Shown piece after piece: positions 1 to 43,071 of a stretch of DNA of 43,071 nucleotides; within the stretch, counting starts at the first letter, position 1; every line of letters starts with the position of its first letter. The notes below the pieces were generated by a model. It saw only the letters and a program-made list of their open reading frames with translations. It did not search any database and was not told the origin of the DNA. The stretch comes from Helicobacteraceae bacterium (GTDB lineage: Bacteria > Campylobacterota > Campylobacteria > Campylobacterales > Sulfurimonadaceae). The stretch lies in contig JALSUN010000042.1 in NCBI GenBank assembly GCA_027061425.1, forward strand, positions 1 to 43,071, read 5' to 3'. The translations under genes and the position numbers were made by a program.

Positions 1-1
1 A

Positions 2-442
2 CCCGACCCAAAAGTCAACAATTCTAGCTTGCTTGGTATAGACTCTAACAACAATGATGTAAGAGATGATGTTGAGATCTGGATTTATAAGACCTATAAA
101 GACAAACATCCTATTTATATTGATATCGCTATGCAAGATGCACGAGCGAATAAGCTTATATTAGAGCATCCAGAAAAGGCTTTGGAAATACATGATGAAG
201 TCGATAAGGCTACAGATTGTCAAGCTTATTACAAGTATAGTGCCAAATACTATAATGAACCTATTTTAATCCAAGAAAATGCAGTTGATGAGTATTTTAG
301 AAGTAAAATATATTTTAATACTAAAGAGCGTATGAATGCTTACCTACAATATGATACTTTATTAAGTGGTGGTGTTTATACACTGCTTAAAGACAAGGAA
401 AGAAAAGCAGCGTGTGATTTTGATACAAGTAAGTATGAGTAA
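2..442 (+). CDS. Conserved hypothetical protein with PDP...LLGIDSNNNxVRDDVE motif (5'-truncated by the window edge); possible partner/immunity protein of the downstream hydrolase
   Basis: The frame is open from position 2 (PDPKVNNSSLLGIDSNNNDVRDDVEIWIY), so the TTG at 29 is not the real start. Acidic DxNxNxxRDD loop; stop at 442, 5 nt before the next ATG. Confidence 0.75.
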   Translation, partial: PDPKVNNSSLLGIDSNNNDVRDDVEIWIYKTYKDKHPIYIDIAMQDARANKLILEHPEKALEIHDEVDKATDCQAYYKYSAKYYNEPILIQENAVDEYFRSKIYFNTKERMNAYLQYDTLLSGGVYTLLKDKERKAACDFDTSKYE

Positions 443-447
443 GAGTC

Positions 448-1002
448 ATGAAAAAGATATTGATACTCCTTATTTTATTATCCAGTGTAGTTCTTTTGGC
501 TGCTGAAAATCGTAAAGTTGATGTCTATTTTGCAAATGGGATTTTAACAAAACAACGAATAGCAAAAGATAATGCATATCTTCTTGAAGGTGCAATAAAA
601 AATAAACTAGTATCAACCTACAACAAACAAATAGGCAAAGTAGCTTACTCCTACAACAACACCCATGGTATGGGCTTCGATGTTATCGAATCCCTTGACC
701 AAAAACTCAATGTCGTTAAATGGAAAGATTGGCTTGCAGGTTTGGTGGGTTATGTCACCTCCCATGCTTCGGATTTAAAAGAGCAGATCGATGCCTATAA
801 AGCCAGTATCGACAATGGACATGGTGTCTTGGTTGTAGCACATTCTCAAGGTAACCTTTTTACAAAAGAAGCTTATGATGCTCTGGATCCATGTATGCAA
901 AAACAGTTTGAAGCTGTCAGCATTGCTTCGCCGATGCATGCTGATATAAAAGAAGCGAGACTATCTATCACAGATGACATAACACATCACGCTTCCATGT
1001 AA
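448..1002 (+). CDS. Secreted alpha/beta-hydrolase (lipase/cutinase-like), probably C-terminally truncated
   Basis: Sec signal MKKILILLILLSSVVLLA; VYFANGI strand; nucleophile elbow VLVVAHSQGN. Only ~49 aa follow the Ser, which is short for the Asp/His part of the fold. Confidence 0.65.
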   Translation: MKKILILLILLSSVVLLAAENRKVDVYFANGILTKQRIAKDNAYLLEGAIKNKLVSTYNKQIGKVAYSYNNTHGMGFDVIESLDQKLNVVKWKDWLAGLVGYVTSHASDLKEQIDAYKASIDNGHGVLVVAHSQGNLFTKEAYDALDPCMQKQFEAVSIASPMHADIKEARLSITDDITHHASM

Positions 1003-1700
1003 AATTCATCGGCTCACTGATTTGACAGTATAAACGAAAATGGTCACACATATTTATAAGAGTACAGATGTTAGAAATTTTCTCTGAAAATGGATAAAGC
1101 TTATGTTGATATACTCTCTAGTGTTCTTAAAAGTTCTGGTATAGTGTGAGTGTATATGTAGTAATGCTATAGAGGTCTCTCTAAGTAAGCTCAAAAATTT
1201 TGAAGAAGAGGGCGTATATTTTATACCTATAAGGTCTATTTTACAACCACAACAGATGTGAAGGTGGTGACTGATAAAGCTTTATTGAAAAGTGTAACCA
1301 AACAAAGCCTTCCTACTAAAATATCTCAACTGATACCACTGCTTGCAAAAGCAGCATTTAAATAGTTTACACCTAAACTTTATTATAAATTTTTGAAATT
1401 TAGAATAAAATTCTTCTTCCAACAATATAATTTCCAAATTTTTTTATTTTCCTCTATTCGCGCTGTACACGTCTAACTTGAGTGATTTCTCTCTATATTT
1501 ACATACAAATTTGAAAAGTTTTCACAGTTCGAACACACTTTAATGTTAATCTTCGCTCACTTATTACTAGCGACAACTATGAGTAATTTAGACACAAGTG
1601 TTATAAGTCTGAAAGAAAGACTGTTTTTGGACTTTATATGTTGGGTTTAGTAGCTAAAACTTATATGTTTGTACTTACCTGCTATCTCTTAAAAGGTAAG
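1003..1700. pseudogene. AT-rich ORF-free stretch, possibly decayed coding remnants
   Basis: ~700 nt without any ORF >=60 aa in an otherwise gene-dense genome; short interrupted frames such as VKVVTDKALLKSVTKQSLPTKISQLIPLLAKAAFK*. Identity not recognisable. Confidence 0.3.
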
Positions 1701-1840
1701 TGTGCTCTATGTGATGCAAAGATATTTTATAGCAATAAAAATGAGTGTAATAAGTATAAAAAATAGAGAGCTGAGACTTACACTGTTTCAAGTCATGATG
1801 CAGGGTAAAGAATTTAATCTAGAAGAGAGTGGAGCGGTAT

Positions 1841-2767
1841 ATGGAAAAGTCATACGACAAGACACTTTCAAGATTGATCATGATCTTGCACAAGCTTGAT
1901 CAAAATGAACGACCAACACAACAAGAGTTGGCTGATGAATTTAATGTCAGTCTTCGCACCATCCAGCGTGACATCAACCGTCTACACTACTTCTCTATAG
2001 AGAAAAACAGTGATGGTACCTTGCAGTTTGTCAAAGGCTTTTCACTGAAAAGAACCAGTTTTGAAGAGGATGAAATGATGTTGATGTATCTCTCACTCTC
2101 TATGGTGACCGATGTTAATTCCGAGTTCAACAAGTCTGCCAACAGTTTGATCTCTAAACTCCTGCTGCCCAATGTCTCTTCTCCCTATTTGGTCAAGCAA
2201 GATCCGTTTGAACCTATAGATATGGATTCAAAATTGATGAATGAGATAGAGAATGCGATAGAACAACAGCGTATCTCTACGCTAAAGTTAAAGAGAGATG
2301 TGGTTGAAGTTGAGCCCTATAAGGTAGTCAGTTTTGATGAGATCTGGTATCTTTTTGCTAAAGAGGTAAAGAGTCAAAAGGTGAAGACCTATTTCATCAG
2401 TGATATCAAGGCTATTGAGACTTCACAGAGAGTCTACAAACTAGAACACAATATTGATGAAACATTAGAAAACATACATGCTGCGTGTTTTGAAGATGGC
2501 GTGGCATACGATGTGACCATAAAGGTGCTTGAACCCATAGCCCATTACTTTAAACGTAAAAAGCATCTGGCCTCTCAAGAGATTTTAGAAGAGAGAGAAG
2601 ATGGTTCTTTGATCATTCGCTTTGTGGTGAGTCATGATGAAGAGGTTGATAATATCATTAAATCCTGGTTGCCTCATATAGAAGTCTTGACGCCTGAACG
2701 CTTTCGCAAGCAGATTCTTGAAGAGCTTGAGGAGTATGTCACACTGTTGAAGTCGTCGGTTGAGTAA
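1841..2767 (+). CDS. WYL-domain transcriptional regulator (winged HTH + WYL + WCX; YafY/PafBC/DriD-like)
   Basis: HTH TQQELADEFNVSLRTIQRDI; WYL core VEPYKVVSFDEIWYLFA; WCX-like C-terminus IIKSWLPHIEVLTPERFRKQI. ATG at 1841 follows GGAG (1831-1834), preferred over GTG 1829. Confidence 0.93.
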   Translation: MEKSYDKTLSRLIMILHKLDQNERPTQQELADEFNVSLRTIQRDINRLHYFSIEKNSDGTLQFVKGFSLKRTSFEEDEMMLMYLSLSMVTDVNSEFNKSANSLISKLLLPNVSSPYLVKQDPFEPIDMDSKLMNEIENAIEQQRISTLKLKRDVVEVEPYKVVSFDEIWYLFAKEVKSQKVKTYFISDIKAIETSQRVYKLEHNIDETLENIHAACFEDGVAYDVTIKVLEPIAHYFKRKKHLASQEILEEREDGSLIIRFVVSHDEEVDNIIKSWLPHIEVLTPERFRKQILEELEEYVTLLKSSVE

Positions 2768-2846
2768 AATGGTTAATGTGTATGTAAAAAGTTGATATCT
2801 TAAAGTTACTTTAGGAATTGATTTCAGTTTAATAAGTTATATTACG

Positions 2847-2868
2847 CCGCGACACCACGCTGTCGTGG
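2847..2868. promoter_or_regulatory. Inverted repeat CCGCGACA-N6-TGTCGTGG, candidate WYL-regulator binding site
   Basis: Arms 2847-2854 and 2861-2868 match 7/8 with a perfect CGACA/TGTCG core; GC-rich patch in an AT-rich spacer directly downstream of the WYL gene. Confidence 0.8.
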
Positions 2869-2882
2869 AGAGTATATATAAT
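2861..2882 (+). promoter_or_regulatory. Sigma70 promoter TGTCGT-N10-TATAAT (PafBC-like -26/-10 architecture) upstream of the envelope cluster
   Basis: TGTCGT 2861-2866, 10-nt spacer GGAGAGTATA, TATAAT 2877-2882; SD AAGGAGG just before ATG 2909. Confidence 0.75.
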
Positions 2883-2908
2883 GACATCAGAAAGATTAAG
2901 GAGGAAAG

Positions 2909-3451
2909 ATGAAAGTGCTACTGTTTATGTTGGTCTTGTTGAGTTCAGTATGGGCTGACAAAGTAGTGACCAAAACAGCATTTATAAATGCATCCGATGC
3001 AAAAGGTAAGAGTTTAGTGCAGGTGCGTGAGACACTTTTGATAAGAGCAAAACGTGCAGCGGCTTCAGAGATCTTTGGTGATTATATTAACTCGTCAACG
3101 GTTATAGAGAGTGGTAAGCTTATCTCAGATGAGATCAACTCTATTGTTAACGGGGTTATTCATATTAAGGGTGATCCTCAGTATAGCAATGGAAAGAACT
3201 TTGGTGATATGCAAGTACGTGCAACAATGTATGCAACAGATCGTGAGATGGTTCAGGCCAAAAAACGTTTAGAAAAGATTGTTGCACAACAAAGAGCCGC
3301 AAAGCGTCAAGCGCATAAAGCGGCCCCTGTTGTAACACCAAAGGCTAAAAAACGTGTGAACTGTAGTGACAATCTGCCTAGTGACCCTGTCAAAAGACAG
3401 CAAGCCGTGGCAGAGTGTGAGATGAATAAATTCGATGCAGATTTCGAATAA
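2909..3451 (+). CDS. Secreted protein with LPP20/FlgT-N-like domain
   Basis: Signal peptide ending SSVWA; helix LLIRAKRAAASEIFGDYINSSTVIESGKLISDEINSIVNGVI resembles the FlgT-N/LPP20 pattern; C-terminal Cys pair; strong SD. Confidence 0.6.
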   Translation: MKVLLFMLVLLSSVWADKVVTKTAFINASDAKGKSLVQVRETLLIRAKRAAASEIFGDYINSSTVIESGKLISDEINSIVNGVIHIKGDPQYSNGKNFGDMQVRATMYATDREMVQAKKRLEKIVAQQRAAKRQAHKAAPVVTPKAKKRVNCSDNLPSDPVKRQQAVAECEMNKFDADFE

Positions 3452-3476
3452 TTTAAACCAAAAAAAAAGGAAAAAC

Positions 3477-4067
3477 ATGACAATGATTAAAAAAGGGATG
3501 CTTATTTCACTAAGCGCAATGGTAGTACTAGGAGTTACAGGATGTGGTGGAGACACTCCAAAACCAGCAGAAGAAGAGGGCGATTTTAGATGTCACAAAG
3601 AGGGCGTTTTAGCTCCTGAATGGGCATGTACACCTGACGTAGCAGGCGCATTTGCAGATGTAGGTTCAGCACCACTTTCAGCAGCAGGTGAAGGTTTCTC
3701 TCGTCGTGAAGCATTAGCAAACGCACGCTCTAACTTGGCACAACAAGTAGAGTCTAAAGTCAAAGACAAAGTAGAGACTTTTGTTAGAGGTACAGGTATT
3801 GGTAGTGGCGAGAGTGTTGACAAGGTAACCACTCAGGTCTCTAAGCAGGTTGCACAAGTGACACTTAAAGGCTCTAAGCAGGTTAAATACTGGCAAAATC
3901 CTAAAACTAACACGATCTATGTAGAAGTTGCAGTTCCTGAGTCTTCTATCAACGAAGAGGCAAAAGCAGCAGTGAAGACAAGCCTCAAAAATGATGATGC
4001 TATGTGGCAGCAGTTCCAGTCTAAAAATGCTCTTGAGTCATTAGACAAAGAGTTCCCAACTGACTAA
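3477..4067 (+). CDS. LPP20-family lipoprotein
   Basis: Lipobox VTGC; APEW...VGSA...RREALANARSNLAQQV...IYVEVAV pattern as in Helicobacter Lpp20. SD AAGGA 3467-3471 supports ATG 3477. Confidence 0.85.
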   Translation: MTMIKKGMLISLSAMVVLGVTGCGGDTPKPAEEEGDFRCHKEGVLAPEWACTPDVAGAFADVGSAPLSAAGEGFSRREALANARSNLAQQVESKVKDKVETFVRGTGIGSGESVDKVTTQVSKQVAQVTLKGSKQVKYWQNPKTNTIYVEVAVPESSINEEAKAAVKTSLKNDDAMWQQFQSKNALESLDKEFPTD

Positions 4068-4471
4068 TGGTAACTAAGAGCTTATTAGCACTTTTAGTGT
4101 CATTGATGTTCTTAGCCTGTAGTGCTACAGAGCCGAGTGTTGCAGCAGGTGAAAAACCCTCTTGGATCTTTGATCCAAATCAGGGTGGTGTTGTGGGTGC
4201 TGTAGGACAGTGTGGTGTGCACTATAAAGGTAAAGCGATGCAACGCAGACTTGCTACAAGTCGTGCTATAGAAGAGCTTGCTATGCAAGGTGACATCACC
4301 GTTGACTCTGAGATGTCTGTTTCAACAGAAGTCTCGGGCCAACATGTGAAAAACAGAAGTAAAAGTAAAACATTTGTGAGTGCAAAAGGGGTGCCTGTGC
4401 ACGCTTATATCGAAGAGATGTATTTTGACAAAAAGAGTGAAACACTCTATGTATGGATGATTAGAGACTAG
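4067..4471 (+). CDS. LPP20-like lipoprotein
   Basis: Lipobox FLAC; KPSWIFDP...GAVG...QRRLATSRAIEELAMQ...ETLYVWM; TAATG coupling to the upstream gene. Confidence 0.78.
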   Translation: MVTKSLLALLVSLMFLACSATEPSVAAGEKPSWIFDPNQGGVVGAVGQCGVHYKGKAMQRRLATSRAIEELAMQGDITVDSEMSVSTEVSGQHVKNRSKSKTFVSAKGVPVHAYIEEMYFDKKSETLYVWMIRD

Positions 4472-4500
4472 CTTAGGCTAGGCTCTATTATGATCTGTTT

Positions 4501-4529
4501 TCTGCTTTTAGCAAAGCGCTAAAAGTAGA
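4501..4529 (+). other. Intra-cluster stem-loop (mRNA stabiliser, processing site or attenuator candidate)
   Basis: TCTGCTTTTAGC-aaagc-GCTAAAAGTAGA, 12-bp stem with one G-U pair and no U-tract, enclosed by AGAGACT (4463-4469)/AGTCTCT (4543-4549). Confidence 0.6.
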
Positions 4530-4571
4530 TAAGAGATAATAAAGTCTCTGAAAATGAAAGAGGTATTAAAA

Positions 4572-5771
4572 ATGAAAAAGAAGATAGTCATAGCGGCATT
4601 TTTAGGTTTGAGTCTGTCCAACCTTCATGCCGGTGCATTTGAAGATTATGCCAAGCAGCAAAACAGTGGTATAGAAAAAGAGAAAGCATCTTTTGAAGCG
4701 CATAAAGCCTCTGAGTTGGCCGCATATAAAAAGTATCAAGAAGACATTAACAAGGCTTATAGTGACTATAAAAAAGAGGTCTCTAAGTATTGGCAAGACC
4801 CAAAAATGTCTACGAAAAAAGAGTGGGTCAGTTATGCAAAAGATAAAAAAACGAGAACTGCAGTAGATTTTGAGGCAGAGACGATCACCATAGAGACTTT
4901 GGCTAAAAGTCCTAAAGATGCGGCATCAAAACTACAAGTCTCTTTGGCTAAAGTCGTCACTGAGACAGTCGGTCAGGCTGAAAAGTCTGATGCTCTCATT
5001 CAAAAAATTGCCAAGATTGATGCTAAGAGCGACGCTGTAAAACCTAAAAAAGAGAACAACGACCCTTTACTCTCTTCTACCATATTTGCGAAAGTACCCT
5101 CTCTAGCGTCTATAAAGAAATATGTTAATGAGAAGATCAATAAAAAAACAGTAAAAAAGAAAAGTTCTAAAGTTAAAAACATAAAGGTCTACAGTGTTAC
5201 GGTAAAGTTACCAAAAAACAGTATGCAAAAACGCTCAAAAGTCTATTTACCTGAAGTGAAGAAAAATGCAGAACGTTGGGAACTTCCTATGGCGCTTATC
5301 TTTGCCATCATGCATACTGAAAGTAACTTCAACCCTATGGCCAAGTCCCATGTCCCTGCTTATGGTCTCATGCAACTGGTACCTTGGAGTGGGGCTCAAG
5401 ACAGTTATAACTTTGTCTATAAAGTGAAGAAAAAACCTTCTGCTACATACCTATACAATGCAGAAAACAACATGGAACTGGGCTCTGCCTATCTTCACCT
5501 GCAGTACTACAAGTATATGAAGAAGATTAAAAATCCTACAAGTCGTCTCTACTGTACGATTGCTGCCTATAATACTGGGGCTGGTAATGTGGCTTATGCT
5601 TGGTTAGGTAACTATAACATCTACAAGGCTGCTGCAAAGATCAATGAGATGAGCTCTGATGAGGTCTATCACCATCTTATCGCAAACCTAAAGTATGATG
5701 AGGCCCGTAACTACTTGAAAAAAGTGAACAAAAAGATGGACCAATATCACAAACTCTATGGAGATATCTAA
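4572..5771 (+). CDS. mltC: MltC-like lytic murein transglycosylase (DUF3393-type N-domain + SLT/GH23)
   Basis: Catalytic motifs HTESNFNP, AYGLMQL, NMELGSAYL, AAYNTGAGNV; WVSY...RTAVDFE N-domain; Sec signal without lipobox. Start 4572 (GAGG upstream); 4554 is an alternative. Confidence 0.88.
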   Translation: MKKKIVIAAFLGLSLSNLHAGAFEDYAKQQNSGIEKEKASFEAHKASELAAYKKYQEDINKAYSDYKKEVSKYWQDPKMSTKKEWVSYAKDKKTRTAVDFEAETITIETLAKSPKDAASKLQVSLAKVVTETVGQAEKSDALIQKIAKIDAKSDAVKPKKENNDPLLSSTIFAKVPSLASIKKYVNEKINKKTVKKKSSKVKNIKVYSVTVKLPKNSMQKRSKVYLPEVKKNAERWELPMALIFAIMHTESNFNPMAKSHVPAYGLMQLVPWSGAQDSYNFVYKVKKKPSATYLYNAENNMELGSAYLHLQYYKYMKKIKNPTSRLYCTIAAYNTGAGNVAYAWLGNYNIYKAAAKINEMSSDEVYHHLIANLKYDEARNYLKKVNKKMDQYHKLYGDI

Positions 5772-5772
5772 G

Positions 5773-6708
5773 ATGAAACTGCACCAAGTATTATTTTTAA
5801 CAGTGGGATTAAGTGCCTCTCTATTTGCCAGAGATGCGATAGATGTCAGTGGTCCTTGTATGATCAACTGGACGCAAGGACTCATCGGTTGTGAAGGTGA
5901 GTCTGCAAGAGGACAAGAGAGTTTTGCAGCTAAGCGTGTTGCTGTTGTTGTTGCACAGCGCAACCTTCTTGAGGTGATCAAAGGGGTACGTATAGACTCC
6001 CAGACCACGATCCAAGATGGACTTGTAGGCAGTGATGTTATTAAAAGTCGTGTTAACGGTGTGATACGTGGGGCGCAAGTCTTAAATAACACCTATGATG
6101 AATCAAAAGGTTCAGCGAAGGCACGTGTACAGTTACGTATGGGTCAAGATCTTCTCAAAGCACTCTTGAGTGATCCGACGAAGTTGAGTTGGAATGAGAA
6201 AATTGATGCATTATGGAACAGTTTCTCCATTATTCCTTCTGCTATGGCCAGCAGTTACGCTTATGGAGAGAAGAAGACTTTAGAAAAACTGTTAGCCGAT
6301 ATGAAAGTCTCAAAGAACCGTGCGGGTGCTGCGCAGATAGAGAGCATACTTCAAGGTATGGATACCAAGTTTACAGGAATGTTGATAGATGTCAGTCATG
6401 TTAATGGCTTTGAAAAAGCGTTAATCGTACGTTTGGTTGATAAAAATGGTAAAGAGTTATACCCCTCAGGTAAACTCAGTAAACGTATGTTACAAAAACG
6501 TAATACTTCTGTAGGCTATGTCTTTGGTCACGGAGATGCCCTTCGAAACATCAGAGTTTTTAACAAGCCGTTAGAACTTGAAGTGTCTAAAGTGTACCGT
6601 CGCAAACATTCAAATATCGTGTTAAATGATGATCAGGTCGCAGCATTTAAAAAACTTGACCCTGAAATTTTTAAAAATGCGAAAATTGTACTTCTGTTAG
6701 GAAAATAG
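5773..6708 (+). CDS. Secreted LPP20-domain protein with conserved C-terminal domain
   Basis: Signal peptide; INWTQGLI...AKRVAVVVAQRNLLEVIKGVRIDSQTT...VNGVIRGAQV; C-domain FTGMLIDV...RLVDKNGKELY. Confidence 0.75.
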   Translation: MKLHQVLFLTVGLSASLFARDAIDVSGPCMINWTQGLIGCEGESARGQESFAAKRVAVVVAQRNLLEVIKGVRIDSQTTIQDGLVGSDVIKSRVNGVIRGAQVLNNTYDESKGSAKARVQLRMGQDLLKALLSDPTKLSWNEKIDALWNSFSIIPSAMASSYAYGEKKTLEKLLADMKVSKNRAGAAQIESILQGMDTKFTGMLIDVSHVNGFEKALIVRLVDKNGKELYPSGKLSKRMLQKRNTSVGYVFGHGDALRNIRVFNKPLELEVSKVYRRKHSNIVLNDDQVAAFKKLDPEIFKNAKIVLLLGK

Positions 6709-7896
6709 ATGCGTTTAATATTTTTACTTTTACTGCTCACCCGTTTATATGCAGATGCCTTCACTCCCTATTTAGAAAGTTCTGATAAAGCTGAAGTCTA
6801 TGCTCAAGAACTTTTAGATGCAGAAAAAAGTGAAGAAGCACTCGCATTTATAGAACAGGCGAGAGAGAAATACAGTAATAATGCCAAAATTATGGTGTTT
6901 GGTGGCGACGCTGCTGTAGGTATGGATGATCTTGATCTGGCCAAGCAGTATTATCAAGCAGCTATTAATCTTAGTAGTGAAGAGGAACTAGAGGCTATCA
7001 TTCAAGATCATATAGAAGGTGGCTACATTAAAGAAGCGTCTATTTTGTTGGATGATGCAAAAGGGGTATACCCTAAAAATGCGGTACTTTTAGTCTTTAG
7101 TGGTCGTACAGCTTATGAGATGGGTGATCTGACAAGCGCAAGAAACAACTATTTACTCGCACTAGAACTTGACCCAAACAACGAGATAGCTGCAGCAAAC
7201 ATCAATCAAATAGAGTCACAGGCGGAAGCGACTGAGAATAAAGTTGTCACGGGTGTCTTGCAGTATCTTGGTGATAAAGGTCTTGACTTTTTGATGATAT
7301 TTCTTGCCTTTTTAGGCGGAGAGTTGCTCGCGAAAAAGCAGGTGGTTTGTGAATCTAGAAACATTGTTAACACAGTGAACCGATACTTAAATAAAAAATA
7401 TGGCAAGACGTACACATCACAATATAAAGGATACGATAGACCATTTTGTCTGTTTGTTACTTTGTTGAATTTTATGACGGTGGCAGGTGCGATCATGGTA
7501 GTTTGGCTCTTTTTGACTATGACTACGGAGCTCTTCTCTTCTCTTTTATATATTGACTTGACGGTGATGACTGAAGATGATCTTTTGTCTTTTAGTGGAA
7601 TTTCATTTTTACTTATTTTACTTGCTGTGCTGTTCTCAAGTTTCTTAATGAGTTTTTTAAAAGGGTTTAGAGATGTGGATGAGCAGTTTTTCAATGCTGT
7701 TGAACTTTTACAAAACAGTGCACTTGAGGGACAGTTTACAGTGCTAAGAGAAGCCTGCTCTTTAATTACCACATCAAAATACGCTGAAGCTGAAACAGCC
7801 TGTGTGTTGGACCAATGTTACAGTGCTGAAGCGAAAGAGATTATTACTAAAGCGTTTGATGACTTGAACAAAAAAAAGGAAAAAGATGAAGCTTAG
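6709..7896 (+). CDS. TPR-repeat protein with three predicted transmembrane helices
   Basis: Signal peptide; TPR units (GDLTSARNNYLLALELDPNNEIA); hydrophobic segments FLMIFLAFLGG, FCLFVTLLNFMTVAGAIMVVWLFL, FSGISFLLILLAVLFSSFLM. Confidence 0.8.
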   Translation: MRLIFLLLLLTRLYADAFTPYLESSDKAEVYAQELLDAEKSEEALAFIEQAREKYSNNAKIMVFGGDAAVGMDDLDLAKQYYQAAINLSSEEELEAIIQDHIEGGYIKEASILLDDAKGVYPKNAVLLVFSGRTAYEMGDLTSARNNYLLALELDPNNEIAAANINQIESQAEATENKVVTGVLQYLGDKGLDFLMIFLAFLGGELLAKKQVVCESRNIVNTVNRYLNKKYGKTYTSQYKGYDRPFCLFVTLLNFMTVAGAIMVVWLFLTMTTELFSSLLYIDLTVMTEDDLLSFSGISFLLILLAVLFSSFLMSFLKGFRDVDEQFFNAVELLQNSALEGQFTVLREACSLITTSKYAEAETACVLDQCYSAEAKEIITKAFDDLNKKKEKDEA

Positions 7897-9823
7897 TACC
7901 GTACTCCTTCCTGTATTACTCCTCTTAAGTCTACAGTTACAGGCTAAGAGTTATAAAGTGTGTGCAAATTCGTATGCTAATGCCAAACTTGAACTTGCGG
8001 CTATGATCAATGCAACGGTTAACAATGTGCAATCCTCACATGTTAAAAGTGAGCGCCAAAAGGGTGAAGAGAGTGTCACTTCAACAGTGGAACAGATAAA
8101 CTCTATAGAGAGTCATCTTGACTTAGTTGATATGGAACTCTATAAAAAAGGTGGGCAAAAGTGTGTTAAAATTGAGAAAGAGGCACAGGTAAAACATACA
8201 AAAGTGCTCTTAACAAAGACAAAAACATTTATTGTAAAAAACCTTCCAAACAGCGGTGAGAAAAAAGTACAAGTGCTCCACGAATGGTTAGAGGTCATTG
8301 TCACGACACAACAGATGCTTAACGTTTTTGGAGAAGGCATTACGATAGATGAGAAGCTTGAACTCACCAACAAGTATAAAAAACTTAGTGACTTGTTGAC
8401 TAAGACTGAGCTGAACATCGCCTCTTTAGTCTTTAAGGGATGTGGTAGCGATAAAAAAGCTGCACAAAAGGCACTTGATCAGACTATTTTTACACATAAC
8501 AGACAAGAGAAGAAAAAAGGCTTTTTCTCATCCATGACCTCATGGGTGAGCAGTGATGATACGCCTTTGAAGGTCACACTTTTTGAGCCATACATCACTT
8601 ATAAAAAAGCTGGGCGACAAGAATGTGCTTATATCGTGAAGTCAAAACTCTTAGCACTCTCACAAGCGATGTACAGTAAGAGTGATGGTTTCAAAATAAC
8701 GCTGCTCTCTAAGACACCTAAAAAAAGAGTGGAAACGGTTGATAACTGGTTACAGCATCTTGATGTCACTTATGATCTTATGAAAGTCTATCCTGAAGTT
8801 TTTAAGCCCAGCCAACTACAAAAGATCGAAGCGTTAAAAGTGGCGTTGATGAAAGAGCGTAAGAGTATTATCCCTCAGTCCATTATATTTCATGTGACGG
8901 GTGCAGAAAAATCTGTGATCATACTTAATGGAGAACCGGTTAAAGTAAACAGACCTGTTTATCTGCCTAAAGGTAGTTATGCCTACAGCGTAAAATCTGA
9001 TGGGTTTTGTGTGAAAAAAGATGATGTGAGTTTAGATGCCTTTGAAGACAAGGTAATAGAGATAGACTTTAGCGGTTATGCGTATCCTACCGTTCTGTTT
9101 GTCAGTGATGTCAATTTTGATGCTATGGTAGATGGTATCAGAATAACACCAAACATAAGACAAAGTATCAAAAAATGTTCTCAGGAAGTGCCTTACTTAG
9201 TAAAGTTCAATGGACAGAGCTATCAAGGTACTCTAGACCTTGATCCAGGAGATACCATTACTAAAAACTTTGCCTTCTTAAATGCCCAGGAACTGGCTAT
9301 TATATCGGACGCAAAGACTAAAAAATTTAAAGTTTCCAGTGACGAAAAAATCTCGGAGCGTTTGTCCTCTTATGACAGTGAAAAGTTGACCTTCTCTGTG
9401 GTGAATCAACCTACAAGTGGCAATTTAGAGTTAGACAAAAGTGGTCATTTTATCTACACTCCAGACAAGAAATTTTCAGGAAAAGTAAGTTTTGATTATA
9501 TCGTTGATAGTGAAAACAAAAAGAGTTCTCCTAAAGTTGCTGTCATCGAAGTGGTAGGTACTAAAGTCGTAAAAGCTGCAGCAGTGCCGGTTGTTGTCAA
9601 GGAAGTTAAAAAAGAGATACCAAAGGTAGAAAAAGAAAAGAAAGTACAAAAGGAAGAGAAAGTAGCAGTTAAAAGCAAGAAAAAGCCAGATTTTGATGTA
9701 GCGAAGTTTGAAGCATTCTTATCCGCACGGCTTAAAGCAAAAGATATGACGACCTTAAAAGAGGCACAAAAACGCTTTCCGGAAGCTTTTGATGTCTGGA
9801 TGAAAAAGGTTCGTGGAAAGTAG
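7886..9823 (+). CDS. Secreted multidomain protein: duplicated Cys-containing N-terminal module, PEGA-like region, cadherin/Ig-like (Big_9-type) domain
   Basis: Signal peptide; PEGA-like ILNGEPV...LPKGSYAYSVKSDGF; Ig-like VVNQPTSGNLELDKSGHFIYTPDKKFSGKVSFDYIV; Lys/Glu/Val-rich linker and a short helical tail. Confidence 0.7.
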   Translation: MKLSTVLLPVLLLLSLQLQAKSYKVCANSYANAKLELAAMINATVNNVQSSHVKSERQKGEESVTSTVEQINSIESHLDLVDMELYKKGGQKCVKIEKEAQVKHTKVLLTKTKTFIVKNLPNSGEKKVQVLHEWLEVIVTTQQMLNVFGEGITIDEKLELTNKYKKLSDLLTKTELNIASLVFKGCGSDKKAAQKALDQTIFTHNRQEKKKGFFSSMTSWVSSDDTPLKVTLFEPYITYKKAGRQECAYIVKSKLLALSQAMYSKSDGFKITLLSKTPKKRVETVDNWLQHLDVTYDLMKVYPEVFKPSQLQKIEALKVALMKERKSIIPQSIIFHVTGAEKSVIILNGEPVKVNRPVYLPKGSYAYSVKSDGFCVKKDDVSLDAFEDKVIEIDFSGYAYPTVLFVSDVNFDAMVDGIRITPNIRQSIKKCSQEVPYLVKFNGQSYQGTLDLDPGDTITKNFAFLNAQELAIISDAKTKKFKVSSDEKISERLSSYDSEKLTFSVVNQPTSGNLELDKSGHFIYTPDKKFSGKVSFDYIVDSENKKSSPKVAVIEVVGTKVVKAAAVPVVVKEVKKEIPKVEKEKKVQKEEKVAVKSKKKPDFDVAKFEAFLSARLKAKDMTTLKEAQKRFPEAFDVWMKKVRGK

Positions 9824-9826
9824 GCT

Positions 9827-9850
9827 ACAAGGCACTTTTTAGTGTTTTGT
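9827..9850 (+). other. Stem-loop between cluster modules
   Basis: ACAAGGCACT-tttt-AGTGTTTTGT (10 bp with two G-U pairs) immediately after the stop at 9823. Confidence 0.45.
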
Positions 9851-9895
9851 TAGAGAGTGTATTGTAAAATAACAAAATAAATGAGATAAGGATTA

Positions 9896-10855
9896 GTGAT
9901 GAAAAAAGTAGGTTTAAGTATGACGATGTTAGCTGTTGTGAGTTTGCTCACAACAGGTTGTCTCTCTACGGATGAAAATGGAAAAGATAACAACTCAAGT
10001 GATGAAAATGGTGTTCCAAGTGGTAAGGTAACTGAAAAGTCCAGTAGTAATGATCTTTATGGTGAAGCACAGTTAATAGGGTTTGAAGATAATATGTTTT
10101 CTGTCAAGGGAAGTGCTAACTCTAGTGACGATGTAGAAGACTGGTACGCCTTTACTGCTCCTGAAAAAGGTCAGTATGCATGTGGACTAAAATATGATTC
10201 TGGAAATGAGTTGACGATTAAGATCTACCAGCAGGGCAATTATGATGTAGGTGGCAATGATGGAGGAAGATATACCTATAGTGGGCATATCCCAGATGCT
10301 GGTTATAAAGAAGTAAACTATCCGGCAAGCAGTACCTTGGCGTTTAGTACAATTAATGGTGAAATTGCAAAAGGAAGCAAATCTTATATCAGAGTGATTG
10401 CTGATACTACAGGTGGAAATACCGCGTCTTATACCCTTGACTGCTTTTCACCAACTGTATATAAAGATGCTGTTGAGACGGGTGATGTGACCGAAGATAA
10501 GACTTTAATGAACAGTTACCATAGATTGGCATTACCTATAAAGTTTGACTCTAATACATCAATCGTTATTCATGGCGAGGTCAACTCAGATACTGACAAA
10601 GATGATTATTATAAGTTTACTACAAGTGAAGCAGGTGATTACAATATCACGATGACGGGTTCAGCAGGTATTGATATTGATCTCTCTCTTTACAATCTTG
10701 ACGAAACAACACATGGTAGTTTCAATAATAGTAATAGTGCAGATGCTCAGGGAAGCTTTACCGCTGTTAAAAATGGAAAGTACTATCTCCGTGTTAATGG
10801 GTACAGTACAGGTGGAGCTACAGCGCAGTATACAGTGCATATCTTTAAGCCATAA
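9896..10855 (+). CDS. Lipoprotein with two PPC (pre-peptidase C-terminal)-like beta-sandwich domains
   Basis: Lipobox TTGC; repeats DDVEDWYAFTAPEKGQY...SYIRV and DTDKDDYYKFTTSEAGDYNITM...DIDLSLYN...GKYYLRVNGY. Start GTG 9896 or ATG 9899. Confidence 0.72.
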   Translation: MMKKVGLSMTMLAVVSLLTTGCLSTDENGKDNNSSDENGVPSGKVTEKSSSNDLYGEAQLIGFEDNMFSVKGSANSSDDVEDWYAFTAPEKGQYACGLKYDSGNELTIKIYQQGNYDVGGNDGGRYTYSGHIPDAGYKEVNYPASSTLAFSTINGEIAKGSKSYIRVIADTTGGNTASYTLDCFSPTVYKDAVETGDVTEDKTLMNSYHRLALPIKFDSNTSIVIHGEVNSDTDKDDYYKFTTSEAGDYNITMTGSAGIDIDLSLYNLDETTHGSFNNSNSADAQGSFTAVKNGKYYLRVNGYSTGGATAQYTVHIFKP

Positions 10856-10891
10856 TCGTCTCACGTGTGTAAAATAAAAGGAATAGAAAAT

Positions 10892-11809
10892 ATGAAAAAA
10901 ATGTTATTTATAGGGCTTTTGAGTTTAGGATTTATGTCTGTTCATGCAACAGAAATAGAGGTACAGAGTTCGGGTGTTGATCCTCAAGAAGCTGAGGACA
11001 ATGCAAAAAAACTTGCAGTCGAAAAATATCAGTCTCAATTGATGAAAAACATAGACGCCTGTAAAAGTATAGATACAAATTTCGAGATAGATATGGACGA
11101 CTATGATATTTCTGCACTCTCACGAGATAATACAGCTACGACAGCAAATGGGTTTAACGCAACATACCGTTTTGATGTGGAAGCCAATGACGGTGTAGAT
11201 GAAAAATTAGATAAAGCGTGTCAAGAGAAGAGTGCTGAGATTAAAGCAGCACAACTTGAGGCTGAAAGAGAAAGAAGAGAAGCAAAAAAAAGTGAAAAAG
11301 AGTGGAATGAGACTAAAAACTCTATTAATGACTTTGGAAGTCGTTTTAATATAGGTGCTGAAATCTATGGTCTGCTTGGTTATGGCGCAAATGGTTATTT
11401 TGAGTATCGACACAACGAAATTTTTTCAATTTCTGCTATTGGTGGTTACAGTGCTGCGTACAATAATTTTCCAACAGTAGAAGATCCTTCTAAAAAAAGT
11501 TCAAAACTCTCATTAGAGACATTAAGTGCAGGTGTTGAGGTGAGACTTCTATTTGTGTATCTGGCATATGAACAGCTTTTTGATTATAAACTAGAAAGTG
11601 GTTTTAACGAAATCAATACACCTACAAATGCAATAAGTATCGGTCTGTTAGTACCCTTAGACACAAAAATGGCATTTCAGACAAGAGAAACACCAAGACT
11701 TGAATATGGAATTTACTATAAAAGATTTAATGATAAGTTTACCTACAACGGAGAAGAATACAGCGACTCCGATATATTTGGATTAGCGCTTCGTGTTCGA
11801 ATCTATTAA
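10892..11809 (+). CDS. Exported protein: FlgT-N/LPP20-like N-domain, coiled coil, candidate C-terminal outer-membrane beta-barrel
   Basis: Signal peptide ending SVHA; SSGVDPQEAEDNAKKLAVEK; EAERERREAKK coil; alternating aromatic strands and terminal GLALRVRIY resembling a beta-signal. Confidence 0.6.
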   Translation: MKKMLFIGLLSLGFMSVHATEIEVQSSGVDPQEAEDNAKKLAVEKYQSQLMKNIDACKSIDTNFEIDMDDYDISALSRDNTATTANGFNATYRFDVEANDGVDEKLDKACQEKSAEIKAAQLEAERERREAKKSEKEWNETKNSINDFGSRFNIGAEIYGLLGYGANGYFEYRHNEIFSISAIGGYSAAYNNFPTVEDPSKKSSKLSLETLSAGVEVRLLFVYLAYEQLFDYKLESGFNEINTPTNAISIGLLVPLDTKMAFQTRETPRLEYGIYYKRFNDKFTYNGEEYSDSDIFGLALRVRIY

Positions 11810-13598
11810 AAAATTTGTACCGTTTCTTGTAACCATTCTCTTAGTACAGAGCCTTCATGCTGGTGATGTTGAGTTTGTCTGGAAGAAGCGTACTGTTGAT
11901 ACAGATTTCAAAAAAACAGCGAAACCAATGCAAGCGGTAAACAATGAGGTCGTAGAAGACCTTACCCACTATTTTGAGCCAAGACGTCCTCTGGATGTTA
12001 ATGCCTTAATGCCTAAAGAGATCGCGCCACCAAAAGCACCCCCTCGTGTCAAAAAACCAAAGCTTCCCAAACAGATAGAGTTTGTTCAAGGCAAGTATGA
12101 ACCTAAAGATGAGTATGAAGCGCGTGTCAACCGTTTAACTCAAAAGTATAATGCTGAAGTTGAAGAACAACGCAGATGGTATATTTCTGCAGTAGAGTCT
12201 AGAAATCAGCGTATAGAGAGAAAAAATGCCGACTACAAGAAAAAGGTCGAAGAGAGAAATCATCAAGTATTACTACTTCAAGAACGTGTCAATAATGATT
12301 ATAAAAAAATAGAAAAAGAGCAAAAAGAGAAAAAACATAAAGTAGAAAGTCGTTTGAGTATATTTTACAAAAATGCATTTAAAAAATACTATCAAAACCC
12401 GAAGATCCTCTCTACAGATTATTTTGTCAATGATGAGATCATGCGTGTAAAGTTAGGCTCATCAGTTGACAACTTTACGGAAACTCTTGAGTTTAAGATG
12501 CCTGCACATGACGCACAAAAGTTTGATCAATCTTTACCAAAAGTAAAAACATATGTTCACTTTAAAGTTAAAAGTGATATTGATAAAAGAGATATTAGTA
12601 TTGGTCTAGATCATGTTGTTTTTAAACTTAACGGTGAAGAGTATGTCGCCTCTCTGAGTAGAGCTGAACGAAAACGCTACATGTTAAAAAACAGCATTAA
12701 GCTGAAGAAAACTGCAGAAATAAAACAGAGCGAGAAGATGCTTGCATTACAAAATGCAAACAAAGGTATTGCAACTCAAAATATCAAGACAGAATCTTAC
12801 GAATTTGCAGTACAGACCAATACTAAAAATGATATTTTAGATGATCTTAAAGCTCAAAAAAGTGCAAAGATCAAAAAGTCAAATTGGCTACTTGTAGTTG
12901 GTATAGAAAAATATCTCAATACAGATGATATCTCATATAGTCGTAAAAGTGCTGAGACCTATACTAAGGTCATTCAAAAGTTGATGGGTGTTAGTGAAGG
13001 GCACACTATGAGTATTGTGGATGAGGGTGCTACATCAGCGCAACTTAAACATAAGATAGATGCTATTCTCTCACGTGTTAAAAAAGGTGATACCATCTAC
13101 TTTTATTACTCTGGACATGGTGTTCCCGTACCTTCAGAGAAAAATGAGCCTTATATGTTGCCGTCAGATGTTTATCCAGCTTCAATACAAGAGTACTCTT
13201 ACTTTAAGTTAAAAAACTTGTATAAAAAGTTGACAGACTCAAAAGCAGGAAAAGTAGTAGCTGTAGTTGATAGTTGTTTTAGTGGTTCAACAGATGGCGT
13301 GAGTAATATAAAAGGCGTTGCAGCAACTGTACTTGTTCCTAAAAAAGTATCGAGCTACGACAAAAAGAGAATGGTGATCATAGCAGCAGGAAAAGATTCT
13401 CAATATTCCAACAAATTTGATGAGAAACAGCAACGTCTTTTTAGTTATTACATTATGAGAGCACTGCTTGACAAGAAACGAAAAGTCAACAGTGTCTATA
13501 GTGATGCTGAGGAAAAAGTTGAAGAGACCTCACAAGATGTTAAAGGTCTGAGTAAACAGACTCCTGTTGTTATGGGTAATTCAAAGTTGTCATTTTGA
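11793..13598 (+). CDS. Caspase-family (peptidase C14) protease with signal peptide and long coiled-coil N-terminus
   Basis: WLLVVGIEKY; catalytic His FYYSGHG; catalytic Cys VVDSCFSG; FSYYIMRAL; QTPV tail; signal-like N-terminus FVPFLVTILLVQSLHA; GTG start overlapping the upstream gene. Confidence 0.9.
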   Translation: MFESIKKFVPFLVTILLVQSLHAGDVEFVWKKRTVDTDFKKTAKPMQAVNNEVVEDLTHYFEPRRPLDVNALMPKEIAPPKAPPRVKKPKLPKQIEFVQGKYEPKDEYEARVNRLTQKYNAEVEEQRRWYISAVESRNQRIERKNADYKKKVEERNHQVLLLQERVNNDYKKIEKEQKEKKHKVESRLSIFYKNAFKKYYQNPKILSTDYFVNDEIMRVKLGSSVDNFTETLEFKMPAHDAQKFDQSLPKVKTYVHFKVKSDIDKRDISIGLDHVVFKLNGEEYVASLSRAERKRYMLKNSIKLKKTAEIKQSEKMLALQNANKGIATQNIKTESYEFAVQTNTKNDILDDLKAQKSAKIKKSNWLLVVGIEKYLNTDDISYSRKSAETYTKVIQKLMGVSEGHTMSIVDEGATSAQLKHKIDAILSRVKKGDTIYFYYSGHGVPVPSEKNEPYMLPSDVYPASIQEYSYFKLKNLYKKLTDSKAGKVVAVVDSCFSGSTDGVSNIKGVAATVLVPKKVSSYDKKRMVIIAAGKDSQYSNKFDEKQQRLFSYYIMRALLDKKRKVNSVYSDAEEKVEETSQDVKGLSKQTPVVMGNSKLSF

Positions 13599-14629
13599 TA
13601 TATAAAAACTTCTTTGTACTGTTGATGCTCACAAGTATCCCTCTCCTTAGTAGTGACAATTATCCTCAATGGTATTTGAGCTTACCTAACAATAATGACA
13701 ATGTCTATATAGGTTATGGTGATGGAAAGTCCATGGGTGAAGCAAGAGCCAATGCCCGATCAAATGTTGCCTCACAAATAAAAGTTAAAATTAATGAAAA
13801 ATATAACAAAAGTGAAAGACTCGTAAACAGTACCTATAATAAAGACATATCAAGAACAGTTAATGAACAGATAGATGTAGAGCTTATAGGGCTTAAAGAA
13901 CTTAAAAGTGAAAAGCTTGATGGCACTTATTATATAGCAGTAAGTTTTGACAGAAGGTCACTCATTACAAAAATATCGATGAGTACGGGGATCGAAAATG
14001 GTTTACGTGTGATGGATGCTTCAAGTCCTTATCTTTACACAGAATTTTCTAAAGAGCTTAATGTAGTATTGAATTTTAAGAACAAGACTCCAAAGTATGA
14101 GGTCGTCTGGCTTAATGGTACGTACGTGTTACGTATTAATAATCATGAATTCCCTCTACTTACAGAAGATATTTCGAAATTTTTCTTTGTTTATGAAGAT
14201 CCAACTATCTTGCTTGATATCGTTCAACATAATGAAAACGGGACACGTGTTACAACCCGTATCCATGAAGGTGATTACTTTCATCTGACTGCTCATAGTA
14301 AAAAGAGCGGTTTTTTAACCCTATTAAATATTGATGAAGAGGGAAAAGTAAATGTTATGGTCGAAAACCATAAACTACAGTCAGGTATGGACTATACCTA
14401 TCCTGATTTAGATCTATACGAGGGACTGCAAACAGTTATTTTAGATAAGAGTAACAGTGCTATAGAGAGCTATTTGGCAGTACTCTGTAGAAATAAAATG
14501 AACTTTACTAAATATGACACTATAAATGAAGATATTAATGATAACACACATGCTAATAGATTTCCACATCTCTATCAAGATGTGAAACAGTGTCACTATA
14601 CATCTTTGATATTAAATACCAGCCATTAA
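13595..14629 (+). CDS. LPP20-domain + DUF4384-like protein
   Basis: YPQWY...YIGYGDG...EARANARSNVASQIKVKI (LPP20); GDYFHLTAHSKKSGFLTLLNIDEEGKVNVM...YTYPD...ESYLAVLC (DUF4384-like); TTGA overlap with the caspase stop. Confidence 0.78.
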   Translation: MIYKNFFVLLMLTSIPLLSSDNYPQWYLSLPNNNDNVYIGYGDGKSMGEARANARSNVASQIKVKINEKYNKSERLVNSTYNKDISRTVNEQIDVELIGLKELKSEKLDGTYYIAVSFDRRSLITKISMSTGIENGLRVMDASSPYLYTEFSKELNVVLNFKNKTPKYEVVWLNGTYVLRINNHEFPLLTEDISKFFFVYEDPTILLDIVQHNENGTRVTTRIHEGDYFHLTAHSKKSGFLTLLNIDEEGKVNVMVENHKLQSGMDYTYPDLDLYEGLQTVILDKSNSAIESYLAVLCRNKMNFTKYDTINEDINDNTHANRFPHLYQDVKQCHYTSLILNTSH

Positions 14630-14670
14630 TTATAAGGGTAATTCTAGAATTTATCAGGATGAAGTATAGA

Positions 14671-14712
14671 GTAGATCGTAGAGATCTACATGGAGTGGGA
14701 TTGCTCCCTTTT
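14671..14712. terminator. Hairpins between convergent genes (candidate terminator)
   Basis: GTAGATC-gtaga-GATCTAC (14671-14689) and a weak GGAGTG-ggat-TGCTCC followed by CTTTT. Confidence 0.4.
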
Positions 14713-14713
14713 G

Positions 14714-15370
14714 TTAGATCAGTTTAAAGAACTTAGCAGCCTCTTCTTCATCGTCAGTAAGTGTGTCTATTGCGAAGTCAGGGTCATTTTCTATTTTATC
14801 TTTGGCTTTGGCTTGACAGAAGTCAAAAAGGATGGTTTTTGCCTCTTCAACGTTATAAAGAAAACCGAGACCGCTGAACTGGTAAGGCTCTTCTTGCTCT
14901 ATACATAAAATTGTTCCTTCTGCTTTTTCTTCTAACACTTCAACCATTTCACGGTAGTCCACATTAAATTCATCACCGTACCAGCCCACTTGTTCCATAT
15001 CTTTATCTGCAAACTCTGCAACACCGTCAGCTGTTGTGTCGTCATAGTCACTGTTAGGGGTGTTGAGGGCGATGAGTTCTTGCCAGTTACCAGCAGCCTT
15101 GACAAGTACACGACCTTCGTCTTCTACAACTTTATAGTTGTTACCGAGTATTTCAGCGATGGTCTGTGGCTTTGGCATAGAGAGTGCAGAGACTTTAGGT
15201 GCTGTAGCCTTGCCCTTAAAAATAAAGATCTCTTTTTCAGCGTAAGGGGGTGTTACAACCTCACCTTTAATGTTGATAGCAAACTCTTGGTTGGTGTTGA
15301 TGGCTTTAAGAAGATCACTTCGCAATATTACGATAATCTCTTTAAGTAAGTTAAATTGTTTCATAGACAT
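14714..15370 (-). CDS. Acidic hypothetical protein
   Basis: 218-aa ORF with host-like codon usage; DYDDTTADGVAEF segment; no family recognised. Confidence 0.75.
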   Translation of the reverse strand: MSMKQFNLLKEIIVILRSDLLKAINTNQEFAINIKGEVVTPPYAEKEIFIFKGKATAPKVSALSMPKPQTIAEILGNNYKVVEDEGRVLVKAAGNWQELIALNTPNSDYDDTTADGVAEFADKDMEQVGWYGDEFNVDYREMVEVLEEKAEGTILCIEQEEPYQFSGLGFLYNVEEAKTILFDFCQAKAKDKIENDPDFAIDTLTDDEEEAAKFFKLI

Positions 15371-15476
15371 TATCCATTTCTAGGGTTATCATAGATACCC
15401 AGTGATTGTTTGAAAGAATTTTAACACGGCTAAATTAAAAATTAGACTTAACTTCTTAAAGCTAAGCTCACTATAA

Positions 15477-16577
<1,101 letters not shown>

Positions 16578-16601
16578 AGTCTCTATATAAGACTTTACTT
16601 A

Positions 16602-16626
16602 TTCAGCATGCTCCTGGCATACTGAA
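16602..16626 (+). terminator. Stem-loop after ilvC
   Basis: TTCAGCATGC-tcctg-GCATACTGAA (9/10 pairing); no clear U-tract on the + strand. Confidence 0.4.
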
Positions 16627-16885
16627 AATGAGATATCGTCTCTGCACTCGTCACATATTGATGTGCGCTTCCTCCTTTATTCCTTCCAATTACGCTACTC
16701 TTTTAGTTTCTACCGAACACTTACTTTTAACATTACTTAGTTGTGTCAGTTTGTTACATTTTAGTACTTAATGAGATGTATTGGGTTTTGTGTTTTGTAA
16801 ATAATTTGTTTATTGTACTTTTAATTGATTAGACTATAATAATATAGCTTTTATTAGCTATCTATTTTTTAATGAAGGTATATTA

Positions 16886-17338
16886 ATGTTTGATTTTCTT
16901 TTCCACCATCATGAGGACTTGGCCCATAACAAAAGTAAGGTAAAGCAGTGGACAGGTGAACATAAGGTTTTGGCAGAAGAGGCGACTGCTGTTGTCTCTT
17001 TTTATGAGAAAGGCGACTTTAAAAAAGCAAAAAAACATCTTGTGAAACTTCAAAGTGTGGCACTCAAACATCTTATGGATGAAGATGTGACTTTTTCGGA
17101 CTTGATGCATAAATCCTCAGAGTCAGAAGAAGATCAAGAGATCGTAGACTCTATGAAAGCTTTTCGCAAGACCTTTGTGGACACAAAAAAAGCACTGATA
17201 CACTTTTTTATTCATTATACTTCTGAAGATGTAGTACTAGATGAGAAGTTTAAAATGCAGTTAGATGGGATTATTAATGCTCTTGTTCAACGTATAGAGT
17301 ATGAAGAGTCTAACCTTTATACAAAAATTAGTAAGTAG
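16886..17338 (+). CDS. Hemerythrin/HHE cation-binding domain protein
   Basis: EHKVLAEE, KHLMDEDVTF, RIEYEESNLY four-helix pattern; TATAAT at 16835-16840. Confidence 0.75.
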   Translation: MFDFLFHHHEDLAHNKSKVKQWTGEHKVLAEEATAVVSFYEKGDFKKAKKHLVKLQSVALKHLMDEDVTFSDLMHKSSESEEDQEIVDSMKAFRKTFVDTKKALIHFFIHYTSEDVVLDEKFKMQLDGIINALVQRIEYEESNLYTKISK

Positions 17339-17359
17339 TATGACTTTTACCTTGGTTGC

Positions 17360-17893
17360 TTAAGCCTCAGGTATAAACTTGTCTTTTTTAATGTTGTACT
17401 TCTCTTTATGTACTGACTTCCACCACAGATAACGCACCATGTAATACCCCATAACTGAGAAGGTGACTGCGCAAAACAGTGCACCTATATACATGGGTAC
17501 TACAATCTCCATCAACTTACTTATAAATGCCATAGAGAACCAGTCCATGGTAAAAAGATCGACCATAAAGTTAAGGTCTTGAGTGATGGGATTAAAGGTG
17601 ATGAGATCTCCAACGACGAGCTCACCATAAAAGATAAAAGGCATGGTGACAGGGTTGGTGATCCAGACAAGGCTGACACCTAATGGGACGTTAAACCTCA
17701 TAAAAGGTACCATCATTACAACCGCTAACATCTGCATGGGCATAGGTATAAAAGCGAAAAAGAGTCCTACCAATACAGCTTTAGAGACAGAATGTCTGTT
17801 AACACTAAGGTACTCTCTTGGAATTTTATATTTTTTAAGTATGGCGTCAAGCTTTGGACTGCTTTTACGTTTTTTAAAGAGTTTACGAATCAT
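17360..17893 (-). CDS. DUF2062-family membrane protein
   Basis: RHSVSKAVLVGLFFAFIPMPMQ...FNVPLGVSLVWITNPVTMPFIFY. Confidence 0.88.
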   Translation of the reverse strand: MIRKLFKKRKSSPKLDAILKKYKIPREYLSVNRHSVSKAVLVGLFFAFIPMPMQMLAVVMMVPFMRFNVPLGVSLVWITNPVTMPFIFYGELVVGDLITFNPITQDLNFMVDLFTMDWFSMAFISKLMEIVVPMYIGALFCAVTFSVMGYYMVRYLWWKSVHKEKYNIKKDKFIPEA

Positions 17894-18021
17894 GAAGCTT
17901 ATTATACATATCTTTTATCAAAGCTATCTAATTTTTGGACAATTTGATTTCAATTTGACATATTAATCCCTCTCTAACGCTCTCTAACCTACAATAGAGT
18001 TATTCAAAAAATGGAACATAT

Positions 18022-19008
18022 ATGGCCACTAAAAAAAGTCCTGCTAAAAAACCAGTTAAAAAAAAGGCAACTGCTACTCCAAAAAAAAGTGCAAAACTAC
18101 AGAAGTTCCTGCATTATTTCTACTGGATACTCACGCTTATAGCTATTTTGGTGGCAGTAGGTGTCGTCAGCTACTATGCAGGTTACAACAAAGCAAAAGG
18201 TGAAGATGCTCATGTCATTAAAAAACAGAAGGTAAAGGCGCAAAAACTTCAAAGCAAGGTGACAAAACTTTCTAACAAAACAGCGAAGCATGAGTTTGAT
18301 AAAGGGAAAAAACCACCAAAAGTACCTGAATACAGAGTGATTAAAAGGGACAGAGAGCACAAAGGCCAGTTGGCTATTATATTTGACGACGTCGCTTTTT
18401 CTGGAGATGTCAAGCAGATTAAAGCACTAGGCATCCCTGTCACTATGTCCTTTTTACCACCCACCGCGCGTCATGCCAATTCTGCAAAATTAGCAGCAAA
18501 AGAGCCTTACTATATGGTGCATCTTCCTATGGAAGCGATGAACTTCCATTCGCCTGAACAGTTTACACTTTTGACCACTGACTCTAAAGAGACCATAGTT
18601 ATGCGTGTAAAACAGGTAAAGAAGTGGTTCCCAAAAGTGGCATTTATCAACAACCATACAGGAAGCAAATTTACGTCAGACCCTGAAGCGATGAATAAAC
18701 TTATATTTGCCTTGAGATTAGAGAAAATAGGCTTTATAGACTCACGTACAACAGCGAAAACTGTAGCGAAAAAAGTGATGAAGCGTTATAAGATGCCATA
18801 CTACACACGTGATATCTTTTTAGACCATGAAGATGATGTCGCTACCATTAAAAAACAGATCGCAAAAGCAGTGAAACGGGCCAAAAAGTATGGTAAATGC
18901 ATTGCTATATGCCATCCACACAAGGCAACACTGCAGGCACTTCGAGAGTCTAAAGAACTTTTGAAGTCTGTTGAACTTGTGCGAATAGACAAGATAACAG
19001 CGCGATGA
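18022..19008 (+). CDS. Divergent polysaccharide deacetylase family protein (YibQ/Cj0633-like)
   Basis: N-terminal TM anchor; LAIIFDD, MVHLPME, NNHTGSKFT, FIDSRTT, RDIFLDH, IAICHPH. Confidence 0.92.
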   Translation: MATKKSPAKKPVKKKATATPKKSAKLQKFLHYFYWILTLIAILVAVGVVSYYAGYNKAKGEDAHVIKKQKVKAQKLQSKVTKLSNKTAKHEFDKGKKPPKVPEYRVIKRDREHKGQLAIIFDDVAFSGDVKQIKALGIPVTMSFLPPTARHANSAKLAAKEPYYMVHLPMEAMNFHSPEQFTLLTTDSKETIVMRVKQVKKWFPKVAFINNHTGSKFTSDPEAMNKLIFALRLEKIGFIDSRTTAKTVAKKVMKRYKMPYYTRDIFLDHEDDVATIKKQIAKAVKRAKKYGKCIAICHPHKATLQALRESKELLKSVELVRIDKITAR

Positions 19009-19778
19009 GTCAAACACTTTCAGAAGCATACTTTCACTATTTTGAGGAGATGAAAAAAGTACCAAAAAGAGTGCATGCTGCTGGTGACTTAAAGTTGTTA
19101 GAACGACCCAAAGTAAGTATTGTTGGTACGAGAAAACCATGTCAGTACACCCAACAAATGACAGCAAATTTGGCACATAAACTTGCGAGTGTTGGTGTCG
19201 TTGTCGTGAGTGGGGCAGCCATGGGTGTGGATGGTCAGGCGCATTTTGGAGCAGGCTATGCAAACACTATAGCGGTTTTGCCTTGCGGTGTTGATGTACG
19301 TTATCCTGCACTGCATCGAGAGATGTTAGAGCGTATTGAGACCGAAGGCCTTTTACTGAGTCAGTTTGATGATGGAGCTTTAGCGACTAACTGGAATTTT
19401 GTGATACGCAATGAGCTGGTGGTTGCCTTAGGTGATGTTTTAGTGGTGACAGAAGCACTGCGTGACAGTGGCTCTATGCGCAGTGTTGCTTTTGCCAAGA
19501 AGATGGGCAAAAAGATCTATGTTCTACCGCATCGGTTGGATGAAAGTGAAGGTACCATGGACTTGGTAAAGGAGGGGAGTGCAGAACTCATTTATGATTT
19601 AGATGACTTTGTCTCGCAGTTTGGTAAAAGAACTGCTATCGAGAGTGATCCCTTTTTAAAGTACTGCGAAGAACATCCTGATTATGAGCAGGTACTTCGG
19701 GAATATGGGGAGAAACTCTCTCTTTATGAACTCGAAGGTAAGGTACTGGTGCAAAATGGAAAAGTAGTGGTTCTTTAG
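19005..19778 (+). CDS. dprA: DNA-processing protein DprA (short form)
   Basis: KVSIVGTRKP, VVSGAAMGVDG, FVIRNELVVALGD, SGSMRS; gene order as in Campylobacter. Confidence 0.95.
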   Translation: MSQTLSEAYFHYFEEMKKVPKRVHAAGDLKLLERPKVSIVGTRKPCQYTQQMTANLAHKLASVGVVVVSGAAMGVDGQAHFGAGYANTIAVLPCGVDVRYPALHREMLERIETEGLLLSQFDDGALATNWNFVIRNELVVALGDVLVVTEALRDSGSMRSVAFAKKMGKKIYVLPHRLDESEGTMDLVKEGSAELIYDLDDFVSQFGKRTAIESDPFLKYCEEHPDYEQVLREYGEKLSLYELEGKVLVQNGKVVVL

Positions 19779-19785
19779 GTACACT

Positions 19786-20814
19786 TTAGATAATTAGCAT
19801 CGCGTCACCATAAGAGTAGAAACGGTAGCGCTCTTTAATGGCCTCTTCATAGAGTTTATGTGTGGTCTCTACTCCTACAAATGAGGCGACAAGCATTAAG
19901 AGCGTTGACTGAGGCAGGTGAAAGTTGGTGAGTAGGTGGTTTACCCGTAACGGTTTGTTACCGGGGTGCAAAAAGAGGTTGGCCTCGCCTGAGAGTTGCT
20001 CTTGATGGCGGGCATGGAACTCTATGGTGCGGGTAGAGGTCGTTCCGATGCATAGAAGGCTCTTGTCACTGTCATAGAGTGCTTTGGCTTCTGGTGATAT
20101 CTTATAGTACTCAGCATGCATAGGATGGTCTGTGATGATCTCACTGTCAACAGGTTTAAAAGTACCTGCACCAACATGTAAGGTGACAGACGCGGTCTCA
20201 TATTCTTTTTGTAAAGTATCAAATTGCTCTGTTGTAAAGTGCAAAGAGGCAGTGGGTGCCGCGACAGCACCTTCATGTTTGGCAAAGACACTTTGATAGT
20301 CATCTTCATCTATCTTCTCATCTTCTCTATGCATATAAGGAGGAAGTGGGATGTGCCCTTGTTTGTCGATAATGGGTAAAATCTCTTCAAACCGCAGTAG
20401 CACATCATCTTGAAAAAAGTTGATATCTCGACTCCCATCTTCATGTAGTGCGATGACTTTGGCAGTAAATCCATCTTCAAAAGCAATGCTGGTCTCAACC
20501 TTTACTTTTCCACGTATATAGACATTAACGCGGTGTGCATCAAGGGGACGGTTGATAAGCAGTTCTAGTTTTCCACCACTCTTTTTAAAACCATAAAGAC
20601 GGGCTTTTATCACCTTGGTGTCATTAAATATAATGCCACACTCTTTGGGTAAGAAAGTCTCTAATTGGTCAAAACGTGTATGGGTGATGCTATCGTTTTG
20701 TCGGTTATAGACCAGAAGCTTAGCATGGTCTCGTGGTTCAACGGGGTGGGTGGCTATAAGCTCTTGCGGGAGCGTAAAGTTATAGCTACTTGTCTTTAGG
20801 GGATTGTTTTGCAT
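19786..20814 (-). CDS. queA: S-adenosylmethionine:tRNA ribosyltransferase-isomerase
   Basis: FNDTKVIKARLYG, GHIPLPPY, GAVAAPTASLHF, TLHVGAGTF, TNFHLPQSTL, YRFYSYGDAMLI. Start is one of ATG 20814/20817/20820. Confidence 0.98.
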   Translation of the reverse strand: MQNNPLKTSSYNFTLPQELIATHPVEPRDHAKLLVYNRQNDSITHTRFDQLETFLPKECGIIFNDTKVIKARLYGFKKSGGKLELLINRPLDAHRVNVYIRGKVKVETSIAFEDGFTAKVIALHEDGSRDINFFQDDVLLRFEEILPIIDKQGHIPLPPYMHREDEKIDEDDYQSVFAKHEGAVAAPTASLHFTTEQFDTLQKEYETASVTLHVGAGTFKPVDSEIITDHPMHAEYYKISPEAKALYDSDKSLLCIGTTSTRTIEFHARHQEQLSGEANLFLHPGNKPLRVNHLLTNFHLPQSTLLMLVASFVGVETTHKLYEEAIKERYRFYSYGDAMLII

Positions 20815-21628
20815 CATCATCTTCAATGCCAAGGGCATCTTTTAAGACAGCGATGCCATCTTCTGCACTCTCGATGTCATCAGTCTCGTCATCATCAGCA
20901 GGGTTGACCATCTTAACAAGTAAGATAGAGATACCGTATAAGATGATGAGTGGTCCAGCCATAAGGAGTTGTGTGAGCACATCAGGAGGCGTGAGCAGTG
21001 CGGCAACAACAAAGATGATGATAATAGCATATTTGAAAAATGCGATCATCTGCTTGTCGTTAACAAGTCCTAACAGTCCTAAGAAGTAAGCAAAGACAGG
21101 TAACTCGAAGGCGACACCAAATCCAAACATAATCTTGGTAAAGAAGCCTACATAGTCCTCTATGTTAATGAGCGGTGTAAACTTGAAACTACCAAAGGTG
21201 ATGAGGAAGTCAAAACCAAAGGGGGTAACCACATAGTAGGCAAACGAGACACCAGCGGCAAACATTGTGGTGCCACCAAAGATAAATGGCAGTAACATCT
21301 TCTTCTCATTGGCATAGAGTCCTGGAGCGATAAAGAGCCAAAACTGCGCCAAGATAACAGGTAGAGAGAGCAGGAGTCCTGCAAAAAATGAGACCTTCAA
21401 AGCTACAAAAAAGGCACCACCGACTTGAGAGGTGGTCACCATACCATTGGCAGCATTTACAGACTTTTTACCTACTTCTATGAGTGCATCGTTAAGAGGT
21501 TCTATCATCCATGCGAGCAGGGCTTCATGAAAATAAAACATAATAAAAAAGCCAAGGACTATACTAATAGCAGCAATAGCGAGGCGTTTACGTAACTCAA
21601 CAAGGTGGGGTCTTAAATCGTCAAACAT
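20786..21628 (-). CDS. tatC: Twin-arginine translocase subunit TatC
   Basis: HLVELRKRL, WLFIAPGLYANEK, FGVAFELP, ALLTPPDVLTQ. Confidence 0.98.
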   Translation of the reverse strand: MFDDLRPHLVELRKRLAIAAISIVLGFFIMFYFHEALLAWMIEPLNDALIEVGKKSVNAANGMVTTSQVGGAFFVALKVSFFAGLLLSLPVILAQFWLFIAPGLYANEKKMLLPFIFGGTTMFAAGVSFAYYVVTPFGFDFLITFGSFKFTPLINIEDYVGFFTKIMFGFGVAFELPVFAYFLGLLGLVNDKQMIAFFKYAIIIIFVVAALLTPPDVLTQLLMAGPLIILYGISILLVKMVNPADDDETDDIESAEDGIAVLKDALGIEDDDAKQSPKDK

Positions 21629-22083
21629 TATGCTTTCTCACTTGGTGTGTTGTCTAACGCATCATCTGCATCAATAGGATCGTCAAGACCTAAGCCTTTA
21701 GATGTTTTGGGCTTCTTTGCAAAAGTGACCACTTCGGGTTTTTTAGGAGCAGGTTCGGCTTGTGGTGTTTGTGTCTCGTCCATATCAACATAGACACCTT
21801 TTTTAATCTCTGTCATACTCTCTTTAAGCTCTTGAGTACCACTGCTTTTTTCAAGTTCATTGGTTGCCTCTAAAAACTGCTGTTTATAGCTGTTGGCCTC
21901 TTCTTTGATCTCTTGAATATGAAGTTCATCTTCTATTGTAGTCTTAGCAGAAGCTACAGTGGTCTTTACAGACTTGAAAAATTTGGCGATCTGAATCATA
22001 GTCTCAGGGAGTTTGTCTGGGCCTAAAAAGAGGATAGCAATAACGCCGATGATTAAAATCTCAGCAAAACCCATACCAAACAT
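21628..22083 (-). CDS. tatB: Twin-arginine translocase subunit TatB
   Basis: MFGMGFAEILIIGVIAILFLGPDKLP; coupled to tatC. Confidence 0.95.
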   Translation of the reverse strand: MFGMGFAEILIIGVIAILFLGPDKLPETMIQIAKFFKSVKTTVASAKTTIEDELHIQEIKEEANSYKQQFLEATNELEKSSGTQELKESMTEIKKGVYVDMDETQTPQAEPAPKKPEVVTFAKKPKTSKGLGLDDPIDADDALDNTPSEKA

Positions 22084-22129
22084 AGCAACCGCCTATCAAT
22101 AGTTTTTTGCGATTATACATCGCCCTCTC

Positions 22130-23182
22130 TTATTGTTGGATGAAAAGGGCGAGTTCATCACTTAAAAGGTAGTCATCGTTATAAAAAGTCTCATCTTCTT
22201 GACGAAGTTTCTTTTCGTGTACAAGAATCTGTGCACGTTGAAGCTCGGTAGATGTTAAAAGTGTTGCGCTGACACCTACAACAGACCGAAGTCCCAAAAA
22301 GATCTTTTCAGTGCATATAGCTTCATCACTTAAAGTCTCGGTTTGTATGTCAAGGGGGTTTTTAATGTAGGCATTGACATCTTTTGTAGGGTAGTAACGG
22401 CAATTTTTATAAAAACCCACGGCGCCTGAACCGAGCCCTATGTACTCTTTATATTGCCAATACCCCAAGTTGTGCTGAGAGTGGTACGCTCCAAAGTTTG
22501 AAATCTCATAGCTTGGAAACTTCTTTTTAATCTCTGCTAAAAACCACTCTGTGAGCACCAGTTTCTCATCTGCGACTTCAGGGGTTGCTGCAAAGGGGGT
22601 GCCCTCTTCAATGGTAAGGGCATAAGCACTCAAATGGTCTATAGGCAGTTTAAAGGCCTCTTGCAGATCATGTTTTAAAAGTGCTTGCGTGTCTCCTGCT
22701 ACGGCATAGATAAGGTCAAGTGAGAGATGGGTGTAGCCCACTTCCTTCGCCCTCCAAAGGGCATTTACAGCATCTTCTGCTTTGTGCGCACGCCCCAGTT
22801 GTTTGAGCTTTTCATCATTAAAGCTCTGCACACCAAAACTGATACGATTCACACCTAAAGTGAACATGCCTTCAAGCCAAGACTTTGTAGCACTGTTAGG
22901 GTTGGCCTCAGAGGTAATTTCAGCGCCCTCTTTAATAAAGCCTTTGAGGTACTCAAAGAGAGGGGCATAGAGTTCAGGTGAGACGGTAGAAGGTGTGCCA
23001 CCCCCTATAAACACGGTCTCTATGTCCTCTTTTTGAACATCAAAACGGGTAAATTCACTTTTGAGTTGCTTTAAAAGTGCCTGCATATACTCGCTTCTGA
23101 GATGAAAAAGATCAACATAAGAGTTAAAACTACAGTAGTGACATTTAGAGTCACAAAATGGGATGTGTATATATAAAAGCAT
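22130..23182 (-). CDS. hemW: Radical SAM heme chaperone HemW (HemN-like)
   Basis: LYIHIPFCDSKCHYCSF, FIGGGTPS, EANP, RISFGVQSF, YEISNF, HNLGYW. Confidence 0.93.
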   Translation of the reverse strand: MLLYIHIPFCDSKCHYCSFNSYVDLFHLRSEYMQALLKQLKSEFTRFDVQKEDIETVFIGGGTPSTVSPELYAPLFEYLKGFIKEGAEITSEANPNSATKSWLEGMFTLGVNRISFGVQSFNDEKLKQLGRAHKAEDAVNALWRAKEVGYTHLSLDLIYAVAGDTQALLKHDLQEAFKLPIDHLSAYALTIEEGTPFAATPEVADEKLVLTEWFLAEIKKKFPSYEISNFGAYHSQHNLGYWQYKEYIGLGSGAVGFYKNCRYYPTKDVNAYIKNPLDIQTETLSDEAICTEKIFLGLRSVVGVSATLLTSTELQRAQILVHEKKLRQEDETFYNDDYLLSDELALFIQQ

Positions 23183-23279
23183 AAGGGTATTGTAACCTCT
23201 TTTATGGGATTTTAAATCTTTTTAACTATAATACGCGCAATATAAATAGGGGTGAATTACCCTTGAAAAGATAGTGACT

Positions 23280-23750
23280 ATGAGCCATAAAAAAAATTAT
23301 CGTCCCAACGTTGCGGCTATTATAGTCTCTTCTGCTTATCCCAAAGAAAAAATGGTGTTTGTGGCAGAGCGTAATGATATCTCAGGTATGTGGCAGTTTC
23401 CACAAGGTGGAATAGACGCAGGTGAGACCCCAACCGAGGCACTTCTTAGAGAGTTAGAAGAGGAGATCGGTACCAATGATGTTGAGATCGTTGGTGAGCA
23501 TCCTGAGTGGATCTCTTATGATTTCCCCAAACATGTAGCCAAGAAGATGGACCCTTTTGATGGGCAGACACAGCGTTACTTTTTAGTACGTCTTAAAGAT
23601 GAGTCTTTGGTCAACCTAGAGACAGAACATCCGGAGTTTGTTAATCATAAATATGTGGATGTCAATGCTGTACTTGGTATGGTAGCAAAGTTTAAAAAGC
23701 CTGTGTATGAGAAGGTTATAGAGCATTTCAAAAAAGAAGGATTACTGTAA
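23280..23750 (+). CDS. rppH: RNA pyrophosphohydrolase (Nudix)
   Basis: YRPNVAAII, WQFPQGGIDAGETPTEALLRELEEEIG, GQTQRYF; TATAAT at 23227-23232. Start ATG 23280 or GTG 23274. Confidence 0.96.
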   Translation: MSHKKNYRPNVAAIIVSSAYPKEKMVFVAERNDISGMWQFPQGGIDAGETPTEALLRELEEEIGTNDVEIVGEHPEWISYDFPKHVAKKMDPFDGQTQRYFLVRLKDESLVNLETEHPEFVNHKYVDVNAVLGMVAKFKKPVYEKVIEHFKKEGLL

Positions 23751-24961
23751 TGGTCATTGTACAGAAATTTGGTGGAACGAGTGTTGGAGATCTTGAGCGG
23801 ATTCAAAATGTAGCAAATCGTGTCTCAAAAACTGTAAAAGCAGGACACAAGGTGATCGTTGTGGTCTCTGCTATGAGTGGTGAGACCAACAAACTGGTAG
23901 GCTTTACTGAACATTTTGGTGAAAACCCTGAACGTGCTGAAGTCGATATGGTTTTAAGCTCAGGTGAACGTGTCACGGCAGCACTTTTGGCCATCGCCCT
24001 TAACCAGATGGGACATAAGGCAAGTTCTATGACAGGACGCCGTGCAGGGATCATTACTGATGATGCACACACAAAAGCGCGTATAGAACGTATAGAGACC
24101 CAAACAATGCAAGCCGCTCTCGATGAAGATAAAATTCTTGTCATCGCAGGTTTTCAAGGGGTGAACGAAGCAGGCTTAGTGACGACTTTAGGTCGTGGTG
24201 GGTCTGACCTTTCTGCGGTGGCTGTTGCAGGTGCTATGAAAGCTGATCTATGTGAGATTTACACAGATGTTGATGGTATCTATACTACAGACCCTCGCAT
24301 AGAACCGACTGCCAAGAAGCTGGACAAGATCTCTTATGATGAGATGTTAGAACTTGCATCTTTAGGTGCAAAAGTCCTTCAAAATCGTTCTGTTGAACTG
24401 GCTAAAAAACTTAACGTCAGTCTTGTAACCCGTTCTAGTTTCTCTACAGCAGAGGGCACATTAATTACAAAGGAAGAAAATATCATGGAAAAACCACTAG
24501 TAAGCGGTATTGCACTCGACCGTAACCAAGCACGTATTGCTCTTGGAGGTGTTGTTAACCGCCCAGGCATCGCGTCTGATATTTTCGGTGCTTTAGCTAC
24601 AAGTAATGTCAATGTTGACATGATCATCCAGACTTCTGGACATGATGGTTCTACCAACATGGACTTTACAGTACCTCAAAATGAACTCACTGATGCCAAA
24701 GCAGTAGTAGAGTCGTTTTGCCAGAAAAAAGAGATCCAAGATGCCTCATTTGATGAAAGCATTTGTAAAGTCTCTATCGTTGGTGTGGGCATGAAGTCTC
24801 ATACTGGCGTCGCTGCTAAAGCCTTCTCTACTATGGCAACTGAAAACATTAACATTCAGATGATCTCAACTTCAGAGATTAAAGTCTCTATGGTGATTGA
24901 TGAGAAGTATGCAGAGTTGGCAGTACGTTCACTTCATAACGCTTACGAGTTAGATAAGTAA
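23750..24961 (+). CDS. lysC: Aspartokinase (alpha/beta type)
   Basis: VQKFGGTSV, TTLGRGGSD, YTDVDGIYTTDPR, two ACT domains, ISTSEIKVS. Confidence 0.98.
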   Translation: MVIVQKFGGTSVGDLERIQNVANRVSKTVKAGHKVIVVVSAMSGETNKLVGFTEHFGENPERAEVDMVLSSGERVTAALLAIALNQMGHKASSMTGRRAGIITDDAHTKARIERIETQTMQAALDEDKILVIAGFQGVNEAGLVTTLGRGGSDLSAVAVAGAMKADLCEIYTDVDGIYTTDPRIEPTAKKLDKISYDEMLELASLGAKVLQNRSVELAKKLNVSLVTRSSFSTAEGTLITKEENIMEKPLVSGIALDRNQARIALGGVVNRPGIASDIFGALATSNVNVDMIIQTSGHDGSTNMDFTVPQNELTDAKAVVESFCQKKEIQDASFDESICKVSIVGVGMKSHTGVAAKAFSTMATENINIQMISTSEIKVSMVIDEKYAELAVRSLHNAYELDK

Positions 24962-24968
24962 ACCCTAA

Positions 24969-25514
24969 GTGCAAGCCTTCATAAAGTGGACACTCGACAA
25001 CATTCGTGAAGAGGGTGCCATGCTTTCATGGCTTGAAGAGTCTCGCTTTGAGTGGACAGCCACTATGGCGCAAGCTCTAAAGCAGATCGTTTCAGGTAAA
25101 AGTGTGGTGATTGTTACGGACACAGACCGTCAGTGGTTTGGTCAGTACATCATCAGTACGTTAAATAAGGCCATAACAGAACGTCCCCTTATCTCTGTCA
25201 CCTGTATAGAGAGTCTCTATCCCAACTACAGCCACATCACCTCTGACAACTTAGATATGTTAGAAGACATGTTGTCTCTGGCTTATAACGACTCTTATAT
25301 ATTTTGGTATATCGGTCGGGGCAATGATAAGGCAGCAGACCTTCCTAAAGCTCATGACACCAGTTTTTTGTGGTTGATGGATGAAGATTATCAAAATGCC
25401 TATACTATGCGTTCTTACGACCCCCTTCTCGACATAAAACTCTTGCAACTCTATCGCCAATTTGACAAGTCATTAAATGCAGTCTTATTTGGGGAAGTGG
25501 ATGTTGATGCGTAG
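24969..25514 (+). CDS. hobA: DnaA-binding replication regulator HobA
   Basis: WTLDNIRE...SWLEESRFEW, FWYIG, LDIKLLQLYRQFDKSLNAVLFGEV; position after lysC. Confidence 0.9.
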   Translation: MQAFIKWTLDNIREEGAMLSWLEESRFEWTATMAQALKQIVSGKSVVIVTDTDRQWFGQYIISTLNKAITERPLISVTCIESLYPNYSHITSDNLDMLEDMLSLAYNDSYIFWYIGRGNDKAADLPKAHDTSFLWLMDEDYQNAYTMRSYDPLLDIKLLQLYRQFDKSLNAVLFGEVDVDA

Positions 25515-26133
25515 TGCCCTTCGTAGTCACATTATCATCTGTGATAACATTGAGGTACGTTCGTCTGCGCTGCGCGAGCAGTTGAAACCTTCGCGTGTTG
25601 TTCTTTTTGAACCTGATGAAATAAACTTTAAGATAGAACATTCCAAAGCAGTGATTGCAGAGGCCTACATCGCAGAAGAGGCTATAAAATATTTGATTAT
25701 CTCTGCGCGCTCTTTTACAGAAGATGCGCAGAACGCTCTTTTAAAAGTGATAGAAGAGCCTCCTCGAAATATAGAGATCATTATTATTACCGAGAGTAAG
25801 TCGGTGCTTCTTCCTACCATACGTTCACGACTTCAAATCATCAATGAGCAGTTTAAAAAAGAGCAGAGACACCTAGACATCAATCTTGGAACATTGAACT
25901 TGGCCACTCTGTTTTCTTTTGTAACAGCGCAGACACGACTCTCTAAACTTCAGGCGAAAGAGTTAGTAGAAGCACTCTATTATCGCGCGACTGTGATAGA
26001 TAGACTTGCCTTGAATGACGATCAGCTCAATCGTTTTGAAAGAAGTTACAAACTACTAGATCTTAACGCAAGATTACAGCCTGTACTTCTTAATCTGTTG
26101 ATGCCATTTATAAAGGTCTCTCGTGCGCGTTAA
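25507..26133 (+). CDS. holB: DNA polymerase III delta' subunit (short epsilonproteobacterial form)
   Basis: AQNALLKVIEEPP, LLPTIRSRL; between hobA and folP. Start 25501 or 25507. Confidence 0.9.
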   Translation: MRSALRSHIIICDNIEVRSSALREQLKPSRVVLFEPDEINFKIEHSKAVIAEAYIAEEAIKYLIISARSFTEDAQNALLKVIEEPPRNIEIIIITESKSVLLPTIRSRLQIINEQFKKEQRHLDINLGTLNLATLFSFVTAQTRLSKLQAKELVEALYYRATVIDRLALNDDQLNRFERSYKLLDLNARLQPVLLNLLMPFIKVSRAR

Positions 26134-27262
26134 ACAACTCTCTTTAGACATTGATGTCCGTAAGCATCTGAAAAAGATAGGAGTTGATGCGGGAGGTCTT
26201 AACATTATGAGTGCTAAAGCGAAGCAGTACCTTATTAGTATAGACGGTCTCTCCTCGGCAGGGGCAAATGTCTTAAAACAAGATGCGCTCTCGGCAGGTG
26301 CTGAACTCGCCGTGCCTAAGGGGACGGTGATGTCTATCAAAAGTCATGTGAACTGCCTCCTGATCGTGACAAAGAAGCAGTTGAAACATCTCTCTATCAA
26401 AGAGTTGACCCAGCCTTATGGTTTAAAAGAGGTGGCGCATCAACTCCAAGCTATATTGAAGTCTGAAAAACCGAAGTCATGTAAGGTGATGGGTGTGATC
26501 AATGCCAACGATGACAGCTTTTTTGAAGCGAGTCGTTTTAAGTCGAAAGATGCTTTAGAGAAGATAGAGAAGATGATAAACGAGGGTGCTCATATCATAG
26601 ATGTGGGGGGTCTCTCCTCTCGACCAGGTTCAAAACCTATCTCTGCTGAAGATGAGTTGGCCCGTGTAAAGCCTATCATCGATCATCTTGAAAACTCAGA
26701 TCTTCTCACTAAAGCACGTTTTAGCATTGACACCTATCAAGCACTGGTAGCGGAGTATGCTCTCTCAAAAGGTTTTCATATCGTTAATGACATACAAGGT
26801 CTAGAGAGTGATGCCCTCTGTGAAGTAGTTGCTAAGTATGACGCTGAAGTTGTAATTATGCATATGCAGGGTAGCCCTGAGACTATGCAGGAGAAACCAG
26901 AGTACGAAGATATTTTAGGTGAGATTTATACTTTTTTTCAAGAGCGCATTGCCAAAGCCCACCATTTTGGTATTAAAAAGATCATTCTCGATGTAGGTAT
27001 AGGGTTTGGTAAAAGTCTTGAGGACAACATCTTGCTCATCACCCATCTGGAACATTTTTTACGTTTGAGAAAGCAGGTTCTAGTAGGTGCTAGTCGTAAA
27101 TCTATGATAGATATGATCTCACCATCAACACCACAAGAGCGCTTAGGGGGCACCTTGGCTCTGCATTTGGCTGCGGTGAAAAATGGGGCAGGGATTATTA
27201 GAGTACATGACGTTCAAGAACATGTACAGGCTTTAGCCATACGTAAAGCTTTAGAGATATAA
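26123..27262 (+). CDS. folP: Dihydropteroate synthase with N-terminal extension
   Basis: MGVINANDDSF, IDVGGLSSRPG, SIDTY, MHMQG, DVGIGFGK, GASRKS, IIRVHDV. Confidence 0.97.
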   Translation: MRVKQLSLDIDVRKHLKKIGVDAGGLNIMSAKAKQYLISIDGLSSAGANVLKQDALSAGAELAVPKGTVMSIKSHVNCLLIVTKKQLKHLSIKELTQPYGLKEVAHQLQAILKSEKPKSCKVMGVINANDDSFFEASRFKSKDALEKIEKMINEGAHIIDVGGLSSRPGSKPISAEDELARVKPIIDHLENSDLLTKARFSIDTYQALVAEYALSKGFHIVNDIQGLESDALCEVVAKYDAEVVIMHMQGSPETMQEKPEYEDILGEIYTFFQERIAKAHHFGIKKIILDVGIGFGKSLEDNILLITHLEHFLRLRKQVLVGASRKSMIDMISPSTPQERLGGTLALHLAAVKNGAGIIRVHDVQEHVQALAIRKALEI

Positions 27263-27265
27263 CAC

Positions 27266-27835
27266 TTACTTTTTGATGTAAGCTTTAATGATCTCTTGTT
27301 TATCAAGAGGTTTGTTGCCACGAGGATTTGTTGCTACATTGTTTAACTTGTTCAGAGTATCCATCCCTTTTACCACATAACCAAATATGGTGTGATGGCC
27401 GTTTAACCATGGCGTGGGTGCTGTTGTGATGAAAAATTGGCTGCCGTTAGTACCCGGTCCTGCATTGGCCATAGCCAAGATACCTGGTTTGTTAAAAGTG
27501 ACATTCTTAGCAAATTCATCTTTAAAGGGCTTCTTCCAGATCGATGCGCCTCCACGGCCGGTACCGGTTGGGTCTCCCCCTTGAATCATAAAGTCTTTAA
27601 TAATACGGTGAAAGATAAGACCATTATAGTAGCCCTCTTTGACATGAGTAACAAAGTTCTCAACAGCAAGTGGTGCATAGTCTGGACGAAGTTCTAACTC
27701 TATCACCCCTTGTGTTGTCTCGAAAACGACAACAGGTTTGGTGACAGGTTTATGGTCACTTTTTGAGAGACTGTCGTGTAAGTCAGCAAAGGCAAGTGTT
27801 GAGAGGGCCATTAGTAGTATGAATATCTGTTTCAT
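27266..27835 (-). CDS. Cyclophilin-type peptidyl-prolyl isomerase with signal peptide
   Basis: FHRIIKDFMIQGGDPTGTGRGG, LAMANAGPGTNGSQFFIT, WLNGHHTIFG; signal MKQIFILLMALSTLAFA. Confidence 0.96.
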   Translation of the reverse strand: MKQIFILLMALSTLAFADLHDSLSKSDHKPVTKPVVVFETTQGVIELELRPDYAPLAVENFVTHVKEGYYNGLIFHRIIKDFMIQGGDPTGTGRGGASIWKKPFKDEFAKNVTFNKPGILAMANAGPGTNGSQFFITTAPTPWLNGHHTIFGYVVKGMDTLNKLNNVATNPRGNKPLDKQEIIKAYIKK

Positions 27836-28023
27836 GATGCGTTCCATTATATAATTCAAGATGAAATTATTATAGCAAAGCTAAACTACATTTTATTATT
27901 ATAGAAGGGATTTAGGATAAAAAACTTATAAAGACACTTTTAGCAACAGTGGTATTTTGAGCAAAAGGTCTGTGACACTTTGGCTGTTGCAACCATTTCT
28001 ACTCTCTTGTTATAATCTCTTTT

Positions 28024-28845
28024 ATGAAATATCTTTTTATCTTTGCTTTTTTCTTAAACAGCTTAACGCTTAATGCCTCAGATTTAGTTCAAGCAGCAAC
28101 GCTCTCTAATGATGTCTACTTGCCTCCTGCGCAATTTATACAGAAGTATGAAAGTAAAAACTACAGATTAGTGCCTGCAAAAGTCTCGGGAGTGCAGTTT
28201 TATATTTTTGTGCAAAAAGAGCAGTTGTGGGTAGTGTTTGAGGGTACAGATAATCTGCAAAATATTGAGACAGACCTGGATATTAGTGAAATGCCTTTTA
28301 GAGATGAAAACAGCAGCAGGGTTCATGCGGGATATTATAAAGAGGCACTTGAAGCACTAGAGGTGATACGTCCCTATCTTCATCAAAATATGCATATCAC
28401 CGTAACAGGTCATAGTCTCGGTGGGGCAGTGGCACATCTGCTCTCTGCGCTACTTTATAAGGAGGGCTACGATGTCACTGTTTATACTTTTGGCGCGCCA
28501 CCTGTAGGTAATGCTGCTTTTGTTGAGAGTATCAGAGGGTTGAAGCATGAACGTTACACCCATATATTTGACATTATTCCACTGCTTAAAAAAAGTTATG
28601 TTGAGAAGATCAAAGAGGCAATGGGGTATGTTCATGAGCAACTGCCGGAAGATGTACAGTTTGAGTCATTGATAGCAGCAGTGGATGCGCTGCCTTATGA
28701 TTATGTGCATCAAGGTAGCCACCATTACTTATATAACAGTGGAACACTGCCTCTTCATTACGAGACACTTCCTTGGTATGAGAAGGTCATCGTGCGTGCT
28801 CGGTTGTATCACTCAAGCCCCAATTATCTTGAGGCGGTACGTTAG
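28024..28845 (+). CDS. Secreted class 3 lipase family protein
   Basis: VVFEGTD, RVHAGYY, VTGHSLGGAVA, YTFGAPPVGN, DIIP, terminal YHS; signal peptide. Confidence 0.9.
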   Translation: MKYLFIFAFFLNSLTLNASDLVQAATLSNDVYLPPAQFIQKYESKNYRLVPAKVSGVQFYIFVQKEQLWVVFEGTDNLQNIETDLDISEMPFRDENSSRVHAGYYKEALEALEVIRPYLHQNMHITVTGHSLGGAVAHLLSALLYKEGYDVTVYTFGAPPVGNAAFVESIRGLKHERYTHIFDIIPLLKKSYVEKIKEAMGYVHEQLPEDVQFESLIAAVDALPYDYVHQGSHHYLYNSGTLPLHYETLPWYEKVIVRARLYHSSPNYLEAVR

Positions 28846-28846
28846 A

Positions 28847-29419
28847 CTATAAAATGCCCATGTCTGCAAACTGTTCTGCAGTCATACGTTTTCTATCGCC
28901 ATTAAGTGTATAGATATAACCTTTTACAGCATGACCTTTTTCGACATTGATCTTATATTTTAGATTACCATTAGGGTAGTACTCTTTAAGCGTACCATCT
29001 AATTGCCCTTCATCGTTGAAGTAGAGTTTGGCTTTGAGGTTTCCATCAGGAAAGACGATTTTTTTAGTTCCCACGTTGTGATCATCTACAAACTTGGCAA
29101 TAGACTTTAGTGCACCATTAGAGTAGTACTCTTTTTGTGTGCCGTGGATCTTGCCATCACGCATAGGGATTTCTGCTTTTAAATGGCCGTTTTCATAGTA
29201 ACCATAGGTCATGCCATCAACTTTTCCATTACGGAAATTTGTCTTTGTTTTAAGCGCACCACTTGGATAGTAGGCTCTGGCAACGCCATTTAATTTACCA
29301 TTTTCATAGCTGCGTTCAAACTTCACCTTGCCATCAGGATAGAAGGTCTGTTTTACTTCAGCGTGAAGAGAGAGTGTGGCGAGTAGGGCGATCAGGGTGA
29401 GACTAAGTTTTGTTTTCAT
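28847..29419 (-). CDS. Secreted MORN-variant repeat (YwqK-like) protein
   Basis: Repeats of YYxNGxLKxxxxxxDGKxxG; signal peptide ending SLHA. Confidence 0.88.
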   Translation of the reverse strand: MKTKLSLTLIALLATLSLHAEVKQTFYPDGKVKFERSYENGKLNGVARAYYPSGALKTKTNFRNGKVDGMTYGYYENGHLKAEIPMRDGKIHGTQKEYYSNGALKSIAKFVDDHNVGTKKIVFPDGNLKAKLYFNDEGQLDGTLKEYYPNGNLKYKINVEKGHAVKGYIYTLNGDRKRMTAEQFADMGIL

Positions 29420-29449
29420 GGGTTTTCCTTGTGTTGAGTTGGGTATGCA

Positions 29450-31207
29450 TTAGAGTCCTAGTTCATCAGGATCAACATGCTCTTTAATGCCGATACCTGG
29501 ATGTGGATGTGGAAGATGGTCTTTGCCTATAGGACAGATCGCTTCAATATTATCTATAAGAACAGGGACTAAAAAGAGAGAGACTACTGTAGCCGCGATG
29601 GAACCAAAGATCAGCGCGATACCAAGACCTCCAAAAATGGGGTCAGTAGAGAGTAGTAGACTTCCTAAAATGATGGCGACTGCCGTCATCAAGATAGGCT
29701 TGGCGCGGGTAGCCGTTGAGATAGCAATAGCACGACGTTTCTCTACCCCTTTTTCTATAAGAGCCTTGGAAAAGTCGATTAACAGAAGCGAACTCCGTGC
29801 ACTGATGCCCATCAATGAGATAAAGCCAATGAGTGAAGTGGCTGTCAAGAAGAAGTGGGTGCCTGCTGCGACAAGTGAGATGATGTCGGTGACGAAGTGA
29901 CCAACAATGACCCCAATGATAGAGAGAAAACTTGCCAGTAAAATGACCCCACTTAATGCAAAAGATTTGTAGTAGACCACCATGAGTAAAAACATCAATA
30001 TCAGTGCTGCTATAAAGGCACCTCCCAGGTCTCTAAAGGTGTCAAGTGAGACCTTCATCTCTCCATCCCATCTGAGTAAAAGCTTCTCTCCTGTCTCCTT
30101 GTCCACTAAGTTAAGATCAAACATATAAGTTGACATTCCTGGTACTTTGGTGACATTAAAATCTTCTGACAATCTCTCAAGCAGTGTTGCTCTTGCATCT
30201 AAAAGAGGATAGACCTGAGAAACCAGGTCGCACTCTGCAGTAATCGTGACCAAGTCATGAAGATCTTTTCTAAATATAGTAGGGCTAGATGGTACCTCTT
30301 TGATCTCAATAACCTCTTTTATAGGAATCATCATGCCCTTACGATTAAGAAGTTTAAGTCGGGAGAGTTTCCACTCAAGACCTGCTTTAGAGTTGGTGGC
30401 TACATTACGACTGCTCTCATCCAAGCGCACAAAAATAGGAATCTGGTCTTGCTGAGTTTGAGAGTTCTTAACAGCAACTACAGAACCTTCAAACGCGAGG
30501 TATAAAATGTTGTTGACCTGCTCAACACTGAGACCACTGCGTATGATCTTCTCTTTGTCAGGGATGATCTGGTAAAAAGGGTAGATGTCATCTTGCATGA
30601 CATCTACATCAACCAAACCTTCGGTCTCTTTTAAAATATTGGCGATCTTAATGGCAGTTTGGCGCATTAAGATGTGATCGCGTCCAAAAAGGTTGACGGC
30701 TATAGTTGCCATTGTAGGTGGACCCGATGGCATCTCTACAAATCTTACGGTTGCTTGCGTTGCGAGGGGTTGGCACTCGTCTTGGATGAGAGGACGAATG
30801 CGGTGTACCATCATGTAGGAAGGCTCTTCTCGTTCATGCTTGTCTGTGAGGTTAACAACGATCTCCGCTTGATTTCTCATCTGTTTAAAGTCACTGCCTT
30901 TGACCAGACCAGCATAGTCTAATGGAGCACCTTGTGCCAGATAGACCTCGATGTCATGAACATTTTTTTCATGTTTGAAGTAGCCCACAACACAGTCTGT
31001 GACACGTTTGGTGTCCACAAGGGAGCTGTTGGTAGCGGTATCAACGTAGACACTAAAGGTGTTGGCACTTTTACCTGGAAGCATCTTTGCCATGACGATT
31101 TTAGTGGGTATCATCATCACTGCAACAAGAAATGCGACTGCAATGTAGATGAGTACCTTGCGTTTCTTTTTAGGGTCATTTAAAATGCCATAGATACGCT
31201 CTTCCAT
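29450..31207 (-). CDS. RND efflux permease, C-terminal half (split AcrB-like)
   Basis: MPSGPPTMA, WDGEMKVSLDTFRDLG, ATSLIGFISLMGI, TRAKPILMTA, DPIFGGLGIALIFG. Confidence 0.9.
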   Translation of the reverse strand: MEERIYGILNDPKKKRKVLIYIAVAFLVAVMMIPTKIVMAKMLPGKSANTFSVYVDTATNSSLVDTKRVTDCVVGYFKHEKNVHDIEVYLAQGAPLDYAGLVKGSDFKQMRNQAEIVVNLTDKHEREEPSYMMVHRIRPLIQDECQPLATQATVRFVEMPSGPPTMATIAVNLFGRDHILMRQTAIKIANILKETEGLVDVDVMQDDIYPFYQIIPDKEKIIRSGLSVEQVNNILYLAFEGSVVAVKNSQTQQDQIPIFVRLDESSRNVATNSKAGLEWKLSRLKLLNRKGMMIPIKEVIEIKEVPSSPTIFRKDLHDLVTITAECDLVSQVYPLLDARATLLERLSEDFNVTKVPGMSTYMFDLNLVDKETGEKLLLRWDGEMKVSLDTFRDLGGAFIAALILMFLLMVVYYKSFALSGVILLASFLSIIGVIVGHFVTDIISLVAAGTHFFLTATSLIGFISLMGISARSSLLLIDFSKALIEKGVEKRRAIAISTATRAKPILMTAVAIILGSLLLSTDPIFGGLGIALIFGSIAATVVSLFLVPVLIDNIEAICPIGKDHLPHPHPGIGIKEHVDPDELGL

Positions 31208-32787
31208 TAATGGGTCCCTTTAGCACGTTTAATCAGTTTTTTGGCCAAAAATGGGGTGAAGACATAAGCGACAAAGAGAGAGACCGCTAAGGCTACAGGA
31301 ACGTTAAGGGGGATAGGTTTCATAAACTGTCCCATCATACCACCTACAAAGGCCATAGGTGCCATAGTTAAAATAATAGCGATAGTGGCTATGTTTGTGG
31401 AGGGACCAATTTCGTCAGTCGCTTCGATAATAATGCGGTCAAAATCTTGTTCAGCGGTCTCTTTAAGGTGCATACGACGGTGGATGTTCTCGATCACGAT
31501 AATAGCATCATCAACAATAAGACCCAGACTCAGTAAAAAAGCAAAGAGAGTAATACGGTTGATGGTTTGGTCAGTCATATAAGCGATAAAAAGCGTGGTC
31601 GCTAAGATCATAGGCACGGCAATGGAGACCACAAGAGACTCTCTCCATCCTAAAAATGGGATAAGGATCAGTCCAATAATCCCGATGGTGATGACGAGGT
31701 GATGGATGAGCTCATTAACCGCTTCATCCGCACGTTCACCATAATTACGGGTAATGATATAACCGATGCCTGCCTCGTCTAACATGGTACGCTTCTCTTT
31801 GAGAAGTTCTACGACATTTTCAGTAATATGGACGGCATTGGTACCTTTGAGTTTAGAAACGGTAAGTGTGACTTGCTCAATGGTGTTGTCAAAGGTCTCA
31901 TTGTTCTCACGCATAGCCAACTCAGAGGCTTGGTAATGTTGCATGTCCCAACTAAACTCTACGTCAGCTACATCTTTAAGATAGATGGCAGAACCCATGT
32001 ACTGTGCGACGATAAGATTTCTAATATCATCAACAGTCTCTATAGAGTTTTGAACACCAAAGACAATCAGGGTATTTTTGGCTGAGGGGGTTTGTATATT
32101 AGGAGCATTGTTAGCAATAGCTTTAACAGCATTGGCGATTTGGCCTAGAGAGAGGTGGTAGCCTGAGAGTTTGTCCAGATCAACGTTAATGTTAAATTGA
32201 GGATGGTGGATACCTTTTAGTGTACTTTTAGAGACATTTTCTATAGCGTTGATCTCTTGTTGTACCTCTCTGACCACGCGATACTGCTCTACAGTGCTTG
32301 GTCTTCGGTGCTCCTTTTGGTAAAAGGCGACGGTGGCAACAGGAATATCGATGTCGATGTCAAAAGGTTTGATGAGTGGTGCCTGGACGCCGACAGGAAG
32401 TTTGTCCATGTTCTGCATCACCTTGTCATAGAGCTTAAGGTTACTAGACTCTCTGTCCTCACCGATAAAGTACTGCACATTGATCATACCGACGTTGTTC
32501 ATAGCCGTACCATAAACATGCTCAACACCTTTGATCTCACGGATACGGCGCTCAAGAGGTTTGATGACGACATTAGTAATGGCCTCAGGAGAGGCACCCG
32601 GGATGACAACCATGATAGAACCGCCACTTACAGCGATCTGTGGATCTTCTTCACGAGGGGCGATGTTGAGGGTGATGTAGCCTAGCAGTAAAACTGAGAC
32701 AAGGAGTACCATAGTCAGTGGGTTGTTAAGAAACATCTTGGCCATAATGCCCGCAATGTTTTTACTTTTGTACTCCTCATTTTTCAT
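31207..32787 (-). CDS. RND efflux permease, N-terminal half (split AcrB-like)
   Basis: PREEDPQI, PGASPE, INRITLFAFLLSLGLIVDDAIIVIENIHR, GMMGQFMKPIP. Confidence 0.9.
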   Translation of the reverse strand: MKNEEYKSKNIAGIMAKMFLNNPLTMVLLVSVLLLGYITLNIAPREEDPQIAVSGGSIMVVIPGASPEAITNVVIKPLERRIREIKGVEHVYGTAMNNVGMINVQYFIGEDRESSNLKLYDKVMQNMDKLPVGVQAPLIKPFDIDIDIPVATVAFYQKEHRRPSTVEQYRVVREVQQEINAIENVSKSTLKGIHHPQFNINVDLDKLSGYHLSLGQIANAVKAIANNAPNIQTPSAKNTLIVFGVQNSIETVDDIRNLIVAQYMGSAIYLKDVADVEFSWDMQHYQASELAMRENNETFDNTIEQVTLTVSKLKGTNAVHITENVVELLKEKRTMLDEAGIGYIITRNYGERADEAVNELIHHLVITIGIIGLILIPFLGWRESLVVSIAVPMILATTLFIAYMTDQTINRITLFAFLLSLGLIVDDAIIVIENIHRRMHLKETAEQDFDRIIIEATDEIGPSTNIATIAIILTMAPMAFVGGMMGQFMKPIPLNVPVALAVSLFVAYVFTPFLAKKLIKRAKGTH

Positions 32788-32793
32788 AATGAT

Positions 32794-33606
32794 CTATCTT
32801 CCTGCAACACGTGTTTTATCAACATTGATTAAGATCTTGGCATACATACCTGGAAAGATCTTATCGCTTGTCTTTTTAAAGTTGACAATAATCTTAAAGG
32901 TGTGGGCCATAGGGTTGGCACTTGGAACAATAGACTTGATGATACCTTGCGTTTTGTAGTTAAGAGAAGGGATCGTGACATTGACCTTTTGAAATTTTTC
33001 AACATATTTCAGGTCAGATTCGGCCACTTGACCTTCTATTTGGAGGTGGTCTAAGTCTACAAGAATCATGGTGAGCATACCCGGTGCGATAAGATCACCT
33101 ACCCGTATGCTTTTTTCAACAATAATACCTGCATTTGGGGCTTTGACTTCAAGATAACCGGTAATGGTTGAGATCTGCTTGGCCTTCTCAGCAGCATTTT
33201 TAACCAAGACCTGGGCAGAGGCGAGGCCTGCTTCTACATTGTCAGCAGTTATGTCCAAGTTCTGAAAGTCGGCACTGTTGACCAGTCCTTTTCTCTTTAA
33301 AAGTCCACGTTGACGATCAAGAGAGCGTTTACGTGTTCTGTAGATATCAACGATGGCTAGGGCCTGTTCTAATGCAAGGTCTGCTTGATTTTTTAAGATG
33401 TCAAATTCGGCAGACTCCAACTCAAATAGGGTGTCCTCACGTTCGACACGATCGCCAACATCATAATAGATGTGTTTGACATAACCCATATAGCGCGCAC
33501 CGATCATCTTCTGGTTGTAAGAGACAACGGTACCTGTCAGTTTAAGTTCAAGCGCAGAAAGATCAACACCAAGCAGTATCATAAGAAGTAAGAAAATTTG
33601 TTTCAA
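32794..33606 (-). CDS. RND periplasmic adaptor (membrane fusion protein)
   Basis: Lipoyl-like GYVKHIYYDVGDRV and VKAPNAGIIVEKSIRVGDLI; PGMYAKI. Confidence 0.92.
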   Translation of the reverse strand: MKQIFLLLMILLGVDLSALELKLTGTVVSYNQKMIGARYMGYVKHIYYDVGDRVEREDTLFELESAEFDILKNQADLALEQALAIVDIYRTRKRSLDRQRGLLKRKGLVNSADFQNLDITADNVEAGLASAQVLVKNAAEKAKQISTITGYLEVKAPNAGIIVEKSIRVGDLIAPGMLTMILVDLDHLQIEGQVAESDLKYVEKFQKVNVTIPSLNYKTQGIIKSIVPSANPMAHTFKIIVNFKKTSDKIFPGMYAKILINVDKTRVAGR

Positions 33607-33667
33607 TGCATTATTACCTTAAGTGCACCAGAACTTGGTCTGGTTTTATATGACGCTATTTTTGTGG

Positions 33668-34075
33668 TTACCATGTACGAAGTTGTGAATGACACTCCAT
33701 GCACTGTTTCATGATCTTAGTATAGGCTTGTATAGCTTGGGGCATGTCACCTGCTTTAAAACGCTCCAAGATGATCTTAGCTTTTTGATCTATCTTTTTA
33801 GTGATCTTGTTAGAGAAGACTACCTTTTGATTCATATAGCGTGTCATTGGGTCTTTCTCTTCAGTCTCTTCAAGAGGTGGTTGTACCCGACGAATAGCAT
33901 CTGAAAGCTTGAGTGCGCCATCTTGAACAATTTCGTTATTGTTGTAAAAGAAACCTGTCTGGATTTGAGACATTGATTCTGCCATGATCTGCATATCTTT
34001 AATACGGTCGGCTTTAGTGTAGGCCTCTGCAAAAAGTGCAGAACTAAGAAGTAAGAGAAGTAGTGCTTTTTTCAT
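33668..34075 (-). CDS. Periplasmic monoheme cytochrome c (class II/c'-like)
   Basis: Signal peptide; helical body; C-terminal CMECH heme motif. Confidence 0.85.
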   Translation of the reverse strand: MKKALLLLLLSSALFAEAYTKADRIKDMQIMAESMSQIQTGFFYNNNEIVQDGALKLSDAIRRVQPPLEETEEKDPMTRYMNQKVVFSNKITKKIDQKAKIILERFKAGDMPQAIQAYTKIMKQCMECHSQLRTW

Positions 34076-34460
34076 TTTAATCCTTTATAACAAAGACCTT
34101 TCCCTAAATTAGGGTATTTCAGGCACTTGTTGAAAATATTATAGCCTAGAAACTTTGAAGTGAGTAACATTTGCCTAAATTTTAAATTTAACATTATTAG
34201 TGTGTAAAAAACATATAAAATTTTCAGATATATGCTTTAGAGCCCTATAAATAGGGAAATAAAAATATACTACTTGAAATATGGAGTAAAGTGTATTACT
34301 TTTTATTATAAGAGCTCTACTTTCGTGAGGGTGGGAAGTATAAGGAGTTTTAATGTGTGTTTCGTTTTGAAATATAATCTACTCTAATATGGGAATTTAA
34401 GACACACTTTAGGGTTTGAGGGCTATAGTTTTCCCAGAAACAATTAAAAAAAGGATCAAA

Positions 34461-35480
34461 ATGAGAAAAGTAATTGTAGCAAGCGCTCTAGCATTTAGTG
34501 CATTAACAACAACAGTATACGCAGGTGACTTTAGTTTTGGCGACATGTTTAAAGACATGAAAGACGCAACAACAACAATGAGTCATGATGCACGTGACAC
34601 AGCTGACTCAATGAAAGATGGTGGTGTAGAGGTCTCTAAAAGTGGAGAACGTACAGTGACCAGTGTCAGTCATGATGCCCGTGATTCAGCAGTTAAGGCA
34701 TCTGATGATCTTAAAACAAGTGAAATTGCAACAGTGAAAAGTGGTGAAGTGACTTCTACGAGTGTGAGTCGTGATGTTCGTGACTCTACTGTAGAACTAG
34801 CTGAAGATACAAAAGACACGGCAACTAACACGTCACGTGACATGAAAGACAGTTCAACGATGGCAACGAAGGACTTTAAAGATTCTACAGTTCAAGTGTC
34901 TCATGACATGAGTGATTCTACTAAAACTGTTTCTGGAGACCTTAAAAGTTCAACTGAGACCACGTCAAACAACTTGAATGACTCTACAAAGACAACATCT
35001 AACAATCTTAATGATTCTACTAAGACCACGTCAAATAACTTGAATGACTCTACAAAGACGACTTCAAACAATTTGAATGATTCTACGAAGACACTTTCTA
35101 ACAACTTAGATGATTCTACTAAGACGATCTCTAACGATGCGAGAACCTCTTCAACAACAGCGTCAAATGACATGAGAGACTCTACTGACAGTATCTCTGA
35201 CAATGCAAATGACTCTACGAAGACTGTCTCTAACGATGCAAGAACTTCTAGTGTTGCTGCCTCAAACGACGCGCGTAAATCTAGTGTTTCTGCTTCTAAC
35301 GACGCACGTAAGTCAAGTGTTTCAGCAACTAACGATGCCCGTCACTCTACTGACAGCATCTCTGACAACGCTGGTTCATCTACACGTTCAGTAGCAGATA
35401 ACGCAGGAAGTGCAACACGTACACTTTCTGAGTCTGATTATGCTGAGTATGAAAAATGGAAAGCTTCTCAGAAGAAGTAA
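34461..35480 (+). CDS. Secreted Ser/Thr/Asp-rich protein built of 11-residue repeats
   Basis: Signal MRKVIVASALAFSALTTTVYA; SD AAGGA; 11-aa periodicity (STKTTSNNLND, SSVSASNDARK) over most of the chain. Confidence 0.85.
   Translation: MRKVIVASALAFSALTTTVYAGDFSFGDMFKDMKDATTTMSHDARDTADSMKDGGVEVSKSGERTVTSVSHDARDSAVKASDDLKTSEIATVKSGEVTSTSVSRDVRDSTVELAEDTKDTATNTSRDMKDSSTMATKDFKDSTVQVSHDMSDSTKTVSGDLKSSTETTSNNLNDSTKTTSNNLNDSTKTTSNNLNDSTKTTSNNLNDSTKTLSNNLDDSTKTISNDARTSSTTASNDMRDSTDSISDNANDSTKTVSNDARTSSVAASNDARKSSVSASNDARKSSVSATNDARHSTDSISDNAGSSTRSVADNAGSATRTLSESDYAEYEKWKASQKK
34968..35132 (+). repeat. Five 33-bp coding tandem repeats (NNLNDSTKTTS)
   Basis: Units such as aac aac ttg aat gac tct aca aag aca aca tct / aac aat ctt aat gat tct act aag acc acg tca; no unique spacers. 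Confidence 0.9.
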
Positions 35481-35488
35481 TCTCTTTA

Positions 35489-35521
35489 ATCTATAAGAGG
35501 TTCTGCCTCTTATAGATCTTT
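35489..35521 (+). terminator. Rho-independent terminator
   Basis: Perfect 12-bp stem ATCTATAAGAGG-ttctg-CCTCTTATAGAT followed by CTTTAATTT, just after the stop at 35480. Confidence 0.75.
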
Positions 35522-35588
35522 AATTTGTTATCGTTTATTCATAAAATATATTTGTATATTTTATCTTTGAATGTATATAGGAATCAAG

Positions 35589-36662
35589 ATGAAAAAAAAC
35601 TATCAAACCCTGGCGATGAGCCTTCTTATCTCTTTGAGCGCTTCACAACTGTTAGCAGAAGACAATGTCTTGGATATTACCTTGGTAAAAGCACCACAAG
35701 CACCAGAGGTCAAAGCTAAAGTACCTCAGGTCAACTTGATCGTTGAAGGTGAGAGTGTCACTAAAAAGCCAGTGATTTCGCAAGAGAAAAAGGTAGAGAC
35801 AAAAAATGAAGAGAATGCTACTTATAACATTTTAGAAGGCAAACGTTATCCGCCAAACTATTTTAAAAAAGAGGCTAAAGAAAGTGTTAAAAAAGCCGGG
35901 GTAGGCGAGGTCGAAAATGACCGTGTTGCCGCCTACTTACAAGCACCATTGCTCTCTATGGATGATGTTAAATCCAAATTAAGTGCTGCTGGATTTACTG
36001 TGTTGGCCTCTTACAAAGTGGACAAAAAAGGAAAAGTCACCTCTTTGGTCTTTACTGATGAAAATCTGACACAAAAGGCCTCTAAAAGCACAAGAGGATT
36101 TGCAGGAAACTTGCGTCTTTTAGTAGATGAGAAAAACCAGCAGATCAGTATCTCTAACCCTATCTATGTTCAAAAAGCATTTATGCAAGATGATTATGAT
36201 GATGCTTTTGCTAAAAAGAATCTAGAGCGTCTGCTCGCACAGTTTGAGGGTCTCAAAAACTCTAAAGATGTAGTAAAGTTCATCCGTCTGCCACGTTATA
36301 AGTTTATGAATGGTATGCCTGTTTATGAAGATATGAAAGTGGTGTCAGAGGGAAGTAATAAAGCGCTTCTTGAAAAAGCAAGAAAGTCTAAAAAAGTGGT
36401 TTTTGAACAAAAACTCTCTAATGGTGCAACATTGATTGGTGTTAAACTCTCCAAGCGCACCAGTAAGTTTGTTAAAAAGATAGGCTACCAAAATGCAGAG
36501 CTCCTGCCTTATCCTGTACTGATAGAAGATGGCAAGGCTAAGATCTTGGCACCTAAGTACTATATCGCTGTAATGTATCCTCTACTCTCAATGTCAGAGT
36601 TTATGACCATAGCGACAGTTCCTGGCGCTATCTCAAAAGATTGTGACAAGATCTTCCGCTAA
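35589..36662 (+). CDS. Secreted hypothetical protein, possibly tandem DUF302-like domains
   Basis: Signal peptide; DDVKSKLSAAGFTVLASY...ISISNPIY and ELLPYPVLIEDGKAKILAP. The fold assignment is tentative. Confidence 0.6.
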   Translation: MKKNYQTLAMSLLISLSASQLLAEDNVLDITLVKAPQAPEVKAKVPQVNLIVEGESVTKKPVISQEKKVETKNEENATYNILEGKRYPPNYFKKEAKESVKKAGVGEVENDRVAAYLQAPLLSMDDVKSKLSAAGFTVLASYKVDKKGKVTSLVFTDENLTQKASKSTRGFAGNLRLLVDEKNQQISISNPIYVQKAFMQDDYDDAFAKKNLERLLAQFEGLKNSKDVVKFIRLPRYKFMNGMPVYEDMKVVSEGSNKALLEKARKSKKVVFEQKLSNGATLIGVKLSKRTSKFVKKIGYQNAELLPYPVLIEDGKAKILAPKYYIAVMYPLLSMSEFMTIATVPGAISKDCDKIFR

Positions 36663-36663
36663 A

Positions 36664-37137
36664 TCACTTCTTTTTAGGCATGGTGATAACAAAGTAGTCA
36701 CCATCTACACTGTGTGAAATCTTCTCCTCATCTACATTTTTAGGCACTGGATAGGACTGATAAAAATATTGGGAACTTGAGAAATAACCATTTTTATCTT
36801 TTTGTTCAGTTTTCATCTGCATCTCAACTGTAACCTGATGATCTTTAATGGTAAAGTTAAGGTTTTTAGCCTCTGCACCATTAAGCTTAATACGGTTAAT
36901 ATAGGCTGCCTCAGTCTCTTCAAAAAGAGGTTTTAGCTCATAAAGTTTGGGATGTTTCTTCTTTTCAGCCTCAAGAAAGGTATTGCGCTTCTCAAGAGTA
37001 GTGAGGGCTGTTTTATACTCTTTGATCAGGGCTTTGTTATGAACAAGCTCAGCATTGAGGTTTGGGATAATAGCTGCAGATGCAGTCAACTCCAAAGCGG
37101 TAACGGTTAAAAGTGTTGTCATTAGATTTTTTATCAT
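36664..37137 (-). CDS. Hsp20/alpha-crystallin domain protein with signal peptide
   Basis: FEETEAAYINRIKLNG...FYQSYPVPKNVDEEKISHSVDGDYFVITMPKK; SD AAGGAG before ATG 37137; signal-like MIKNLMTTLLTVTALELTASA. Confidence 0.8.
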   Translation of the reverse strand: MIKNLMTTLLTVTALELTASAAIIPNLNAELVHNKALIKEYKTALTTLEKRNTFLEAEKKKHPKLYELKPLFEETEAAYINRIKLNGAEAKNLNFTIKDHQVTVEMQMKTEQKDKNGYFSSSQYFYQSYPVPKNVDEEKISHSVDGDYFVITMPKKK

Positions 37138-37362
37138 GAAATACTCCTTAATTTGTATTTTAAATAAGTGCTTATAAGCCAATCACTGTGAAGCGAAAGG
37201 CTTTTACATCTAAAAAGATTCATCAGTGAGAGATTATAGTAATGACTCAAAGAGAATCATAATCAAGTAAGAAGGAAAGAGCCCTATGGCTTATTTCCAT
37301 AAAGAAATTGTAAAAAAAGTTGGTAAATGTTTTGTAAATAGAGGGTGTACCTCTAGAAGATT

Positions 37363-38232
37363 TTAACGTAGTGAGAGTTCAGGGAAGTAGGTGTATACCA
37401 TTGTGGCACTCTCTGTTGAGAGTTTCTTAAAGAACTTTTCGAACTTGTCCTCACGGTTCCACACGGGTTTCTCAACTTTAGTGAGTGTTTCTAGCCGTTT
37501 TTTAGCGTCATATAAAACGCCAACAGAATCAACAAGTCCTACTCTAATGGCCTGCTTGGCTGTAAAGATGTGAGCATCAGCAAATCGGCTTGCCTTGTGC
37601 TCATCAAGACCTCTTGCCGTTGCTACATCATGAACAAACATCTTATAGGTACCTTGAATAACCTTGTTGAGTTCTCTTTTTTCTACAGCACTCCAAGCTC
37701 TGTCTGTTGTTCCGACCTGTTTGTATTTTCCTGCTTGAATGATCTGTGATTTGATACCTATCTTACTCATGAGTTCGCTTAAGTTGGCACCATGCATGAT
37801 AACACCTATGGATCCGACCATGGAACCAGGATTTGCGATGATTTCATCAGCATAACAAGAGGCATAATAAGAGCCACTGGCCAGTGTACCTGCTGCGTAG
37901 ACGATAACAGGTTTGACCTCTCTGAGACGTTTTACAGCCTCCATGACCTCTATCGAAGGAGGTACAGTGCCACCGGGAGAATCAACTGTCAACATGACCC
38001 CTTTTATCTTCTCATTGAGCATCGCTTTATCAAGTTGCTGTACAACTTCAGTGGTATCGAAAATGGGACCTACAAGTTTGATCTCCTGGAGGTTGTTTGG
38101 TGTGGCTTTGTCTTCCGCTTCAGGACCAAAAATGAGTACAAGAAGTAGTAAAAAGAGCATGGATTTAAAATATTTCTGTATAAAACCTAGTGTTGCTGTG
38201 ATGGGTATAAAAAGTGTTTTCAGACCTTCCAT
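37363..38232 (-). CDS. sppA: Signal peptide peptidase SppA (S49, short type)
   Basis: VDSPGG, LASGSYY, MVGSIGV, AGKYK, FVHDVATARG, GLVD. Confidence 0.95.
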   Translation of the reverse strand: MEGLKTLFIPITATLGFIQKYFKSMLFLLLLVLIFGPEAEDKATPNNLQEIKLVGPIFDTTEVVQQLDKAMLNEKIKGVMLTVDSPGGTVPPSIEVMEAVKRLREVKPVIVYAAGTLASGSYYASCYADEIIANPGSMVGSIGVIMHGANLSELMSKIGIKSQIIQAGKYKQVGTTDRAWSAVEKRELNKVIQGTYKMFVHDVATARGLDEHKASRFADAHIFTAKQAIRVGLVDSVGVLYDAKKRLETLTKVEKPVWNREDKFEKFFKKLSTESATMVYTYFPELSLR

Positions 38233-39447
38233 TTATGAGACCTCATTTCCATTGATATAAATTTTTTGAATATTATAGCCATGCAGAAGTAAATGCACGG
38301 GTAACTGCTCACTAGGTGTTGTTTCTAGGTCTATGATTAAGAGGTCAGCCTCTTTACCTACTGCAATTTCTCCTGTATTCATCCCCAAGGCCTTAGCACT
38401 GTTTACTGTTGCATTTGTGAGTAATTCGGTAGCGAGTGTTGTGAGGTCACGATTGGCATGCATAAAAAGGGCAATTTTCATCTCTTCGATGAGGTCTAGT
38501 GTGTAGTTAGAACTAAGTCCATCTGTACCCATGACCCAAGATACCTTGTTTACATCGAGTTTTTCAAGGTCGATGGTACCGTTACCTAGTAGACGGTTAG
38601 AGATGGGGCAGTGTATCACTGTGTGGCCATCTTGTGCAAGTTGTTTTAACTCGCCATGGTCTGCTTGTACAACATGCGTCATCAGCGTTGGTTTGTCTTT
38701 AAAAAGAGAGAGAAAACTCTCAGAGGTGTTGACGGCATAATCTTGTTTTAAAAACTCAGTAAAAAAGGGCTTAAACTCACCAGAATTACTGGCTAACCAC
38801 TCCTGTTCGGCAGGGCTTTCCATGTAGTGTGCGGTGGTGACCATGTTGTGTTGAGTGGCATACTTTAACGCCCGCTTTATAAGTGCCGGATGAACGGAGT
38901 AGGGTGAATGAATTGCGATAGCTGGGTAAAAGCCCTCTCTTTTGACCTGCAAAGAAGCTTCTACACGGGACATAAAATCATCATACAGTGTGTCTGCCAT
39001 AGTCGCTTGAGAACCGATGACCTCATTAAAAAATAAGACTTTTTGTTTAGCATTGGCAGCGGCTTCTAAGTCTAAAGCATACGAACTCACCGCACCAAAT
39101 GTTGTGATACCATTTTTAAGCATCTCGTCGCAGGCCTTAGACATACAGTTAGCATCACATCCTCCAATAAGATCTTCACGGTTCTCTATAACAGAGTTAA
39201 GCCAAGGCATAAAACTACCATATTTTAAAGTCTCTTTGTTGGCAGAGAACTCTAAGTGAACATGAGGATTAATAAGTCCAGGCATCACCAGGGAGTGCAG
39301 CGGGACCTCTACAAAATCTGCCTCAGGAAATTGTTCTAAAAGTTCATGAAGCTGTCCAATAGCACGGATGTGTGTGTCAAAAGCGATACTCATGCCACTG
39401 AGTTGTCGGGTGGGTGAGAGGATGGTCTCAGGTGTTATAATTTTCAT
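38233..39447 (-). CDS. mqnF: Metal-dependent amidohydrolase, likely aminodeoxyfutalosine deaminase (Cj0067/HP0267-like)
   Basis: PGLINPHVHLEFS, AIHSPYSVH, AHYMES, HCPISN, GTDGLSSN; conserved position between sppA and aroQ. Confidence 0.8.
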   Translation of the reverse strand: MKIITPETILSPTRQLSGMSIAFDTHIRAIGQLHELLEQFPEADFVEVPLHSLVMPGLINPHVHLEFSANKETLKYGSFMPWLNSVIENREDLIGGCDANCMSKACDEMLKNGITTFGAVSSYALDLEAAANAKQKVLFFNEVIGSQATMADTLYDDFMSRVEASLQVKREGFYPAIAIHSPYSVHPALIKRALKYATQHNMVTTAHYMESPAEQEWLASNSGEFKPFFTEFLKQDYAVNTSESFLSLFKDKPTLMTHVVQADHGELKQLAQDGHTVIHCPISNRLLGNGTIDLEKLDVNKVSWVMGTDGLSSNYTLDLIEEMKIALFMHANRDLTTLATELLTNATVNSAKALGMNTGEIAVGKEADLLIIDLETTPSEQLPVHLLLHGYNIQKIYINGNEVS

Positions 39448-39555
39448 AGTGTCTCGTTTGTTAAAATGAATCTCGTAATTATAACGATATTCAAGGAATT
39501 ACAATCTATCTTTACCTATAATGCACGAAGAAATAATATATATTAAAGGAAAACA

Positions 39556-40038
39556 ATGAAAGTTGTCGTAATTCAAGGTCCAAATCTTAACATGTTAGGT
39601 GTTCGTGAACAAGCTATTTACGGACCAATGAAGTTAGAGCAGATCCATGCTCAGATGAAAGATTTCGCAGACAAAAACAACATAGAGATAGAATTTTTTC
39701 AGTCAAATCTTGAGGGTGAGATCGTAGACAAGATCCAAGAGTGTTATGGTGAAGCGCAAGGTATTATTATTAATGCTGCTGCATATACACACACTTCTAT
39801 CGCTATTCGTGATGCGATCTCTGCTGTAGCCATCCCTACTATTGAAGTCCATATCTCTAACATTCACCGCCGTGAAGAGTTCCGTAAAGAGAACATGATT
39901 GCTCCAGTATGTGCTTCATCTGTTGTAGGTTTTGGTCCATTTGGTTACCACTTGGCAATGCTAGGTATGAACCAGATCATGCAAGAAGTTCAGGCACTTC
40001 AGGCACAACAAGCCGCAGCACAACAGCAACAAGCGTAA
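39556..40038 (+). CDS. aroQ: Type II 3-dehydroquinate dehydratase
   Basis: [43 protein letters not shown]; TATAAT at 39517-39522. Confidence 0.98.
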
Positions 40039-40041
40039 TTA

Positions 40042-40533
40042 GTGTTGCTAGTACGTAAGCTCTCTGCTGACTTGAGCCTCTATAGAGTCTCAGGTTTTCC
40101 CGCTTCGTACAGACACGCCAAAATCTTGCGCCATCGTGCACTTATAGGTCTTGGTGGTAATGTTGGAGATGTCATCAGACGTTTTCAACACCTTCAACAC
40201 TATCTTAAAAATGCTGTTGACATACAACTCCTTCACACCTCACCGGTTTTAAAAAATCCTCCTTTTGGGTATCACGAGCAGGAAGATTTTTTAAATGCGG
40301 TTGTGGAAGTCGCTACAAACAAGAGCCCTAAAAAGTTGTTAAAATTTCTTTTGCATACAGAAAAACATTTTGGACGCAGACGCAGTTTTGCCAATGCACC
40401 GAGAACCTTAGACCTTGATCTTATTTTTTTTGACAAGGTGAAGATGCAGACGCCATTTTTAACATTGCCTCATCCGCACTGGTCAGAGCGTGAAAGTGTC
40501 ATCATCCCTCTTCAACACCTAGGTCTCAAATAA
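40042..40533 (+). CDS. folK: 2-amino-4-hydroxy-6-hydroxymethyldihydropteridine pyrophosphokinase
   Basis: IGLGGNVGD, QEDFLNAV, EKHFGRRR, PRTLDLDLI, LTLPHP. Confidence 0.95.
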   Translation: MLLVRKLSADLSLYRVSGFPASYRHAKILRHRALIGLGGNVGDVIRRFQHLQHYLKNAVDIQLLHTSPVLKNPPFGYHEQEDFLNAVVEVATNKSPKKLLKFLLHTEKHFGRRRSFANAPRTLDLDLIFFDKVKMQTPFLTLPHPHWSERESVIIPLQHLGLK

Positions 40534-41366
40534 TGGTACAAAACAACCGCGCAAAAAAGACCCGTTTCATTGCCATTACGAGTGGTAAAGGTGGCGTAGG
40601 AAAAAGTACCATTAGCTCTAACCTTGCGTATGTTTTAGCATCAGCTGGGGTGAAGGTAGGTGTCTTTGATGCTGATATCGGTCTTGCTAACCTTGATGTG
40701 ATGTTCAATGTCTCTGTGAAAAAGAACATTTTGCATATGTTAAAAGGTGAGGCAACACTTAAAGAGATCCTTATACAAGTTAGAGAGAACCTTGTCTTGA
40801 TACCCGGTGAGAGTGGTGAAGAGATACTCAATTACTCAGACTCTGAGGTTTTTGAGCGCTTTATGAAAGAGGCAGAAGTTTTAAACGACTTGGATGTGCT
40901 TATTATTGATACGGGCGCAGGTATTAATAAAAATACCCAACTTTTTTTACAGGCGGCAGATGATGTTGTTGTCGTCACTGTACCTGATCCTGCTGCCATA
41001 ACTGACGCTTATGCCACAGTAAAGGTGGTTGCTAGAGAGCGCCCCGATATGTTAATGTTGCTTAACCAAGTGAGTAACGAAAATGAGGCCTACTCTATTT
41101 TTAAACGCATCCAGAAGGTAGCTTTGGAAAACATCCGTGAAGATCTAGATTTGAAGTTTTTAGGTAAGATCAACATCGACCTGAAAGTCTCTGCTTCGGT
41201 CAAACAGCGCGCACTGTTTACACAAGCGCACCCCTCTTCACTTGTGAGTAAAGATATGAGACTCATCGCCAAACGTCTGGTGAGTCGCTTGGAACGTCAA
41301 GTCTATGTGAAACCTAAAGAGAGTGGTTTAGCAGGACTTTTTAGGCGTTTACGCGAGCAGTTCTAG
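40533..41366 (+). CDS. flhG: MinD/ParA-family ATPase FlhG
   Basis: TRFIAITSGKGGVGKST, DADIGLANLDV, IIDTGAG, PDPAAITDAYA, C-terminal amphipathic GLAGLFRRLREQF. Confidence 0.9.
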   Translation: MVQNNRAKKTRFIAITSGKGGVGKSTISSNLAYVLASAGVKVGVFDADIGLANLDVMFNVSVKKNILHMLKGEATLKEILIQVRENLVLIPGESGEEILNYSDSEVFERFMKEAEVLNDLDVLIIDTGAGINKNTQLFLQAADDVVVVTVPDPAAITDAYATVKVVARERPDMLMLLNQVSNENEAYSIFKRIQKVALENIREDLDLKFLGKINIDLKVSASVKQRALFTQAHPSSLVSKDMRLIAKRLVSRLERQVYVKPKESGLAGLFRRLREQF

Positions 41367-41367
41367 G

Positions 41368-42321
41368 ATGTCATCTTCTGATTCAACCCCTACAAAAGAG
41401 CTTTTGAGCCAAAATGAGATCGAAGCACTTTTAGAGATTTTTACCACCCATGAACCGGTAAAAGAGGGTGAGGTCTTGTTGGAAGTGGGTATGACTAAGG
41501 TGGCTTTAGGACTGCAACACTATTTAGAGAGCATCGGCATTTATTGTGATGAGGTGAGTGTTGTACCCGGTGAGGTGGACTACGCTCACGAAGATGCTTA
41601 TGTGGGAAGTTACCAACCTTTGAGTGCCCTTTACATAGAACCTCCCTTAGCTTTAGATATCATTGGTGCACGTTTAGGACAGAAGGAGCGTTGTTATGAA
41701 GCCTCTAGAACACTGAGTGCCTTAGAACAGCGTCTTTTAGTTCCTGTATATGATGAGATCGTCTATAATGTAGAAAAAGAGTTGGATGACTATTTTTCAA
41801 AGAACAGTGTCCAAGAGAGCCTCTTTTATATTTTAAAAGTTGTTTATGATGGTGTTGAAAGTGTTGTTGTTTTGGACTTCTCTCTACGTCAAGAAGTAGC
41901 AACAGTAACGACCTTACTTCCTAACAAAACACAGATGGTAGTGAGTGTAGGAACACTGCAGACACTGAATTTAGAAGAAAATCATAGTTATACTCTTGAT
42001 GACTTTGGTGCAAATCGTGCTTTACTGCTTTTAGATAACAGTGCAGGGTTTTTAGTGGAGAGAATAGAGGAGGCTGACACTTTAAGTCTAGAGTTACTAG
42101 GCCCCCTCTCTGATCACCGACTGTTTGAGCGTTACCATCTGGTTATAGCTTGTGGTCACATGTCTGATGAGACCCTTATGGCACTGCGTTATGGTGCAGT
42201 TTTAAAGGTAGCGCCTTTTGTAGAGGCTAAAATATATAAAGAAGGTAAGGCAGTTGCAGATGCAAGTGTCTACCGCTCAGATCAAAGAGTCATGATAAAG
42301 GTTGAAAATGGGAGAGTCTAA
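41368..42321 (+). CDS. Highly diverged FliM-like protein
   Basis: N-terminal LLSQNEIEALL (CheY-binding-type peptide); LALDIIGARLG...RTLSALEQRLL resembling the FliM middle domain; LMALRYGAVLKV SpoA-like tail; syntenic position. Confidence 0.6.
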   Translation: MSSSDSTPTKELLSQNEIEALLEIFTTHEPVKEGEVLLEVGMTKVALGLQHYLESIGIYCDEVSVVPGEVDYAHEDAYVGSYQPLSALYIEPPLALDIIGARLGQKERCYEASRTLSALEQRLLVPVYDEIVYNVEKELDDYFSKNSVQESLFYILKVVYDGVESVVVLDFSLRQEVATVTTLLPNKTQMVVSVGTLQTLNLEENHSYTLDDFGANRALLLLDNSAGFLVERIEEADTLSLELLGPLSDHRLFERYHLVIACGHMSDETLMALRYGAVLKVAPFVEAKIYKEGKAVADASVYRSDQRVMIKVENGRV

Positions 42322-43071
42322 ACACGTTTCAAAAGAGGTTGTCAAGCGTTATGTGAGAGACATTAAGTCTGCAGATGCTTGGAGTATGTTCAAGATCATG
42401 GCAGATTTTGTCAAAGGATTCGATGAGTTAGGTGACTTAGGGCCTGCGGTGACTGTTTTTGGAAGTGCCCGCCTGAAAGAGGAGAGTAAGTACTATCAGA
42501 TGGCCATGGAGTTGACGAAAAAGTTGGCAGATAAAAAGTTCAACGTCTTGACAGGAGGTGGGCCAGGTATTATGGAAGCTGCCAACCGTGGTGCCTTTAA
42601 AGCAGGTGGTGTCGAGTCCATCGGTCTTAATATCGACCTGCCGTTTGAACAGCGTCTTAACCCTTACACAACTAAAGAGCAGACCTTTGACTACTTCTTC
42701 TCTCGTAAGGTGATGTTGGTGAAGTACTCTATGGCCTATGTCATCTTCCCCGGTGGTTTTGGAACGCTAGATGAGCTTTTTGAAGCATTGACTTTGGTGC
42801 AGACAAGAAAAGTAGAGGGAGTGAGACTCTTTTTAGTGGGGACTGATTTCTATAACCCCCTCATAGACTTTATAGATGAGTGTCTGATCTCTCATGGGAT
42901 GATAGATAGTGAAGATATCAACCTCATTACGATCAGTGATGATTTGGACTTCATCGTTTCAGAGATAGAGAATTCTCTTGAAGTACAGTTGAAGGGTCTC
43001 AAAGAGGGTGGACTGGTTGATACCAAACATTATAAGGTACTCTCTAAGTTCTTTGAAGATCGGACAATCTC
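42308..43071 (+). CDS. LOG-family (TIGR00730) Rossmann-fold protein, 3'-truncated by the window edge
   Basis: Not in the ORF track because it has no stop; translation from ATG 42308 gives VTVFGSAR, TGGGPGIMEAANRGA, YFFSRKVMLVKYS, FPGGFGTLDELFEALTL. Confidence 0.93.
   Translation, partial: MGESKHVSKEVVKRYVRDIKSADAWSMFKIMADFVKGFDELGDLGPAVTVFGSARLKEESKYYQMAMELTKKLADKKFNVLTGGGPGIMEAANRGAFKAGGVESIGLNIDLPFEQRLNPYTTKEQTFDYFFSRKVMLVKYSMAYVIFPGGFGTLDELFEALTLVQTRKVEGVRLFLVGTDFYNPLIDFIDECLISHGMIDSEDINLITISDDLDFIVSEIENSLEVQLKGLKEGGLVDTKHYKVLSKFFEDRTI

Follow-up and report, generated by a model that had tools for sequence, protein, structure and literature searches.

In the published work consulted for comparison, WYL activators act on cytoplasmic genes of repair, division or defence. 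Activators of the DriD/DdaA type are distinguished by two arginines in the recognition helix, and the sites of DdaA and DriD use an N5 spacer (PMC12392091). An SHS2-like fold is common to the envelope proteins FlgP, FlgT and Lpp20. FlgP and FlgT form rings, and ring formation requires a beta-hairpin insert (PMC12222027). Homologues of HP0018 and HP1457 have been linked to wall remodelling (PMC11394524). An apparent Lpp20 match in PMC3417536 proved to be a Legionella locus tag. Searches of the open-licence literature brought up no report of a WYL-controlled gene cluster like the one described here.

The DNA analysed is a stretch of 43,071 nucleotides from a Helicobacteraceae bacterium (contig JALSUN010000042.1), referred to as the window. 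A sequence-only reading had described a WYL gene followed by 11 co-directional ORFs, here A to K, and all 12 lie where it had placed them, on the + strand (Table 1). Junctions among A-K are mostly abutting or overlapping, as it had also noted (6/10; the remaining gaps are 25, 100, 72 and 36 nt). New here is an operator of DriD/DdaA type, which precedes the TATAAT box upstream of A by 12 nt. Since 11 genes for predicted exported proteins follow a conserved WYL-type palindrome, the operon likely encodes an envelope-remodelling complex induced by DNA damage or infection.

Table 1. Features of the WYL locus in the window
Feature	Position	Strand	Description
WYL regulator	1841..2767	+	308 aa, wHTH-WYL-WCX
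Predicted WYL-binding palindrome, DriD/DdaA type	2849..2866		core GACA-N6-TGTC at 2851-2864
-10 box TATAAT	2877..2882	+	12 nt past TGTC, ahead of A
A	2909..3451	+	180 aa, predicted exported; N-domain related to FlgT_N/SHS2-like N-domain of E (hhalign 99%)
B	3477..4067	+	196 aa, LPP20 lipoprotein
C	4067..4471	+	134 aa, lipoprotein, LPP20-like (hhalign 99.8% to B)
D	4572..5771	+	399 aa, MltC-like lytic transglycosylase (Mltc_N + SLT), without lipobox
E	5758..6708	+	316 aa, core gene; SHS2-like N-domain and Tp0624 D2-like C-domain
F	6709..7896	+	395 aa; TPRs, then 2-3 membrane helices, helical tail
G	7886..9823	+	645 aa, predicted exported; weak internal repeat, beta domains, Big_9
H	9896..10855	+	319 aa, lipoprotein, two PPC-like domains
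I	10892..11809	+	305 aa; likely C-terminal outer-membrane beta-barrel
J	11793..13598	+	601 aa, predicted exported caspase-family protease (C14); His-Cys dyad motifs present
K	13595..14629	+	344 aa; LPP20 domain, without lipobox, sub-threshold DUF4384
Terminator-like hairpin 3' of K	14692..14707	+	

Concerning the gene products, export signals had been proposed for all of A-K. An N-terminal hydrophobic stretch is present in 11/11, a lipobox in 3/11 only (B, C, H). These calls come from a crude hydropathy scan used in place of a signal-peptide predictor (best 11-residue hydropathy 1.97-2.97 in A-K vs 1.25 for the WYL protein). Most domain assignments were confirmed: Pfam cut-offs are passed by HTH_11, WYL and WCX in the regulator, LPP20 in B and K, Mltc_N and SLT in D, TPR in F, Big_9 in G, PPC in H and Peptidase_C14 in J. 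The proposed DUF4384 domain of K gives a match that is sub-threshold (18.3 vs 27 bits cut-off), and a PEGA domain claimed for G found no match in the Pfam scan. F had been described as TPR plus three transmembrane helices; the hydropathy scan gives two helices, the third being deduced from the alignment, in which D193, E205, C214 and C247 are invariant. In I, the candidate beta-barrel, strands alternate, the chain has an aromatic residue at its C-terminus and the atlas scores are 0.87-0.89; the barrel is kept as a lead. D carries the ES, GLMQL and AYNTG motifs.

The palindrome pattern was devised from the window and two related loci, L031 and L052. Across 23 E-F loci, 13 intergenic palindromes were found vs 0.27 expected from shuffles; excluding the three source loci leaves 7 among 20 loci, of which 3 nearly duplicate sites in L052. 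The count was 1 (0.6 expected) for 55 distant E-like loci and 0 (0.34 expected) for 18 stand-alone MltC loci. The distance to the -10 box is well conserved. TANNNT occurs at offset 12 in 27/31 related sites and at other offsets in 1-6 of 31, save for the self-overlapping offset 14 (12 sites). Moreover, in 20 WYL loci fetched once this rule was fixed, an A2/T6 hexamer stood at offset 12 from every one of the 19 palindromes. The palindrome-to--10 spacing of the didA promoter is the same (PMC13004042). The palindrome spacer is N6 in the window and N5 in L031. Depending on the cluster, operators stand ahead of A or of I, between F and D or past F, and I in L031 is preceded by an operator of its own. 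In L052 and L082 the -10 box of the site ahead of WYL-E-F faces a divergent gene, so activation of E-F may be absent there. A generic promoter scan was uninformative (33 found vs 41 expected).

Both arginines are kept in the recognition helix of the window WYL (SLRTIQRD). The operator adjoins 14/19 WYL genes whose products keep the second arginine vs 1/12 of those without it, although 8 of these 12 form one clade and such kin are not independent. Because the palindrome is enriched, its 12-nt spacing kept and the recognition-helix arginine tracked, activation by the WYL protein is well supported; the regulator is predicted to bind this conserved operator with its DriD-like geometry. The WYL control suggested by the sequence-only reading is in this respect supported. 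A WYL gene is present in the same locus for 8/13 E loci and missing from the other 5, counting loci that include 3.7 kb or more of DNA upstream. A second WYL protein in genome G000 (C84) could read the same site.

The ligand is less clear. The ssDNA-binding arginines R204 and R207 of DriD align to K182 and F185 of the window WYL, and the substitution R207A impairs DriD; sensing of ssDNA is thus uncertain. DdaA likewise lacks one of these arginines. The profile match of the window WYL to DriD has an E value of only about 1e-3, a likeness that does not imply orthology. Sister WYL genes adjoin type III CRISPR, Card1, CorA and SAVED genes, and these CRISPR-linked WYLs form a subgroup without this operator.

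The 11 genes had been read as one machine, but a conserved unit of this extent is not supported. A 10-gene form without H is found in one genome (L031) and A-G recur in L074/L075; in other loci there are only sub-modules. The conserved unit is E, a Tp0624-like protein, together with the TPR membrane protein F, and E is directly followed by F in 27/27 loci. Its partners are FlgT/LPP20-fold proteins and an exchangeable lytic transglycosylase, present in 12/31 E loci as MltC (7) or SpoIID (5), never both together. D and J each occur in a minority of E-F loci. I occurs in the long form only, H is accessory because it is missing from L031, G belongs to a small family (8 clusters), and G-K have few relatives. 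Caspase and DUF4384 genes are again found beside E-like genes in L087, L117 and L119. E is present in 8/353 family genomes and in 1/15 other genomes of the genus. An MltC-like gene is common on its own (141/301 family genomes), and no E, F or WYL was found beside stand-alone MltC-like genes in 20 fetched neighbourhoods. The flanks of the cluster differ between genomes, and its GC content is 38% vs 41% for the rest of the window. Viral contigs yielded no E relative, and no tRNA was found at the boundaries in the window or 7 related loci.

The model of E matches Tp0624 (PDB 5JIR; Foldseek E 4e-7), its C-domain superposing on D2 with Z 13.5 and rmsd 2.2 over 111 residues. Similarity to FlgT (Z 5.8), HP1454 (Z 6.6) and FlgP (Foldseek E 3e-3) is lower. 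The SHS2-like fold is thus assigned to E by structure model, and to A, B, C and K by profile. The same domain in G and I was considered and is unsupported by hhalign, the alignments being thin. A sequence search with B turned up no relative of solved structure, an atlas search with F gave no usable match, and prediction of an E-F complex (score 0.09) gave no verdict either way.

Beyond this locus the operator marks a wider regulon, including inositol monophosphatase and, in relatives, McrB-like ATPase and TerB-rich islands; such islands also hold STAND NTPase and TIR genes. Whole-genome counts of operator sites against a backwards control were 8/2 in G000, 18/3 in G004, 12/3 in G252, 3/2 in G623, 4/0 in G002 and 0/2 in G001. 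The 12 sites of G252 are confined to a 53-kb stretch that stops 2 kb short of a 60%-identical WYL. G000 (genome 82.8% complete) has 8 full-geometry sites, 3 of which fall inside genes. A genome-wide DNA-damage regulon in G000 was rejected because no DNA-repair gene was recognised behind these sites. No LexA turned up in the window's genome. A flagellar role was also rejected, as FlgH and FlgI were not found in G000, G004 or G002 (the latter two both 100% complete).

We give about an even chance to the reading that the WYL-switched operon builds an inducible periplasmic scaffold which locally remodels the wall when DNA is damaged or the cell is invaded. A WYL dimer on GACA-N6-TGTC in the -35 position would activate the TATAAT promoter as DriD does, a step with strong sequence evidence in which binding is presumed. 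Its ligand, less certainly, may be single-stranded nucleic acid or a related nucleotide. A, B, C, E and K would assemble together beneath the outer membrane, where the lipoproteins B, C and H and barrel I would hold them, and E-F would link the scaffold to the inner membrane. At this scaffold, D would open glycan strands, and J would process a periplasmic partner. As the envelope arm of an inducible regulon for stress and conflict, it would make the damaged or invaded cell more resistant. A bolder extension, which we regard as unlikely, holds that this Campylobacterota WYL subfamily runs a conflict regulon replacing SOS, the operon being its extracytoplasmic arm, an on-demand FlgP/FlgT-fold lattice. 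This lattice would contain the wall-cutting enzyme, the periplasmic caspase and an ion-conducting F (invariant D193 and E205), and could block phage entry, predators or contact-dependent attack.

Alternatively, the operon may serve ordinary envelope maintenance of the Lpp20/LpoB/HP0018 kind, joining outer membrane and wall, with the WYL operator captured secondarily for slight tuning. The wall link of the HP0018/HP1457 homologues, the frequency of MltC-like genes in the family and the distant E-like genes, whose neighbours are FlgT_N, CsgG/LpoB and DUF1425 genes and around which the operator is not enriched, agree with such a role. However, the operator recurs at differing cluster positions, E is too rare in the genus to look like housekeeping, and the operon has neither an LpoB nor a CsgG gene; we consider maintenance quite unlikely. 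Much the same doubt, if slightly stronger, applies to a suicide module, in which infection would induce the transglycosylase, the caspase-like protease and F, breaking the envelope and aborting the infection. The catalytic motifs of D and J, the conflict genes in the operator islands of relatives, the CRISPR-linked sister WYLs and the patchy distribution of E all fit. Yet those sister WYLs belong to the operator-less subgroup, most E-F loci lack D and J, PADLOC finds no system match, and few genes suffice for lysis, making five scaffold-fold proteins superfluous.

Transglycosylases serve secretion systems, I is likely a barrel, and TraG/VirD4-like ATPase genes adjoin the WYL gene or operator in six related loci (L156, L157, L160, L165, L168, L182). 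An inducible export or surface-display machine could accordingly be imagined, presenting G and H with their Ig-like and PPC domains or secreting effectors, and driven by an ATPase whose gene lies in another part of the regulon. We find this very unlikely, as no such ATPase was found in the 82.8% complete G000, secretin, CsgG, pilin and ATPase are all missing among the 11 genes, and I is small and confined to the long form. Least probable is that exported accessory genes with no common function came together under a single promoter in a WYL-regulated island. The few relatives of G-K, the dispensable H, the variable flanks and the lower GC would suit this, but the constant E-F adjacency, the repeated partners (A-like, transglycosylase, caspase, DUF4384) and the common fold argue against it. 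Compared to these alternatives, the inducible scaffold remains our preferred reading.

Non-flagellar FlgT/FlgP/LPP20 and Tp0624-like clusters recur widely, and the operator is a regulatory clue to this uncharacterised class. It further delineates a WYL regulon in this lineage, the window's genome having yielded no LexA. With operator and activator defined, there is a promoter to watch and a regulator to delete, so the function of the cluster becomes testable. An all-exported target set, if true, would broaden the known roles of the WYL family. The on-demand lattice, if true, would amount to envelope-level immunity of a new kind, and the non-flagellar relatives of flagellar rings would gain a function.

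The sequence-only reading had recognised no named secretion system, and this still applies, as it does to named defence systems. PADLOC 2.0 gives only generic WYL/caspase models and two weak unrelated matches, and Pfam and NCBIfam scans of the locus reveal no gene for an ATPase, a secretin, a pilin or a tube protein. As judged by its genes, the operon represents one variant among the non-flagellar FlgT/FlgP/LPP20 clusters, a widespread and uncharacterised class, its E-like gene with FlgT_N/LPP20 partners lying apart from flagellar genes. The model of E has the D1-D2 tandem of Tp0624 of Treponema pallidum, but Tp0624 has an OmpA-like D3, whereas E ends after D2 with no OmpA match and has its partner, the TPR membrane protein F, as a separate chain. 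The flagellar outer rings of FlgP/FlgT (Campylobacter basal disk, Vibrio H-ring) share the SHS2-like fold with A, B, C, E and K, whereas the window locus has no flagellar genes. H. pylori Lpp20/HP1457 and C. jejuni cj0089-cj0091 likewise combine LPP20 lipoproteins, a TPR partner and a link to wall hydrolases. LpoB, DUF1425 and CsgG genes are missing from the window operon (no CsgG/LpoB-fold Pfam match among the 11 genes), which adds a transglycosylase, a caspase, a membrane protein and the WYL operator. SiwR of Mycobacterium is similarly a local WYL activator, with a palindrome between -35 and -10 of the adjacent operon; it differs in controlling two cytoplasmic DinB-like genes and in needing both WYL arginines. 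Closest to the window WYL are DriD (Caulobacter) and DdaA (Moraxellaceae), which share its wHTH-WYL-WCX layout, the two recognition-helix arginines, a CGACA/TGTCG-type palindrome in the -35 position and the -10 distance of didA. Whereas their targets are recA, uvr and didA, those predicted for the window WYL are exported envelope proteins and conflict-type genes.

The WYL gene and the 11 co-directional genes A to K behind it, described by the sequence-only reading together with their export signals, are real as judged from coordinates, domains and N-terminal scan. A crude scan finds a hydrophobic N-terminal stretch in all 11 products and a lipobox in three, and 6 of the 10 junctions among A to K abut or overlap. 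The earlier domain calls held in general, except that DUF4384 in K falls below the cut-off and PEGA in G is unmatched; the beta-barrel proposed for I is a lead only. Catalytic motifs are recognisable in the sequences of the MltC-like transglycosylase D and the caspase-family protease J. The nearest locus, in a Sulfurimonadaceae genome, shows 79% identity in D. At the 5' end of the window lie two ORFs without a family match, one of which hits stops downstream; we take this one to be alpha/beta-hydrolase-like and the pair to be presumably decayed lipase-type genes. The window's own genome, G000, encodes two further exported caspase-like proteins and a paralogue of B elsewhere.

Coordinates of the operon, its putative operator and related features
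Feature	Position	Remark
WYL gene	1841-2767	wHTH-WYL-WCX, 308 aa; domain scan
Genes A to K	2909-14629	11 co-directional; ORF reading
Palindrome GACA-N6-TGTC	2851-2864	between WYL gene and A; putative WYL operator
TATAAT box	2877-2882	12 nt after TGTC; then ribosome-binding site
137-aa ORF and truncated ORF	29-1300	truncated ORF 448-1002
G000 operator site	C15:1602-2509	inositol monophosphatase gene
G000 operator site	C202:10055-12950	divergent 117-aa/803-aa pair, no Pfam match
G000 operator site	C84:1530-3352	HD-domain gene beside second WYL gene
G000 caspase-like genes	C170:7937-11503	tandem
G000 paralogue of B	C179:3622-4287	
G252 island	G252:C1:1156472-1212070	53 kb, 12 full-geometry operators; L155, L181-L183; LPP20 gene included
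Operator cluster L186	G004:C155:39653-43271	7 operators in 3.6 kb, contig end
WYL-SAVED groups	L163:7031-11324, L169:7802-12659	
Larger E-like clusters	L063:47-12305, L054:1-6789	

The palindrome before A was absent from the earlier description and is added here; three related loci (L031, L074, L154) retain both palindrome and box. The 23 E-F loci contain 13 intergenic copies of GACA-N5/6-TGTC versus 0.27 in dinucleotide shuffles, the pattern having been drawn from three loci without which 7 sites in 20 loci remain, and of these 7, 3 nearly duplicate L052 sites. The 55 distant E-like loci have a single copy where 0.6 would be expected, and the 18 stand-alone MltC loci have none where 0.34 would be. 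Counted from TGTC, and with either side permitted, 27 of the 31 sites (28 loci) have TANNNT at offset 12; other offsets give 1-6 sites, apart from the self-overlapping offset 14, which gives 12. In a post-rule set of 20 WYL loci, a hexamer with A2/T6 is found at offset 12 for 19 of 19 palindromes. Whole-genome sites versus backwards controls number 8/2 in G000, 18/3 in G004, 12/3 in G252, 4/0 in G002, 3/2 in G623 and 0/2 in G001. In PafB, the recognition-helix arginines have been proposed to read the bases (PMC6789036). The helix is readable in 31 WYLs, one truncated row having been dropped; an operator lies nearby for 14 of 19 with the second arginine versus 1 of 12 without, which is no independent test since 8 of these 12 form one clade. 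Very probably, the WYL protein binds the operator and activates the operon.

Few genomes encode the Tp0624-like core protein E: with an E-value limit of 1e-12, and counting G000, it turns up in 8 of 353 genomes of the family and 4 of 401 of the order, and its close relatives are attributed to Sulfurimonas, Arcobacter and Poseidonibacter. Its 31 close loci contain duplicates (L054/L095, L059/L083, L074/L075). Wherever the downstream gene is visible (27 loci), it is F, the TPR membrane protein. Of the 31, 17 contain an A-like gene, 12 a transglycosylase (MltC in 7, SpoIID in 5, never together) and 8 a WYL gene, or 8 of the 13 loci with at least 3.7 kb upstream. The long form was seen only in the window and L031, which lacks H and carries a second operator before I; A-G are present in L074/L075, and L052/L082 have the order WYL-E-F with the adjacent operator oriented toward a divergent gene. 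D-like genes occur in 141 of 301 family genomes; 20 fetched neighbourhoods contained E, F or WYL in none and B- or C-like (LPP20-type) genes in two. Distant E-like genes (238 metagenome matches, of which the 80 best were kept) adjoin FlgT_N, CsgG/LpoB, DUF1425, DUF4476, caspase-TPR and DUF4384 genes. In L063 and L054, E-like genes belong to larger clusters that also encode SpoIID, SLH, DUF6844 and CsgG-FlgT proteins.

The model of E (mean pLDDT 78) is matched by Foldseek to Tp0624 (E 4e-7), HP1454 and FlgP; its predicted C-domain superposes on Tp0624 D2 with Z 13.5, its N-domain on HP1454, FlgT, Tip-alpha and dodecin with a middling Z of 5-7. D1-D2 of Tp0624 is described as a unit without known function, and the scaffold of D1 is also likened to the N-domain of MltC (PMC5104382); an SHS2-like fold is common to FlgP, FlgT, Lpp20 and dodecin, and ring formation accompanies an insert (PMC12222027). 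By hhalign, A is linked to E (99%), and C and K are each linked to B (at least 99.8%); no link leads from G or I to the SHS2-like proteins of the operon. F is all-helical and matches TPR proteins only; all 21 of the sequences compared retain D193, E205, C214 and C247. No FlgH or FlgI turned up in any of G000, G004 and G002. In Helicobacter, related lipoprotein clusters are tied to wall hydrolases (PMC11394524).

Five of the 8 full-geometry sites in G000 are intergenic; they belong to this operon, the inositol monophosphatase gene, the divergent pair of unknown genes and the surroundings of the second WYL gene. The G000 monophosphatase shares 79-87% identity with genes in L187, L182, L078 and L162, those of L187 and L182 lying directly downstream of an operator. 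All 12 sites of G252 fall within 53 kb adjoining the WYL orthologue and precede SPFH, ankyrin, a B orthologue, monophosphatase and calcineurin-like phosphatase, and McrB-like ATPase genes; STAND NTPase (STAND-TPR), TIR, AAA-M41 and TerB genes share this island, a good test case for the WYL regulon. Further operator loci contribute TerB, FGase, YbjN and TraG-like ATPases. A TraG/VirD4-like ATPase gene (460-580 aa), often behind a divergent operator pair, occurs in L156, L157, L160, L165, L168 and L182, among whose scanned proteins no conjugation genes were seen. The L186 operators surround a HEAT-repeat gene and an FMN-dependent glutamate-synthase-like gene. PADLOC returned no clean system on operator-linked loci. 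Operator-less sister WYLs adjoin type III CRISPR, Card1, CorA and SAVED genes. In L163 and L169, the genes next to WYL encode a SAVED membrane protein, an unknown protein of 600 aa and a pair resembling MotA/MotB, a grouping reminiscent of a defence cassette.

The analysis shows the gene content, the folds, the linkage of E with F, and the operator's conservation and geometry. That the products make one assembly is slightly favoured. As to the operon's job, the replacement of MltC by SpoIID in some loci speaks for selection on wall cutting, and conflict genes behind the same operator argue, by association only, for an inducible defensive context. No DNA-repair genes were recognised among operator targets, and the search of G000, an 82.8% complete genome, yielded no LexA. 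A role in remodelling the wall protectively in response to DNA damage or invasion has, overall, about even chances against suicide, housekeeping and export taken together.

Neither the type of regulator nor the folds are new, and clusters of this class occur widely, though they are uncharacterised. DdaA targets CGWCA-N5-TGWCG and DriD CGAC-N7-GTCG (PMC12392091); the palindrome recognised by SiwR lies between the -35 and -10 elements of the adjacent operon (PMC10693628). The WYL protein has K182, Y184 and F185 at the positions of DriD R204, W206 and R207, and R207A impairs DriD (PMC10853764), so the ligand is uncertain. Among the open-licence papers searched, none was listed that describes an all-exported cluster under a DriD-type operator within a wider regulon; the motif tables and WYL surveys supplementing PMC12392091 could contain Campylobacterota entries. 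The distance from the DriD site to the -10 box is fixed, and the didA promoter as printed has an offset of 12 nt, equal to that of the window operator (PMC13004042). What appears to be new is the combination of such a DriD-type operator with an all-exported cluster inside a wider regulon.
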